DNA from: Treponema sp.
Lineage (GTDB): Bacteria; Spirochaetota; Spirochaetia; Treponematales; Breznakiellaceae
Reading direction: 5' to 3'
Assembly: GCA_009777735.1 (NCBI GenBank)
Contig: WRLF01000015.1
Coordinates: 1,135 to 65,134 of the forward strand
DNA length: 64,000 nt
The notes below the pieces were generated by a model that saw only the letters and a list, made by a program, of their open reading frames with translations, did no database searches and was not told the origin of the DNA. Each line of letters begins with the position of its first letter. The stretch's first letter is position 1. The translations under genes were made by a program, and so were the position numbers. Positions 1 to 64,000 of this stretch are shown here, in pieces.

Positions 1-2
1 AT

Positions 3-419
3 GTACTGAAAGAACAGTTAAAAAAATACTATCAGCACTACCGGTACCTCATTATTGACAACGAAGCAGGGCTTGAGCATATCAGCCGGGGAGTGCTGCC
101 CCCTGTCGATCTGATTTTACTGGTCAGCGACTGTTCGCGGCGCGGCATTCAAGCTGCGGGAAGAATTGCCGCTATGGTGCAGGAACTGGATATCAAAGCG
201 GCAAAAACAGGGCTTATTGTTAATCGTGCCGCTGATGGTGAAATCAGTGACGGTATACAGGAAGAAATTGCCCTGCAAAAACTTGATTTACTGGGAGTTA
301 TCCCCCAGGACTCTTTAGTGTATGAATACGATTCGGCAGGAAAACCGTTGGTAGAACTTCCGATGGAATCTCCGGTGCGCCAGGCGCTGGAAAAAATAAT
401 TAACACTCTAAAACTATAG
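3..419 (+). CDS. cooC: CO dehydrogenase/acetyl-CoA synthase nickel-insertion ATPase (CooC/AcsF), 5'-truncated by window edge
   Basis: Frame open from window start: ...YLIIDNEAGLEHISRG-LPPVDLILLVSD..RRGI..A.RI, the CooC C-terminal motif; directly upstream of acsB. Confidence 0.85.
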   Translation, partial: VLKEQLKKYYQHYRYLIIDNEAGLEHISRGVLPPVDLILLVSDCSRRGIQAAGRIAAMVQELDIKAAKTGLIVNRAADGEISDGIQEEIALQKLDLLGVIPQDSLVYEYDSAGKPLVELPMESPVRQALEKIINTLKL

Positions 420-428
420 GAGAAGAAC

Positions 429-2582
429 ATGGGCGCTTTAACGGATCTTATTTACAAGGGTGCAAACACTGTGGCGGAACTTACCGATAAAGCGGTGAAG
501 GATGCAATCGCAAAACATGGAGCAGGAAAAAAAATAGCATTTCCCGATACTGCCTACTTTTTCCCGGCAATAACCAGCGCTACCGGCGTAAAGGTTGATA
601 AACTGGAAACACTGACTGCATGTGTCAGCGTGCTGAAAAGCCTTATCACGAACAAGGAAGAACTGGGAGATGCATTAAACGCCGGGCTTGCTACCGCAAT
701 AGGTGCGGAGATTCTTGAAGGGTTGAAGTACATCGAAGATAATCCCTACAAAGACAGCCCCTGTATCGGCTTTGTCCCCGACCCGGTGATTCGTTCGCTG
801 GGTGTTCCTCTCGTTACGGGCGACATCCCCGGTGTAGCGGTCGTTTTGGGTGAAGCCGCCGATCCTGCATCACTTGCCAAAGTGGTCAAGGATTACCAGA
901 GCAAAGGTATCCTGAGTTTCCTGATAGGCAAGGTGATCGACCAGGTTGCGGCGCAGGGCGTCAAGACGGGATTGGAATTCCGTGTAGTCCCGCTCGGGTA
1001 CGATATTACCGCAGTAATACATGTTGTCACTGTGGCAATCCGTGCCGCGCTGATCTTTGGCAATATAAAAGAAGGCGATCTGTCAGGCCTGCTCAAATAC
1101 ACCAAGGATCGTGTTCCCGCATTTGTGAACACATTCGGCCCCCTTAACGAAGTGATAATTGCCGCAGGCGCCGGTGCCATTGCCCTGGGCTTCCCTGTCA
1201 TCAGCGACTGGGACGTTGTCGGCTCGGTCGCCATTCCCGGCACCCTTGAATACACCGGCAACTATGACGAAATAGTAAAAAAATCACTGGAATTGCGGAA
1301 AATAAAAATTAAAATGAAAGAAATTCCCATCCCTGTTGCCTTTGCTTCCGCATTTGAAGGGGAAATCATCCGTAAAAACGATATGGCAGTAGAGTTTGCC
1401 TCAGAAAAAAATGTAACGTGCGAACTGGTAGTGAACAGAGATACCGCATCCATCGAAGATCATAAAATCACGGTTATCGGTAATGACATTGACGGCGGCG
1501 CTACTATTGCCGCCGATACCGGCCCGGTGAACATGGCTCTTGCCACTTATATTGAAGTAACCGGTACGAAAATGAAGACTGACTTTGAGCCGGTCATTGA
1601 ACGGAAAATCCACCACTGGTTCAACTACATGGAAGGAGTGATGCATACCGGCCAGCGGAATATGTTTCGCGTCAGGATTGCCAGGGATGCCTTGGCAAAG
1701 GGACTTAAACTTAAGGACTTTGGCGAAGTTATCTACACAATGATCATGGACGAGTTTGGCGCAGTGGTCGATAAATGCCAGGTAACACTGGTTACTGATG
1801 AGGCCAAAGCCAGAGAAATCCTCGAAAAAGAAGGCCTGCCCCGCTACCAGGCACGGGATTCACGGCTTGCATCCATGACCGACGAAAGCGCTGACTGCTT
1901 CTACTCCTGCATCCTCTGCCAGTCATTCGCCCCGGCGCATTGCTGTGTTATTACTCCCGAACGGCTGGGACTGTGCGGCGCGGTCTCCTGGCTCGATGCC
2001 AGCGCCACAAAGCAGCTGAGCGACACCGGCCCCTGCCAGCCCATAGCCAAAACCGGTCTTATAGATGAAAAAACGGGCAGGTACGAAACGGTGTATCAGG
2101 CGGTTGATGCGGCAACCCACGGCGCAGTCAGCAAAGTAACCCTGTACTCGATCATGGAAGATCCCATGACAAGCTGCGGATGTTTTGAATGCATCTGCGG
2201 TGTATTGCCCGAAGCGAACGGTGTAATTGTGGTTAACCGCGAATACAAAGGCATAACCCCCACCGGCATGACTTTTGGCGAACTGGCTTCAATGACCGGC
2301 GGCGGCGCGCAAACCCCCGGTTTCATGGGCCACGGCAGGCACTACATCGCTTCAAAGAAATTTGCCCATGCCGAAGGCGGCCTAAGCAGAATTGTCTGGA
2401 TGCCTAAAGACCTGAAAACCGAAGTAGCCGCCAAGCTCAACAAAACAGCGCTGGAACTGTACGGCATTGACAACTTTACCGGCATGATCTGCGATGAGAC
2501 CATAGCAACCGACACTGAAGAAGTGGTGAACTTCCTCAAGGGAAAGAATCATCCCGCGTTTGCAATGGAAGAGATCGTGTAA
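429..2582 (+). CDS. acsB: Acetyl-CoA synthase (CODH/ACS beta subunit)
   Basis: A-cluster motifs CILCQSFAPAHCC, ERLGLCGAVSW, PMTSCGCFEC; RSLGVPLVTGDIPG; SD AGGAG. Confidence 0.95.
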   Translation: MGALTDLIYKGANTVAELTDKAVKDAIAKHGAGKKIAFPDTAYFFPAITSATGVKVDKLETLTACVSVLKSLITNKEELGDALNAGLATAIGAEILEGLKYIEDNPYKDSPCIGFVPDPVIRSLGVPLVTGDIPGVAVVLGEAADPASLAKVVKDYQSKGILSFLIGKVIDQVAAQGVKTGLEFRVVPLGYDITAVIHVVTVAIRAALIFGNIKEGDLSGLLKYTKDRVPAFVNTFGPLNEVIIAAGAGAIALGFPVISDWDVVGSVAIPGTLEYTGNYDEIVKKSLELRKIKIKMKEIPIPVAFASAFEGEIIRKNDMAVEFASEKNVTCELVVNRDTASIEDHKITVIGNDIDGGATIAADTGPVNMALATYIEVTGTKMKTDFEPVIERKIHHWFNYMEGVMHTGQRNMFRVRIARDALAKGLKLKDFGEVIYTMIMDEFGAVVDKCQVTLVTDEAKAREILEKEGLPRYQARDSRLASMTDESADCFYSCILCQSFAPAHCCVITPERLGLCGAVSWLDASATKQLSDTGPCQPIAKTGLIDEKTGRYETVYQAVDAATHGAVSKVTLYSIMEDPMTSCGCFECICGVLPEANGVIVVNREYKGITPTGMTFGELASMTGGGAQTPGFMGHGRHYIASKKFAHAEGGLSRIVWMPKDLKTEVAAKLNKTALELYGIDNFTGMICDETIATDTEEVVNFLKGKNHPAFAMEEIV

Positions 2583-2593
2583 ACCGGAATCAC

Positions 2594-4180
2594 CTAATCG
2601 AACGCGAAGGGATCAACGAACAGCCGTTCGCGTTCTTCAATGATCACCCGCGCTCCGGAGGCAAGCCAGTCTTCAATGCCTGCATCCCATACCCGGTCAA
2701 AATTTTCAGGCTCTGTCCTGATTGCCTGCACCGAAAACTGCTGTGATTTGTCAACCAAAGTCTGACTGAGGGGGCCGGCCACCAAAAGAGGCGAAGCGGT
2801 AGTAATTACCGGACCGGGGCGGGCATTGTTCATGGCGGTATTATATGCAGCCATCACCATTTCTTCCGGCCAGGGATAACCGGCGGCAAGCGCTCTGAGG
2901 CTTTCCTCATGGGTACGGAGGAAGAGGCCGTTCATCATCGGGGTATAGTCGATGTTTTGGGCGCTGTTTTGAATCCAGCCGTCCGAGGCAGTGGGATTAA
3001 GCCGAGGTACACCGTTAACCATTTCATGGACAATGCCCTCCGGCCCTGTCTGAATAAAATTATAGTTTTCAAACCGGGCAAGCCAGTTGAGGTAGCGCAT
3101 AGCCGCTTCCGGGTTTCGTGATGAGCGGGGGATGAAAAAACTTAATGCCGCCTGGTCGTAGGCTATTTTATGGGTAACGCCGTCAGAACTGGGGAAACTG
3201 TCAATGGCAATCCACATGCCATCGGGGAAATTTCTCTGAAGGTCGGAAATATACCGCTCGCTTTCCCGGAAAATCTGATCCCAGTTATGACCAAAAGCGC
3301 CCACTACCCCGCTCTTGAGGAGGTTTTTCATCTGTTCTTCATCATTGTACAGGGGGAAGTCCGTATCAATAAGCCCCGCATTCCACATCCTGTTAAGAAA
3401 ACGCACCCCTTCTTTGTAGCCGGGGAGGAGGAAATAACGGTCAACAACGGTGTTTACCCACCGGTCTCTTACCGAAATAGCGGGATCGATAAACGGTTCC
3501 AGAAGTGCCCCCGCTGTCCAGCGTACATCATTCGTCATGGTAAAAGGGACAACCCTGTTCGATCCCACTCCGCCGGGATCCCTGTCCCTGAACGCAATCA
3601 GGGTGTTGAAGAATTCCTCATGCGTTGTTGGAACCGGCAGCCCCAATATATCAAGCCAGTCCTTTCGGATAAAGACATTGAGCCGTGCCATGTTCATGCG
3701 CTTGCCGGGAATCGAAAAAACCTGGCCCGTCTCGGCATTCATGTTCCGGTAGATAAAATCCCTGCCGGGAAGGGACAGATCGGGACCGAGAAATTCCTTA
3801 AGATCGCTGAGATGGGTGTCAATGTACGGTGCCATGTCGAAGAGGCCGCCCTGGGCTGCCCAACTGTTAATATTGTCAATGCCGAATGTCATGCAAATGT
3901 CAGGCGGGTTCCCGGCAGCCATCAGGTTGATAAGCGACTGCATTTCAACGCCCCTTGGTATGGGTTCGAAGTCTACTAAAATGCCTTCGTCTTCAAAGAC
4001 ATTCTCCTGAATCCATTGGGTCCACCTGTTATTCGTAGGGTTCGTCCTGCCGCCGTCCGTACCGCGATCAAACACAGTTACTTTAATGGCCCCTTCCCTG
4101 CCCTTTGGGCCGCATCCCGTGAAAACCAGCCCGGCAACTGCAATAACAACCGCAACCCAAAACCACTGCCGTCTTTCCAT
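2594..4180 (-). CDS. Carbohydrate ABC transporter solute-binding lipoprotein (LplA/aldouronate-type)
   Basis: Lipobox LVFTGC; FIRKDWLDILGLPVPTTHEEF...AFRDRDPGG typical of family 1 SBPs; start refined to ATG 4180 with GGAGG SD. Confidence 0.85.
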   Translation of the reverse strand: MERRQWFWVAVVIAVAGLVFTGCGPKGREGAIKVTVFDRGTDGGRTNPTNNRWTQWIQENVFEDEGILVDFEPIPRGVEMQSLINLMAAGNPPDICMTFGIDNINSWAAQGGLFDMAPYIDTHLSDLKEFLGPDLSLPGRDFIYRNMNAETGQVFSIPGKRMNMARLNVFIRKDWLDILGLPVPTTHEEFFNTLIAFRDRDPGGVGSNRVVPFTMTNDVRWTAGALLEPFIDPAISVRDRWVNTVVDRYFLLPGYKEGVRFLNRMWNAGLIDTDFPLYNDEEQMKNLLKSGVVGAFGHNWDQIFRESERYISDLQRNFPDGMWIAIDSFPSSDGVTHKIAYDQAALSFFIPRSSRNPEAAMRYLNWLARFENYNFIQTGPEGIVHEMVNGVPRLNPTASDGWIQNSAQNIDYTPMMNGLFLRTHEESLRALAAGYPWPEEMVMAAYNTAMNNARPGPVITTASPLLVAGPLSQTLVDKSQQFSVQAIRTEPENFDRVWDAGIEDWLASGARVIIEERERLFVDPFAFD

Positions 4181-4215
4181 AAAAACCTCCTGAAATAGTG
4201 TCACTAAATTTCTTG

Positions 4216-4247
4216 AAAAAAAGGCTGCCCGGCGAGACCAGGCAGCC
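4216..4247 (-). terminator. Intrinsic terminator between the lipoprotein gene and the SBP gene
   Basis: Minus strand GGCTGCCTGG-TCTCG-CCGGGCAGCC followed by T7. Confidence 0.75.
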
Positions 4248-4289
4248 CTCTTTATTCACTGTTAATTGTTACTGCTAACTGTTACCTGC
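4248..4289 (-). repeat. Degenerate heptamer tandem repeat (CAGTDAA-like)
   Basis: Minus strand CAGGTAA CAGTTAG CAGTAA CAATTAA CAGTGAA immediately after the stop codon. Confidence 0.5.
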
Positions 4290-4290
4290 A

Positions 4291-5700
4291 TCATTGCAGG
4301 ATGTGGAACTTAATCGAATAGAATGTTATACGGACTGATCCTTTGGCGACTTCACCGCCCCTTCCCCCGCGGATTACATACCAGTTTCTGTTCGCACCGC
4401 TATGAGAGGAATGAGTGCCGGCCAAAGTATGTATTGTACCTTCAGTGCCTTCATCAGGATTCCCGTTTATTTGCGGCAATGTTAAATCATCAACGCTAAC
4501 CGCATTCCAGTTGTCATTTTGGGCTAAATTAGCAACCATAAAATTCCACAGCAGGTCAGTGGTTTCCCGCGTTGGATCCTGTAACTCATATTCAATTTCC
4601 CATCTTAGCTGCGTGTCAAGATCGGGGCTTCCCAGAGCAATGATAGTACGTAAATCGGACGGGGTTTGAAAACATAAAAATGAAGGACTGGCATGGAACG
4701 TAACGGTTAAACTCTCACGTACCCCCGTTGCAGCATTTCCTGCAACATAAGTAATATTTTGCACTACCGGAGTGCGGCATTGAACAGACGTTAAACGTGT
4801 GGATAAATCGATCGTCCATGTTCTTGGATGTAAATTTAAGCCGATATACGGCCGCAGTGTAACATTTTCGGTAATGGGAGTACGCCCGTCATATATCAGG
4901 CCGCTGGCTGTGCCGCCGACCGACCACCTGAAAAACCGGTAATATTGGTTAGCATTTGGATCAGCCGCTAAAGTTACTGTTTCGGGGAACTGCGGCCCCC
5001 ATTCATCTATACCGTCTCCGTCAAATACCTGAACTGTTCTGGTCCTGGTCATATTGGCGCCGGTGCCGCTGGTGGTACCGCCAAAAGAAGCATTATGCTG
5101 CGCATGGGGGCCGGGAATGACGAGTGTTACAGTGCGCACCGCTTTTGCTGTCCAGGCAGCTATTGCCGTAACAGATTCGGTAACTTCTGTTTCTCTGGTA
5201 AATGGCTGACCATCCACCCGCCATCCGTTAAACGAAAAGCCCTGTCTTCTGGGATCAAACGGGAACCTGGAGCCTATGCTTCCGCCGGAGGAAAGTTCAA
5301 CGACCGTAGCAATTCTGTTGTCATAATTTAAATCAAATGTTACCTCAACTAAACCGCCGCCGCCGCCATCACCGCCGCCGCCGGTTACTCCGATGGTGTC
5401 AAACTTTGCGGTTAAGGTAATATCCGCCAATATCTCAGAATTTCCGGTATACTGGATCAACCCTTCAAACCACCCCAGGAAAAGGGGGTCATCTATGATC
5501 GGCAGCAGTTCGCCCAGTGTTTCGCCCTTTTCGAGAACAATGGGATCGATGGGATCAACATCAAACTCCTCCTCGATAATAAACGTAACTATTACTGAAT
5601 TATCGGGGATTAATTCAGTTAATAAAAATTCATCACAGGCAATAATCACGCTTGCCAATAGAATGACTGCTGTAAGCAGCGCGGCTACTTTTGTTTTCAT
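4291..5700 (-). CDS. Surface lipoprotein with InlB B-repeat/Flg_new-like domains
   Basis: Lipobox VIIAC; repeats of VTF...P.P.R.GFSFNGW......FT..T.VT....A.W; Gly-rich linker; start ATG 5700 with GGAGG. Confidence 0.65.
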   Translation of the reverse strand: MKTKVAALLTAVILLASVIIACDEFLLTELIPDNSVIVTFIIEEEFDVDPIDPIVLEKGETLGELLPIIDDPLFLGWFEGLIQYTGNSEILADITLTAKFDTIGVTGGGGDGGGGGLVEVTFDLNYDNRIATVVELSSGGSIGSRFPFDPRRQGFSFNGWRVDGQPFTRETEVTESVTAIAAWTAKAVRTVTLVIPGPHAQHNASFGGTTSGTGANMTRTRTVQVFDGDGIDEWGPQFPETVTLAADPNANQYYRFFRWSVGGTASGLIYDGRTPITENVTLRPYIGLNLHPRTWTIDLSTRLTSVQCRTPVVQNITYVAGNAATGVRESLTVTFHASPSFLCFQTPSDLRTIIALGSPDLDTQLRWEIEYELQDPTRETTDLLWNFMVANLAQNDNWNAVSVDDLTLPQINGNPDEGTEGTIHTLAGTHSSHSGANRNWYVIRGGRGGEVAKGSVRITFYSIKFHILQ

Positions 5701-5738
5701 AACAACCTCCAAAATATTAAATGGTTAAACCATTATGG

Positions 5739-6899
5739 TTAAAATGTTATACCTGCACGCAGGTTAATCAAATGCCTTGTAAACGTAGAATTTGGCGGCG
5801 GATACGCCACCTGACTGCGCCAATAATATGAAATTGCAGCGTAAGCGCCCGGAGCAAAATTGACCTGTATCTTGGGCTCAATATCTATATAAGAATACCA
5901 CATATCGGGGTCTTCCTTGTAATCTGCATTGGCATAGCTAAAAATTACACTGGGAACAAGCAGGCCGTCAAACAGGTTGTAGGCAAAACTTGGCCGTATG
6001 AAGTACGTAGATCTGATACCGGTATCTTCATAACCAAACCGGATCAGGGCAGTAAAAGCAGGAGGGGCATATTCGACAAAGAGCCAGTTTTCCGTAGAAA
6101 ATGTAATCGCCGGAACCGGGGTTCCAAACCCATAGATATAGCCCAATGCCCAGGCTGATAAATTTGGCACGAGCCGCTGCAAGGCATATTCCTCTACCCG
6201 GTACACGATTTTGGGCCCTTCAGCGTCGTAATACCCGTCCCGCGCAAATTGGTTGTCCATTTCGCTGTCTAAACGGTAAGCAGCGCGGGCCATAAACCAG
6301 TCGTTTTTATATGATACCCCTATTACCGACTCCAGGAGCAGATCTACCAGAGTAGGTTCTCTGGATATAGTCACGTCGTCGGTAATGTCATCAAGCCAGT
6401 TGAGGACAAACCCGATATTCAACTCACCCGGGACAAAGGCGGGTTTCCACTCGACACGAAGTCCGCCGAAATTGGTAATTTCCAGTTCCCGCCACATTTC
6501 CGGCCCTCCGGTACTCCAGGGTGAGGCACCTAACTTTCCCAGCGAGAGGACAAGCTGGTCATTAAAAAAACTCCCCCAGCCAAAGGCATAAGTCCATTGA
6601 GGCCCAAAGGGAAGGTGGTCGGTAGTTTCAAAAAAATTCTCCCAGTTAAGTCTGGCCCTAAATCCCAGGTTCCCGGCAGCGTTGGTATAATCAAGGTTGA
6701 TCCGGAAACGCCCGTGACCGCTGCCGGCATCGTCCCTGTTATGCATATATACAGTTGTTATTGTCTCTTCAGTTCCCTGCCGGTTTTCCGTCCTTTCCCA
6801 TACAATACCTGTCTTGCCTTCACCGCTTACCGAAATAGATTGGGCAAAGGAAGGAATGGAAATAACCGCTGCCAACGCTAGTAAAATAAATGTTTTCAC
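5739..6899 (-). CDS. Putative outer-membrane beta-barrel protein, paralog 3 of 3
   Basis: Signal peptide ...PSFA-Q, alternating aromatic beta-strands, C-terminal INLRAGITF beta-signal; GTG start. Confidence 0.65.
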   Translation of the reverse strand: MKTFILLALAAVISIPSFAQSISVSGEGKTGIVWERTENRQGTEETITTVYMHNRDDAGSGHGRFRINLDYTNAAGNLGFRARLNWENFFETTDHLPFGPQWTYAFGWGSFFNDQLVLSLGKLGASPWSTGGPEMWRELEITNFGGLRVEWKPAFVPGELNIGFVLNWLDDITDDVTISREPTLVDLLLESVIGVSYKNDWFMARAAYRLDSEMDNQFARDGYYDAEGPKIVYRVEEYALQRLVPNLSAWALGYIYGFGTPVPAITFSTENWLFVEYAPPAFTALIRFGYEDTGIRSTYFIRPSFAYNLFDGLLVPSVIFSYANADYKEDPDMWYSYIDIEPKIQVNFAPGAYAAISYYWRSQVAYPPPNSTFTRHLINLRAGITF

Positions 6900-6925
6900 G
6901 TAGTATCTCTCCTGAAATTTTATGG

Positions 6926-8131
6926 TTAAAATGTTATGCCCGCGCGCAGGTTAATCCACTGCGTCTGCTGCTCAGGATTTGGCGGGGCAAACCGGTTCTC
7001 CCACCGCCAGTAATATGAAAAGGCAACGTATGCGCCCGGAGCCAGGTTTACCTGTACTTTTGGCTCTACTTCATAGTACGAAAACGAAGAACCGCACACC
7101 ATTTTGCCGTCGCCAAAATCATTGGCATAACCAAAAATGAATCCGGGAGCAACTAAACCGCCAAACAGGTTATAGAAAAAGCTTGGCCGTACCAATACAA
7201 TTTGCCGGGTTCTTTCCGCTTCCAAACCAAAACGTACCTGAGCGGTAAAAGAAGGCGGGGCGTATTGGACAAAGAACCAGTTTCTGGTAGAGAAATTAAG
7301 ATGAGGCATTGCGGATCCAATCCCGTCAAATTCGCCTAATGCCCATAATGACAAGCCGGGTGCCCATCGCTGCAGGGCGTATTCTTCAAACCGGTACACC
7401 AGGCTGCCCCCTTCCCGGTAAGGAGTCAACTGCCCCCCCGATACGGGGTCATAGTCCATTTCGCTGTCAAAACGGTAAGCAAAGCGGAACATAAACCAGT
7501 CATTTTTATAGGATGCTCCTACTACAGTTTCCTGAAGTACATCCTTCAGAGTGGGATCCCTGTCTATGGATGTGTTGGCATTACTGTTAATCCAGTTAAG
7601 CACAAAACCGACATTCAATTCACCCGGAACAAAAGCCGGTTTATATTCAAAACGAATTCCGCCGTTAGAGAGAATTTGCCCGATATCATAGACAACTTCC
7701 AGTTCCCGCCACATTTCAGGTCCGCCGGAAAGCACGGGTGAAGCCTGACCGGTACCCCAGGGTGAGGCCCCCAGTTTTCCCAATGAGAGGGTAAACTGGT
7801 CGTTAAAGAAACTACCCCAGGCAAAACCATAATCCCAGCTAGGCCCGTTGATGGGCGCGTTGTTAAAAACCTCCCAGTTGACTCTGGCTTTAAGCCCCAT
7901 GTTCCCGGCAGCATTGGTAAAACCCATGTCCAACCGAAAACGATTGCCAAAGTCACCGGCATCGTCCTTGCTGCCCAAAAATACCAATGCAGGGGGGGAG
8001 TCATCTTCTCTCCAGTCATCTATTTTTTCCCAAATAATACCTGTCTTGATTTCGCCATTTAGAGAAAAAGTCTGGGCAAAGGATGGAATGGAAACAACCG
8101 CCGCAAGTGCTAGTGCAATTAATGTTTTCAC
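6926..8131 (-). CDS. Putative outer-membrane beta-barrel protein, paralog 2 of 3
   Basis: Shares SLGKLGASPW, GGPEMWRELE, PGELNVGFVLNW, YKNDWFM and INLRAGITF with neighbours; GTG start at 8131 with AGGAG SD. Confidence 0.65.
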   Translation of the reverse strand: MKTLIALALAAVVSIPSFAQTFSLNGEIKTGIIWEKIDDWREDDSPPALVFLGSKDDAGDFGNRFRLDMGFTNAAGNMGLKARVNWEVFNNAPINGPSWDYGFAWGSFFNDQFTLSLGKLGASPWGTGQASPVLSGGPEMWRELEVVYDIGQILSNGGIRFEYKPAFVPGELNVGFVLNWINSNANTSIDRDPTLKDVLQETVVGASYKNDWFMFRFAYRFDSEMDYDPVSGGQLTPYREGGSLVYRFEEYALQRWAPGLSLWALGEFDGIGSAMPHLNFSTRNWFFVQYAPPSFTAQVRFGLEAERTRQIVLVRPSFFYNLFGGLVAPGFIFGYANDFGDGKMVCGSSFSYYEVEPKVQVNLAPGAYVAFSYYWRWENRFAPPNPEQQTQWINLRAGITF

Positions 8132-8157
8132 GTAGTATCTCTCCTGAAATTTCATGG

Positions 8158-9384
8158 TTAAAATGTTATACCCGCGCGCAGATTAATCCACTGCGTTTGC
8201 TGCTCAGGGGGATATAATAACGGGTTAAACTGGTTCTCCATCCGCCAATAGTATGAAAGGGAAATGTATGCACCCGGAGCAAGGTTCGCCTGTACCGTGG
8301 GTTCAAATTCAAAGTATGAATATGCAGAACCGGGCACTTTTTTTGCGTTACCAAAATCATTGGCATAACCAATAATGATCCCCGGAGAAATCAGGCCGTC
8401 AAACAAATTGTAGAAAAAGCTTGGCCGTATGAGTACAATTTTTTGAGTATAATACGCTTCAAAACCAAGATTTACCGCTTCAAGGCCAAGAGGTAAAATT
8501 TCAAGACCAAGCTGTAACTCAGCGGTAAATGCAGGCGGGGCGTATTGGATAAAAACCCAGTTTCTGGTAAAAAAATTAATATCGGGCTTTTCGGATCCAA
8601 TCCCGTCGAATTCACCCAATGCATATAACGACAAGCCGGACACCCATCGCTGCAGAGCATATTCCTCCACCCGATACACCAGGCTGCCTCCTTCCCGGAA
8701 AGGATCGGTTCCTATTGCCCGGTCAAAGTCAGCTTCGCTGTCAAAACGGTAGGCAGCGCGGACCATAAACCAGTCGTTTTTATAGGACATCCCTATAACA
8801 CTTTCCGAAAGTACATCCTCCAAAGAAAAAGAAGCGGCCTCTGTCCCTGTCCCAAGACCGGCATCGGTGAGACCGGTATTAATCCAGTTAAGCACAAAAC
8901 CGACATTCAACTCACCCGGGATAAAGGAGGGTTTCCACTCAACGCGTAACCCCCCGGTAGGGGCCAGTTCCAGTTCCCGCCACATGTACGGTCCGCCGGA
9001 ACTCCAGGGTGAGGCCCCAAGTTTTCCCAAAGACAGGGCAAGCTGATCGTTAAAAAAACTACCCCAGGCAAAACCATAGGTCCAGAAAGGTCCAAAGCCG
9101 GTTTCCCGGTTTGTAAATTCCTCCCAGTTAAACCTGGTTTTAAACCCAACATTCCCGTCAGCGTTTGTATACACCAGGTCGACACGGAAACGCCCGTCCA
9201 GGCTGCCGGCATCGTCCATGCTGCCCATACGTATGCCGGTCACAACGGAGTCAGCCTCCTTCCTCCGATCTTCTACCCGTTCCCAAATAAGGCCTGTCTT
9301 GACTTCGCTGCTAACGGAAAGGCTCTGGGCAAAAGATGGTATGGAAACAAACGCCGCCAGCGCCAGTACAAGTAATTTTTTCAC
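8158..9384 (-). CDS. Putative outer-membrane beta-barrel protein, paralog 1 of 3
   Basis: Same motifs as the two downstream paralogs; signal peptide; terminal Phe. Confidence 0.65.
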   Translation of the reverse strand: MKKLLVLALAAFVSIPSFAQSLSVSSEVKTGLIWERVEDRRKEADSVVTGIRMGSMDDAGSLDGRFRVDLVYTNADGNVGFKTRFNWEEFTNRETGFGPFWTYGFAWGSFFNDQLALSLGKLGASPWSSGGPYMWRELELAPTGGLRVEWKPSFIPGELNVGFVLNWINTGLTDAGLGTGTEAASFSLEDVLSESVIGMSYKNDWFMVRAAYRFDSEADFDRAIGTDPFREGGSLVYRVEEYALQRWVSGLSLYALGEFDGIGSEKPDINFFTRNWVFIQYAPPAFTAELQLGLEILPLGLEAVNLGFEAYYTQKIVLIRPSFFYNLFDGLISPGIIIGYANDFGNAKKVPGSAYSYFEFEPTVQANLAPGAYISLSYYWRMENQFNPLLYPPEQQTQWINLRAGITF

Positions 9385-9396
9385 GGAGCATCTCCC

Positions 9397-12183
9397 TTAT
9401 TCGTTATACAACCGTACTGATATGATTTGGTTTCTGAGCAAATTAATATACGCTGCATCTCTGGCAGCATTTATTTGCGGTGTTTCCCATTCAGTAATGA
9501 CATTGCGTTCGCCCGGCCCCTGCCTGGAGCGCATTGCTTCGGCGCCGCTAATTCTAAAGCCGGAAGGCAGCACCAATTTTATGTTACCCGGTCTAAAACC
9601 ATTACTGCCGGTTCCGGAAACGGATGTAGAAACATCTGTCGGGGCAAATATGATAAAGCTGATGTATTCAATGTCATTTACATTGCCGTTCCAGGCTGTT
9701 AGGTTCACGTAGAACGGATCGGGCATGGGCCGTCCGGTACCGTAATCCCTGTCCCGCAATCTAACAAAAGCTGTTGCTTTTACCGCCCGTGATGAGGCGC
9801 CTGCAGAACCGCCGTGGTTCGTACCCGTACCGGAGCCAATGTTCTGATAATTTTTGGGGTTTAAATTGCCGCTGTCGGTCCCCTGAAAATTGACAGCTGC
9901 TGTTGCAGTGCCGGTATCGCCGGTAAACAGGGTACCGGAAGCCGTTATGTTGACATGGTACGTTTCTTTGGCAAACTTTGCATAATGCGACATGGCCCAG
10001 CCCCTGGGAAGAATCTGACCGTTAGCCGTTCCGTACTCGCCGTCACCAATTAAACTGTAGAACCGTTTGCCGGCCCACCAGATATAGGCATTTTCGTGGT
10101 TGTTCCTTATGTGAATGTCAATGCTGTTCAGGAAAGGCCATATATTGGACCATGATGAATCGAGGTTATAGTTTGATACAGTGTTCAGGTTAAATTCGGT
10201 CTGCCATATCTCTCTGGGATCGGCGGAGTAAGTTACATTGGGAGAGGCATTGCCAAGCTGGCCTGCAAGGTTAACATTCCTGCTGCCGTACGGGTGGCGT
10301 GCGATAATGCCAATGTTCGCTTTTGCGGCAGCGTTGTTCATTGCGGAAGAATGGATATTCGGGTTATTGGCGGATGAACCGCTCATGGTTATCACATACG
10401 GCAATTCCCTGCCGCCGCCGTATCCCGGTATATTTGAGGGCCAGGTAACAGCGCTGGCAGGATCAGAACCGCTGCGTCCCGCACGGGTAAAATAACCAAC
10501 CCGCTGGAAGAAGTTCCGCATCATATCACCTGTCCAGTTACAGCCATCATAAGCTGCGTTGTGATTGGGCTCGTTCTGTATGGAAATGGTGTAGACAGGA
10601 GCGCCGTTATTGGCCATAGCCTGGCCATACACCCGTAAATAATTGGCATAATTCGGGTAAAATTGCTCCCGCAGGCTGGCGTTGGTGCCGATGGTGGAGT
10701 TATTCGTTTTCCACACAGCGGGCGGAGTCCAGGGGCTTGCCAGGACATACCCGCCGTAATAATTGACCCGCCGTACCAGATGAAAGTAGTTAAGCCCGGC
10801 TGCTGTGGCAGTAAAATCCGTGAGCATTTGGACAGGATCTTCATTATGAGGCAAAATCATAATGCGCTGGACATTGTACCCCAGGATATCGGGGTTAAGC
10901 ATATTTTCAATATCCGTTTGTGTGAGGTTGGGGAAATTTGCCCAAGCGGTATCCATTGAACCAAAACCGCGGACAAACTGGTTTTTGTTGCTGCTTGATC
11001 TGCCTGCATCGGTGTTGGCAGGCATGGCGGTAAGATTTGCAATGGAAAGAGTCAGGTTTACATTATAACCGTTATCGGTTGTTGCAGTCGCTACCACAAT
11101 ATCAGCAGCGTTACTGGTAATGGAAGCATATTGCTCCACCTGCGCATGCTCGGCGAAATTCGTAATAATAACACGATACCGGGTTGTCCCTGCAGCAGTG
11201 AGACTTAAGGCAGGAGTAAATGCTGCGGTGGTTGCCCCTGTTCCCGTTGTGACATCTTCAAAGACTTCAGGGGTTGCACCGCTTGCAGATGTTCGTACCT
11301 GCCATTGATAGCTGAGTTCCCCGCCGTCTTCCGCGACTGCATCTACGGTTATGGGTCTGATCGTATCACCGTTAAAATAAATTGCCCCTCTGGGTTGTGA
11401 ATTAATTACCGGTACTACCGCATCCGGGTTGGGGATAACCGATACACGGGCCGGGTTGGATAAAACAAAGGATTCCCTGTTTCCCATTTTGGAAAAATCA
11501 AAGTTTGTAACCCTGACAAAATAGTAATATTCTCCGGGAGCGGTGGGTACGGGCCGGAACACAGTAGCTGTAGCAAATGGGATCTCTTCCCCGTGTGTGT
11601 TCGTTAATTCACTGGCCACAAACCACTGGTAGGATAGTTCACCTTCTTCAACTTCAGCCTCTACAAATAATTCGGGAAGGTTCATATCCCGTGAAAATAC
11701 AATGCTGGGGACATTCTGGGGATGTGTAATAATACTTGGTAACAAGGCATTGGACGGATCGTTTACATTGACCATTACCGAGCGGCTTTGAGCAGTGGCT
11801 GTCCTCCTGCTGGTCGCGTTATTGTTGGTATTAGTAACAACGACATAGAAGTTATAGCTCCTTTCTACAAAAATAATACCTGTTTCGTAAACGGAGCTTG
11901 TCGCGTCCGGTATGGGTGTTCCAAGATGTAATTCATACTCAGCGGGACTTATATATCTGTACCACTGGTATGATAGTTCACCGCCATCGGCAGAATGGGC
12001 TTCAACCTCCAGTAAAGCGGAGTTGTTTACCAACATGGAAACATTTTGCGGCTGCACGTAAATAAACGGCGGAGCGGCATCTACAGACGTAGCAACCTCT
12101 AACGGACTCATATCACAGCCAACGGCCATGATAACTGCCAGCACAAGAATGCTCAGAATTTTCAAGTACATTGAATTTTTCAT
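9397..12183 (-). CDS. Surface lipoprotein: N-terminal Ig-like repeats plus GH30 (glucuronoxylanase-like) catalytic domain
   Basis: Lipobox MAVGC; three 'GELSYQW' Ig-like modules; GH30 motifs VRGFG, LASPWTPPAVWKTNN, ISIQNEP (acid/base), IWQTE (nucleophile), AYIWW. Confidence 0.8.
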   Translation of the reverse strand: MKNSMYLKILSILVLAVIMAVGCDMSPLEVATSVDAAPPFIYVQPQNVSMLVNNSALLEVEAHSADGGELSYQWYRYISPAEYELHLGTPIPDATSSVYETGIIFVERSYNFYVVVTNTNNNATSRRTATAQSRSVMVNVNDPSNALLPSIITHPQNVPSIVFSRDMNLPELFVEAEVEEGELSYQWFVASELTNTHGEEIPFATATVFRPVPTAPGEYYYFVRVTNFDFSKMGNRESFVLSNPARVSVIPNPDAVVPVINSQPRGAIYFNGDTIRPITVDAVAEDGGELSYQWQVRTSASGATPEVFEDVTTGTGATTAAFTPALSLTAAGTTRYRVIITNFAEHAQVEQYASITSNAADIVVATATTDNGYNVNLTLSIANLTAMPANTDAGRSSSNKNQFVRGFGSMDTAWANFPNLTQTDIENMLNPDILGYNVQRIMILPHNEDPVQMLTDFTATAAGLNYFHLVRRVNYYGGYVLASPWTPPAVWKTNNSTIGTNASLREQFYPNYANYLRVYGQAMANNGAPVYTISIQNEPNHNAAYDGCNWTGDMMRNFFQRVGYFTRAGRSGSDPASAVTWPSNIPGYGGGRELPYVITMSGSSANNPNIHSSAMNNAAAKANIGIIARHPYGSRNVNLAGQLGNASPNVTYSADPREIWQTEFNLNTVSNYNLDSSWSNIWPFLNSIDIHIRNNHENAYIWWAGKRFYSLIGDGEYGTANGQILPRGWAMSHYAKFAKETYHVNITASGTLFTGDTGTATAAVNFQGTDSGNLNPKNYQNIGSGTGTNHGGSAGASSRAVKATAFVRLRDRDYGTGRPMPDPFYVNLTAWNGNVNDIEYISFIIFAPTDVSTSVSGTGSNGFRPGNIKLVLPSGFRISGAEAMRSRQGPGERNVITEWETPQINAARDAAYINLLRNQIISVRLYNE

Positions 12184-12356
12184 TTTCTCCTCCAAAATAA
12201 CTAAATAATCCGGTAAATTGCTCTTTTGCAGAACAATATCGTAATCAAGTTTACCATTGATTTATTTACATAACCATGTAATAATTACAGATATATGGTA
12301 TGGATTTAATGTGAATTTATACAAGATAATTTCGAATGGACAGGAGGGCAAAAGCA

Positions 12357-13148
12357 ATGGCGTATGAAAATATTATTCCCGAAATCCGGCTGGTTAATTA
12401 CCGAAAATGCACCCCTGAATGGAAACTGGTAGAAAATACCCTGGAAGGAACCAACCTGACCTATCTTGTCCAGGGAGAAGCCCTGTATACCGCAGATAAT
12501 CAAACGGTTAAGGTAAAAGAGGGCGATTTATTGGTACTTCCCAAGGGCTGTGTCCGCAAGGCAATTACGTTTCCCGACCGGCTTATGCACTGTTTTTCGG
12601 TGGATTTCATTCTAAAAAACACCAAAAACCAGGAAATTTCCCTGCCTTTCCCTGAATATTGCCGTGCCGGCCGCCACGAAGACATTATCCGCCTGTTCCA
12701 CGAATTGGCTTTTGCCTGGGTGGACAAGCTGCCGGGGTATATTTTAAAGTGCAATGGCTTGCTCCTGCAGATCCTCTATCGTTTTTTGGAATTGATTGTA
12801 TTTAAAACAGATATTTACGCCGGGGATTACCGTGTTACCAAGGTCATTCACTACATAGCGGCGCATTATTCCGAATCCATTACAGTAAAAGGCATGGCGG
12901 AAATGGTGGATCTGCATCCTACTTATTTTGGCAGTCTGTTCCGCAAAACGATGGGAATAGGCTTCAACCAATATTTAATACATACCCGAATAAAAAATGC
13001 AGAAAACATGCTCCGCACAGGTGAGTATAAAGTGGGCAACATTGCCGAAGCTTGCGGCTTTACCGACACGGCGCATTTATACAAACAGTTCAAGCTGCAC
13101 AAAGGTTTCTCTCCTTCGCATTGCCTTCCAAAGAAATCCGGCGAGTAA
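12357..13148 (+). CDS. AraC-family transcriptional regulator
   Basis: Cupin N-terminus and C-terminal AraC HTH (IAEACGFTD...FK...G.SP); divergent from the GH30 operon; SD GGAGG before ATG 12357. Confidence 0.9.
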   Translation: MAYENIIPEIRLVNYRKCTPEWKLVENTLEGTNLTYLVQGEALYTADNQTVKVKEGDLLVLPKGCVRKAITFPDRLMHCFSVDFILKNTKNQEISLPFPEYCRAGRHEDIIRLFHELAFAWVDKLPGYILKCNGLLLQILYRFLELIVFKTDIYAGDYRVTKVIHYIAAHYSESITVKGMAEMVDLHPTYFGSLFRKTMGIGFNQYLIHTRIKNAENMLRTGEYKVGNIAEACGFTDTAHLYKQFKLHKGFSPSHCLPKKSGE

Positions 13149-13196
13149 TGCCCCGCAAACACTGATATGTTGGCCTGGTTACAAACATCGTAAAAC

Positions 13197-13407
13197 AGCA
13201 ATGTGTGTCCCTGAAATACACTTATACGGGGCCCGTCAGCGACCTGTGTGTGTGTCCCATAATTTACACTTATGCGGGGCCCGTCGGCGGCCAATCGCAC
13301 CGCTTCGCGGCACGCTTGCCGCCGACACCCGCCTAATCATGTTTTAAGGGACACACATGTTTATCGCCGACACCCGCCTTATCATGTTTTGAGGGACACA
13401 CATTGCT
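13197..13407. repeat. MITE/REP-like palindromic element with 16-bp terminal inverted repeats and duplicated internal arms
   Basis: AGCAATGTGTGTCCCT (13197-13212) / AGGGACACACATTGCT (13392-13407); arm A twice (about 13201, 13248), arm B twice (about 13320, 13365). Confidence 0.75.
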
Positions 13408-13420
13408 TGCTGCCTAACCG

Positions 13421-13666
13421 ATGCAAGTAATCCCCTTGCCAAGTCCTCGTTGGTATGTGATACTGGAATTGGAAAAAACAAAGGATTTGCAAAATATATA
13501 CAAAGCACTGGAAAGGCAAAATGAAATCATACAACAAATGCTTGACATAATGCCTAAACCGGCAAGCAAATTCCAAAAAATAATGGAAACGGTCGCTCTT
13601 TTTGTTGGTATATTTGGGATTATAAGTGTTATTGAAATTATTAGAATGTGGGCCTTAGGAGGTTAG
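13421..13666 (+). CDS. Small hypothetical protein (coiled coil plus C-terminal TM helix); true start uncertain
   Basis: ORF track; C-terminal hydrophobic VALFVGIFGIISVIEII; ends in AGGAGG that serves as SD for the next ORF. Confidence 0.5.
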   Translation: MQVIPLPSPRWYVILELEKTKDLQNIYKALERQNEIIQQMLDIMPKPASKFQKIMETVALFVGIFGIISVIEIIRMWALGG

Positions 13667-13667
13667 T

Positions 13668-13775
13668 ATGGTTTTGCAACTTGTACTGTCGATAATTATT
13701 ACGGTTCTTGGTTTTACGATGTTTTTCATGCTTCGGCACATGAGGAAAAACGGGTTTCAGCCGGAACAAAAATAA
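13668..13775 (+). CDS. 35-aa single-TM peptide MVLQLVLSIIITVLGFTMFFMLRHMRKNGFQPEQK (below ORF-track cutoff)
   Basis: AGGAGG SD 5 nt before ATG; hydrophobic N-half and basic tail; translationally coupled. Confidence 0.5.
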   Translation: MVLQLVLSIIITVLGFTMFFMLRHMRKNGFQPEQK

Positions 13776-13781
13776 AAGTAA

Positions 13782-14951
13782 CTAGTAATTACTGCCAAGG
13801 GTTATGGCCCCTTTCAGTTCTTTCGCCGAAGCTGTTTTTTTGTAGAAACGGGGCACTTGTTCCAATAAACCGCTGACTGTATAAAAGGGGTCGCTGCTTT
13901 TTATGGGCAGTTCTACAGCCCGCTGCTCCGTGCCTGCCTTGTAAATACCGGTAATGAGTTCAATGGTACGCTTGCCGTCTTCGCCGCCGATAAGCGGCTG
14001 AGAACCGGTTTCAATGGCAGTAAGCACATTGTCAATTTGCCCCGTATGCAGGCTGTATTTAAGCTCCGGCTGGGATTCATACAAATCATGCAGTTGCCTG
14101 ATAAGGGCTTCGTTCTGCTCGGGACCGGGGAACCCGTTGGGCTGCGGCAGATGCGCCGTAATTTTCCAGGGCGCACTGATGCGGGCATGTTCCCCCTGAA
14201 AAATAAGCTGCTGCTCTTCGCCGTGGTGGATGACGGAACTGGTCACCTGCGCCAGCGCCCCTTTTGCACACAGGCCGCCTTCGTATTGCAGCACTGCGAC
14301 AGAAATATCCTCAACTTCTGCATTGTCATGGGCGGCGTTGCTTATCACCGCATTGACATTTTTGGGCAGACCAAGCATCCACAAGAGCATGTCGATATGG
14401 TGTACCGCGTGGTTCAGGGTGCAGCCGCCCCCTTCTTTTTCCCACGTTCCCCGCCACCACAAGTCGTAATAGGAATGTCCCCGCCACCAGAAAGAATCAA
14501 CCTGCGCATGGACAATTTTGCCAATAAGCCCGGAATCAAGCACTTTCTTCAGATTGGCGATGGGATCGCGGAAGCGGTTTTGCGCGATGACAGATAATAT
14601 TTTACCGCTTTTTTTTGCAGCGGCAATCATCGCGTCACATTCTTCCGGCGATGCCGCCATTGGTTTTTCCACAATAACATGCTTTCCCGCATTCAGGAAA
14701 TCAATGGCAATCTCTGCATGACAGAAAGGCGGGGTGCAAATACTCACCAGGTCTATGCCGGGATCGTCCGCAATTTCTTTGTGAGACGCGCTTATCGCGG
14801 CATCCAGGCTGAATTCGCTGTTTTTTTGCTCTGCTTTTTCCGGAAAAATGTCCGCCAGGCGGGTTATTGTGCAGCGCTGCGGAAATTCAAGATACCCCAG
14901 AATATGCTGCGATGAAATATTACCCGTACCGATTATTGCCGTTGAAACCAT
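13782..14951 (-). CDS. Gfo/Idh/MocA family oxidoreductase
   Basis: IIGTGNIS Rossmann motif, GKHVIVEKPMA, GGGCTLNHAVHHID. Confidence 0.9.
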   Translation of the reverse strand: MVSTAIIGTGNISSQHILGYLEFPQRCTITRLADIFPEKAEQKNSEFSLDAAISASHKEIADDPGIDLVSICTPPFCHAEIAIDFLNAGKHVIVEKPMAASPEECDAMIAAAKKSGKILSVIAQNRFRDPIANLKKVLDSGLIGKIVHAQVDSFWWRGHSYYDLWWRGTWEKEGGGCTLNHAVHHIDMLLWMLGLPKNVNAVISNAAHDNAEVEDISVAVLQYEGGLCAKGALAQVTSSVIHHGEEQQLIFQGEHARISAPWKITAHLPQPNGFPGPEQNEALIRQLHDLYESQPELKYSLHTGQIDNVLTAIETGSQPLIGGEDGKRTIELITGIYKAGTEQRAVELPIKSSDPFYTVSGLLEQVPRFYKKTASAKELKGAITLGSNY

Positions 14952-14960
14952 GTTTACTAC

Positions 14961-15839
14961 TTATCCTTTTACCGCGCCAATGGTAACGCCGGTGATGAAA
15001 TAACGCTGCAGCCAGGGGTACACCATCAGAATGGGAAGGGTGGCAAACATAACGGCTGCGGCCTTCATCCCGTCGCTTGCCGCAGGGACACCCCCGGCAA
15101 TACCTTCCTGGGCTGCTATTTCTATTGAAGAAAGGTTGTTAATGATATTATACAGTTTAAGCTGAATCGGGTGGAAGTTCGGCGCAGAAGTCATATACAT
15201 AAGCGCGTCCGTAAACCCGTTCCAGCGTCCTACTGCGTAAAAAAGAGCCAGCGTAGCCAGCACCGGCAGGGACAGGGGCAGGTAAATCTTCACCAGGACA
15301 GTGAAGGGATTTGCCCCGTCGAGCTCCGCCGATTCACGCAGACTGTCCGGCACGCTAAAGAAAAAGCTTCGTAGAATGATCATGTTAAATACGGAAAGGC
15401 TGCCCGGCAGGATTAATACCAGAGGGTTGTCCAGAAGCCCCAAATTTCTCATAAGGATAAAGTTGGGGATAATCCCCGCATTAAAATACATGGTAAAAAT
15501 AATTATCATATTGATGATTTTTTTACCTTTGAGCTGGTCGTAAATTAAAGGGAAGGCGCAGAGCGTCGTCATCGTCAGGGATACAATCGTAACAATGCCG
15601 GTCAGGATGGCCGTCCAGATCATAGACCGGGTAAAAGACGGATCCATAAACACAAAGCGGTACGAGTCCAGCGTTGGATTTACCGGCAGGAAGGAAACCT
15701 GCCTGTTTACAATTGCCATGGGGTCGCTTAAAGATCGCGCCAGTATATTGAGCATGGGAAAGAGGCAAATTGCCATTACCAGCAGGCAGATAAAAGCGAC
15801 GAAAAGGTCTTCGATTTTTTTTCTTGTTGATTTTACCAT
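14961..15839 (-). CDS. Carbohydrate ABC transporter permease (LplC-like)
   Basis: EAA loop SLRESAELDGAN; YPWLQRYF..GV..GAVKG C-terminus; start ATG 15839 with GGAGG. Confidence 0.9.
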   Translation of the reverse strand: MVKSTRKKIEDLFVAFICLLVMAICLFPMLNILARSLSDPMAIVNRQVSFLPVNPTLDSYRFVFMDPSFTRSMIWTAILTGIVTIVSLTMTTLCAFPLIYDQLKGKKIINMIIIFTMYFNAGIIPNFILMRNLGLLDNPLVLILPGSLSVFNMIILRSFFFSVPDSLRESAELDGANPFTVLVKIYLPLSLPVLATLALFYAVGRWNGFTDALMYMTSAPNFHPIQLKLYNIINNLSSIEIAAQEGIAGGVPAASDGMKAAAVMFATLPILMVYPWLQRYFITGVTIGAVKG

Positions 15840-15849
15840 GTATTGCCTC

Positions 15850-16791
15850 CTACCAAATGCCCCGTTCACCGGTTTTTTTCGCCAGCGTGTTGGCAGCAAC
15901 GAGGAAAATAACGCAGACAAGCGACTGGAACAGCCCGATAGCCGTTGTCAGCGCAAACTGCCCGCCCCTGATGCCGACACGGTACACATAGGTACTGATA
16001 ACATCTGCTACCTGCATTACCATGGGGTTGCCCATGGTGAAAGGGCGATCAAATTCGCTGCCCAGGATTACGCCCATCCGCATAATAAATAACACCACAA
16101 TGGTGGGGCGGATGCCCGGCAGGGTGACATTCCAGATTTTCCGGAAACGGCCTGCCCCGTCAACCTCGGCCGCTTCGTACAACTCCGGGTTAATTCCGGT
16201 AATCGACGCCAGATAGATGATTGTGCCCCAGCCCATATCCCGCCATACACCCAGGCCGATATAGGTCGTTACCCACAGAGGCCGTTCCATGAGGAAGTTT
16301 ATTGGCCCGATGCCGAACTTTCCCAGCATGATATTGACAACACCTCCCGAAGGGGCAAAAAGCTGGATTGCCATGCCGGAAATAATAATCCACGAAAGAA
16401 AATGAGGCAGGTAGACAACGGTTTGAGTTACTCTTTTATAGGTTTTGAATGAAAGTTCGTTGAGGATGATGGCAAGGATGATGGGAGCAGGAAACCCGAA
16501 AATAAGGTCAAGAAAATTGAGCATCAGGGTATTTCTGAGGGCCAAATGGAAACCCTGTGACTGAAAGGCCTGCTCAAACCACTGGAACCCTGCCCAAGGC
16601 GAGTCCCATACCCCCCGGAAAATATTGTAGTCCTTGAAAGCGATGACGATGTTCGTCATGGGGACATACCGGAACACCGCAAAAAAAGCCATCGGCACAA
16701 CCAGCATGAGGTAGAGCATCCACGTACGCTGCCAGTAATGGCTCCGCTTGCGAATGAGACGCGGAGTTATACTCCCTTTATTTCCCGTCAT
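15850..16791 (-). CDS. Carbohydrate ABC transporter permease (LplB-like)
   Basis: QTVVYLPHFLSWII, ELYEAAEVDGAGR EAA motif, TAIGLFQS. Confidence 0.9.
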   Translation of the reverse strand: MTGNKGSITPRLIRKRSHYWQRTWMLYLMLVVPMAFFAVFRYVPMTNIVIAFKDYNIFRGVWDSPWAGFQWFEQAFQSQGFHLALRNTLMLNFLDLIFGFPAPIILAIILNELSFKTYKRVTQTVVYLPHFLSWIIISGMAIQLFAPSGGVVNIMLGKFGIGPINFLMERPLWVTTYIGLGVWRDMGWGTIIYLASITGINPELYEAAEVDGAGRFRKIWNVTLPGIRPTIVVLFIMRMGVILGSEFDRPFTMGNPMVMQVADVISTYVYRVGIRGGQFALTTAIGLFQSLVCVIFLVAANTLAKKTGERGIW

Positions 16792-16806
16792 AAACGCTCC
16801 TTTTTT

Positions 16807-18897
16807 CTAGCCGCCCACTTGAATAACGGCCCGTATTGGCTCCGCAGCGCCTTTTTCCGTTGCAACCGGCACCGGGGCTGCATCGGCGGCAATCACCGAG
16901 TACGTTCCCGGAACCAATATGGATTCGCCTGCATCGTTCACCATTTCAAAGGCGGAGGCGGGAAGCAAGAACTCAACCGTAACGCTCTTGCCGGCGGGGA
17001 CATACACGCGGCGGAAGCCCCTCAGTGAAGACAGGGGATCATCAGCGCTGCGGTTGTCTTTTGAGATATAGAGTTGAACTACCTCGTCGGCATCCCTTGC
17101 GCCGGTGTTGGAAACGGTGACTGACACCTTTACGGACTCACCTGCCTTGATTGACGGCGCTGAAAGAGAAATCGAATCGAAGCGGAAACTCGTGTAGGAA
17201 AGGCCGAAGCCGAACGGATACAGGGGTTTTTCTGTCATGTACCGGTACGTGCGGCCCTTCATGGCATAATCATCGTAGGGGGGAAGCTGATCCGTAGACG
17301 CAGGGAACGTAATGGGCAGCTTACCCGATGGTACAACATCGCCGAAGATTATATCCGCCACAGCCTTGCCACCCTGTTCGCCGGGATACCAGGCAAATAA
17401 AATTGCATCGGCAATATCTTCGGGGACGGCGATGGGACTGCCGCCGGTTAAAACCAGTATCAGTTTTTTACATGTCGCCCGAACCTTCTGCAAAAACTTT
17501 AACTGCCAGGGGGGAAGCTCAATGTAACTGCGGTCGCCGTTGGAGTCAGAGGCGATGGCATCGCCTTCTTCGCCCTCAATGGCCCCGTCCAGCCCCATGA
17601 CGGCAATGATCATGTCCGCAGGGTTAGCCTGGCCGAATTCGGCATTAGACAAGTGGTTGTCGCTGTACATGAGGCAGCCCTGCCGGTACTCTATGTTGAT
17701 TCCAAATTTATCTTTTACCTTGTCTCCGAGTCCTTCAAGAATGGTAATAAAACGGGAGCTTACCCCGTAGTAATTGCCAAACAGCGTATGGGCGTTTGCT
17801 GCCGCCGGCCCCAGCACCGTGATCTTTTTCGCGCTTGAATCCAGGGGCAAAATACCGCCGTCATTTTTCAGCAGCACAATGGATTTTTCAGCCGCTTTTA
17901 AAGCAAGCTGCTGATGTTTCTCGCAGTTTATTACTTCACGGCCAAGTGTGCCGTATTTACCTGTTCCGGGCGGATCAAACATTCCCAGCTTAAATCGGGT
18001 CCGCAAGAGACGGGCAAGGGCAGTGTCTATCGCTGCTTCGGTGACCAGGCCTTTTTTGAACGAGGCAGTCAAGTGCGGATACGTACAGCCGCAGTTAAGG
18101 TCGCACCCGGCATTCAGGGCGAGAGCGGCGGATTCTTCGGGGGATTTTGTTACTTTGTGATTTTCGTGAAAATCCTTAATTGCCCAGCAATCAGAAACAA
18201 CGTGGCCCTTAAACCCCCAACGGTCACGGAGGATGTCTTTTAACAGGAAGAAACTGCCGCAGCATGGTTCGCCAAGGGTACGGTTGTACGCGCCCATAAC
18301 CGATTCCACACCCGCTTCCACCAGCGCCTTGAAGGCGGGGAGATACGTTTCAAACAGGTCTTTTTTGCTTGTTACGGCGTCAAATGTATGCCTGAATTTC
18401 TCCGGTCCGGAATGAACGGCATAGTGCTTGGCGCAGGCAGCCACTTTGAGGTTATTGGGGTCATCGCCCTGTAAACCATGTACAAAAGCAGCGCCGATGC
18501 GGCTGGTAAGAAAAGGATCCTCGCCGTAGGTTTCCTGCCCCCGCCCCCAGCGCGGATCGCGGAATATATTGATGTTCGGCGTCCAGAACGTCAACCCCCA
18601 ATACTGGCCGCGGTTCCCCTGCTTGATCCCCTCGTGATGTTTCGCCCGTGCCTCATCGGAAATCGCATCGGCCAATTCCCTGACCAACGCTTCGTCAAAT
18701 GTTGCTGCCATGGCAATCGCCTGGGGAAACACAGTCGCTATCCCCGCGCGGGCAACACCGTGCAGGCACTCATTCCACCAGTTGTACTCGGGAATACCCA
18801 AATGTTCAACAGCAGGGCTTGTGTACAGTAATTGTGATACTTTTTCCTCAATGGTCATTTTTGAGATAAGATGTTTAATTTTTACTTCATAATCCAT
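16807..18897 (-). CDS. GH3 glycoside hydrolase, probable beta-xylosidase
   Basis: WWNECLHG, PNINIFRDPRWGRGQETYGEDP, KHY, VVSDCWA nucleophile, EGEEGD, C-terminal Fn3-like domain. Confidence 0.9.
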   Translation of the reverse strand: MDYEVKIKHLISKMTIEEKVSQLLYTSPAVEHLGIPEYNWWNECLHGVARAGIATVFPQAIAMAATFDEALVRELADAISDEARAKHHEGIKQGNRGQYWGLTFWTPNINIFRDPRWGRGQETYGEDPFLTSRIGAAFVHGLQGDDPNNLKVAACAKHYAVHSGPEKFRHTFDAVTSKKDLFETYLPAFKALVEAGVESVMGAYNRTLGEPCCGSFFLLKDILRDRWGFKGHVVSDCWAIKDFHENHKVTKSPEESAALALNAGCDLNCGCTYPHLTASFKKGLVTEAAIDTALARLLRTRFKLGMFDPPGTGKYGTLGREVINCEKHQQLALKAAEKSIVLLKNDGGILPLDSSAKKITVLGPAAANAHTLFGNYYGVSSRFITILEGLGDKVKDKFGINIEYRQGCLMYSDNHLSNAEFGQANPADMIIAVMGLDGAIEGEEGDAIASDSNGDRSYIELPPWQLKFLQKVRATCKKLILVLTGGSPIAVPEDIADAILFAWYPGEQGGKAVADIIFGDVVPSGKLPITFPASTDQLPPYDDYAMKGRTYRYMTEKPLYPFGFGLSYTSFRFDSISLSAPSIKAGESVKVSVTVSNTGARDADEVVQLYISKDNRSADDPLSSLRGFRRVYVPAGKSVTVEFLLPASAFEMVNDAGESILVPGTYSVIAADAAPVPVATEKGAAEPIRAVIQVGG

Positions 18898-18902
18898 AAG
18901 GA

Positions 18903-18931
18903 AATATACATTGCTTTTCCCGGTTTGGCAA
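18903..18931 (-). promoter_or_regulatory. Sigma70 promoter of the GH3-ABC operon (leaderless configuration)
   Basis: TTGCCA-17nt-TATATT, with the ATG 5 nt after the -10 and no SD. Confidence 0.55.
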
Positions 18932-19029
18932 TGCCAATTTAAAAAACATTAGAGTTGGCGCTGCTACTTGACAAAATTGCATATTAAAACGATTATAAAA
19001 TCGATTGTATACATCAAGGAGACTATATT

Positions 19030-19764
19030 ATGAAAAAAAGCCATTTCTTTTTTAATTTATTATTTATTGTATTAATAATCCTGTTCGGCTGCAAAACAAC
19101 AAACAAATATAATCAAAGTACCATTTCTGTATTCGGAACAGATACGGTTTTAGTTCAGCCGGATGTTATTCAAATGAGAATTACGTTAAGCAATACAGCC
19201 GGAACAACAAAAATGGCTCAGGATGAAGTAAGCAGAATGGTAAGGCAGGCATTGTCAATACTGAATGATGCCGGTATCGAGGAAAAAAATATAATGACAG
19301 CTTCATTGTCTTTTAGATCGGAATATGATTATTCAAACAGACGTATTTTAATCGGACAAAGAGCCGAGCAAAGCATAACTTTTTCCGTTGATGATATTGA
19401 TAACAACAGTGAAAGGGTATCTGAAATAATTGATAATCTCATTCAAATAAACGGCATTGAATTAAACCAGATGAATTTCAGTGTAAATAACAATACGGAT
19501 TATTACATCAGATCCCGTGAACTTGCATATCAGAAAGCGCTGGAAAAAGCCACTCAATATGCGGAACTTTCAAACCTTAAAATTATCAGGGTTTTAAACA
19601 TATCTGAAAATATAAATCAATATATGTCACCAACGAGCAACAGGTTTTTAAATAACAGCATGGATTTTTCAATGGCAACCCGTCAGGCCGATTCCGCGAC
19701 AATAGTGCCGATGGGAGAATTGGAAATAACTACAACAATATTTATAGAATATTTATTGGAATAA
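19030..19764 (+). CDS. SIMPL (DUF541) domain lipoprotein
   Basis: Lipobox LFGC; TISVFG...V.VQPD, R..AY.KA.EKA..YA, P.GE..IT signature. Confidence 0.8.
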   Translation: MKKSHFFFNLLFIVLIILFGCKTTNKYNQSTISVFGTDTVLVQPDVIQMRITLSNTAGTTKMAQDEVSRMVRQALSILNDAGIEEKNIMTASLSFRSEYDYSNRRILIGQRAEQSITFSVDDIDNNSERVSEIIDNLIQINGIELNQMNFSVNNNTDYYIRSRELAYQKALEKATQYAELSNLKIIRVLNISENINQYMSPTSNRFLNNSMDFSMATRQADSATIVPMGELEITTTIFIEYLLE

Positions 19765-19793
19765 AAATTTAATTTACCGGTAATATAAATAAC

Positions 19794-20696
19794 ATGAAGT
19801 ATAATAATGACAACAGCGATACCGAATTACACATTTACATTGCATTCGGGCAGTCAAACATGCAGGGACCGGGCCCCATCCGGGACCGGGACAAACAGGA
19901 TATAAGCGAACGGTGGCAGGTATTGAATGTTGCGGAAGGCAGTTATGACGGACAGCAAAGGGACAATGGTCAATGGTATAAGGCAGTACCGCCGCTTATT
20001 ACAGCCGGTGATTTGAAGCATTGGCAGGATGATTTTAGCACGGGGCTTAGTCCTGCCGATTATTTCGGACGATTCCTTGTTGCAAACACTCCCCCGCACA
20101 TTACAATCGGACTGATAGCCGTTGCCGGCGGCGCCCTTGCCCTCGCATCATTTCATAAAACAAAAAGCGCCGATTATTTCTCCGAATGTTCCGGCGGCGC
20201 CGAAAGAGAAGACGGCAGGCCAAGTATAACAGAAAGGCAGGGGTGGGACAGGTACAGGAGCGCCGGCTATGACAGTATGTATGATGCCATTATCACAAAT
20301 GTCAAACTGGCACAATCGCAAGGCGGCATTGTTAAAGGCATCATATTCCACCAGGGAGAAAGCGGGCGGGGACTTACCTATACCACATGGGGAGAAATGT
20401 TAAAAGAAATATACGATGATATGCTTGCCGATCTGGAACTTCAACCCAATTCAATTCCCATTCTGTGCGGACAAACCTGGGATGCCGGTTCAGGCAGTAC
20501 AGACGGCGCCCTGGTCGGCACTCAGGCTTTACAAAATAAAACCGGTATTCCAAACGCCCATGTAATCAGCTCCGGCGGTTTAACTGCCGGACGGCCTGTT
20601 GTTGACAACCTTCACTTCGGTTCCGAAGATATCCAGGCGTTTGGAATCCGTTATGGCGAAAAGATGCTGGAACTGGTCTATTTACAGAAAAATTAA
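19794..20696 (+). CDS. SGNH esterase, SASA/CE6 family (acetylxylan esterase-like)
   Basis: FGQSNM, IFHQGES and DNLHF catalytic motifs. Confidence 0.8.
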   Translation: MKYNNDNSDTELHIYIAFGQSNMQGPGPIRDRDKQDISERWQVLNVAEGSYDGQQRDNGQWYKAVPPLITAGDLKHWQDDFSTGLSPADYFGRFLVANTPPHITIGLIAVAGGALALASFHKTKSADYFSECSGGAEREDGRPSITERQGWDRYRSAGYDSMYDAIITNVKLAQSQGGIVKGIIFHQGESGRGLTYTTWGEMLKEIYDDMLADLELQPNSIPILCGQTWDAGSGSTDGALVGTQALQNKTGIPNAHVISSGGLTAGRPVVDNLHFGSEDIQAFGIRYGEKMLELVYLQKN

Positions 20697-22228
20697 TGTA
20701 TGGCAAAGATATGAACGAGCTTGTATTGGTCCTTGACTTTGGCGGTCAGTATAAGGAGCTTATTGCCGGAGCAGTCAGAAAATTATCCGTGTATTCGGAA
20801 ATAAAGCCGGGGCATCTCCGCGCCGCTGAGATTCGGCGGATAAACCCCATCGGCATTATTTTAACGGGCGGGCCAAACAGCGTGTACTTGCCGGATTCTG
20901 CTCAATGCGATCCTGCCATTTTCACCCTCGGCATCCCCATCCTCGGCATATGCTACGGCATGCAGATGATGTGCCACATGCTTGGCGGCGGGGTTTCCGC
21001 CGGCGAAACAGGCGAGTACGGACGTGTAACGGTGATACCATCAAACCAGTCGGTGTTATTTGATACAGATAAACCGTTCAAGGCGCTCATGAGCCATAAA
21101 GATGCTGTTACCCGTCTGCCAAAGGGATTCATTGCATCAGCTTCAACCGCGTCCTGTTTTGCCGCTTGTGAAAATCCGGCAAAAAAACTGTATGGCGTGC
21201 AGTTTCACCCCGAAACAAAACATACAGACGGCGGACAGGAAATTATTAAAACTTTTCTTTTTAAAATCTGCTGTGCAGCCGGTGATTACAAGCTGGATGA
21301 TTACATTGATACGCAGGTACGGAAAATACGGCAGGAAGCTGGAAAAGAAAATGTATTGCTTGCACTGTCGGGCGGAGTAGATTCTTCGGTATGTGCAAGC
21401 CTGTTGTCCAAGGCAATACCGGGACAGCTTGTCTGCATTTTTGTTGACCACGGATTTATGCGGCTCAATGAGGGCGATGAGATAGAGGATCTTTTTTCCC
21501 GGCAAAAACTGCGTTTTATTCGTGTCAACGCTCAGGCGCGGTTCCTTGCAAAGCTGAAAGGCATAAGCAATCCCGAAAAAAAACGAAAAATCATTGGAAA
21601 AGAATTTATCCGGGTATTTGAGGAGGAAGCCGCAAAGCTTGGGCGAATTCCCTATTTGGCGCAGGGTACCATTTACCCCGATGTTGTCGAGTCCGGCGGG
21701 GCATTTGGTGCAACAATTAAAAGCCATCACAATGTGGGCGGGCTTCCAAAAAATCTTTCTTTTACGAAAATTATTGAGCCGCTGTCCGGGCTGTTTAAAG
21801 ACGAAGTTCGTGTTCTCGGCAGAAAGCTGGGGTTGCCGGCTTTTCTCGTAAATCGTCAGCCTTTCCCGGGACCGGGGCTTGCCATTCGCATAACAGGCGA
21901 AGTAACGAAAAAAAAACTGGAGCTTTTACGCAAGGCTGACGCAATCCTCCGGGAAGAACTGGATCGTCTGAAACACAGACCCGATCAGTATTTTACTGTA
22001 TTGACTGATACCCTCTCCGTAGGCGTTAAGGGGGATGACCGGACTTACGATCCTGTAATCGCTGTCCGGGCTGTATCCACAGGCGATTTTATGACCTGTG
22101 AGTATTCGCCGATTCCGCACAGGATTTTAAGCCGCATATCGTCGCGGATTACCGGCGAAATTCCATCAGTCAGCCGCGTGGTATATGATATAACATCGAA
22201 GCCGCCTGCTACGGTAGAATGGGAGTGA
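20696..22228 (+). CDS. guaA: GMP synthase (glutamine-hydrolysing)
   Basis: LDFGGQY, GICYGMQ, QFHPE, SGGVDS, IKSHHNVGGLP, KPPATVEWE. Confidence 0.97.
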   Translation: MYGKDMNELVLVLDFGGQYKELIAGAVRKLSVYSEIKPGHLRAAEIRRINPIGIILTGGPNSVYLPDSAQCDPAIFTLGIPILGICYGMQMMCHMLGGGVSAGETGEYGRVTVIPSNQSVLFDTDKPFKALMSHKDAVTRLPKGFIASASTASCFAACENPAKKLYGVQFHPETKHTDGGQEIIKTFLFKICCAAGDYKLDDYIDTQVRKIRQEAGKENVLLALSGGVDSSVCASLLSKAIPGQLVCIFVDHGFMRLNEGDEIEDLFSRQKLRFIRVNAQARFLAKLKGISNPEKKRKIIGKEFIRVFEEEAAKLGRIPYLAQGTIYPDVVESGGAFGATIKSHHNVGGLPKNLSFTKIIEPLSGLFKDEVRVLGRKLGLPAFLVNRQPFPGPGLAIRITGEVTKKKLELLRKADAILREELDRLKHRPDQYFTVLTDTLSVGVKGDDRTYDPVIAVRAVSTGDFMTCEYSPIPHRILSRISSRITGEIPSVSRVVYDITSKPPATVEWE

Positions 22229-22276
22229 ACAGAGAACAGTGAATATAGAGAACAGTGAACAGTGGAATAGAGAACA
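22224..22276 (+). repeat. Heptamer tandem repeat AG(T/A)GAAC in the guaA-pyrG spacer
   Basis: AGTGAAC AGAGAAC AGTGAAT AT AGAGAAC AGTGAAC AGTGGAAT AGAGAAC. Confidence 0.7.
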
Positions 22277-22291
22277 AAGGGAAAGAGGGGT

Positions 22292-23887
22292 ATGACAAAG
22301 TATATTTTTGTGACCGGAGGGGTTGTTTCGGGGCTTGGCAAGGGGATTACTGCGGCTTCACTGGGCAGGCTGCTTAAGCAGCGCGGCCTGAAAGTTGCGG
22401 CGCAAAAACTTGATCCGTATATGAATGTTGATCCGGGAACGATGAGTCCCTTCCAGCACGGCGAGGTATTTGTTACCGATGACGGTGCGGAAACTGATCT
22501 TGATTTGGGGCATTACGAGCGGTTTATCGACGAGAACCTGACAAAACTCAGTAATCTGACATCGGGCAAGGTGTACTGGAAAGTGCTGGAGCGTGAACGC
22601 GCAGGTGCATATCTGGGCGGAACCGTGCAGGTTATTCCCCATGTTACCGAAACGATTAAAGACTTTATTTATGCCGGAGCGGAAAACAGCGGTGCCGATG
22701 TATTGATAACGGAAATAGGCGGCACGACAGGCGATATCGAAAGCCAGCCGTTTTTGGAAGCCATCCGGCAAATTTCGCTTGAAAAAGGACGCGAACACTG
22801 CCTGTTTATTCATGTAACACTTGTTCCTTTTTTAAAAAGTACCGGCGAACATAAATCAAAACCAACACAACATTCTGTCAAGGAACTCCGCTCAATTGGT
22901 ATTTCGCCTAACATCATTATCGCACGGTCAGATGAACCTTTAAGCGAAGGCATCAATGATAAAATTGCGCTCTTTTGCAATGTAAAACCCGATTGTGTTA
23001 TCGAAAACATCACGCTTTCTTCCCTGTACGAAGCGCCGCTTATGCTTCACCGCAACGGTTTGGACAATGTGGTATGCCGCGAGCTGGGAATAGCGGCGCC
23101 TGATGCGGATTTAGCCGAATGGCTGACAATGACGCAAAAAATCACGGCAAGAAAACATGAAGTAACCATTGCCATTGCAGGTAAATATGTTAAGCTGCAC
23201 GATGCGTATCTTTCAATCATTGAAAGCCTAAACCATGCCGGATTTGAAACAGGAGCCAGAGTCACTATCCGCTGGATTGACAGCGGGGAAGTGACGGAAA
23301 AAAATGCCGGAGATATGTTAGCCGGAATTAACGGCATGATTATTCCGGGAGGTTTCGGTGACCGGGGAATCGAAGGCAAGATTGCCGCCTGCCGTTATGC
23401 ACGGGAAAATAATATTCCCTATTTAGGCATCTGTCTTGGCATGCAGATCGCCGTAATTGAGTTTGCCCGTAATGTTTGCACTCTAACTGATGCTCATTCC
23501 GGCGAGTTTAACGAAAATTCAGCTCATCGCGTAATCGACATTATGCCTAATCAGATAGGCATGGTAGGAAGCGGCGGTACTATGCGCCTGGGTGCGTATC
23601 CCTGTAATATTAAGCAAGGCACGCTGCTGCACAGTTTATACAAAGAGGACGAAATCAACGAACGGCACCGCCATCGTTTTGAGTTTAACAATGAATACAG
23701 GCAGGCGCTGACGCAAAACGGGCTTGTTATATGCGGTACATCGCCGGACGGCAGCCTTGTGGAAGCGGTGGAACTGCCGGACAATCGTTTTTTTGTCGGC
23801 GTTCAATTTCATCCGGAATTTAAAAGCCGCCCCAACAAACCGCACCCGTTATTTTGGGGGCTTGTTCAGGCAGCACTGGGAGATTAA
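22292..23887 (+). CDS. pyrG: CTP synthase
   Basis: [34 protein letters not shown]. Confidence 0.98.
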
Positions 23888-23891
23888 TGTA

Positions 23892-24497
23892 ATGATTAAA
23901 ATTATTGACTATAAAGCCGGGAATGCACCAAGTGTCATGCACGCTGTAACACGGCTTGGATATGAAGCGGAGTATGCCCGTTGTCAGCACTGCATTGCCG
24001 ATGCAACACATATTATCCTGCCGGGCGTGGGAAGCGCAAAGGCCACAATGGATTCGCTGCGCGAGATGGACTTGATACATTCGCTGGAAGACGCTGTTAT
24101 GCGAAAAAGCGTTTTTTTTCTCGGTATTTGTGTCGGCCTGCAAATCCTGTTTGAACACAGTGAAGAAGAAAATACAGACTGTCTCGGATGGCTTAAAGGC
24201 CGCGTTGTTAAATTCGACACTTCAAATGTCCGGGTACCGCAGATGGGCTGGAACCAGGTGCGGTTTATGAAAAATGCTCCGTTCAGGACAGAGGATGAGT
24301 ACTTCTATTTTGTCAATTCTTATTACGCAAAACCTGAAGACGATTCCGATATATGGGGTGTCTCTGAATACGGCATCCGGTTTACAGCAGCGGTTAATAA
24401 AGACAACATATACGCCGCTCAGTTTCATGCCGAAAAAAGCGGTGAAGCGGGACTAACGCTGCTCAACGGTTTTCTCGGCCTGGGGAACGGAGGTTAA
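23892..24497 (+). CDS. hisH: Imidazole glycerol phosphate synthase glutaminase subunit
   Basis: IIDYKAGN, LPGVG, GICVGLQ, VPQMGWN, QFHAEKS; start refined to 23892. Confidence 0.92.
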   Translation: MIKIIDYKAGNAPSVMHAVTRLGYEAEYARCQHCIADATHIILPGVGSAKATMDSLREMDLIHSLEDAVMRKSVFFLGICVGLQILFEHSEEENTDCLGWLKGRVVKFDTSNVRVPQMGWNQVRFMKNAPFRTEDEYFYFVNSYYAKPEDDSDIWGVSEYGIRFTAAVNKDNIYAAQFHAEKSGEAGLTLLNGFLGLGNGG

Positions 24498-24500
24498 GGA

Positions 24501-25298
24501 ATGTTAACAAAACGGCTCATCGCCTGCTTTGACATCGTAAACGGCAGGGTGACAAAGGCAGTGAATTTTCAGGACAATATAGACGTTGCACCGGCAGAAA
24601 CGCTGGCAGAATCCATGTATGAAGCGCAGATCGACGAATTGATTTTCTACGACATTATGGCAAGCGCGGAAAAACGCCGGATCGACATAGACACGGTAAA
24701 GAACGTAGCTCAGCGCGTTTTTATTCCGTTTACCGTCGGCGGCGGAATAAAAAATTTGGATGATATGTATGAAGCGCTTAAAGCCGGAGCGGAAAAAATC
24801 AGTGTTGATTCCATGGCTGTCAGAAATCCCCAAATCATTCAGGACGGCGCAAAAGCGTTTGGCTCACAGTGCATTGTGCTTTCAACCCAGGTTAAACGTA
24901 CACCGGTTACGCCGCAGATACCGAGCGGGTATGAAGTGTATATAGACGGCGCACGGCTGGCAACAGGCAAGGATGCCGTTGAATGGATCAAACACGGGCA
25001 GGAACTGGGTGCGGGGGAAATTTGCCTGAACAGCATCGACTGTGACGGGACTCTGGCAGGATATGACCTGGCATTGATGAAGATGGCAGGAGCAGCAGTA
25101 TCGGTTCCGCTCATAGCATCCGGCGGCGCAGGAGCGCCCGAACATTTGAAAATTCTGTTTGAAGAAACCGAGGCACAGGCGGCAATCATCAGCAGTATGC
25201 TGTACTCGCCCAGAATGGAGAGAAATTATACTGTCAGAGAGCTTAAAGAGTATTTACTGAAAAGCAGAATTCAAATCCGGCCGCCGGGGGGGATATGA
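24501..25298 (+). CDS. hisF: Imidazole glycerol phosphate synthase cyclase subunit
   Basis: MLTKRLIACFD, IPFTVGGGI, GAGEICLNSID.DGT, IASGGAG. Confidence 0.93.
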   Translation: MLTKRLIACFDIVNGRVTKAVNFQDNIDVAPAETLAESMYEAQIDELIFYDIMASAEKRRIDIDTVKNVAQRVFIPFTVGGGIKNLDDMYEALKAGAEKISVDSMAVRNPQIIQDGAKAFGSQCIVLSTQVKRTPVTPQIPSGYEVYIDGARLATGKDAVEWIKHGQELGAGEICLNSIDCDGTLAGYDLALMKMAGAAVSVPLIASGGAGAPEHLKILFEETEAQAAIISSMLYSPRMERNYTVRELKEYLLKSRIQIRPPGGI

Positions 25299-25394
25299 AG
25301 AAACGCGGATACTTGTTATTTTCCCCGGATATAGTGTAAAATCAAAAATAATGCATGATAAAACAAACAACCGAAGAATGTAAGTGATGGCTGA

Positions 25395-26867
25395 ATGATT
25401 TTTTTTCTGATAAAGCTAAAAGACAGTGTACTTGCCATAGCTCCTATAATCGCATTGGTGCTTATACTCGGGTTTACAGTCGCATCCATTGATACGATGC
25501 TGATAATTAAATTCCTGTTCGGCGCCGTATTGATTATTTTCGGGCTGTCAATTTTTTTAGCAGGAGTTGAATTAGCCATAATGCCGCTTGGCAGCCACAC
25601 CGGAGAAATAATATTTAAGTCAAAAAAGCTATGGATACTTGTCGTGGCAGGTATCATACTCGGTTTCTTTATTTCTCTCGCCGAGCCAGGGATGATCGTT
25701 CTTTCCAATCAAGTCGATCTTGTCACGATGGGGCAGCTTTCCGGTATCAGACTACTCGTATTTGTCTCCGTTGGTTTTGCGGTTGTTCTTACAATAGGAC
25801 TGTTAAGGATTTTTTCAAAAATCCCCCTCCACATGGTTTTAATCGCATTTTACCTTCTCATCGGCGCTGCCACGATGTTTACTTCTGCCGAATTCCTTGC
25901 CCTTGCATTTGATTCTTCGGGAGCGACCACAGGAATATTGGCTGTTCCGTTTATACTCGCCCTCGGTGTCGGAGTCGCCTCCGGAAAAAAGGACAGTCTC
26001 AAATCGGAAGAAGACAGTTTCGGGCTTGTAGCAATGGCTTCAGCGGGAGCTGTCATCGGAGTTCTGGTACTGTATATGGTTTCCAGGGGGGCATATTACG
26101 ACACGAGTCTTCCAATTACAATAAATGTAACCGATTCGGTTTTACATTCATTCACCGGTATTATTCCATCTACGTTATACGAAGGTTTTATCACTTTACT
26201 GCCTCTGCTTGTAATATTCATCATTCTGCAATTAACGGTGTTAAAACTCAGTGAAAAACGATTCAGAAAAATGATCATGGGTTTTATCTATTCTTATACC
26301 GGGCTGATACTGTTCTTCCTTGGAGTCGACGGCGGATTCATGGATGCCGGAACAGCGCTTGGGTATAATCTCGCATCGCTGGGCAATAATGCTTTAACCA
26401 TTTCAGTAGGTTTTTTAATCGGGCTTGTAACCATTGCCGCCGAGCCGGCTGTGTATGTTCAGACACATCAGATAGAAAATGTTACCAGCGGCCATGTAAA
26501 AAGGAAAGCTGTACTGGCACCGCTTTGTCTCGGTGTGGGGCTGGCTGTCATGTTGTCAGTTGTCCGAATACTTTACCCGGCGATACAGCTTTGGCATTTC
26601 CTTCTTCCCGGATTTGCCGCCGCGCTTGGTCTGACTTTTTTTGTCCCTAAATTATTTGTAGGCATTGCGTTTGATGCCGGCGGCGTAGCGACCGGCCCTA
26701 TGACGGCAACCTTTATTCTCGCATTTATCCAGGGAGTTGCCGCAAGCAGGGGCGATGCAAATCTTCTTCGCGACGGATTTGGGATGATTTCACTTGTGTG
26801 CATGATCCCCATTGTGACTATGCAGATATTAGGTTTGGTATATAAAGTCAAGACAAAAAAGCAGTGA
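25395..26867 (+). CDS. DUF1538 family multi-pass membrane protein (two fused halves)
   Basis: Two repeats of AEP / AFD(S/A)(S/G)G(A/V)(T/A)TG / (D/S)(S/G)FG motifs. Confidence 0.8.
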   Translation: MIFFLIKLKDSVLAIAPIIALVLILGFTVASIDTMLIIKFLFGAVLIIFGLSIFLAGVELAIMPLGSHTGEIIFKSKKLWILVVAGIILGFFISLAEPGMIVLSNQVDLVTMGQLSGIRLLVFVSVGFAVVLTIGLLRIFSKIPLHMVLIAFYLLIGAATMFTSAEFLALAFDSSGATTGILAVPFILALGVGVASGKKDSLKSEEDSFGLVAMASAGAVIGVLVLYMVSRGAYYDTSLPITINVTDSVLHSFTGIIPSTLYEGFITLLPLLVIFIILQLTVLKLSEKRFRKMIMGFIYSYTGLILFFLGVDGGFMDAGTALGYNLASLGNNALTISVGFLIGLVTIAAEPAVYVQTHQIENVTSGHVKRKAVLAPLCLGVGLAVMLSVVRILYPAIQLWHFLLPGFAAALGLTFFVPKLFVGIAFDAGGVATGPMTATFILAFIQGVAASRGDANLLRDGFGMISLVCMIPIVTMQILGLVYKVKTKKQ

Positions 26868-26878
26868 GCCGGTTTCTC

Positions 26879-28210
26879 TTATATAACCCCTTGCAGAAGC
26901 ATTACTTCGCAAACTTTAATAAATCCGCCGATGTTCGCGCCGGCAACAAGATCGTTCTTTGTTGCGTAATGCTCCGCCGTATCGGAAACCTGCCGGTAAA
27001 TGCTTTGCATAATACCCTGAAGTTTTTTATCAACTTCTTCAAACGACCAAAAAAACCTTGAGCTGTTTTGAGCCATTTCCAAAGCGGAAACCGCAACACC
27101 GCCGGCATTGGCAGCTTTTCCGGGAGCGTACAAAATGCCGCTTTTCTGAAACTGTTCTACCGCATCCAGTGTTGTTGACATATTGGATCCTTCGGCAACG
27201 GCAAGACAGTTGTTTTTTATCAGCGCTTTGGCATGTTCTTCGTTTATTTCGTTTTGGGTTGCGCAGGGCAGGGCAACATCGCACGGTACCTGCCAGACAA
27301 TACCTTTATCAAAATATTCCGCACCCTTGCAGTGATGCACATATTCGCTGATTCTGCCCCTTTGTTTTTCCTTAATGAGTTTTACCGTTTCAATATCAAC
27401 CCCGGCGGGATCGAGGATATAACCGTTCGAATCGGAAAATGTCAGCACTTTTGCGCCCAATTGCGCGGCTTTTTCGGCAGCGTAAATCGCCACATTGCCC
27501 GAGCCGGAAACAACAACCCTTTTCCCTTCAAATGTTGTTTTTAAAGATGCCAGCATTTGTTCGGCAAAATACACCAACCCGTACCCGGTGGCTTCCTTAC
27601 GTACGAGCGAACCTCCATAACACAGAGCCTTTCCGGTAAACGTACCGTTAACAAGACCGGTTATTTTTTTGTATTGTCCGTAAACATACCCGATTTCCCT
27701 TGCTCCTACACCGATGTCTCCGGCAGGTACATCGGTATCCGCTCCTATGTGACGGTACAATTCATTCATAAAGCTCTGACAAAATGCCATGACTTCGCGG
27801 TCGGATTTTCCTTTAGGATCAAAATCCGATCCGCCTTTTCCGCCGCCGATGGGAAGCCCGGTTAACGAATTTTTGAAGATCTGTTCAAAGCCCAAAAATT
27901 TTATCGTATCAAGGGTTACGCTTGGGTGAAACCGTATCCCCCCTTTGTATGGTCCGATTGCACTGTTGAACTGGACACGGTATCCGCGGTTAACCTGCAC
28001 TTTTCCGGAGCCGTCTACCCAGGGTACTCTGAAAATAACCTGCCGTTCCGGTTCGACTATTCGTTCCAGAATACCGGCTTCTTCACATTCTTGATGCTCG
28101 TCTAAATACGGCTGAAGAGTCGGCAGAATCTCGGTGAGTGTCTGATGAAATTCCGGCTGTCCGGGATTTTTTTCTTTTGTTTCTTTTAAAACCCTCATTG
28201 TGTATGACAT
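26879..28210 (-). CDS. gdhA: NADP-specific glutamate dehydrogenase
   Basis: GPYKGGIRFH, GGGKGGSDFDPKG, DVPAGDIGVG, KAANAGGVAVS. Confidence 0.95.
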   Translation of the reverse strand: MSYTMRVLKETKEKNPGQPEFHQTLTEILPTLQPYLDEHQECEEAGILERIVEPERQVIFRVPWVDGSGKVQVNRGYRVQFNSAIGPYKGGIRFHPSVTLDTIKFLGFEQIFKNSLTGLPIGGGKGGSDFDPKGKSDREVMAFCQSFMNELYRHIGADTDVPAGDIGVGAREIGYVYGQYKKITGLVNGTFTGKALCYGGSLVRKEATGYGLVYFAEQMLASLKTTFEGKRVVVSGSGNVAIYAAEKAAQLGAKVLTFSDSNGYILDPAGVDIETVKLIKEKQRGRISEYVHHCKGAEYFDKGIVWQVPCDVALPCATQNEINEEHAKALIKNNCLAVAEGSNMSTTLDAVEQFQKSGILYAPGKAANAGGVAVSALEMAQNSSRFFWSFEEVDKKLQGIMQSIYRQVSDTAEHYATKNDLVAGANIGGFIKVCEVMLLQGVI

Positions 28211-28306
28211 AGTAATTTCCTTTTCTGTTTTGCTGTATTTTTATTTTTTTACCAGCGGTTTGTCAAGTGCTTCTATCAATTCAAAAAACGGCCCGCCGGA
28301 TCAATC

Positions 28307-28888
28307 TTACGGCCCGTTTTCATAATCATGAATGATCCTTTCACTTACCTTGCGTTTTGAAGTGCGTGTGTCCATCGCCATTTTTTCGATGTGACGGTGC
28401 GCTTCATGTTCGCTCATTCTGGTTGATGAAATTAAAATGCTTTTTGCACGGTCAATGATACGGATGTTGTCTATTTTCTGTTTCAAATCTTCGTTTTCCG
28501 ATCGGACTTTTACAAGCCACGTGCGCATTGTTTTTGCAATGCTCAAAACCTGACGGAATATATCATTGTTTATGGGCTTTGCAATGGTTAAGACACTGTC
28601 TTTTTCGCAAGCGGCGGAAACAGAGTCGTATAGATCACTTTTAACGGCCAAAATAACCTGACTTACCCCGCTAACGGCGATTTGCCGGGCAAGGTTTTCA
28701 CCTGTTTCGTCAGACAGGGGAGAACTAATAATTACCAAATCAAATAACCGTTCCAGCAAAAGCCTGCGTCCTTCACCGCCGGAACGCACATAAGTAATAT
28801 CAATAACAGAATGTGCGCGAAGCATTTCAGCTATATCGGAGAATCCTTTATCGGTAGATGTAATAACGAGCGCTCTTTCCATATTCAT
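28307..28888 (-). CDS. ANTAR-domain antiterminator with degenerate receiver domain (NitR/NasT-like)
   Basis: C-terminal IIDRAKSILI....MSEHEAHRHIEKMAMDTR.SK..V ANTAR motif; receiver-like N-terminus with DLVIISS in place of the phospho-Asp. Confidence 0.88.
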   Translation of the reverse strand: MNMERALVITSTDKGFSDIAEMLRAHSVIDITYVRSGGEGRRLLLERLFDLVIISSPLSDETGENLARQIAVSGVSQVILAVKSDLYDSVSAACEKDSVLTIAKPINNDIFRQVLSIAKTMRTWLVKVRSENEDLKQKIDNIRIIDRAKSILISSTRMSEHEAHRHIEKMAMDTRTSKRKVSERIIHDYENGP

Positions 28889-28910
28889 TACCTTAAAATC
28901 CTATTGGGGA

Positions 28911-30233
28911 TTACAGTACCGGGAAATACCTGTTCCTGTAAAATTCCTGTTTATCTTCCGCCTTTTCAAACACATCAGCCTCCGCCTGTTTTGCATCCAG
29001 AAATTTATTCAGTAACTCCTCTGAGAGGATTGCTTTTGCAAATTCGCTTTTCCCGGCGCAGCCGACAGCTGTTTTTAAGCTGCCGGGGATCCTCTCTAAA
29101 TTTTTTGTAATAGATTCATCTGCGGTAAACAAATCAACATCAATCGATGAAGGTAATTTTATTTTGTTTTCTATTCCGTCAAGCCCTGCCGAAATAATCA
29201 GCGCAAATGCCAAATAGGGGTTTGCCGACGGATCGGGCGAACGAAGCTCCATTCTGACTCTTTCGCCTGCTGCCGCAGGAATCCGAACAAGCTGTGATCG
29301 GTTATGGGGAGACCATGAAATATATTCAGGCGCTTCAAATTTGCCAAATCTCTCATAAGAATTTGCAGTCGGGTTTAAGAACAATGTGATTTCCCTGATT
29401 TTTGAGAGAATTCCCGCAATAAAACTCTCCGAAACTGCTGAATGTTCTCCTGAAGCCGCATCTCTGAAAATATTACGGCCGTTTTGATTCAACGAAAGAT
29501 TAATGTGCAGTCCGTTACCGGGGGCATCCGGAATTGGTTTTGGCATGAACGACGCAAACAAGCCGTTCTGATCGGCAATCGCCTTGACAACGGCCTTGAA
29601 TGCCTGCAGATTGTCCGCAGCTTCCACAGCATTATTGAATTTAAAATCAATTTCATTTTGACCGGGCCCCTGCTCATGGTGCGACGATTCGGGCTGCATT
29701 CTCATTTCTGCCAATATCTGACATATTTCCCGGCGGATATTTTCTCCCTTGTCAAGCGGTAAAAGATCCATATAACCGCCCTTGTCAAAAGGAGTCAGTG
29801 TAGGATCGCCGTTATCATCTGTTTTAAATAAATAAAATTCACATTCCATCCCAACCTTGCAGGTATATCCCATTTTGTCCGACCGTTCTGCAACATTTTT
29901 CAGAATGGTCCGCCCGTCATGAGAAAAAGCCGTTCCGTTGGGGTTTTTAATATCGCAGTAAAAACGGGCAACCCTGCCGGGACCGGGCCGCCAGGGCAGA
30001 ACATTCAGCGTAACGGGATCCGGATACAGCAATAAATCCGAATCCGTTACACCCTTGAATCCCTTAATAACATGTGCGTTAAAAGAAATGCCGTCTTCAA
30101 ATGCCGTTTCCAGCTCTTCAGGCATAATTGCTATATTTTTCTGCATGCCGAATAAATCGCAAAAAGCCAGGCGGATAAATTTTACATCGTTCTCTTTTAC
30201 AAACGATAAAACTTCCATTGCTGTATTTGTCAT
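28911..30233 (-). CDS. glnA: Glutamine synthetase type I family protein (possibly catalytically degenerate)
   Basis: VKFIRLAFCD, ECEFYLF, HHEQGPGQNEIDF, FMPKP, NRSQLVRIP, ELRSPDPSANPYLA. Confidence 0.85.
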   Translation of the reverse strand: MTNTAMEVLSFVKENDVKFIRLAFCDLFGMQKNIAIMPEELETAFEDGISFNAHVIKGFKGVTDSDLLLYPDPVTLNVLPWRPGPGRVARFYCDIKNPNGTAFSHDGRTILKNVAERSDKMGYTCKVGMECEFYLFKTDDNGDPTLTPFDKGGYMDLLPLDKGENIRREICQILAEMRMQPESSHHEQGPGQNEIDFKFNNAVEAADNLQAFKAVVKAIADQNGLFASFMPKPIPDAPGNGLHINLSLNQNGRNIFRDAASGEHSAVSESFIAGILSKIREITLFLNPTANSYERFGKFEAPEYISWSPHNRSQLVRIPAAAGERVRMELRSPDPSANPYLAFALIISAGLDGIENKIKLPSSIDVDLFTADESITKNLERIPGSLKTAVGCAGKSEFAKAILSEELLNKFLDAKQAEADVFEKAEDKQEFYRNRYFPVL

Positions 30234-30268
30234 GTGTTACCTCTCCCGCCAATAAATGAAAAAATGAG

Positions 30269-31021
30269 TTAAACGTACTCAACTACATCAACAATCCTGC
30301 TTAGAAATGCCAGTTCTTCCCTGTTTCCTTTTACTGATTGGGAAGCGGCGACAATAGGTATCCATTTTTCCGCATATTTTCTTTGAGTACCGGTTTTTTC
30401 ACAGAACCGGTTAAAGTAATATTCGCCGTTTTCTTTTTGATCGGCCAGGAGATATAAAAGATATGTTCTTGCGACGTCCGCCGAAGCGTTGCCCTGTGTT
30501 ACATGAGACCAGTCGATAATATACGGAATGTTATCCGGAGTTATAATAATGTTACTTGCCTGAAAATCGCCGTGACAAACTTTATTGTGCCGGGGCAAAC
30601 CGTTAAGACGGGTCTGCAGCTCGTATTTTATCGTTGGGTCAAAATCAGTGAGCGCTATTTTCCGGAACATTTTATCCCTAAGCCTCGTCAGCAAAGGGCA
30701 ATTTTGCGCATGTATTTTTATTTGCAAATCAATCATCAGATCAATATATTCCGTTGTTTTTCCGGGATTCTCACTTATCAGATCATCAAGTGTTTTTCCT
30801 TCGATAAATTCCAGAATGATAGCCCAGCACCCGTTTATTTTCGTTACTTCAAGTATTTTTGGAATGTGTAATTCCGTATTTTCTTCCACTCTCGCCTGAT
30901 TGAGGGCCTCGTTTAACACGTCAGATTTGGAAAAATCCTCTTTAAAAACTTTTATGACTTTATCGCCATCGCGGTAAATGGTTTTGTTTTTTCTTTTTAC
31001 GATAATATTGTCCAAATTCAT
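30269..31021 (-). CDS. Aminoglycoside-phosphotransferase-like kinase
   Basis: CHGDF.ASNII and IIDW motifs; start ATG 31021 with GAGGTG SD. Confidence 0.8.
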   Translation of the reverse strand: MNLDNIIVKRKNKTIYRDGDKVIKVFKEDFSKSDVLNEALNQARVEENTELHIPKILEVTKINGCWAIILEFIEGKTLDDLISENPGKTTEYIDLMIDLQIKIHAQNCPLLTRLRDKMFRKIALTDFDPTIKYELQTRLNGLPRHNKVCHGDFQASNIIITPDNIPYIIDWSHVTQGNASADVARTYLLYLLADQKENGEYYFNRFCEKTGTQRKYAEKWIPIVAASQSVKGNREELAFLSRIVDVVEYV

Positions 31022-31037
31022 GTCATTACACCTCAAT

Positions 31038-33617
31038 TTACCTGCCATAATAGGCATTTAAATATATTTCCTTCATTTCTTCCATGAGAGGATAACGGGG
31101 ATTAGCGCCCGTACACTGATCATCGAACGCATGTTCAACCATTTCGTCAAGCCGGGAAAGGAAATCATTCTCGGCAATGCCGTAATCCTTTATCGCCGGT
31201 TTAATTTCAATGCTTTCTTTCAGTTCGTTGATTTTATCAATAAGTTTTTCGACTTTTTCAGAATCATTCTTTCCGTCAATACCGATAAAAGAAGCTATTT
31301 CGGCATACCGGGCGGCAGCCTGTGGATATTTGTACTGTGAAAATGCACCCATTTTTTTTGGATTATCCGTTGCGTTATAGCGGATAATATAGTTAATCAA
31401 AAGGGCGTTTGCTACGCCGTGCGGCAGGCTGAAGAAAGCGCCGAGTTTATGCGCCATGGAATGGCAAACGCCCAAAAACGCATTGGCAAAAGCCATACCC
31501 GCAATCGTGGATGCGTTCGCCATTTTTTCCCGTGCTTCTTCGTTTTTGCCATCACTGTAAGCTAGCGGCAAATATTTAAAAATATTTTTGATCGAAGTCA
31601 GCGCCGGGCCGTCTGTATAATCATTGGCAAGAATCGAAACATAAGCTTCCAAAGAATGGGTAAGCGCATCAATACCGGAAGCGGCAGTCAGGCTTTTTGG
31701 CATGTCCATCATTAAGTCAACATCAATAATCGCAATATTCGGCATGAGTTCATAATCGGCAATGGGATATTTTATGCCGGTGGCTTCATCGGTAATAACG
31801 GCAAAAGGCGTAACCTCGCTGCCTGTTCCGGCCGTGGTAGGAATAGCAACAAAATTTGCTTTTTGCCCCATTTTTGGATATGTGTAAATTCTTTTGCGAA
31901 TATCCATAAAACGCATGGCCAAATCGTGGAAGTCAACATCGTGATGTTCATACAGCGTCCACATGATTTTTGCGGCATCCATTGCCGATCCGCCGCCTAA
32001 AGCGACAATGCAGTCCGGTTCAAAATTACGCATTGCCTGTGCTCCTTCTTTTGCCGATCCTAAAGTTGGGTCGGGAAGCACATTAAAAAACGTAAAATGG
32101 TTTATGCCCATTTCATTCAGCTGATCGGTCACGGGCTTTGTATAGTTGTTTTTATATAAAAATTCATCCGTTACAATAAACACTTTTTTCTTGTTATAAA
32201 CCTCTTTCAGCTCGCCCAATGCAACTTTAAGTGACCCCTTCTTAAAATAAATTTTCTGGGGGGTTCTGAACCACAGCATGTTTTCTCTCCTTTCGGCGAC
32301 AGTTTTAATATTCAAAAGATGTTTGACTCCGACATTTTCGGAAACGGAATTCCCTCCCCACGAACCGCATCCAAGCGTTAATGACGGTGCAAGCCTGAAG
32401 TTAAATAAATCACCGATACCGCCATGAGACGACGGAGTATTCACCACAATGCGGCAGGCTTTCATCGCATTTTCAAATTTTGTCAAATCTTCTTTTTCGT
32501 TCGTATCGATATGAATTGACGCCGTATGCCCATACCCGCCGTCTTTTACCAGCCGATCAGCTTTTTCGATTGCTTCGTCAAATGTATTGTACCGGTACAT
32601 GGCCAAAACAGGGGAAAGTTTTTCGTGGGCAAATTCTTCGGACAGATCAACGCTTTCCACCTCACCGATTAAAATTTTCGTATCTTTCGGCACTTTGATA
32701 CCGGCTAATGCTGCGATGGTTTCGGCGGTTTGCCCGACAATTTTTGAATTTAACGCTCCGTTGATAACGATTGTCGTTCTGATTTTTTTGGTTTCATCAG
32801 GGTTCAGAAAATAACAACCCCTGTAAATAAATTCTTTTTTTACAGCGTCATAAATACGGTTATCCGCAATAACAGATTGCTCGGAAGCGCAGATCATGCC
32901 ATTGTCAAATGTTTTCGAAAGAATCACCGAACTGACAGCTGTCGGAATGTCAACCGATGCATGAAAAACAGCCGGAACATTTCCGGCACCAACGCCAATG
33001 GCGGGTTTTCCCGATGAATATGCAGCTTCTACCATGCTGGGGCCGCCTGTTGCCAAAATCAGATCTGCATCCCGCATAACTTCGTTGGAAAGTACGAGAG
33101 AGGGTGTATCAATCCAGCCGATGATTCCTTCCGGTGCGCCGGCTCTGACCGCCGCTTCATAAACAATTTTTGCCGCAGCAACAGTGCTATTTTTTGCCCT
33201 TGGGTGAGGCGCGAGAATGATACCGTTTCTTGTTTTTAGAGAGATGAGGATCTTGAAAATAGCAGTCGACGTAGGGTTTGTCGTGGGAATAATTGCCGCA
33301 ATGACTCCAACGGGCTCGGCAATTTTACGAATACCAAACTGTGTATCTTCTTCGATAAGCCCGCAGGTTTTGGTATCCCTGTATTGATGATAGATATACT
33401 CCGAAGCATAGTGGTTTTTAATTACCTTATCTTCCACAACACCCATGCCTGTTTCTTCAACCGCCATTTTCGCAAGCGGTATTCTGTGCCTGTTTGCCGC
33501 CGTAGCGGCGGCTTTAAAAATCGCATCGGTTTTTTCCTGAGAAAAATGTGCAAAACCCGCCTGGGCTTTGCGAATCTCCGCCATTTTCGCGGTTAATTGA
33601 TCAACATTCTCAACCAT
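31038..33617 (-). CDS. adhE: Bifunctional acetaldehyde-CoA/alcohol dehydrogenase
   Basis: [57 protein letters not shown]; start refined to 33617. Confidence 0.96.
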
Positions 33618-33626
33618 AATGATGAA

Positions 33627-33655
33627 ATTGTACGGATTTGTTTTGTTCAAGTCAA
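33627..33655 (-). promoter_or_regulatory. Sigma70 promoter of adhE (near-leaderless)
   Basis: TTGACT-17nt-TACAAT, with the ATG 9 nt downstream and no SD. Confidence 0.6.
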
Positions 33656-33711
33656 GCAAACAAATGTGTATTGACAATCAGGTGTTTTTTTCTGTACAAA
33701 TGTAGTATCGT

Positions 33712-33791
33712 TGAACAAAGGCGTTCATCAGATGATGCGCGAAAAAATTATCTCAGGCAGATGATTCGTATCATGTGGTGAACGCCTTTTT
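33712..33791 (+). promoter_or_regulatory. ANTAR-type hairpin overlapping an intrinsic terminator in the argG leader
   Basis: TGAAC-AAAGGC-GTTCA hexaloop (A1,G4); AAAGGCGTTCATCA pairs with TGGTGAACGCCTTT plus T-tract; TTGACA at 33671. Confidence 0.75.
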
Positions 33792-33816
33792 GTGTATTCT
33801 AATGGAGGCCTTACCA

Positions 33817-35037
33817 ATGAGCAAAAAAATAGTGTTAGCCTATTCCGGCGGCCTGGATACAACGGTAATCATTCCGTGGCTGCGGGAGCATTATGAAGGC
33901 TGCAAAATCATCGCCTGCTGCGCCGATCTTGGGCAATGTGCCGATTATAATGAGCTGGAAGAAAAGGCCATAAAATTAGGAGCCGATAAAGTCCATATTA
34001 TTGATGCCAGAGCAGAGTTTATAACTGATTTTATCTATCCCATGATTAAGGCAAACGCCGTTTACGAGGGAAAATACCTTCTGGGAACATCTGTAGCGCG
34101 CCCTTTAATCGCAAAAAAACTGGTAGATACCGCAATCTCCGAAAGTGCGGATGCGATCTGTCACGGGGCAACAGGCAAGGGCAACGACCAGATACGTTTT
34201 GAACTGACATTTAAAGCTTTTGCGCCGTGGCTGAATATCATCGCGCCGTGGCGTATTTGGGATATACAGTCCCGCGAGGACGCAATGGAGTATCTGCAAA
34301 AGCGCGGAATAGAAGCTCCCATGACAAAAGAGCAGAGCTATAGCCGCGATGAAAATTTGTGGCATTTAAGTCATGAAGGCCTGGAGCTTGAAGACCCCGC
34401 CCTTGAACCTGATTACCGGCATTTGCTGCAATTGACCGTTCCGCCGCAGGACGCTCCCGACACGCACGAGTACGTGGCGCTTGATTTTGAGAAAGGCATT
34501 CCGGTGTCGCTTAACGGTAAAACCCTGCCGCCCGTTGATCTGATAAAGGAGCTGAATACAATTGGCGGCAGGAACGGTGTTGGTATTGCGGACATAGTGG
34601 AAAACCGTGTCGTTGGCATGAAGTCGCGGGGTGTGTACGAGACACCCGGCGGCACTATTCTCTATGCGGCACACACGGAATTGGAAAGCCTGTGCATTGA
34701 CCGGCAGACTGAAGTTTTTAAATCCATGGTCGGGCTGCAGCTTGCCGAGCTTATTTACACCGGTGAATGGTATTCGCCGCTGCGGGAAGCATTGTCGGCG
34801 TTTGTCGACAAAACACAGGAAGTAGTTACAGGGCATGTCCGGTTAAAGCTGTATAAAGGCAATGTCACACCGGCGGGGATTACGTCGCCCTATTCGCTGC
34901 ACAATAAAGAGCTTTCCAGTTTTACAACCGGAGACCTGTATGACCACAAAGATGCGGAAGGATTTATCAATCTGCTGGGGCTTCCAATGACTGTCCGTGC
35001 CTTGATGAAAAAACATAACGAGGAAAAAGGAACATGA
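33817..35037 (+). CDS. argG: Argininosuccinate synthase
   Basis: [33 protein letters not shown]; GGAGG SD before ATG 33817. Confidence 0.97.
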
Positions 35038-36413
35038 AACTGTGGGGAGGGGTGTTTCTCGGTCAGACAGATGAAGCCGCCGGTTTGTTTCATTCCTCGC
35101 TGCCGTTCGATAAAAGGTTATACAAACATGATATACACGGCAGTATTGCCCACGCCCAGATGCTCGGCAAGCAGGGGATTATCCCCAAGCCGGATGCCAA
35201 AGCAATTGTTAATGCTCTTAACATTATTTTAGCGGAGATTGAAAGCGGTACACTTGTTATCGATGAAACCGCCGAGGATATACACTCGTTTGTCGAGGCG
35301 CAGCTTATTTTGCGTATCGGCGATGCGGGTAGGCGGCTGCATACCGGCAGAAGCCGCAACGACCAGGTAGCTCTGGATATGCGGATGTATGTTAAAGAAG
35401 AAATCGCCTGTGTATGCGCGGGAATAATTGACCTGCTTGAATCGCTTTTATCGACAGCAAAAACCCATACCACAACCATCATGCCCGGGTTTACTCATTT
35501 GCAGAAAGCGCAGCCGGTAACCCTTGCCCATCATCTGTTGGCTTATTTCCACATGTTTAAGCGTGATTACCGCAGGCTGGTGAATTGCTACGAGGGCGCC
35601 GATGCAATGCCCCTTGGTTCGGGCGCGCTTGCTTCGACCACGTATCCCCTTGACAGGGAGTTTGTCAGGAAAAAACTTGGCTTTTCGCGAATTACCGAAA
35701 ACAGCCTCGATGCGGTATCCGACAGAGATTTCTGTGTAGAATTTACTTCGTGCCTGTCCATTATCATGATGCACCTGAGCCGCTTTTGTGAGGAATTAAT
35801 TTTATGGTCTGCCGATGCTTTTGATTTTGTGAAAATTTCAGATGCCTATGCAACAGGTTCTTCGATAATGCCGCAAAAAAAGAATCCCGACATGGCAGAA
35901 CTTATCAGGGGAAAAACGGGCAGAGTCTATGGCAGCCTTATGGGGCTGCTGACTATGATGAAAGGCTTGCCGATGGCGTATAACAAGGATATGCAGGAGG
36001 ATAAGGAAGCCGTTTTCGATGCTGCCGATACAGTCAATTCATGTCTGTCTGTGTTCTGCGCCATGTTTCAAAGCCTGTCATTCAATACGGAAAACATGTA
36101 TAAAAGTGCGCTGGGCGGATATACGAACGCCACTGATGCGGCGGACTGGCTCGTAAAAAAAGGCGTAGCTTTCAGGGATGCCCATGAAATCATCGGCAGG
36201 CTGGTACTCTATGCCATTGAGAAAAATGTCCCGCTCGACAAACTTACTCTTGCCGAATTGAAAAAAGTTTCAGACATTTTTGACGAAACGGTTTTTCACG
36301 CGATTTCGGTGGAGGCCTGTGTCAATGCGAGAAATGTGCCGGGCGGTCCGGCAGAAAGTGCGGTATTAAAAGAAATAAAAAATTCACAAAAATTTTTAGC
36401 CAGTGTGAGATGA
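35034..36413 (+). CDS. argH: Argininosuccinate lyase
   Basis: [31 protein letters not shown]. Confidence 0.97.
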
Positions 36414-36420
36414 TTAAGAT

Positions 36421-37272
36421 ATGTCTGCTAATGTACGGTTTATCGGCACGGAACAAATTACCCAGGCTGTCGCCGAACTGTGCATAAAAGCCAACACCTG
36501 CATAGGCGATGATATCCTTGCGGCATTGACAAAAGCGAAGAAAACAGAAACATCGCTGCTCGCTCAAACAACACTGGACAGGATTCTGGAAAATGCTGCC
36601 GTTGCCGCACGGGAGCAATTGCCCATTTGTCAGGATACCGGCATGGCAGTGATATTTGTCTCAATCGGATCGAATGTTCATATTAACGGTGATATAACCG
36701 AAGCGATAAACGAAGGCGTGCGGCGGGGATACCAAGAAGGCTATTGCAGAAACAGCGTGGTGGAGGATCCCGTTAACCGCGTGAATACGGGCGATAACAC
36801 ACCCGCAGTTATTTATTACGATTTTATTCCGGGAGATACATTGCGTATAACCGTTGTGCCAAAGGGTTTTGGCAGTGAGAATATGAGCGCCATCTGTATG
36901 TTAAACCCGTCCGACGGTCTTTCCGGAGCGGAGGATTTTATTATTGAGACCGTAAAAGCTGCCGATGCAAACCCCTGTCCGCCCATCATCGTGGGCATTG
37001 GGATAGGCGGAACCATGGACAAAGCCGCCCTGATGGCAAAACAAGCGTTGTTACGAGAGGTAAGCAGCGTTCACCCCGATCCATTGTGGGCGGATGTTGA
37101 AGCGCGGCTGCTTGAGCGAATAAACGCCCTGGATATTGGCCCTGCCGGTTTCGGCGGCAAAACGACTGCGCTTGGCGTGCATATTCTTGCCTTTCCCACG
37201 CATATTGCCGGATTGCCGGTTGCGGTTAACATCGGCTGCCACGCTACGCGGCACCGAACGGCGGTATTATGA
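36421..37272 (+). CDS. Class I fumarate hydratase alpha subunit
   Basis: PICQDTG, KGFGSEN, NPCPP, PTHIAGLPVAVNIGCHA. Confidence 0.9.
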   Translation: MSANVRFIGTEQITQAVAELCIKANTCIGDDILAALTKAKKTETSLLAQTTLDRILENAAVAAREQLPICQDTGMAVIFVSIGSNVHINGDITEAINEGVRRGYQEGYCRNSVVEDPVNRVNTGDNTPAVIYYDFIPGDTLRITVVPKGFGSENMSAICMLNPSDGLSGAEDFIIETVKAADANPCPPIIVGIGIGGTMDKAALMAKQALLREVSSVHPDPLWADVEARLLERINALDIGPAGFGGKTTALGVHILAFPTHIAGLPVAVNIGCHATRHRTAVL

Positions 37273-37793
37273 AAAAAATCACAACCCCTCTTTCTGACGA
37301 GACAATAAAAAACCTGCATGCAGGCGATCAAGTGTTGTTGTCAGGCGACATCTACACAGGCAGGGATGCTGCGCACAAACGATTGATTGAACTGCTCGCT
37401 GAAGGAAAGCCCATGCCTTTTGATTTTCGCGGGCAAGCGGTTTATTATACCGGCCCATGCCCTGCGCCCCCCGGACGGGCCATCGGTTCAGTCGGGCCTA
37501 CCACAAGCCAGCGAATGGATTCATACGCCCCCCGGCTGATACAGGAAGGACTGCGCATAATGATTGGTAAAGGGAACAGAAGCAAACAGGTGATTGAACC
37601 GATTCGCGAATTTTCAGGAGTGTATTTCGCTGCAATTGGCGGCGCCGGCGCTTTAATGGCGCTGTGTGTTGACCGTGCAGAAATAGTTGCATTTAACGAT
37701 CTGGGGCCGGAGGCAATATACCGGCTTACCGTCCGTGACATGCCGCTGACCGTTGCCATAGATTGCACCGGTAGTAACATATACGAGAGATAA
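37269..37793 (+). CDS. Class I fumarate hydratase beta subunit
   Basis: TGRDAAHKR, GPTTS.RMD, MIGKG, DLGPEAI. Confidence 0.9.
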   Translation: MKKITTPLSDETIKNLHAGDQVLLSGDIYTGRDAAHKRLIELLAEGKPMPFDFRGQAVYYTGPCPAPPGRAIGSVGPTTSQRMDSYAPRLIQEGLRIMIGKGNRSKQVIEPIREFSGVYFAAIGGAGALMALCVDRAEIVAFNDLGPEAIYRLTVRDMPLTVAIDCTGSNIYER

Positions 37794-37811
37794 GACAGGA
37801 GAATTATCATA

Positions 37812-38987
37812 ATGGATTACGCTGCAGAATCATTGAAAAAACATTTTGAATGGCGGGGAAAAATCGAGGTTATCAGCAGAGTTCCCGTTACCACCCGCAA
37901 TGACTTGTCTCTGGCGTACACACCCGGAGTTGCTGAACCATGCCTTGCCATTAAAAACGATATTAACAAAAGCTACACACTGACCCGGCGTTCAGATATA
38001 GTCGCCATTGTCACCGATGGCACGGCAGTATTGGGGTTGGGTGATATTGGGCCGGAAGCCGCCATGCCGGTTATGGAAGGGAAAGCGGTTCTGTTTAAAG
38101 AGCTAGGAGGTGTGGATGCCGTTCCGCTGTGCATTCGCTCGCACGATGTTGATGAAATCGTCAATACGGTGCGCTTGCTGGCCGGCAGTTTTGGAGGAAT
38201 CAATCTCGAGGATATATCCGCGCCCCGGTGCTTCGAAATTGAACAGCGGTTGAAAGAATGCTGCGACATTCCCATTTTCCATGACGACCAGCACGGTACG
38301 GCAATTGTCACACTTGCAGCAGTGTTGAATGCCCTGCGCCTGACCGGAAAAAAAATGGGCGAAGTTTCCGCTGTTATAAACGGTGCGGGCGCGGCGGGTA
38401 TCGCAACATCCCGATTGTTGTACAATTCGGGAATGAAGAATATCATCCTGTGCGACCGTCAGGGGGCGATATATACAGGCCGAATCAATTTGAACACAGA
38501 GAAACAGCAGATAGCGGAAACGACCAATCCCGAAAACCGCAAAGGAACACTTGCGGATGTGATGGCCGGCACGGATATTTTTATCGGCCTGTCTGCGCCG
38601 GGGTGTGTCACCCAGGCGATGGTGGAGAGCATGAACAAAAACCCCGTTGTCTTTCCCATGGCAAACCCGACTCCCGAAATTATGCCGGATCTGGCAAAAG
38701 CGGGCGGCGCGGTTATTGTCGGGACAGGGCGCAGTGATTTTCCCAACCAGGTAAACAACGCGCTTGCTTTTCCGGGTGTCATGCGGGGAGCGCTTGATGC
38801 GCGCGCATGTGACATCAACGAAGCAATGAAAATAGCTGCTGCACAAGCCATTGCCGAATATATTACTGATGATCAATTAAAAGATGAATATATAATACCA
38901 AACCCATTGGACAGGTCTGTTGCAGCTGCCGTAGCCAAAGCCACAGCCAATGCTGCTGCAGACAGTGGAGTAACACGTGATTTTTGA
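37812..38987 (+). CDS. NAD(P)-dependent malic enzyme
   Basis: LAYTPGVA, DGTAVLGLG, FHDDQHGTA, GAGAAG, TGRSDFPNQVNN. Confidence 0.93.
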   Translation: MDYAAESLKKHFEWRGKIEVISRVPVTTRNDLSLAYTPGVAEPCLAIKNDINKSYTLTRRSDIVAIVTDGTAVLGLGDIGPEAAMPVMEGKAVLFKELGGVDAVPLCIRSHDVDEIVNTVRLLAGSFGGINLEDISAPRCFEIEQRLKECCDIPIFHDDQHGTAIVTLAAVLNALRLTGKKMGEVSAVINGAGAAGIATSRLLYNSGMKNIILCDRQGAIYTGRINLNTEKQQIAETTNPENRKGTLADVMAGTDIFIGLSAPGCVTQAMVESMNKNPVVFPMANPTPEIMPDLAKAGGAVIVGTGRSDFPNQVNNALAFPGVMRGALDARACDINEAMKIAAAQAIAEYITDDQLKDEYIIPNPLDRSVAAAVAKATANAAADSGVTRDF

Positions 38988-41900
38988 AAAAGTGTATCGT
39001 TGTTTTGTTGAAAAAAAGCCCGGTTTTGATATCTCCGCAAAAGCTGTGCAAAATGAGTTATCGCATTTTTTAACATTGCCTTCCGTAACGGTACGGATTT
39101 TTAACCGTTATGACATTCAAAATCTGCCGCGGGACAGTTGGCCGCACGTAATGCATACCGTGTTGAGTGAACCGGCGAGCGATAATTGTTATGAAGATGA
39201 CCTGCCGCCGCTGCCTGGGGGAGTTCGGTTATTATACATCGAATCTTTACCCGGACAGTTTGACATGCGCGCTGACTCATGCGAACAATGCGTACAGATG
39301 TTTTTGGGCGGGCAGCGCCCCATTGTGCGGGCAGCGCAGGTGTTTGCGATTGAAGGCATTAACGATACGGATTATAACCGGGTAAAAAATTACTTGATCA
39401 ACCCGGTTGAGTGCCGCGAGGCATCTCCCGACAAACCTGACACCCTGCTCAGACGTGATAACGAGTCCCCTGACGACATTCCGGTACTGAAAGAATTCAC
39501 CGAAATGGATAATGAGTCGCTTGAAATATTAAGATCGCAGCTCAATTTGGCCATGTCGCTTCCCGACTTGTTAACGATACAAAAATATTTTACCGGCGAA
39601 CGCCGCGACCCCACATTAACAGAACTTCGGGTAATGGACACATACTGGTCGGATCATTGCAGGCACACGACATTTAACACCATAATCGGCTCAGTCAATA
39701 TTCATGACGAGCGTGTACAAAAAGCATACGATTTATTTTTAAGAATCAACGGTGAAAAACCGGTAACGCTTATGCGGATAGCTACTGCCGCCATGCGATA
39801 TCTGCATAGACAAGGCGATCTGCCCATGCTTGATGTGTCCGATGAAAATAACGCCTGCACGGTTAAAATCAAAGCGGATTTCGCAAACGGAACCGAGGAC
39901 TGGTTGTTGTTTTTTAAAAACGAGACACACAATCACCCGACGGAAATAGAGCCGTATGGCGGTGCATCAACCTGCATTGGCGGCGCGATACGTGACCCGC
40001 TGTCGGGACGGGCTTATGTGTATCAGGCAATGCGGATTACCGGTGCAGGCGATCCCAGAAAACCAATCGAGGAAACCCTGCCGGGCAAACTTCCGCAACG
40101 CAAAATCACCGTGAAAGCTGCCGAAGGGTACAGCTCCTACGGCAACCAAATCGGGCTTGCTACCGGATATGTGAAAGAATTGTACCATGAAGGATATGTC
40201 GCCAAACGGCTGGAAACAGGAGCGGTGGTAGGGGCTGCACCGCTGTCATCGGTTCGCAGGGAAATTCCTGCTCCGGGTGACATTGTGGTACTGCTGGGAG
40301 GACGCACCGGACGCGACGGTATTGGCGGCGCAACAGGCTCGTCAAAAACCCATGGTACAGAAACCGTTTCCGAATGCGCCGCCGAAGTGCAAAAGGGCAA
40401 CGCGCCGGAAGAACGAAAACTCCAGCGCCTGTTCTCGAACCCGCAAGTGACCGCACTCATTAAACGCTGCAATGATTTTGGCGCGGGCGGCGTGTCGGTG
40501 GCAATCGGTGAACTGACCGACGGAATTGAGATCAACCTTGATGCAGTTCCAACGAAATACGACGGCCTGGACGGCACAGAGCTTGCCATCTCGGAATCGC
40601 AGGAACGCATGGCGGTGGTGGTCGCGGACAGCGATTGGCACGCCCTGTTGCAACACGCCGAGGCGGAAAATATCGAAGCGACAGCAGTCGCCCGCGTAAC
40701 CGGGGACAACCGGCTTGTCATGTTGTGGCGCGGTCAAAAAATTGTTGATATTGATCGGGCCTTTTTGGATACGAACGGCGCCGAACGGCACACTGCCGTT
40801 ACCGTTCCTCCCATGCCTCATTGTAAACCGCAGGCAAACGAAAAGACACTTGCCGAAAAACTGCTCCGGCTTGCCGGCGATTTACAATTTTGCTCGCAAA
40901 AAGGGCTTGTGGAACGCTTTGACAGCACTATTGGCGCGGCAAGCGTTTTCGTACCCTTTGGCGGCAAATATACTATGACAGAAACACAGGTAATGGCAGC
41001 CAAACTGCCAAAGCAAGGAGCCCGCACAGCTTCTGTTATGGCGTATGGATTTGATCCGTATTTTACCGAGACAGACCCATTTGCCGGTTCAGCATACGCA
41101 GTAGTAACATCAATCGCCAAACTGGCCGCGTCAGGCGTAACGCCCGATACAATCCATCTTTCGCTGCAGGAATATTTTCCGCGCATGAACGATGTCCCGG
41201 CGCGTTGGGGGCTGCCTTTTGCCGCCATGCTGGGGGCGTTTTCCGCACAGATGGGCTTAAAAATAGCGGCCATAGGCGGCAAGGATTCCATGTCCGGCAG
41301 TTTCGGAGAGCTTGACGTACCACCCACGCTTATTTCATTTGCTGCGGGTGTCTGCGACGCGTCCCATTTGATAAGCCCCGAATTTAAGAATGCGGGAAAC
41401 CGGGTTTATTTATTGGAAACCCCAATGAATCCCAGCGGCGAGCCCGATTACCCGGCATTGCGAACCGCATGGGAAAATTACGCGACATTGTGCCGCGCCG
41501 GAAAAATACTGTCTGCGTGGGCCTGCGAAACAGGCGGGGTATACGGCGGCATAATGAAAATGGCCCTTGGCAACGAAATTGGATTTTCGGGCAATGCAGA
41601 CATGAAATTTTTTGACCGTTTGTGGGGATCCATTATTTTTGAAACTTCCGATGAATTGGACGGATACAGGTTACTGGGATACACCCAGGCGGAGCCTGCA
41701 CTCACGTTAGGCGAAACCACTGTCCCGCTGGTTGAAATTCGCGCCGCTTGGGAAAAACCTCTTGAAAGTGTATTCCCGGTGAAAACAGAACAGCCTGGCG
41801 TTATCCCTCCTCTTCTTCCTCCGTGTGCTTTGCGTTCCTCTGCGCCTCTGCGTGAAAAAAATTCCAAAAAGACCTTTGCGAAACCAAAGGCGATCATACC

Positions 41901-42678
41901 GGTTTTCCCCGGAACAAATTGCGAAATTGACACCGCCGCAGCGATTGAACGCGCGGGCGGCATGGCCGAAATCGTGCTTGTCCGCAATCTTACGCCGGAA
42001 ATGCTGCAATCCTCTGTCGCCAACCTGGGAAAAGCGATAGCATCCGCTCAAATGATTGTTTTCCCGGGGGGCTTTTCCGGCGGAGACGAGCCGGACGGCT
42101 CCGGAAAATACATTGTGTCGTTATTCCGTAACGAACGCCTGACCGATGCTGTCCACGACTTGCTGTACAACAGGGACGGTCTGGTTTTGGGGATATGCAA
42201 CGGTTTTCAGGCGCTCATAAAACTGGGACTGCTGCCCTTTGGCCGCATATCACCCATGACGGAAGACAGCCCCACGCTGACATTTAACCGCATCGGACGG
42301 CATCAATCACGTTATGTTACTACCCGTGCCGTATCGGTATGTTCACCGTGGCTGTTTAAATGTACGCCGGGGGATATGCATGTTCAGCCCGTTTCACACG
42401 GCGAAGGGCGCTTCACCGCTTCAGCAGATACGCTTAACACATTAAAGTCAAACGGGCAAATCGCCTTTCAATATGTTGATGATGAAGGGATTCCTTCCAT
42501 GGATATTGCGTATAACCCAAACGGATCGGATTGGGCTATCGAAGGTATATGCAGTCCCGATGGCCGAATACTCGGCAAAATGGCGCATACGGAACGGTAC
42601 GGCGAAAATGTTGCAAATAATATTCACGGGAATAAGTTCTTGCCGATATTTGAAAGCGGGGTACATTATTATGTCTGA
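38977..42678 (+). CDS. purL: Phosphoribosylformylglycinamidine synthase (large, clostridial-type PurL)
   Basis: WSDHCRH, ETHNHPT, DFGAGG, GGKDSMSG, GICNGFQ, SHGEG, GKMAH.ER. Confidence 0.95.
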   Translation: MIFEKVYRCFVEKKPGFDISAKAVQNELSHFLTLPSVTVRIFNRYDIQNLPRDSWPHVMHTVLSEPASDNCYEDDLPPLPGGVRLLYIESLPGQFDMRADSCEQCVQMFLGGQRPIVRAAQVFAIEGINDTDYNRVKNYLINPVECREASPDKPDTLLRRDNESPDDIPVLKEFTEMDNESLEILRSQLNLAMSLPDLLTIQKYFTGERRDPTLTELRVMDTYWSDHCRHTTFNTIIGSVNIHDERVQKAYDLFLRINGEKPVTLMRIATAAMRYLHRQGDLPMLDVSDENNACTVKIKADFANGTEDWLLFFKNETHNHPTEIEPYGGASTCIGGAIRDPLSGRAYVYQAMRITGAGDPRKPIEETLPGKLPQRKITVKAAEGYSSYGNQIGLATGYVKELYHEGYVAKRLETGAVVGAAPLSSVRREIPAPGDIVVLLGGRTGRDGIGGATGSSKTHGTETVSECAAEVQKGNAPEERKLQRLFSNPQVTALIKRCNDFGAGGVSVAIGELTDGIEINLDAVPTKYDGLDGTELAISESQERMAVVVADSDWHALLQHAEAENIEATAVARVTGDNRLVMLWRGQKIVDIDRAFLDTNGAERHTAVTVPPMPHCKPQANEKTLAEKLLRLAGDLQFCSQKGLVERFDSTIGAASVFVPFGGKYTMTETQVMAAKLPKQGARTASVMAYGFDPYFTETDPFAGSAYAVVTSIAKLAASGVTPDTIHLSLQEYFPRMNDVPARWGLPFAAMLGAFSAQMGLKIAAIGGKDSMSGSFGELDVPPTLISFAAGVCDASHLISPEFKNAGNRVYLLETPMNPSGEPDYPALRTAWENYATLCRAGKILSAWACETGGVYGGIMKMALGNEIGFSGNADMKFFDRLWGSIIFETSDELDGYRLLGYTQAEPALTLGETTVPLVEIRAAWEKPLESVFPVKTEQPGVIPPLLPPCALRSSAPLREKNSKKTFAKPKAIIPVFPGTNCEIDTAAAIERAGGMAEIVLVRNLTPEMLQSSVANLGKAIASAQMIVFPGGFSGGDEPDGSGKYIVSLFRNERLTDAVHDLLYNRDGLVLGICNGFQALIKLGLLPFGRISPMTEDSPTLTFNRIGRHQSRYVTTRAVSVCSPWLFKCTPGDMHVQPVSHGEGRFTASADTLNTLKSNGQIAFQYVDDEGIPSMDIAYNPNGSDWAIEGICSPDGRILGKMAHTERYGENVANNIHGNKFLPIFESGVHYYV
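41819..41855 (+). repeat. CTY(T/C)GYG-type repeat inserted in-frame in the purL linker
   Basis: CTCCGTGTG CTTTGCGTTC CTCTGCGC CTCTGCGTGA encoding PCALRSSAPLRE. Confidence 0.6.
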
Positions 42679-44167
42679 CATGAGCGCGCTGGAACTTTCT
42701 GCTGCAATACAGGAAAAAAAAATCGGCGTTGCCGAGGTTGTAAACGCTTATCTGGACCGGATAGAAAAAAACGGCAATAAGTATAATGCCTTCATTACAG
42801 TGTCAAAAGAACACGCCCTTGCCCATGCGGAGTCTGTACAGGCAAGAATCAATGCCGGTGAAAAAATATCTGCTCTTGCCGGAGTGCCAATAGCACTGAA
42901 AGACAATATATCTACGACCGGAATCAAAACTACATGCGCGTCAAAAATGCTTGAGGGTTATACACCTGTATTCAACGCCACAGCCGCAGACAGGATCGAA
43001 CAAGCGGGAATGATCATCATCGGAAAACTCAACATGGATGAGTTCGCAATGGGCGGCTCAAGCGAAACAGGTGTATTTAGAGCAGTACAAAACCCCTGGG
43101 ACACTTCGCGGGTTGCGGGAGGTTCTTCCGGCGGCAGCGCCGCAGCAGTGGCAGGGGGCGAAATACCTCTCTCCCTTGGATCTGACACGGGCGGCAGCAT
43201 ACGCCAGCCCTGCGCTTTTTGCGGCGTCACCGGAATAAAGCCGACATACGGTTCCGTATCACGGTACGGGCTTATCGCTTATGCATCATCTCTCGATCAG
43301 ATTGGGCCTGTCGGAAAAAATATTGATGACTGCGCCGCCCTGCTGTCAATCATCAGCGGGCCGGACAAGAGGGACAACACCTGTGTCATCGAAAGACATT
43401 TTGAGTTCGCCAATGCCGGGAAAGATCGGCTTGACGGACTGAGGGTCGGTTTGCCCCGCAATTATTTTGAAAGCGGCATCGGCGGAGAAATCAAAGACGC
43501 TGTTCTGGCAGCAGCGAAGGAGATCGAATCGGCAGGCGCACATATCGAAGAATTTGAAATGCCGCTGACAGACTGCATGATCCCCGCATATTATATTATC
43601 GCCTGCGCCGAAGCATCAAGTAACCTTTCACGGTATGACGGCTTAAAATACGGAAGCCAAAGCGCAAATGCAAAAACGCTTTCCGATGTGTACCGCATGT
43701 CACGCAGCGAAGGTTTTGGGCTTGAAGTAAAAAGAAGGATCATGCTTGGTTCGTTCGTGCTTTCATCGGGATACTACGACTCGTATTACAAAAAAGCCCT
43801 GCAAACCCGCGCACTAATAAAAGACGCTTACAGCCGTTTGTTTGAACGCTTTGATATGATACTTTCTCCCGTCGCGCCTACTACTGCCTACAAGCTGGGA
43901 GAAAACCTGGGTGATCCGATGAAGATGTATATGGGGGATATTTATACCGTATCGGTCAACCTGGCGGGGCTTCCGGCTGCGGCGCTCCCCTGCGGGTTTG
44001 ACAAACAGGGGCTGCCCATTGGCTTTCAGCTTATCAGCGACGCATTCTCAGAGAATAAGCTGATACAAGCAGCGCGGGTGTATCAATGCAGAACCAGCCA
44101 TCATGCTCAAATTCTCAAAAATTTGTCGAAAAAGATCTCACACGGAGACACAAAGGCACAAAGATGA
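42671..44167 (+). CDS. gatA: Asp/Glu-tRNA amidotransferase subunit A
   Basis: IALKDNI, GGSSGGSAAAVA, GSDTGGSIRQP, SNLSRYDG, EVKRRIMLG; start 42671 or 42680. Confidence 0.95.
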   Translation: MSDMSALELSAAIQEKKIGVAEVVNAYLDRIEKNGNKYNAFITVSKEHALAHAESVQARINAGEKISALAGVPIALKDNISTTGIKTTCASKMLEGYTPVFNATAADRIEQAGMIIIGKLNMDEFAMGGSSETGVFRAVQNPWDTSRVAGGSSGGSAAAVAGGEIPLSLGSDTGGSIRQPCAFCGVTGIKPTYGSVSRYGLIAYASSLDQIGPVGKNIDDCAALLSIISGPDKRDNTCVIERHFEFANAGKDRLDGLRVGLPRNYFESGIGGEIKDAVLAAAKEIESAGAHIEEFEMPLTDCMIPAYYIIACAEASSNLSRYDGLKYGSQSANAKTLSDVYRMSRSEGFGLEVKRRIMLGSFVLSSGYYDSYYKKALQTRALIKDAYSRLFERFDMILSPVAPTTAYKLGENLGDPMKMYMGDIYTVSVNLAGLPAAALPCGFDKQGLPIGFQLISDAFSENKLIQAARVYQCRTSHHAQILKNLSKKISHGDTKAQR

Positions 44168-44269
44168 GAAATATGAATACAAATGTAAAACGAAATAACA
44201 AAAATGCAGAAATATATACAATACTTTCAATATATTTTACTATCTCCGTGTCTCTGTGTCTTTGTGTGA
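44138..44269. repeat. Imperfect inverted repeat of octamer units between gatA and gatB
   Basis: TCACACGGAG ACACAAAG GCACAAAG, then an AT-rich 80-nt spacer, then CTCCGTGT CTCTGTGT CTTTGTGTGA. Confidence 0.7.
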
Positions 44270-44303
44270 TATATTATTCGACTGGCTTCAGAGGTGTAAC
44301 AGC

Positions 44304-45746
44304 ATGAAGTGGGAAACCGTTATCGGGCTTGAGGTACACGCCGAGCTTGCAACACAGTCAAAAATTTTTTGCGGCTGCACCACCGCTTTCGGAGGGGAGC
44401 CGAATACCCATGTCTGCCCCGTTTGTTCGGGAATGCCGGGAACGCTTCCTGACCTGAATCGCGCCGTAGTTGAATACGCCATCAGACTGGGGCTTGCTCT
44501 CGATTTTACAATTACCAAACATTGTAAGTTTGATCGTAAAAATTATTTTTATCCCGATTTACCCAAAGCGTATCAAGTGTCTCAGTTATATGCCCCGATT
44601 TGCCGTGACGGGCGGATGGAGATTCACACTGACGGAAAGAAAAAGACAATCGGCATCCGCCAGATACACATGGAAGAAGATGCGGGAAAACTTGTTCACG
44701 ATCCGCACGCCCCCAAAGGGGGGCGAACGTTCATGGATTTTAACCGCTGCGGCGTACCGCTTCTGGAAATAGTTTCGCAGCCGGATTTTCGCAGCAGTGC
44801 CGAGGTGATTGCCTATCTTGAAAAACTACGCGAAACACTCCTGTATCTCGGTATTAGTGACTGCAAGATGCAGGAGGGCTCCATGCGCGCCGATGTCAAT
44901 CTTTCCGTTCGACGACCGGGAGATGAGTTGGGCGTACGTACCGAGATGAAAAACCTCAACTCGTTTAAAGCCATTGGACGCGCCATTGAATATGAGGCAT
45001 CGCGCCAGATTGCGGTTTTGGAAAGCCGCGGCAAGGTCATGCAGGAAACCCGCCGCTGGGACGATGATGCAGGTAAATCATTCGGCATGCGTTCAAAAGA
45101 AAATGCCCAGGATTACCGTTATTTCCCGGAACCGGATCTGCTGCCTCTCGAAATTGACGATGCCTGGCTCGATCGAATAAAAGCAAACCTCCCTGAGCTG
45201 GCCCATGAAAAACGGGAACGGTATGTTCGTGTTTACGGGCTTTCCGAATCTGAAGCATCGGTCATTACCGTACATAAAAATATTTCAGATTTGTTTGAAA
45301 ATGTTGCACATAACAGTGGAGAACCGCTTGAATCGGCGCATTTAATTACCGGTGAAATAATGCGGCTGATGAACGACACCGGAACGCTGCCGGAAGAAGT
45401 ACGGACAGATGCAAATAAACTTTCATTTGTAATAAGCCTTGTTCTTGGCGGTGCAATTAACCGTAATGCGTATAAAGAAGTTGTCGAAGCGGTGTTTACC
45501 AAAAATGCCGACCCGGAAAGTTACATAGCCGAAAAAGGTTTAATGATGGTCAGCGACAACACTATCATTACCGAGGCGGTTACCGCAGTCCTTGCCGCCC
45601 ATGCGGATGAAGCGGCCGATTACCGCTCGGGCAAAGAGAAAGTCTTTGGCTTCCTGATGGGGCAGGTGATGAAAAAACTTGGCGGGACAGGTAATCCTGA
45701 GGTAACGAAGAAAACATTGCAGGAGCTGCTTGCGCAAAGCCGGTAA
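44304..45746 (+). CDS. gatB: Asp/Glu-tRNA amidotransferase subunit B
   Basis: VIGLEVH, FDRKNYFYPDLPK, HMEEDAGK, YRYFPEPDL, GFLMGQVMK. Confidence 0.97.
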   Translation: MKWETVIGLEVHAELATQSKIFCGCTTAFGGEPNTHVCPVCSGMPGTLPDLNRAVVEYAIRLGLALDFTITKHCKFDRKNYFYPDLPKAYQVSQLYAPICRDGRMEIHTDGKKKTIGIRQIHMEEDAGKLVHDPHAPKGGRTFMDFNRCGVPLLEIVSQPDFRSSAEVIAYLEKLRETLLYLGISDCKMQEGSMRADVNLSVRRPGDELGVRTEMKNLNSFKAIGRAIEYEASRQIAVLESRGKVMQETRRWDDDAGKSFGMRSKENAQDYRYFPEPDLLPLEIDDAWLDRIKANLPELAHEKRERYVRVYGLSESEASVITVHKNISDLFENVAHNSGEPLESAHLITGEIMRLMNDTGTLPEEVRTDANKLSFVISLVLGGAINRNAYKEVVEAVFTKNADPESYIAEKGLMMVSDNTIITEAVTAVLAAHADEAADYRSGKEKVFGFLMGQVMKKLGGTGNPEVTKKTLQELLAQSR

Positions 45747-45830
45747 ATTTGATGCCTGCGCCAGTCATGTTAAACATCCCCGCAAGATACATGTGTGGTT
45801 CAGGCTCGCCTCGGAAAAAATTAGATATTT

Positions 45831-45868
45831 TACCCCATCACCCTGTGATAAGCCAGAGGAGCTAGGAT
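45831..45868 (+). promoter_or_regulatory. Palindromic box 1 plus -10 element
   Basis: TA-CCCC-ATCAC-CCT-GTGAT-AAGC-CA, 7 nt, TAGGAT. Confidence 0.7.
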
Positions 45869-45898
45869 AGAAGCAGAATCTTTTTTTAGGAGAAAATA

Positions 45899-46711
45899 AT
45901 GGAAGATGCATCAAAAGAAAAGTCGTCTGACCTTATTAAATTCATAAGATTGAATGAACCAGTAGAGACTATTTATATATCGGATGGAGCTCTAAACCCA
46001 ATTAATTCTTATCGGAAAATTTTAGAAATATGCAAAATGAATGATAATGGAGAATTTGAAAAATGTTCATTAAAAAAAATGGAAGAGAATGCAAGTTTTT
46101 TATCAAAGAATAATTTCTACAAGGAGAAATTTGAAGAAGGAAAGGCTTTAAGGAATATACTGCAAATCCGCAGTAAAAGACTAAATGCCAAATTTGTTTG
46201 GTCAGAAAAAAATATAAAGAGACTAATGAAAATAAATGATAATTTTATCAAATGCTGGGAAACAGGTTTTATTGAAGCAAAGTCTGCCATGAATATGTTA
46301 TTTGAACGAATGGATAATAATAAAGATTCATTTCTGAATAATTATGAAGTTCGGATAAAGCTTCTCCCCAAAATACTAATCCGTAGCAGTAAAACAAGAA
46401 GATATATCAATCGTAAAAATGGAATATATGATGTTATTAACTATGGCAATTGGGATTTAGAACTTAGGGCAAATAACCTATATGATCCATCAACCAAAGA
46501 TGATAAGAATTTTTATAGTCATCGGTATATATCCAAAGACAAAAATTGGAATACTGAAACCTTTGGATGTAAAGAATTATCAGAGCATTATATATGCTAT
46601 ACATTACACAGGTTGTGCCGTAAGGATTGGGCTATTGGAGATATTTTGAAAATTAACCGGATTGATATTGAAGTCAATGTAAGTTGCCAGTCGAGTACAG
46701 AGGTTTTTTAA
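45899..46711 (+). CDS. Hypothetical protein (AT-rich)
   Basis: 270-aa ORF with AGGAG SD; no recognisable family. Confidence 0.7.
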   Translation: MEDASKEKSSDLIKFIRLNEPVETIYISDGALNPINSYRKILEICKMNDNGEFEKCSLKKMEENASFLSKNNFYKEKFEEGKALRNILQIRSKRLNAKFVWSEKNIKRLMKINDNFIKCWETGFIEAKSAMNMLFERMDNNKDSFLNNYEVRIKLLPKILIRSSKTRRYINRKNGIYDVINYGNWDLELRANNLYDPSTKDDKNFYSHRYISKDKNWNTETFGCKELSEHYICYTLHRLCRKDWAIGDILKINRIDIEVNVSCQSSTEVF

Positions 46712-46758
46712 TCAAGAATTATTTGTGATATGCTAGAAATAACTTGAAGAGGAAAGTA

Positions 46759-46983
46759 ATGGAAGATAAAGAAGGTAAAATATCGTCTGAATTAATTAAA
46801 TTTTTAAAAGTGGATATAAACGCAATGTACAATGAGCTTTTCACACCCGGTACTATAAGGAAAAATGATATTAATCTAATGACTCAACAGTTATGTAAAG
46901 TATATGAAAATGATGATTTTGAAAATCGTTCATAAAAAAATCTAGAAAATGATGTTTTTCTCGAACAAAAGGAAAATTTTTAA
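46759..46983 (+). pseudogene. Truncated paralog of the 45899 ORF
   Basis: MEDKEGKISSELIKFLK vs MEDASKEKSSDLIKFIR; LCKVYENDDFENRS*KNLEN vs ICKMNDNGEFEKCSLKKMEE (in-frame TAA). Confidence 0.6.
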
Positions 46984-46987
46984 TATT

Positions 46988-47025
46988 TGCTCCATCACTT
47001 CGTGATTAACCAGACAAGCTATACT
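46988..47025 (+). promoter_or_regulatory. Palindromic box 2 plus -10 element
   Basis: TG-CTCC-ATCAC-TTC-GTGAT-TAAC-CA, 7 nt, TATACT. Confidence 0.75.
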
Positions 47026-47055
47026 TAAATCAATATCACACTGAAGGAGATACCA

Positions 47056-48345
47056 ATGATTGGATCAAACGAAATGAAACTGGATTGCCATACCAGTTGT
47101 ATTATGGCAGTAAAACGGGACGGTCGCTTGCTTGAGCATATTCCAAACCAGAATCTGGAAATTTGTCTTGCGGCAGTTAAGGAAGATTACCGCACTCTGC
47201 AATACGTTAAAAGCAAAACTTTTAAAATTTGCCTTACTGCAGTTACCTGTGACGGCGATGCATTGCAATTTGTTAATGAACATGAACTTGACCAGGAACA
47301 GTATTTTGAAGTTTGTCTTGCTGCCGTAAAAAATGGTTGTTCTTTGCAATATGTAAAGGAACATATTTTAAGTGACAAACAGTATTCGGAAATCTGCTCT
47401 GAAGCGGTTAAAAGAAATAGGCAAGACTTATCATTCATCAGGCAGCAAACCCATGAACTCTGTCTTGCAGCCGTCCTAAATTGCGGATATTCACTGCAGT
47501 ATGTACAAGAGCAATCGTATGAACTCTGCCTTGCCGCCGTTCAAAATGACAGTGACGCTCTAAAGTATGTTGATTCAAACAAGCTTTCCAGCGATCAATA
47601 CTTCCGTATATGCATGAAAGCTATAGCGCATGGAAGCCGGTTAAACTATATGTTTCCGTTTATAGACGAATCACTGTTATCAGAATCGCAATACAGCGAA
47701 TTACGCGCATTTGCTGTTACCAGAGACGGCAGTGTTCTGGAACAGATTAACAAACAAACACCGGAATTGTGCCTTGCCGCTGTTCGGGAAGACGGAATGG
47801 CATTGGAATATGTAAAAAACCAAACGCCAGAAAATTGTCTTGCAGCATTATACAATGACTGCCGCGCCCTTAAATATGTACAAGATCAAAGCGAAGATCT
47901 GTGCATTGCTGCTATGCGAATTAACCATTTTGATGATGACAATAGAAAAAAACGACGGTGCATTTTATGTTCTCCATCACCATCTCCATTACCGTATGTC
48001 AAGAAGCAAACAAAGGCAATTTGCATTGCAGCAGTGGAATCTGACGGTTTATCTCTTGTTTATGTCGAAGAGCAGACTCCAGAAATATGCCTTGCAGCGG
48101 TAAGCCAGAATGGCATGGCGTTGCAGTATGTGAAAAATCAGACTCCGGAAATTTGTCATGCAGCAGTATTGCAGTGCCCTGATGCATTGCAGTTTGCAAG
48201 ACATCAGACTGAAGAATTATGTCTTTCGGCAGTAAGCAGAAATATCAGTATGATATTCTTTGCGGATGAAAAACTGAGAAGTCCAGCTGTGCTGAATGCT
48301 GCGGAAGAACAACGGAAGGCTGAGAAACAAGGGAAAAAGGAATAG
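47056..48345 (+). CDS. DUF4116-type repeat protein
   Basis: Many tandem repeats QTPE(L/I)CLAAV..(N/D)G.AL(Q/E)YV. Confidence 0.8.
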   Translation: MIGSNEMKLDCHTSCIMAVKRDGRLLEHIPNQNLEICLAAVKEDYRTLQYVKSKTFKICLTAVTCDGDALQFVNEHELDQEQYFEVCLAAVKNGCSLQYVKEHILSDKQYSEICSEAVKRNRQDLSFIRQQTHELCLAAVLNCGYSLQYVQEQSYELCLAAVQNDSDALKYVDSNKLSSDQYFRICMKAIAHGSRLNYMFPFIDESLLSESQYSELRAFAVTRDGSVLEQINKQTPELCLAAVREDGMALEYVKNQTPENCLAALYNDCRALKYVQDQSEDLCIAAMRINHFDDDNRKKRRCILCSPSPSPLPYVKKQTKAICIAAVESDGLSLVYVEEQTPEICLAAVSQNGMALQYVKNQTPEICHAAVLQCPDALQFARHQTEELCLSAVSRNISMIFFADEKLRSPAVLNAAEEQRKAEKQGKKE

Positions 48346-48362
48346 GCTTTTTCTGAGAAGAG

Positions 48363-49253
48363 GTTCACACAGAGGCACGGAGATTGGGGTGGGGCATGGG
48401 AATGCTACGCTTGCTTCGTGCCTTTTTATATCCGTACATTTGACATATTTCTGGAATTTGGAGTATTATTAGTTTAAGGGGAAAAATCATAAATGAAGAA
48501 TTATTATGATGCTCTAAGTGAATTATACCATAATTATAATATGCTGGAAAATGGGATTGATATATTATTGCATGATAAGTGTTGTTTTTATGAAAACTGC
48601 TGGACCAAAGAAATGAAAATAAGTAAAGGAGTAGACTGGAATAAAATATCATTTCCACATATAGGAGAAAAATATAACAGAGGTTTAATGTGTATTGGAA
48701 TTAACATGCATGATCATGGGGGCATTAATGCAATTCCTCGTGTAGTCGAAAGTGTGAAAAAATTATTAATAAGCGGAAAGAAAAAATATAAAACATCTTT
48801 CTTATGGCATAGAATTGCTGTATATTCTAATATTATATTGAATAAAAAGATTTCTCCCGATGATGGTTATGAATTATCAGATGTGTACAATAATATTGCT
48901 TTTGTTAATGCTATCAAATGTTCTCCAATGAGTAAAAAAAATATTGGTAAAAATGACAGATCAACTCCAATGGATAACATGTGGAAATTTTGTCCAGAAA
49001 ATATTTTATATAAAGAAATTACTATTTTGCAACCAAAAATGATATTAATACTGGGAAATCAACTTTCAGAAATTTTAAGTAAAAAATGTATTGGAGAAAT
49101 TCAGCGATCAAAAAATATTGCATACTACGAGATAATGCTTGAAGGGAACCCGATAAAAATACTTAGAATAAAACATCCAGCATCCCCAGGGGGATGTAAA
49201 AAAGAAATTTACAAAGAATTGTTATCTTTGTGCCTCCGTGCCTCTGTGTGAAC
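48363..49253. mobile_element. Cassette bounded by perfect 20-bp inverted repeats carrying one AT-rich gene
   Basis: GTTCACACAGAGGCACGGAG (48363-48382) / CTCCGTGCCTCTGTGTGAAC (49234-49253); no transposase and no obvious TSD. Confidence 0.55.
48493..49251 (+). CDS. Uracil-DNA glycosylase superfamily-like protein
   Basis: PHIGEKY, LMCIGIN, IAFVNAIKC, EITILQPKMILILG, KHPAS; own TTGACA-18-TATTAT promoter. Confidence 0.6.
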   Translation: MKNYYDALSELYHNYNMLENGIDILLHDKCCFYENCWTKEMKISKGVDWNKISFPHIGEKYNRGLMCIGINMHDHGGINAIPRVVESVKKLLISGKKKYKTSFLWHRIAVYSNIILNKKISPDDGYELSDVYNNIAFVNAIKCSPMSKKNIGKNDRSTPMDNMWKFCPENILYKEITILQPKMILILGNQLSEILSKKCIGEIQRSKNIAYYEIMLEGNPIKILRIKHPASPGGCKKEIYKELLSLCLRASV

Positions 49254-49269
49254 AAAATCGAAAAACGTA

Positions 49270-49866
49270 TTAACCAGAAAAACCCTTCTCCAAAAACCCC
49301 ATCACAACATCCCTCGCCATCTCACTCTCCAGCATCCTGATAAAAATCTGATACGTAACAAGCGAATCATACATACTGCCATGCAGTTGGCTTTTAATAA
49401 ATTCTACCCCGTAAAACGTGGCTGTTTCTTCTAAAGATGGGAATTTTGGCCTTCCATTTTTTTGTTTCAAACACAGGATTTTTGTGTTTGCTTTCATGGT
49501 GCAAAATTCATGGGGAAGCTGGAAATTAATGTATTGCTTATCATAAAATATATTATGCCCGACAAAGTGCTGGGTGTCAGAGCAGAACAGTCGAAACGCT
49601 TCAATGTCATTGTAAAAATGCTTCGGGTATTCGGCATTCTCCCTTCGTTGGTGAATAACCTTGTCAGTCAGGCCGTTTACGTTTACTGCCTTTGCGCCAA
49701 ATTTTTCTCCGGGTTTGCGGAAATAAAAACGCTCATATCGGTCTGTAATGGCGCTAATTATTTTTTGTTGCTCAATCGAAAAAGAATACTTTATGGCAGA
49801 GATTGACAAAACGCTGTGATAATTTCTCAAGCCGTTAGTTTCAGTGTCCCAAAAAATGACATTCAT
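49270..49866 (-). CDS. DEDDh 3'-5' exonuclease (DnaQ-like)
   Basis: ExoI WDTETNG, ExoII GHNIFYD, ExoIII LHGSMYD; abuts the WYL gene stop. Confidence 0.85.
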   Translation of the reverse strand: MNVIFWDTETNGLRNYHSVLSISAIKYSFSIEQQKIISAITDRYERFYFRKPGEKFGAKAVNVNGLTDKVIHQRRENAEYPKHFYNDIEAFRLFCSDTQHFVGHNIFYDKQYINFQLPHEFCTMKANTKILCLKQKNGRPKFPSLEETATFYGVEFIKSQLHGSMYDSLVTYQIFIRMLESEMARDVVMGFLEKGFSG

Positions 49867-50865
49867 TTATTCTTTTACCTTCTCATACAATACATGAATG
49901 GTTTTCTTCCATTCCTTCACCAGTTCAGGCGGCTCAATAGGGCGGACTCCGCTGCCATACGACAGTACCCATGACAGGACTTTTTCGTATTGGGTGCTGG
50001 AAAAACTAATAATGATGCCTTGCCCGTCTTTATTCCGCTGGATTTTTTGGTCAGATGCCCATTGCCTGTCTTGTATGTCCTGCGCCAGCCAGGAAGAAAA
50101 ACTTATTTTATAACGCTTTTTGTTACCGATAAAAACGCCGAAATAACTGCCGTCATTTTTGGCGCAATAATCAAAGTCTTTTGGCAGGGTAAAACGCTCA
50201 TTGGTCAGCGCCGCTTTTTGAATGCGCGACAGTGAAAAAAGGCGCATGGCGGATCGTTCTTCCGCATAGGCGTAGAGATACCAGGCCCCGGTATCAAACA
50301 AAAGCTGGTAGGGTCGAACAAGCCTTGATTTATACGCATCATCATAGATGCCTTTGTACTCAAAACTGAGCAGCCTGTTTTCCTTCATTGCATCCACAAT
50401 AATTTCCCATACATCGGCATTAACCGGAGCGAAAGCGACCGGCGGGACGATGATACGGTTTTCATACCATGCCGCCTGTTTTACGCTTGCGGCCTCATCA
50501 GGAGAAAGCGGGGCGGTTATGTCATCCAACAGGCGCTTGGCGGACTCATAAAGCGGGGTATTTTTATACAGGGAAAGCAGGGATTTTGCCATGCCCAAAG
50601 CCAGCATATCGGCGGCGGAAGCAAAGCGGGCCGGTAGCCTGAAGGATTTTTCCTCATAGTACCAGCCCCGGTTTTTCGGGCAGTATTCAATCGGCGCACC
50701 CAGTATATCTCTCATGTACTCTATATCCCGGTAGATAGTGGCTGTCCCCACTTCATATTCCTTTGCCAAATATTTGCAATCAGGGTACTTTCCGGAGGCT
50801 ATTTGCCTGTCAATGAAATAAATCCGCGCTAAAACTGCCCTTGGCAGGGTTTTTCTGGTTTCCAT
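49867..50865 (-). CDS. wHTH-WYL-WCX transcriptional regulator
   Basis: HTH LAKEYEVGTATIYRDIEYMRD; RLVRPYQL...GAWYLYAY...MRLFSLSRI; C-terminal WVLSYG..V.PIEPPEL. Confidence 0.93.
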   Translation of the reverse strand: METRKTLPRAVLARIYFIDRQIASGKYPDCKYLAKEYEVGTATIYRDIEYMRDILGAPIEYCPKNRGWYYEEKSFRLPARFASAADMLALGMAKSLLSLYKNTPLYESAKRLLDDITAPLSPDEAASVKQAAWYENRIIVPPVAFAPVNADVWEIIVDAMKENRLLSFEYKGIYDDAYKSRLVRPYQLLFDTGAWYLYAYAEERSAMRLFSLSRIQKAALTNERFTLPKDFDYCAKNDGSYFGVFIGNKKRYKISFSSWLAQDIQDRQWASDQKIQRNKDGQGIIISFSSTQYEKVLSWVLSYGSGVRPIEPPELVKEWKKTIHVLYEKVKE

Positions 50866-50871
50866 GCTCTT

Positions 50872-50909
50872 ATTATGCCTCTATTGGTTAATCATAACAT
50901 GATGGAGCA
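50872..50909 (-). promoter_or_regulatory. Palindromic box 3 plus -10 element of the WYL gene (leaderless)
   Basis: Minus strand TG-CTCC-ATCAT-GTT-ATGAT-TAAC-CA, 7 nt, CATAAT, 6 nt, ATG. Confidence 0.75.
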
Positions 50910-50939
50910 GAAATTTAAAGGCACTTTTCTTAAAAATTT

Positions 50940-50977
50940 TGATACATCACTCTGTGATTATGCAAATGGTATATATT
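50940..50977 (+). promoter_or_regulatory. Palindromic box 4 plus -10 element
   Basis: TG-ATAC-ATCAC-TCT-GTGAT-TATG-CA, 7 nt, TATATT. Confidence 0.75.
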
Positions 50978-51004
50978 TTAGTTAATATAATTAAGGAGGA
51001 TGAT

Positions 51005-51583
51005 ATGAAATTAAAAGTTGAACAAATCACAGATTCTGAAAGAAAAACAAAAACGGTAATGGATTATTACGGTCCAAGTATTGATAATGACGAAATAAGC
51101 AATTCGGAAGTTTGGACATTAATAACTGAAGATACCGAAAATATAATTTATTTTTTAATGGTAATGAAAAAGAATCTATGGGATAATCCTCAAGATGATT
51201 CAATAAAAATAACCCATTTAAATGGTCATAGTTCCATTTTCGAAAAGGAATATTTTATGAAGTTTTATCTCTTTGTAGAAAGATATTATGTTAACAATGG
51301 ATTTGACAGTTTTAATGTAAGTATTCCAAAAATAAAAGGAACAACATATTTTAGAAAATTCTTTAAAAGAGCCGGTTTCTTTGAATGTAAAGAATTTAAA
51401 TATAATGTTGCTGAGGAAAAGAGTGAGGTAAAGACACTTTTTATGAAATCAAATTTTTTGGAAGATTGGTATGTGAAAGAAGACGGAAGCCTTTTCCCCA
51501 TCACAGTGACTGGGGAAAATGGGGAATACAAACCTATAAAGAAAAAAATTGCAAAAAAATTGAATCTGGATATCAATCTTTAA
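51005..51583 (+). CDS. Hypothetical protein (AT-rich)
   Basis: AAGGAGG SD before ATG 51005; no family recognised. Confidence 0.7.
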   Translation: MKLKVEQITDSERKTKTVMDYYGPSIDNDEISNSEVWTLITEDTENIIYFLMVMKKNLWDNPQDDSIKITHLNGHSSIFEKEYFMKFYLFVERYYVNNGFDSFNVSIPKIKGTTYFRKFFKRAGFFECKEFKYNVAEEKSEVKTLFMKSNFLEDWYVKEDGSLFPITVTGENGEYKPIKKKIAKKLNLDINL

Positions 51584-51602
51584 TGAAACGGATGTGTAAA
51601 AA

Positions 51603-52151
51603 ATGAATGATTATGAAATCCGCGAAGCATTTTGTAATAACATAGTTGATACCTATTCTGATAAGTTTAGAATTATTGACGAATTGGTAATTGGAAAAGC
51701 GCGGGCGGATATTGTCATAGTAACGGATTATTTAACAGGATATGAGATCAAAGGTGATACCGATTCTTACGTTCGTTTACCCGGGCAAATTAAAGAATAT
51801 GATAGTTATTTTCAACAGAATTATCTCGTAGTTGGTGAAAATCATATAAAGAGTTCGGAAAAGCATATTCCGCCTTATTGGGGAATTATCTATATTTCAA
51901 AATCAGTAAACAGTGTACAGATAGAAACTATACGCGAATCCAAACCAAGCCCCAAATTTAATCAGAAAAAACAACTTAGATTGCTTTGGCGTAAGGAATT
52001 AGCCAACATCTTGAAATGTAACCAGTTACAAAAATGCCATGGTAAAAATAAGGCATACATAGCCAAATATTTATTCGAGAATGTTCAACTTAATATTCTT
52101 CAAAAGCAGATATGCGAAGAATTATTTGAGCGTGATTGGACATTATTGTAA
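51603..52151 (+). CDS. sce7726-family protein (PD-(D/E)xK-like nuclease fold)
   Basis: IDEL.IG.ARADI......GYEIK...D...RL..Q...Y...F...YLV...WGI. Confidence 0.75.
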   Translation: MNDYEIREAFCNNIVDTYSDKFRIIDELVIGKARADIVIVTDYLTGYEIKGDTDSYVRLPGQIKEYDSYFQQNYLVVGENHIKSSEKHIPPYWGIIYISKSVNSVQIETIRESKPSPKFNQKKQLRLLWRKELANILKCNQLQKCHGKNKAYIAKYLFENVQLNILQKQICEELFERDWTLL

Positions 52152-52162
52152 AGGAAATATCT

Positions 52163-52924
52163 ATGAAAACCTGCATTGCTTCAAAATATGTGCAAAAATA
52201 CCAAAAAATAACAAAACGATTTACCCGATATAAATATGAAATAAAGAAAATTTTATTATATAAACACATCATTGACTATAGAACTAATAAGTTGGTGAAA
52301 AAATTAAAAAAAGAAGAATACAATAAAAAAAAATCTTTTGTTGATGCAGTAAGTGAGCTTAAGCCAATTGAATTCAGACTGCACCCAATTTTAATGTTTA
52401 ATGAAATTATTTTACCGGTATTTGAAAGTGAATATGACAAAAATAACCCACATTTTATTAAATTGATCGGTGATTATTGCAGTTCATTACCTGTTGATCC
52501 GCATTGGCGGCAAGAATTTTTTAAAAAACATAATATACCTGACAGTATATCCGTTGGCGGTATTGAATGTCAGATATATTTTTATGAAAAATCATACATC
52601 ATTGATAGAAATCAAGATACTTTAGATAAGCTGATGGATCGTTTAGCGATGGATATTTTAATTAACTGGCTTGAACTCCCGACATTAATAACTATGCGGC
52701 CTGCTCGTTTCATAGAGTTAGTAAAACCGTTTGAAGAAAGGCTGGAAATATGTAAAAAATTGTGTGCAATTTCCGATAACGATAAATGGGATAAACGGCT
52801 TGCAGATTGGGAATTGTTGATACAACAACTATACCAATACAGAGAATATGTCAAAGAAAACGGCAATGTTGATTTTAATGATTATTTGAAGGAAATGGGA
52901 ATTGAATTTATTGATTTATATTAG
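52163..52924 (+). CDS. Hypothetical protein (AT-rich)
   Basis: AAGGA SD before ATG 52163; long open frame. Confidence 0.65.
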   Translation: MKTCIASKYVQKYQKITKRFTRYKYEIKKILLYKHIIDYRTNKLVKKLKKEEYNKKKSFVDAVSELKPIEFRLHPILMFNEIILPVFESEYDKNNPHFIKLIGDYCSSLPVDPHWRQEFFKKHNIPDSISVGGIECQIYFYEKSYIIDRNQDTLDKLMDRLAMDILINWLELPTLITMRPARFIELVKPFEERLEICKKLCAISDNDKWDKRLADWELLIQQLYQYREYVKENGNVDFNDYLKEMGIEFIDLY

Positions 52925-52942
52925 ATGGCTTAGGAGCAAATT

Positions 52943-53104
52943 ATGGAAATTGATAGCAACTTAAAAGAAGAATTTATTGCCCTGTGTAAACCATTAATCG
53001 AATGGTTGCAAACAAATTGTCATCCTCACGTTAGGGTTATTATTGAAAAAGATCGTGCATTTATGGTCGAAGATATTTTGTCAACTTCATTTGAGGAAGA
53101 GTAA
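52943..53104 (+). CDS. 53-aa protein MEIDSNLKEEFIALCKPLIEWLQTNCHPHVRVIIEKDRAFMVEDILSTSFEEE (below ORF-track cutoff)
   Basis: AGGAG SD; KPLIEWL..NCHPHV.VII motif resembles a small phage-associated family. Confidence 0.6.
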   Translation: MEIDSNLKEEFIALCKPLIEWLQTNCHPHVRVIIEKDRAFMVEDILSTSFEEE

Positions 53105-53233
53105 ATTTTGCAATATCGGAGCGAATGGAGACCGAGTAAGTGCTGACCGGCACAGTGAATATGACAGAAGCACAATATTATCAAATCAATCTTGGTTTGA
53201 TATACAAAAGAGAGCCGGTCTGTGGCTGCATAG

Positions 53234-53309
53234 GTGAGTTCCCCCATATGTTTTGCCACCCCGCTGCCCCACCTGCTGGCGGTTTTGCGTGAGTTCTCCC
53301 ATATGTTTT
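53234..53309. repeat. Two 21-nt direct repeats, 55-nt period
   Basis: GTGAGTTCCCCCATATGTTTT (53234) and GTGAGTTCTCCCATATGTTTT (53289). Confidence 0.7.
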
Positions 53310-53377
53310 TCAGCCAGTCCGGCCTCCCTCTGACGGTTTATTACCAGCCCGACAAATTTGGGGGTTGCAAGAGCTAC

Positions 53378-53460
53378 TTGACAAAAAAACATAAAATTAC
53401 TACAGTGAACAAGTAAACAGCAAAGGCGCTGTGGGCTTCTGTCCGCAGCGTCTTTTTTTT
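53378..53460 (+). promoter_or_regulatory. Promoter plus ANTAR-type hairpin overlapping an intrinsic terminator in the GSIII leader
   Basis: TTGACA-17-TACAGT; ACAGC-AAAGGC-GCTGT hexaloop; 15-bp terminator stem AAAGGCGCTGTGGGC/GTCCGCAGCGTCTTT plus T-tract. Confidence 0.8.
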
Positions 53461-53476
53461 GTGAGAGGAGTATTAT

Positions 53477-55570
53477 ATGAGCAAGATTACAGAATTATTC
53501 GGAGCAATGGTCTTTAATGACACGGTAATGCAGGCGCGGCTTCCCCGGGACATATACAAGGCACTGAAAAAGACCATGTCCCAGGGGACACATCTGGAAT
53601 TGGATATTGCCAATGTTGTCGCCAACGCCATGAAGGACTGGGCAGTTGAAAAAGGCGCGACCCATTTTACACACTGGTTCCATCCCATGACCGGCAGCAC
53701 GGCGGAAAAACATGACAGCTTTATTTCGCCTAAAGGCAACGGGCAAATCATCATGGAGTTTTCGGGGAAAGAACTTGTCCGGGGGGAGCCTGATGCATCC
53801 AGCTTCCCATCAGGCGGCCTGCGCACCACATTTGAGGCAAGGGGGTATACGGTGTGGGATACCACTTCCTACGCCTTTATCAAAGATGATACATTGTGCA
53901 TCCCTACCGCATTTTGTTCTTACAGCGGCGAGGCGCTTGATAAAAAAACGCCGCTGCTGCGCTCCATGGAAGCGCTGAATAAACAAGCCATGCGCATACT
54001 GAAACTCTTCGGCAATACGAGCGCCCGGCGTGTCGTTTCACAGATTGGTCCTGAACAGGAGTATTTTCTCATTGATAAAGAGATGTTCTTAAAACGCCTG
54101 GATTTAGTGTGTACCGGAAGAACCTTGCTCGGCGCCCGCCCACCAAAAGGACAGGAGCTTGAGGATCACTATTTTGGCTGTATTAAACCTCGCGTTTCCG
54201 CCTTTATGAAAGAATTGGACGAGGAACTTTGGAAGCTCGGTGTTTGCGCAAAGACAAAACACAACGAAGTCGCCCCGGCACAACATGAATTGGCGCCCAT
54301 TTACGGGACGGCAAATATTGCCACCGACCACAATCAGCTTACAATGGAAATAATGAAAAGCGTTGCAGACAAACATGGCCTGGCATGCATGCTCCATGAA
54401 AAACCGTTTGCCGGTGTAAACGGCAGCGGCAAACATAATAACTGGTCCATCACTACCGATACGGGGGTTAATCTGCTTAACCCGGGCCATACGCCCCATG
54501 AAGATGCACAGTTTCTGCTGTTCCTTGTCGCAGTTATCAAGGCTGTTGATGAATATCAGGATCTTATCAGGGTTTCAGCGGCAAGCGCCGGGAACGACCA
54601 CCGGCTGGGCGCTAACGAAGCGCCGCCGGCAATTGTGTCTATGTTTCTGGGTGATGAATTAACGGGAATACTGGAAGCCATTGAAACGGGATCGGATTAT
54701 CTCAACAAGGAAGAACACCAAATGCAGATCGGTGTGACAGCGCTGCCTCATTTTCCAAAAGACACAACAGACCGCAACCGCACTTCTCCTTTTGCGTTTA
54801 CCGGCAATAAGTTCGAGTTCCGTATGCTTGGCTCAATGTTTTCAACCGCAGATCCCAACATTATTTTGAATACGAGTGTTGCGGAAATTTTACGGCAATT
54901 TGCCGATGAACTGGAAAAGGCACAGGATTTCAAGAGTGATTTGGCATCACTTATTAAAAAAACATTCCATGAACATAAAAGAATTATTTTCAACGGCAAC
55001 AACTATTCCGGCGAATGGGTAATTGAAGCGAAGAAACGGGGTTTATCAAACCTGCAAACTACCGTTGATGCGCTCCCTGAGTTTATTTCACCAAAAAGTG
55101 TTGCATTATTTTCACAACATCAGGTTTTTACCGGTTCAGAGGTCCATTCGCGCTATGAGATCCTCCTGGAAGCTTATTGCAAAACAATCCATATCGAAGC
55201 GGACACAATGGCGGACATCGTGAAAGGCAGTGTCATTCCCGCCTGTATCGGTTATCAAAACGAGCTGGCAAAACTGTTAGCAAAGAAAAAAGCATGCGGC
55301 AGCGAATACGACACTTCGCTTGAGGGTTATTTACTCAGCAGAATATCCGCATTGGCATCGTCTCTGCTAAAAAAACTAACCGTTCTTGAAAATGCGCTTC
55401 TTGAATCCAGGGATAAAACAGAGACACTTGCCCATGCAAGGTTTTACCGTGACAGGGTATTTGCCGCCATGTCAGAACTGCGTTTCGTTGCCGATGAGCT
55501 TGAAACGCTTGTTGGGAACGAACACTGGCCGCTTCCGACTTATGCACAGATGTTGTACAGCGTTGTGTAA
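53477..55570 (+). CDS. glnA: Glutamine synthetase type III
   Basis: [69 protein letters not shown]. Confidence 0.95.
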
Positions 55571-55582
55571 TCCCGCAATTAA

Positions 55583-56647
55583 TTATCTTGAAAGCAGCTT
55601 GTGCAGTTTTTCTCCCAGGACTCGCGCTTCTTCTGCTGTAGCGGCAGAAGTTTCGATGATAAGGCCCTTTCTGCCAAAGGTATCCATTATTTTCCTGGCA
55701 TAGTCCGCCAGATCAACAGAGGCATCCTGGGGGTGATCCCAGTAACGCTGGCGCAGGCACAATGTTATTTTCCCGGCAGCAGCATCCCGCAGGGCATTCC
55801 AGTTCATCACCTGGGGGGCGGTAAAGTCGAGGCCCTTAAGCCCTTCTATTTCCATCATTGCGGGAACCACGTGTTGAATATCACCGCAGGAATGAACCAC
55901 AATGCCGCCGAATTCCCCGGAAATCATATTATTGTACTTTACCCCGAATTCCCGGTACATATCGGGAGACAGCAAGGCCGCAGTGTCATCACTCACCCGT
56001 ACCCCGGCTGAACGGGGAATGAAATATATTGATTCATGTCCCACGCTGTACAAATTGGTAATCCGTTTAAATTGTTCACGAATGAACAGGATCGTTGCCT
56101 GGGTAACTTTATCAAGAAGGGCATGCACCTCATCCGGGTAAGTCAGGATTCCTTCAATGAATGAAGTATAATCCCATATCATTGAAGCTGTTACCAAAGG
56201 GGAGGGCACATTCACCATTCGCAGTGGCATGGACGATAGGTTCTGCAGTGCATCAATGCGCTTCCATACTCTCCTGAAAATCTCATTTGTTTCCACATCG
56301 GGGATTTCGAGTGTATACACATCTTCGACGTTTTCTTCCTTGATTAATGGAGTGATCCAGGGATCGGCTTCATCATTTACCGTAAATTTGCAGCCAAATG
56401 CCGCAGCTACAATGCCTATTCCCTGATTTGGTTTAATGTTGGGGAGCCCGTAATCATAGACCCCTTCGCGGTTCCGGTTTTGCTCTTCGCTCCATGTTAC
56501 TTCAGCAGCGGGATCGTCAAAAAATGCTGTCGTAGCCCCGTGGAAAGGCCCTGTTTCAATGACGAAAGGGACTTCTCGCGTCTCTTCGAGGCGCCAAACA
56601 GCTTCCAGCGTTTCTTTTTTTTCCATATCAGTTAATATTGCTGCCAT
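55583..56647 (-). CDS. Uroporphyrinogen decarboxylase/MtaA-CmuA methyltransferase family protein
   Basis: SDD.AALLSPDMYREF, VVHSCGD motif, PDEVHALLDKVT. Confidence 0.7.
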   Translation of the reverse strand: MAAILTDMEKKETLEAVWRLEETREVPFVIETGPFHGATTAFFDDPAAEVTWSEEQNRNREGVYDYGLPNIKPNQGIGIVAAAFGCKFTVNDEADPWITPLIKEENVEDVYTLEIPDVETNEIFRRVWKRIDALQNLSSMPLRMVNVPSPLVTASMIWDYTSFIEGILTYPDEVHALLDKVTQATILFIREQFKRITNLYSVGHESIYFIPRSAGVRVSDDTAALLSPDMYREFGVKYNNMISGEFGGIVVHSCGDIQHVVPAMMEIEGLKGLDFTAPQVMNWNALRDAAAGKITLCLRQRYWDHPQDASVDLADYARKIMDTFGRKGLIIETSAATAEEARVLGEKLHKLLSR

Positions 56648-56735
56648 AATCTCTCCTTATGTATTAATGATACTACTATAGTTTCTTCCCATTCAATGGG
56701 TTTTTGTGATATTGTATGAAATATTGGAGAATCTA

Positions 56736-58757
56736 ATGCTGAATGAATATAATTGCTGGGTGCAGGAGCGGCTTGTTGAAAAGCCTGAAAATATAGTTCT
56801 GGATACCCTGTTTACCCAAAAAGGCGGCGAAATTGCTGTTCAGGCTGCCGAAGAATTCCGCATCGGCATTAAGCGGCTGCTGGGATTTTCTCCCGCAGTT
56901 TTCCCCCTTGCAACGGACGCAGCAGAGAACGCAAGTTCTAAACCAGGTGTGTATTTGAGCGTTGCATCCGCAGGAAACCATGCCGCCGGCGGTTTTACCA
57001 TTAAAACTGCGCAAGGCAGCCTGTTCATTGCCGGACAGGACGAGGCGGGGCTTTTGTACGGTGTTTTCCATTTTCTTTCCCTGCTTGCACAGGGCTGGCC
57101 TAAAGGCTGGCCTAAAGGCCTTGCAGGAAGCAGCCTTGACATCACGGAAAAACCGGCTTCTCCACTGCGGATGATCAACCACTGGGACAACCTCGATGGC
57201 ACTATCGAGCGGGGTTATGCGGGACCTTCCATCTTTTTCCGGGACAACCGTTTTGATTACGATAAAGGCCGTATACACGACTATGCCCGCCTGCTTGCCT
57301 CGCTTGGCATTAACCGCATTTCCATTAACAACGTCAATGTCCGCGCTGCAGCAAAACTCCTTATTAGTGATGAGTATCTCGGCGATGTTGCCGCCCTTGC
57401 GGCGATCTTCCGTCCCTTCGGCATCAGACTTATGCTTTCCATAAATTTCGGCGCGCCCTGGTCGCTAGGCAAACTCCTCTCCGCCGACCCGCTGGATCCG
57501 GCCGTTGCCGCCTGGTGGAAAGAGCGGGCAGACAGTATCTACCGCGCCATTCCCGACCTTGCCGGCTTTGTGGTAAAAGCCGATTCCGAAGGTGAGCCGG
57601 GACCGTTCCAATACGGCCGCAGCCATGCGGACGGGGCGAATATGCTTGCAAAGGCGCTTAAGCCCCACGGCGGCGATGTTATCTGGCGTTGTTTTGTGTA
57701 CAACTGTACACAGGACTGGCGTGATCGGAGTTTTGACCGCGCCCGCGCCGCTTACGATCATTTCATGCCCCTGGACGGCGCTTTCGACAATAATGTGATC
57801 CTCCAAATAAAACACGGCCCTTACGATTTCCAGGTACGCGAACCGGTAACGCCTCTGTTCGGCGCTTTGCAAAAAACCCGGCACGTTATGGAACTGCAAA
57901 TCACCCAGGAATACACCGGCCACCAAATCGACCTGTGCTACCTTCCCTGGTTTTGGCAGGATATCATGGACTTTGACACCTCCGGCACCGAACATAACAG
58001 CCGAATCAAAGATATTGCCGGCTCTTCTCTTCTTGAAGGCTTTTCCGCCGTCGTTAATGTTGGGCGCGACCATAACTGGACCGGGCACACCCTTGCCCAG
58101 GCAAACCTGTATGGCTATGGCCGCCTTGCCTGGAACCCCGGGTTAAGCGCTCAGGAAATCGCCCGTGAATGGAGTGTTCTTTCCTTTGGCCCCGGCTCCG
58201 CGGCGGACACCGTTGCCAGCCTGCTGCTTGCATCCTACCCCGCAATGGAAAAGTACAACGCTCCTTTTGGCATTTGCTTCATGGTAACCACCCATACCCA
58301 TTACGGCCCAAACATAGAAGGCTACGAGTTCAGCCGTTGGGGTACGTACCACCGCGCCGATGCCCATGCCATAGGCATAGATCGCACTCAGACAGGAACC
58401 GGGTACACCGGTCAATACCCAGAGTCCAACGCTGCCATGTTTGCAGATCCAAAACTCTGTCCTGAAAACCTTCTCTTGTTTTTTCACCGCCTTCGCTACG
58501 ATTTTATCATGCACAACGGCGAAACCCTTTTACAGAACATCTATGACACACACTTTAAGGGCTACGATGAAACCGAATCCATGCTGGAAACATGGAAAAA
58601 TCTTAAACATTCGCTTTCTGCTGAAGTCTACCAGTCAGTCCTGTCACGTTTTGAACGGCAGCTTGAAAATGCACGTGAATGGCGTGACCAGATAAACACA
58701 TATTTTTATCGTAAAACCGGCATTGCCGACAAAAAAGGCAGAAAAATTTATGAATAG
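56736..58757 (+). CDS. aguA: GH67 alpha-glucuronidase
   Basis: RMINHWDNLDGTIERGYAG, INNVN, VKADSEGEPGP, WRCFVY, DFQVREP, ELQITQEYTG. Confidence 0.93.
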   Translation: MLNEYNCWVQERLVEKPENIVLDTLFTQKGGEIAVQAAEEFRIGIKRLLGFSPAVFPLATDAAENASSKPGVYLSVASAGNHAAGGFTIKTAQGSLFIAGQDEAGLLYGVFHFLSLLAQGWPKGWPKGLAGSSLDITEKPASPLRMINHWDNLDGTIERGYAGPSIFFRDNRFDYDKGRIHDYARLLASLGINRISINNVNVRAAAKLLISDEYLGDVAALAAIFRPFGIRLMLSINFGAPWSLGKLLSADPLDPAVAAWWKERADSIYRAIPDLAGFVVKADSEGEPGPFQYGRSHADGANMLAKALKPHGGDVIWRCFVYNCTQDWRDRSFDRARAAYDHFMPLDGAFDNNVILQIKHGPYDFQVREPVTPLFGALQKTRHVMELQITQEYTGHQIDLCYLPWFWQDIMDFDTSGTEHNSRIKDIAGSSLLEGFSAVVNVGRDHNWTGHTLAQANLYGYGRLAWNPGLSAQEIAREWSVLSFGPGSAADTVASLLLASYPAMEKYNAPFGICFMVTTHTHYGPNIEGYEFSRWGTYHRADAHAIGIDRTQTGTGYTGQYPESNAAMFADPKLCPENLLLFFHRLRYDFIMHNGETLLQNIYDTHFKGYDETESMLETWKNLKHSLSAEVYQSVLSRFERQLENAREWRDQINTYFYRKTGIADKKGRKIYE

Positions 58758-58764
58758 GTGATGC

Positions 58765-61290
58765 ATGAAAATAAAAACCTCTCTCGCATTGTCCTTTGCT
58801 TTACCCTTTACCATTATGGGAACAGCATTTGCCCTTCACGGGGTGTACCCTTTTGGCAACAGACAAATGCTGGCAGGAGATTTATATCATCAGCATTACC
58901 CTTTCCTCAATAACTTCTGGCATCAACTCAGAGAAGGCACTATCGGGTCCTGGTCATGGGCCGCAGGCGGCGGTCACGATTATGTGGCACTCTTTGCTTA
59001 TTACCTGGCAAGCCCGCTGTATCTGTCGGCTGTCCTGGCGCCGCATTCCTGGCTGCGTGAAATAATGACGCTGCTCCTGCTGATAAAGATCGGCTGCGCG
59101 GGACTGTTTACCGGCATATTTTTACAGTATTCAAACCGGTCCGATCATCCGCAAATAGCCGGGGGAGAGTGTCAGATGCGAGTGGTCATACCGGTTTTTT
59201 CTGCACTCTATGCATTATGCGCCTATACGCAGGGGTATTATTCTCATATTTTATGGTTTGACAGTTTTGCACTGCTGCCCCTGGTCATGCTTGGTTTAAC
59301 AACGCTGATGAACGAAGGCAAGTACCGATTATATGTTATTTCTCTTGCCTTAGCTGTATTTACAAATTATCACATAGGATTTTTTATTTGTGTTTTCATA
59401 GTTATAATTTTTTTCAGTCAATACATTATTCAAAAATGGAATTATAAGGATTTCCTGCGTAAACTTGGTTTAATTACGGGTTATTCACTGCTGGCTGTCG
59501 GGATGACGGCAGTACTGCTCATTCCAACCTGGTTTGCCCTGCAAAACACATCTTTACAATTCTCTCCACCTTCCGAAGTGTTTTTATTCACCAGCTTTTT
59601 TAGTGTTCTGGGCAATTTCATCGCTTTCCAGCCGCCGACCATTTTTTATGGCCCGCCTAACCTGTACAGCAGTATGATAACTGTTTTGCTTGCTGGCCTG
59701 TTTGTTGTCTCTTCAAAAACTTCACGCCGGGAAAAAATAGTGCTTGCGGGAATCATTTTATTTCTGATTTTAAGTTTTAATATTAATGTACTCGAATATA
59801 TATGGAATGGTTTTAACTATGCCAGAGGGTCTCTCGCCCGTTATTCTTTTCTGTTAATCTTCCTGCTCGTTGTCATGGCATACCGGGCATTTGTATACAC
59901 CGAAAATACAAGCCGGAAAAACTTCCCGGTTATGGGAATAAGCGCTGCGCTGTTTCTGCTGGCAGCGGTGTTTGGTTCTCAGGAAATGAGTACCATTATT
60001 GGCAGCGCTGTTTTATGCGCTGTTTATATACTGCTGTTATTTATTAAGAGCAAAGGAACAGGCAGAGTACAGAGGTTCATGGTAAATGCGGTTTTCCTGG
60101 TAATAGTGGCAGAACTTTTAATCAGTTCATGGATCGGCATCAAGACAAACGGCACAACCGGCAGAGATGAATTTCCCGGGCATTATGAACACATACAGGA
60201 ACTTTTAGAACTTCGCCGGCCTGCCGGAGTTAATTATTACCGGACAGACATTAACTATGCTAATGGTTTAAACAGCTCATTTTTATATCATTATAACGGG
60301 ATTTCAATGTATTCTTCTACAGTTAATATCAATGCAGCCGGATTTATGCAGAGACTTGGACTGCTTGGGTATGACAGAAACTTTTATTACAGCGATATAA
60401 CACCTTTGCTAAATGCTTTCTTTAATATACGTTATGTAATTAGTACTGACGGTTCTCTGAAAGATAACGGTATCTATTGGGAACCTGCCGGAGAATCCGG
60501 AGACGTGCTGATGCTTGAGAACAAATACTATTTGCCACTGGGTTTTATGGTAAAAGAAAATCTAACCGGTTATGTTAATCAAAATGACAACCCTTTTTCC
60601 GCACAAAACGATTTGTTCAGCAGGGCAACCGGGCTTAATGACAACCTGTTTACGATAACAAATATAACTAATACTCCCGCCCAAACAGGCAATATAAACG
60701 GCGATAACTTTCTGTTCTGGAATTACACAATGCCGTCCAATGGCATGCTATACGTTTATATTGAAAATGATACAGACATACAGCCGGGCGTTTTTGTCAA
60801 TGGCGTTTTTCTTGACTACATCTTCATCCCTGATTTTTATATATCTAACCTTACTGCAGTTGGTTTACTTGCCCAGGGAGATATTATTACATTCACCGTC
60901 AAGGAAGGAATCGATTTTTTAATGTACGCAGGCCATTTTGATTCAGCTCTTTTTGGACAAGGTTATGCGCAACTGGCCTCCCAACCATTGACTCTGACAC
61001 ATTTTTCCAACACACTGGTAAAAGGCCATGTAACGGCTCATGAAGACGGTTTGCTGTACACCTCTATTCCCGGAGATCGGAACTGGAGTGTGTATGTGAA
61101 CGGCGTAAAAAATGATATTGTACTGATAGACAACGCTATGGCAGCTGTCCGTCTAAATCAGGGTACTCATGAGATAGAGTTCAGGTATTTTAACCGGAGT
61201 TTTCTTGCAGGAATTATCATAAGCCTTGCCTCGCTGGCAATTTTTGCAGTGTTGATATGGGTTAAAAGGTTTCAGGTAACAGGCAGATGA
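58765..61290 (+). CDS. YfhO family membrane protein (putative GT-C glycosyltransferase), copy 1
   Basis: D...Q.YPF, AYYLASP, multiple TMs, EN.YYLPLGF, LYTSIP.D..W.VYVNG. Confidence 0.85.
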   Translation: MKIKTSLALSFALPFTIMGTAFALHGVYPFGNRQMLAGDLYHQHYPFLNNFWHQLREGTIGSWSWAAGGGHDYVALFAYYLASPLYLSAVLAPHSWLREIMTLLLLIKIGCAGLFTGIFLQYSNRSDHPQIAGGECQMRVVIPVFSALYALCAYTQGYYSHILWFDSFALLPLVMLGLTTLMNEGKYRLYVISLALAVFTNYHIGFFICVFIVIIFFSQYIIQKWNYKDFLRKLGLITGYSLLAVGMTAVLLIPTWFALQNTSLQFSPPSEVFLFTSFFSVLGNFIAFQPPTIFYGPPNLYSSMITVLLAGLFVVSSKTSRREKIVLAGIILFLILSFNINVLEYIWNGFNYARGSLARYSFLLIFLLVVMAYRAFVYTENTSRKNFPVMGISAALFLLAAVFGSQEMSTIIGSAVLCAVYILLLFIKSKGTGRVQRFMVNAVFLVIVAELLISSWIGIKTNGTTGRDEFPGHYEHIQELLELRRPAGVNYYRTDINYANGLNSSFLYHYNGISMYSSTVNINAAGFMQRLGLLGYDRNFYYSDITPLLNAFFNIRYVISTDGSLKDNGIYWEPAGESGDVLMLENKYYLPLGFMVKENLTGYVNQNDNPFSAQNDLFSRATGLNDNLFTITNITNTPAQTGNINGDNFLFWNYTMPSNGMLYVYIENDTDIQPGVFVNGVFLDYIFIPDFYISNLTAVGLLAQGDIITFTVKEGIDFLMYAGHFDSALFGQGYAQLASQPLTLTHFSNTLVKGHVTAHEDGLLYTSIPGDRNWSVYVNGVKNDIVLIDNAMAAVRLNQGTHEIEFRYFNRSFLAGIIISLASLAIFAVLIWVKRFQVTGR

Positions 61291-63848
61291 AAATAAAAAC
61301 CTCTCTTGCTTTATCATTTATTTTTCCCTTCACCATTATGGGAACGGCATTTGCACTTCAAGGTGTATTTCCTTTTGGCAGCATGCAAATGGTGGTTGGA
61401 AACAGTCAAGAACAGTATTACCCTTTTCTCAGTAACTTCTGGCATTCATTCAGAGAAGGTTCAGCCGCACCCTGGTCATGGACTGCCGGTGCAGGTTTTG
61501 ATTATACGGCGTTTTTTGCCTATTATCTGGCAAGCCCGCTGAACATATTGGCTGTCCTGGCGCCTCATGCCTGGCTGCGCGAAGTGATGGCACTGATCCT
61601 GCTCGTAAAGATTGGCTGCGCGGGACTGTTTACCGGTCTGTTTCTGCGGTATATAGTCCGGTATGACAACCCGCAACTGAAGCTCTCCTCTGACCAATTG
61701 CGGGTGAGCATACCGGTTTTTTCGTCATTTTATGCGTTAAGCGCTTTTACGCTTGGCTATTACTCCCATATTATCTGGTTCGACAGCTTTGCGTTGCTGC
61801 CCCTGGTCATGCTGGGCCTAATGGCGCTGATGAACGAAGAAAAGTACCGGTTATACGTCATTTCTCTTGCGTTAGCGGTTTTTACGAATTTTCTCATTGG
61901 ATTCTATATATGTATTTTTATCGCAATAACATTTTTCTGCCAATGTATTATTCGAAAATATACTCACGGGTATTTTCTTCGCAAACTTGGCTTACTTGCG
62001 GCGTATTCGGCACTGGCTGTCGGAATGACGGCGGTACTTTTAATCCCAAGCTCGTTTGCCCTGCAAAATACATTTTTACAAAACTCTGCACCCCTGTCCG
62101 AAACATTTGCCTTACACAGTTTTTTTGATATTATAGGCAATTTTATCGCATTCCAGCCGCCTACAATTTTGCACGGTCTGCCCAACCTGTACAGCGGCAT
62201 GATTACCGTCTTGTTTACCGGCCTGTTTTTTTCCTCTCCGAAATTTGCATTCCGTGAAAAGATAGTGCTTACGGGAACATTTGTTTTTCTGTTGATAAGC
62301 TGCAATATTAACATACTGGAATATATGTGGAATGGATTTAATATTCTAAGAGGGTTTCCATCCCGTTACTCCTTCCTGATAAGCTTCCTGCTTGTTGTCA
62401 TGGCATTCCGGGCATTTGTTTCCGGCGATACCATAGGCCGGCGGAGCTTGTTCGTCATGGGAATAAGCGCCGCATTGATTCTGCCGGCGGCGGCATTTGG
62501 TTCCCAGGAAAAAACCGCTGTCATCGGCAGCACTGTTTTGTGTGTCATGTATATAATGGTATTGCAATTTTTTAAGGGTAAGAGTACAGGCAGAACACAA
62601 CGGTTAATAACAGCGGCGTTTTTCCTGATGATGTTAACAGAACTTTCTGTCAGTACGTGGATCGGCGTCGGCACTAACGGTACAACTGACAGGGACGATT
62701 TCCTTGACCATTATAAACAGACCCAGTCTCTTTTGGAACTTCTTGAGCCTGCAGGAGATAATTTCTATCGGACAGATAGTTATCGTATGCAGACATTTAA
62801 TGACCCGTTATTGCATCATTACAATGGGATTACTTTTTATTCTTCCATAACAACAAGTAATTTTGCCCAATTTATTCAAGGGTTAGGGCTTGATATTGGG
62901 GAGAACCATTATACTTACCACGAAACAACCCCTCTGTTCAACGCTTTTCTTGCCATGCGTTATGTTATGAGCCTTGAAGGTTATCACATAGGCGATAACT
63001 ACTGGGGACTGGCCGGCATAGCCGGTAATATGCTTCTGCTGGAAAACCATTATTATCTGCCCCTGGGTTTTATGGTAAATGAGGAACTGTCTGCTTATAA
63101 AAGTCAGCATGACATTCCTTTTTCCGCACAAAACGATTTATTCAATAAAGCAACGGGGCTAGAAGGCAGTTTGTTTACCGTTACAAATGTTACTGAAGCT
63201 CCTCCTGACCGGATACATAGCAGTGCCGGCAGCAGTTTTCTTTCCTGGGATTATTCCGTTCCCTTCGATGGACCGCTGTATATTTGTGCAAGAAGAGATT
63301 ATGAATTCAGGATAGAAATTTTTGTAAATGATACTTTTATTGGCAGCATGTTCATTCCCGAATTTGGTTTTTACAGGTTAATAGGAAATTTTACCCATGG
63401 TGACAGGATTACATTCTCTGTTCCGGGAGAAGACCCGGTATTACTTTATTCCGGTATTTTTAACGAAAACCTCTTTGAACAGGGCTACACGCGACTGGCC
63501 TCCCAGCCGCTGACTCTGACACATTTTACCAACACACTGGTAAAAGGCCATGTAACGGCTTATGAAGACGGTTTACTGTACACATCTATTCCCGGAGACA
63601 GGAACTGGAGCGTGTATGTGAACGGTGTAAAAAGTGATATTATTTTGATTGACAATGCAATGACAGCTGTCCATTTAAGCCGGGGTACTCATGAAGTTGA
63701 GTTCCGGTATTTTAACAGGAGTTTACTTGCGGGAATCTTCGTAAGTCTTACATCGCTGATAATATTCACGGTTTTCTTAATAAAATCCCCCTTCTCTCCT
63801 CATCCATCAACTAAGAAACCCTCCAAGCATGGAAAAAAGCGTTTATAA
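61287..63848 (+). CDS. YfhO family membrane protein, copy 2
   Basis: Collinear paralog of copy 1; ATGA overlap. Confidence 0.85.
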   Translation: MKIKTSLALSFIFPFTIMGTAFALQGVFPFGSMQMVVGNSQEQYYPFLSNFWHSFREGSAAPWSWTAGAGFDYTAFFAYYLASPLNILAVLAPHAWLREVMALILLVKIGCAGLFTGLFLRYIVRYDNPQLKLSSDQLRVSIPVFSSFYALSAFTLGYYSHIIWFDSFALLPLVMLGLMALMNEEKYRLYVISLALAVFTNFLIGFYICIFIAITFFCQCIIRKYTHGYFLRKLGLLAAYSALAVGMTAVLLIPSSFALQNTFLQNSAPLSETFALHSFFDIIGNFIAFQPPTILHGLPNLYSGMITVLFTGLFFSSPKFAFREKIVLTGTFVFLLISCNINILEYMWNGFNILRGFPSRYSFLISFLLVVMAFRAFVSGDTIGRRSLFVMGISAALILPAAAFGSQEKTAVIGSTVLCVMYIMVLQFFKGKSTGRTQRLITAAFFLMMLTELSVSTWIGVGTNGTTDRDDFLDHYKQTQSLLELLEPAGDNFYRTDSYRMQTFNDPLLHHYNGITFYSSITTSNFAQFIQGLGLDIGENHYTYHETTPLFNAFLAMRYVMSLEGYHIGDNYWGLAGIAGNMLLLENHYYLPLGFMVNEELSAYKSQHDIPFSAQNDLFNKATGLEGSLFTVTNVTEAPPDRIHSSAGSSFLSWDYSVPFDGPLYICARRDYEFRIEIFVNDTFIGSMFIPEFGFYRLIGNFTHGDRITFSVPGEDPVLLYSGIFNENLFEQGYTRLASQPLTLTHFTNTLVKGHVTAYEDGLLYTSIPGDRNWSVYVNGVKSDIILIDNAMTAVHLSRGTHEVEFRYFNRSLLAGIFVSLTSLIIFTVFLIKSPFSPHPSTKKPSKHGKKRL

Positions 63849-64000
63849 GGTAATTTACATTGCTTTGCAACCGATCAAAGTGTGTCCTATGAGCTTACCA
63901 ATGACGAACCCCTCAGCACGAATAAAAACCTACATAACCAGGAATGTTTGGTATTATTTTGCTATAAATACCGGATATTAAATTGAAAGGCAATGTAAAT

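Follow-up and report, generated by a model that had tools for sequence, protein, structure and literature searches.

A 25-bp palindrome, hereafter the box, that takes the place of a -35 element upstream of -10 hexamers is a conserved design across a clade of spirochaete WYL regulators, in which it lies next to the related regulator genes. On balance, we favour the explanation that the box is bound by the adjacent wHTH-WYL-WCX protein, which is probably a DriD-like activator, triggered by single-stranded DNA (ssDNA), of its own gene and of the cargo genes on its island. Our literature searches, supplements excluded, returned no paper on this WYL clade or on the box motif.

In the window, by which we mean the whole stretch of 64,000 nucleotides from Treponema sp. 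that was analysed, all four copies of TG-N4-ATCAY-N3-RTGAT-N4-CA described in an earlier sequence-only reading are present: copy 1 at 45831..45855 (+), which as the predicted WYL site covers the -35 position; copy 2 at 46988..47012 (+), both arms of which are those of copy 3; copy 3 at 50885..50909 (-), in the WYL gene's own promoter; and copy 4 at 50940..50964 (+), divergent from copy 3 at a centre-to-centre distance of 55 bp. Copy 4 is the weakest of the four, with a score below the family threshold. The -10 hexamers TAGGAT (45863..45868, +), TATACT (47020..47025, +), CATAAT (50872..50877, -) and TATATT (50972..50977, +) each lie 7 nt past their own box, and the claimed absence of a -35 was borne out by a sigma-70 scan, which gave no -35/-10 pair at any of these promoters. 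The box pattern has 7 strand-matches (4 sites) in the window against 0.01 expected, and none of 100 shuffles reaches 7. The exact 13-nt core occurs at these 4 sites only, and tolerating one mismatch brings it to background level (11 vs 7.9). Since the pattern was fitted to the window after the fact, the real test lies in out-of-sample genomes, and it was passed there.

Behind copy 1 is a cargo gene of 270 aa and 30% GC (45899..46711, +), for whose product we found no Pfam, NCBIfam or PADLOC family, no relatives of near or longer length and no usable match in an atlas search; its residues 53-270 resemble the C-termini of a box-led LRR protein on contig C3 and a box-led Sel1 protein on contig C2. 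The 5' end of this gene is repeated (70% over 64 nt) in a short ORF at 46759..46935 (+), which has no box of its own. The cargo gene behind copy 2 (47056..48345, +; 429 aa, DUF4116 repeats) has a homologue on C2 that is likewise box-led. The UDG-like gene at 48493..49251 (+), which lies between two copies of a dispersed repeat in inverted orientation to each other, has its own TTGACA-18-TATTAT promoter and no box; it is within the island and outside the predicted regulon. The regulator gene itself (49867..50865, -; 332 aa) has its ATG 6 nt past its -10, and its mRNA is predicted to be leaderless. A DEDDh 3'-5' exonuclease gene (49270..49866, -) begins right after the WYL stop codon, and the two are predicted to form an operon. 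The proposal that the exonuclease belongs to the WYL regulon is strengthened by a natural fusion, P0115, in which an exonuclease domain 46% identical to the window DEDDh protein is joined to a clade WYL. Past copy 4, a cargo gene at 51005..51583 (+; 28% GC, 192 aa if read from the ATG that is preceded by a ribosome-binding site) has a product with no family assigned and a 34%-identical homologue immediately behind the WYL gene in locus L075; a sce7726-family gene (51603..52151, +) is possibly co-transcribed from promoter 4, judging from the spacing. The cargo genes had been called unrelated, which is not wholly so, as some of them resemble or have homologues among other box-led genes.

The matrix scan of related genomes that the sequence-only reading had proposed found the box enriched near WYL relatives and not at background. 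The matrix built from the boxes of the own genome gave 39 matches in loci from other genomes (192 kb) compared with 0 in the reversed control, and 50 in 437 kb compared with 3 in a second out-of-sample set; across 915 kb around WYL relatives there are 146 boxes, with 10 in the reversed controls. At the genome level, a first, loose pattern had too much background and was replaced by a strict box plus -10 pattern, which has 135 matches in those 42 family genomes that contain a clade WYL (33 positive, 24 with at least two) and 39 in the 176 other family genomes (33 positive, 5 with at least two), the backward control giving 10 in all. G046 is a complete genome, and each of its nine strict matches has one of three WYL genes within 9 kb. 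A box stands within 160 nt upstream of 38 of the 54 clade WYL genes, mostly before a leaderless ATG, versus 0 of 8 distant WYLs; 16 of the 54 are without a proximal box. This family-wide co-occurrence supports the claimed linkage of box and WYL gene, and autoregulation gained support from the boxes just upstream of the 38 regulator genes. The adjacent WYL protein very probably docks at the box. On the other hand, no box was found at 5 recA or 5 lexA loci (uvrA, ssb and ruv were not located individually), and LexA is present in all five genomes tested. A global damage regulon was therefore rejected on the bare recA and lexA loci and the clustering of matches at WYL genes, G000 being 83% complete. 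Accordingly, the co-regulation of the WYL gene with scattered cargo is best read as a predicted local regulon that leaves out recA and lexA.

Across the family, the gap between box and -10 is 6 nt in 62 and 7 nt in 52 matches, with 0 at 5 and 9, and the -10 is at +19 or +20 from the dyad; the invariant 7-nt spacing claimed earlier thus holds for the four window copies and is ruled out family-wide. A -35 match of at least 4/6 was seen in 3 of 73 box promoters versus 32 of 78 box-less control promoters. We also rejected a -35 hidden in the right arm, since any likeness to TTGACA is confined there to spacers of 11-12 nt, shorter than sigma-70 allows. The proximal arm of the box is conserved better than the distal one, and in 47 of 104 cases the first start codon falls 6-7 nt past the -10; WYL genes account for 32 of them. 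The depletion of -35 elements, the fixed 6-7 nt gap and DriD as the nearest structure support the activator geometry claimed before, and make activation rather than repression likely. Repression of the CapW/BrxR type, in which the same WYL protein would block extended -10 promoters until released by ssDNA binding, is unlikely. It would suit a box in the regulator's own promoter with local island control, as in BrxR (PMC9122601, in excerpt), the extended -10 TG in 50 of 108 promoters, and the serine that the clade shares with CapW at the DriD Arg207 position. However, repression needs neither two-value spacing nor a missing -35; the BrxR repeats lie downstream of the -10 (PMC9122601, in excerpt) and the box upstream; the RWHVR motif, a repressor hallmark (PMC11662680, in excerpt), is absent from the clade, where W-Y-L is preceded by G-x without flanking arginines; the fold is nearer to DriD; and a TG extension or -35 is found in 0 of the 4 window promoters. 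Box promoters with the extended TG may work unaided. We note separately, as a counterpoint to the activator reading, that self-regulation on islands is typical of repressors.

The window WYL protein matches the Pfam families WYL (6e-17), WCX (3e-7) and HTH_11 (1e-3), and has the class A architecture, with HTH, WYL and WCX in one chain (structure model pLDDT 84). A search for homologues gave 696, among them the 60%-identical P0089, which its source labels as a Treponema primitia ZAS-2 protein. DriD is its top Foldseek match (E 8e-16, TM 0.52-0.54), CapW and BrxR reaching TM 0.30-0.40. The closest model is thus the homodimer DriD and not PafBC, whose promoters the sequence-only reading had cited. 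The conserved Y170, R181, Y196, R208, F210, R214 and aromatic 245 occupy positions of the DriD ssDNA pocket: the positions of DriD Tyr168, Arg178, Tyr192, Arg204, Trp206 and Tyr240 are kept or aromatic, whereas those of Arg207 and Arg189 are not. At the position of Arg207, which DriD needs for activation, 35 of 44 clade proteins have Ser, as does CapW, and none has Arg. We consider ssDNA a reasonably probable trigger. It is improbable that the WYL protein binds and activates in response to another ligand, be it RNA, a nucleotide messenger or a repair product, and to a stress other than DNA damage. The replacement of one key ssDNA-contact arginine, cargo that is mostly not DNA repair, the presence of LexA in the genomes tested with recA lacking a box, and a known c-di-GMP-sensing WYL factor (PMC11880434, in excerpt) would fit such a ligand, while the conserved pocket positions, the DEDDh exonucleases in 13 of 59 clade loci and the fusion in P0115 argue against it.

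At dyad positions -4 and +4, C and G are invariant (99-100%), and R46 is present in 43 of 44 clade proteins; this combination fits Arg41 of DriD, the proposed base-reading counterpart of R46 (PMC10853764, in excerpt). A profile search left the DriD HTH unaligned and did not yield a direct HTH-to-DriD alignment; with residues mapped onto the DriD helix by spacing pattern instead, position 42 is A, S, P, V or T in 44/44 proteins, and a two-arginine recognition helix was not found. Where more distant spirochaete WYLs have retained the DriD Arg37 position, their boxes are of the GAC-N7-GTC type with unchanged spacing (3/8 by script, 6/8 by eye). The best reading is a changed DNA specificity relative to DriD, and with high confidence we expect a dimer to bind the box through the recognition helix.

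Which variant of the box occurs goes with the WYL paralog at the locus and not with the host genome. For 53/53 cargo boxes, the WYL box of the same locus is a closer match than the mean of the others, and in multi-paralog genomes cargo boxes are nearer to a foreign orthologue's box than to that of the other paralog in the same genome at 16 of 17 loci; the arms of the window and C2 paralogs, for example, are of the types TGATTAACC and TGATAGACC, respectively. Inheritance of whole islands could explain this tracking instead. Given that variants track paralogs, every paralog would be in charge of an island of its own. Residue 45 and box base 21 co-vary in a manner that fits 48 of 52 loci, with L163 and L164 (Ser45 with A) contradicting the rule. 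However, a quick tree gives 1-3 independent changes (sign test p = 1), too few for significance once kinship is allowed for, and we rejected residue 45 as a proven specificity switch.

The chance that the box is read by another factor, such as an alternative sigma or an unlinked regulator, or that the WYL link is incidental, is very remote. Strict matches do occur in some genomes that lack a full clade WYL match (33 of 176), and a box pair of G000 lies on C3, a contig without a WYL gene; however, 28 of the 33 are incomplete genomes with a single match, truncated clade WYLs are present in two of the remaining five, the -10 of box promoters is of sigma-70 type, and paralog tracking is seen within genomes. 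It is likewise highly improbable that the box is, or doubles as, a recombination site, with genes captured as integron- or dif-like cassettes and the WYL gene as a passenger. That idea draws on the way in which AT-rich genes with individual boxes are arrayed, mostly in one orientation (65 of 81 box promoters other than the WYL's are on the WYL strand), and on a spacer identity of 0.62 within a locus versus 0.44-0.48 between genomes. Against it, flanks are no more alike within loci, the box is tied to the -10 and to leaderless starts at fixed distance, its variants track the regulator, and a tyrosine recombinase (PF00589 only, 3 genomes) was absent from the G000 WYL contigs and about 32 kb away at its nearest in G046.

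The cargo comprises AAA+ ATPases, repeat proteins, exonucleases and flagellar paralogs, each gene with its own promoter; paralogs of the export and motor proteins FlhA, FliM and FliG are found in 12 of 59 loci. PADLOC, run on 37 proteins, gave scattered matches to PDC-S26, NsnB-like, LeoA/BC-like, cll and IetA-like AAA, and the N-terminal part of the recurring AAA+ ATPase matched unnamed clusters only, plus a weak winged-helix lead. The box can serve as a tag for uncharacterised stress or defence genes, including the unexpected flagellar paralogs. In the activation mechanism that we propose, the ssDNA-bound WYL protein would occupy the vacant -35 position and assist sigma-70 RNA polymerase in opening -10-only promoters; the box before the WYL gene's leaderless start would provide positive feedback, and the coupled 3'-5' exonuclease might, speculatively, trim the signal. 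The genes switched on would be accessory ones for stress or conflict, in a set that varies, and not those of core repair. A bolder and rather doubtful extension is that box and -10 form a portable promoter module copied before new genes, so that each paralog would command a self-amplifying, damage-inducible library under an orthogonal code of one or two recognition-helix residues, with spare flagellar parts remodelling motility under attack. For spirochaetes, this is a first concrete, testable WYL regulon with more than 100 natural promoter examples, and the series of paralogs can be used as a natural experiment in DNA reading by WYL recognition helices.

Among known systems, DriD of Caulobacter crescentus (PDB 8tp8, 9pfv) shares the wHTH-WYL-WCX fold and a C-N7-G core over the -35 position of promoters without a -35; its palindrome keeps a fixed distance from the -10 (PMC13004042, in excerpt), which lies at dyad +19 by our by-eye count on two promoter sequences in that excerpt. 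However, DriD is only 17-19% identical to the window protein, its box is CGAC-N7-GTCG as opposed to the clade core RTCA-N5-TGAY, and the clade residue that corresponds to Arg37 is small. Self-activation is absent in DriD (PMC13004042, in excerpt), whereas the clade box faces the regulator's own gene; DriD targets are didA, recJ and dnaG, whereas those predicted for the clade are island cargo, with several paralogs per genome. The DriD activation geometry, solved in 2026, would extend to another phylum and another DNA specificity. DdaA of Moraxellaceae, a WYL activator that reaches defence genes, has the same half-site spacing in its motif CGWCA-N5-TGWCG, but it controls recA, uvrA and ssb as a global regulator of the damage response and its own level is not induced (PMC12392091, PMC13010146), whereas clade sites are local, recA and lexA have no box, and LexA is present. 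With a different recognition helix as mapped by spacing, a different site and a different regulon, the clade regulator does not fit the profile of a DriD or DdaA orthologue. SiwR and PafBC, both of mycobacteria, are also activators, with a site between the -35 and -10 positions (PMC10693628; PMC13004042, in excerpt), and their motifs are unrelated to the clade box. SiwR resembles the clade in its imperfect palindrome and control of neighbouring genes but has one target operon (PMC10693628); PafBC binds as a heterodimer to a site that is not a palindrome (PMC13004042, in excerpt), unlike the palindromic clade box, and each of four G000 loci has a single WYL gene, PafBC-type tandem paralogous genes not being found there. 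Finally, BrxR and CapW are wHTH-WYL-WCX regulators of their own islands (PMC9122601, PMC11662680, both in excerpt), BrxR with inverted repeats and a 5-bp spacer (PMC9122601, in excerpt) and CapW with a Ser in the F-S-L-x-R strand (PMC11662680, in excerpt). However, according to the same excerpts both are repressors with RWHVR, the BrxR site being downstream of the -10, and they head defined defence operons, whereas the clade has many single-gene promoters. For these accessory islands, an activator rather than a repressor is indicated, with the self-activation that DriD lacks.

The four palindromic boxes and the -10 hexamers behind them, as described in the sequence-only reading, are present in the window, where the full 25-bp pattern gives seven strand-matches at four sites against 0.01 expected. 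The boxes sit within an 8-kb island, whose borders we take from the translations to be gatB on one side and a glutamine synthetase-like gene on the other. The cargo genes, namely, the box-led island genes other than the WYL gene, have a GC content of 28-41%, versus 48-49% in the flanks and also in the WYL gene. Pfam searches identified WYL, WCX and weak HTH domains in the regulator (49867-50865, minus strand), an exonuclease gene (49270-49866) and a DUF4116 domain in one cargo gene (47056-48345), and assigned no family to either gene following copy 1 or copy 4. The window's own genome (2.69 Mb, 83% complete) harbors four WYL genes, and the exact pattern has two further sites there outside the window locus, on contig C2 around the second WYL gene. 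Scanning this genome with the box matrix gave 21 strand-hits at a score of at least 21, against none in the reversed genome, and revealed an island of eight boxes on C2, a divergent pair on C3 upstream of two LRR genes, and lower-scoring boxes on C1 and C9. The C2 boxes differ in the arm (TGATAGACC vs TGATTAACC), and their gap to the -10 is mostly 6 nt.

A clade member was found in 42 of the 218 family genomes at E <= 1e-70; those relatives that bear a name are genomes of Spirochaetaceae and Treponema, among them Treponema primitia, which lives in the termite gut. In these related spirochaetes the box lies well above background, as an iterated box matrix without -10 information gave 146 matches versus 10 reversed over 915 kb, a set that contains training sites, separate scans serving as out-of-sample tests (duplicate loci L002 and L007 were removed from the locus set). 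The proposed tie to the WYL ortholog holds as well, with 135 strict-pattern matches in the 42 WYL-positive genomes versus 39 in the remaining 176 and 10 in a backward control, kin among the 218 genomes not being independent. A box lies within 160 nt of the WYL gene in 38 of 54 clade cases versus 0 of 8 distant WYLs. Outside the family, such a box with an equally distant -10 is seen at 12 of 27 phylum-level loci. We conclude that the box system is a real feature. A second spirochaete WYL clade has DriD/DdaA-type boxes, equally far from a -10, upstream of the WYL genes in loci L097, L099, L101, L103, L104 and L105, and is a candidate for a regulon of its own.

The spacing from box to -10 is narrow, but it is not always the 7 nt claimed: when both sides of every box were counted, good -10 hexamers began at offsets 6 (62) and 7 (52), with none at 5 or 9 and no more than 8 at any other offset. 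Of the boxes whose good -10 stood at offsets 6-8, 114 in all, 104 were followed by a downstream ORF, and in 47 of these 104 promoters the start codon lies 6-7 nt past the -10, 32 of the 47 being WYL genes. Since the ATG of the window WYL gene lies 6 nt downstream of its -10, its transcript has the signature of a leaderless one. The -35 is indeed missing, just 3 of 73 box promoters having a match of 4/6 or better at 16-18 nt versus 32 of 78 controls, which were box-less leaderless-type starts of the window's own genome (p 2e-8). The proximal box arm is the better conserved.

According to PMC13004042, the Caulobacter crescentus activator DriD occupies the -35 position at a single distance from the -10 in promoters without a -35. 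By eye, the -10 is placed at dyad +19 in two DriD promoters, and at +19 or +20 behind spirochaete boxes. An AlphaFold model of the window WYL protein (pLDDT 84) matched DriD first (E 8e-16, TM 0.52-0.54), then PafBC, then CapW and BrxR, a ranking that argues against the protein acting at the box as a repressor rather than an activator. The RWHVR motif, a repressor hallmark (PMC11662680), is likewise absent from the clade WYL proteins, and BrxR binds on the other side of its -10, downstream (PMC9122601, in part). Against the activator reading stand an extended TG in 50 of 108 box promoters, the lack of self-activation by DriD (PMC13004042), and a Ser at the DriD Arg207 position of the ssDNA pocket, of which six other positions are nevertheless retained.

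Several comparisons bear on whether the WYL protein reads the box. Among loci with a self-box, the box preceding the WYL gene, each of the 53 cargo boxes resembles that of its own locus more than it does the others on average. In multi-paralog genomes, cargo boxes of 16 of 17 loci resemble the box of an orthologue from elsewhere more than that of the same genome's other paralog, with window copy 4 added by hand and reciprocal pairs not independent. Across genomes, box similarity correlates with helix identity (rho 0.32) and slightly less with core identity (0.25). Residue 45 is the best predictor of box base 21 among 320 columns, with 48 of 52 loci fitting, but with only 1-3 independent changes (sign test p = 1). 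As seen in its structure on DNA, DriD uses Arg37, Glu40 and Arg41 to read positions 2, 1 and 4, respectively, of CGAC (PMC10853764). From spacing we infer that these would correspond to A42, Y45 and R46 of the window protein, since profile searches gave no alignment to DriD's HTH. R46 occurs in 43 of 44 proteins and accompanies the C and G that are invariant at dyad -4/+4, and residue 45 would map where the box arms vary. Distant spirochaete WYLs retaining the first arginine have GAC-N7-GTC-type boxes at the same distance to the -10 (a script counted 3 of 8, inspection by eye 6 of 8).

As to regulon content, the expected proximity of boxes to WYL genes stood, all nine strict matches in the complete genome G046 lying within 9 kb of three WYL genes. 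LexA and RecA are present in all five genomes tested, with no box at their loci (best scores 0.5-10.3, threshold 11). Pfam families among 74 box-led or neighbouring proteins include AAA+ ATPases, TPR, LRR, Sel1, zinc fingers, LRAT, a dynamin-like GTPase, tyrosine phosphatases, nucleases and FlhA/FliM/FliG paralogs, and many have no family. Counted per locus, some such genes having no box of their own, one AAA+ family is present in 14 of 59 clade loci, DEDDh exonucleases and TPR proteins in 13 each, and flagellar paralogs or FliM-tip fusions in 12. The FliG-domain gene on C2 is distinct from a second copy on C11 (49% identical). PADLOC, run on 37 proteins, gave scattered protein-level matches. 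In P0115 a clade WYL is fused to an exonuclease that shares 46% identity with the one in the window, a fusion that links the two genes.

An AAA+ ATPase of 570 aa, its N-terminal half unnamed and its match to IetA-like proteins weak (L001:13050-14777 and 13 other clade loci), is the most frequent partner of clade WYL regulators, often leaderless behind a box. Flagellar paralogs (FlhA, FliM, FliG C-domain) and the FliM-tip family, which begins with a peptide resembling the CheY-binding N-terminal tip of FliM, occur in WYL islands at L041:13724-15754, L091:2407-3900 and 8117-9550, L001:9783-10790, L107:349-1095 and L070:7423-8163. On C1, two tandem boxes precede a cluster (L107:4122-10400) that contains a vWA/ATP-dependent DNA ligase fusion; behind it come kinase, vWA and phosphatase-like genes as read from translations. 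A ~220-aa unnamed domain stands alone in the window (45899-46711) and is elsewhere fused behind LRR or Sel1 repeats (other copies: L108:3411-4037, L001:8340-8942, L077:13099-13647); all three copies in the window's genome are box-led. A 58-aa ORF opens with an incomplete duplicate of the 45899 gene's 5' end (46752-46815), and behind the copy-4 cargo gene lies an sce7726-family gene (51603-52151; NCBIfam NF033832, PADLOC model cll). A dispersed repeat of 9-nt units (63 matches vs 22 reversed at 3 mismatches), frequently in facing pairs ~100 bp apart, also lies near 41854 and 44268; one facing pair (48363-48382 and 49234-49253) surrounds an entire UDG-like gene including the promoter that belongs to it, as though this gene had been inserted into the element.

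Between promoters of non-homologous genes, the 5-nt box spacer is more alike within a locus (identity 0.62) than across genomes whose arms match just as well (0.48), whereas the flanks show no greater likeness within loci. This is a hint that boxes are copied or converted locally, though paralog-specific indirect readout would give the same spacer pattern. A cassette system is unlikely, since no tyrosine recombinase adjoins the loci in three genomes.

We found nothing on the clade or box in the literature; supplementary tables might list such homologues. What appears new is the spirochaete specificity of the box, the probable self-activation of the WYL gene, several paralog-specific regulons within one genome, and the odd cargo. 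BrxR and CapW have the island setting in common with this system, but the clade WYL proteins fail their tests; SiwR was also compared (PMC10693628, in part). The clade system probably works like DriD, both having a palindrome over the -35 position at a set distance from the -10 and lacking a -35 (PMC13004042), yet it is no DriD or DdaA orthologue, since helix and motif differ from those described in PMC10853764 (DriD) and in PMC12392091 and PMC13010146 (DdaA), and the spirochaete clade has no repair regulon.
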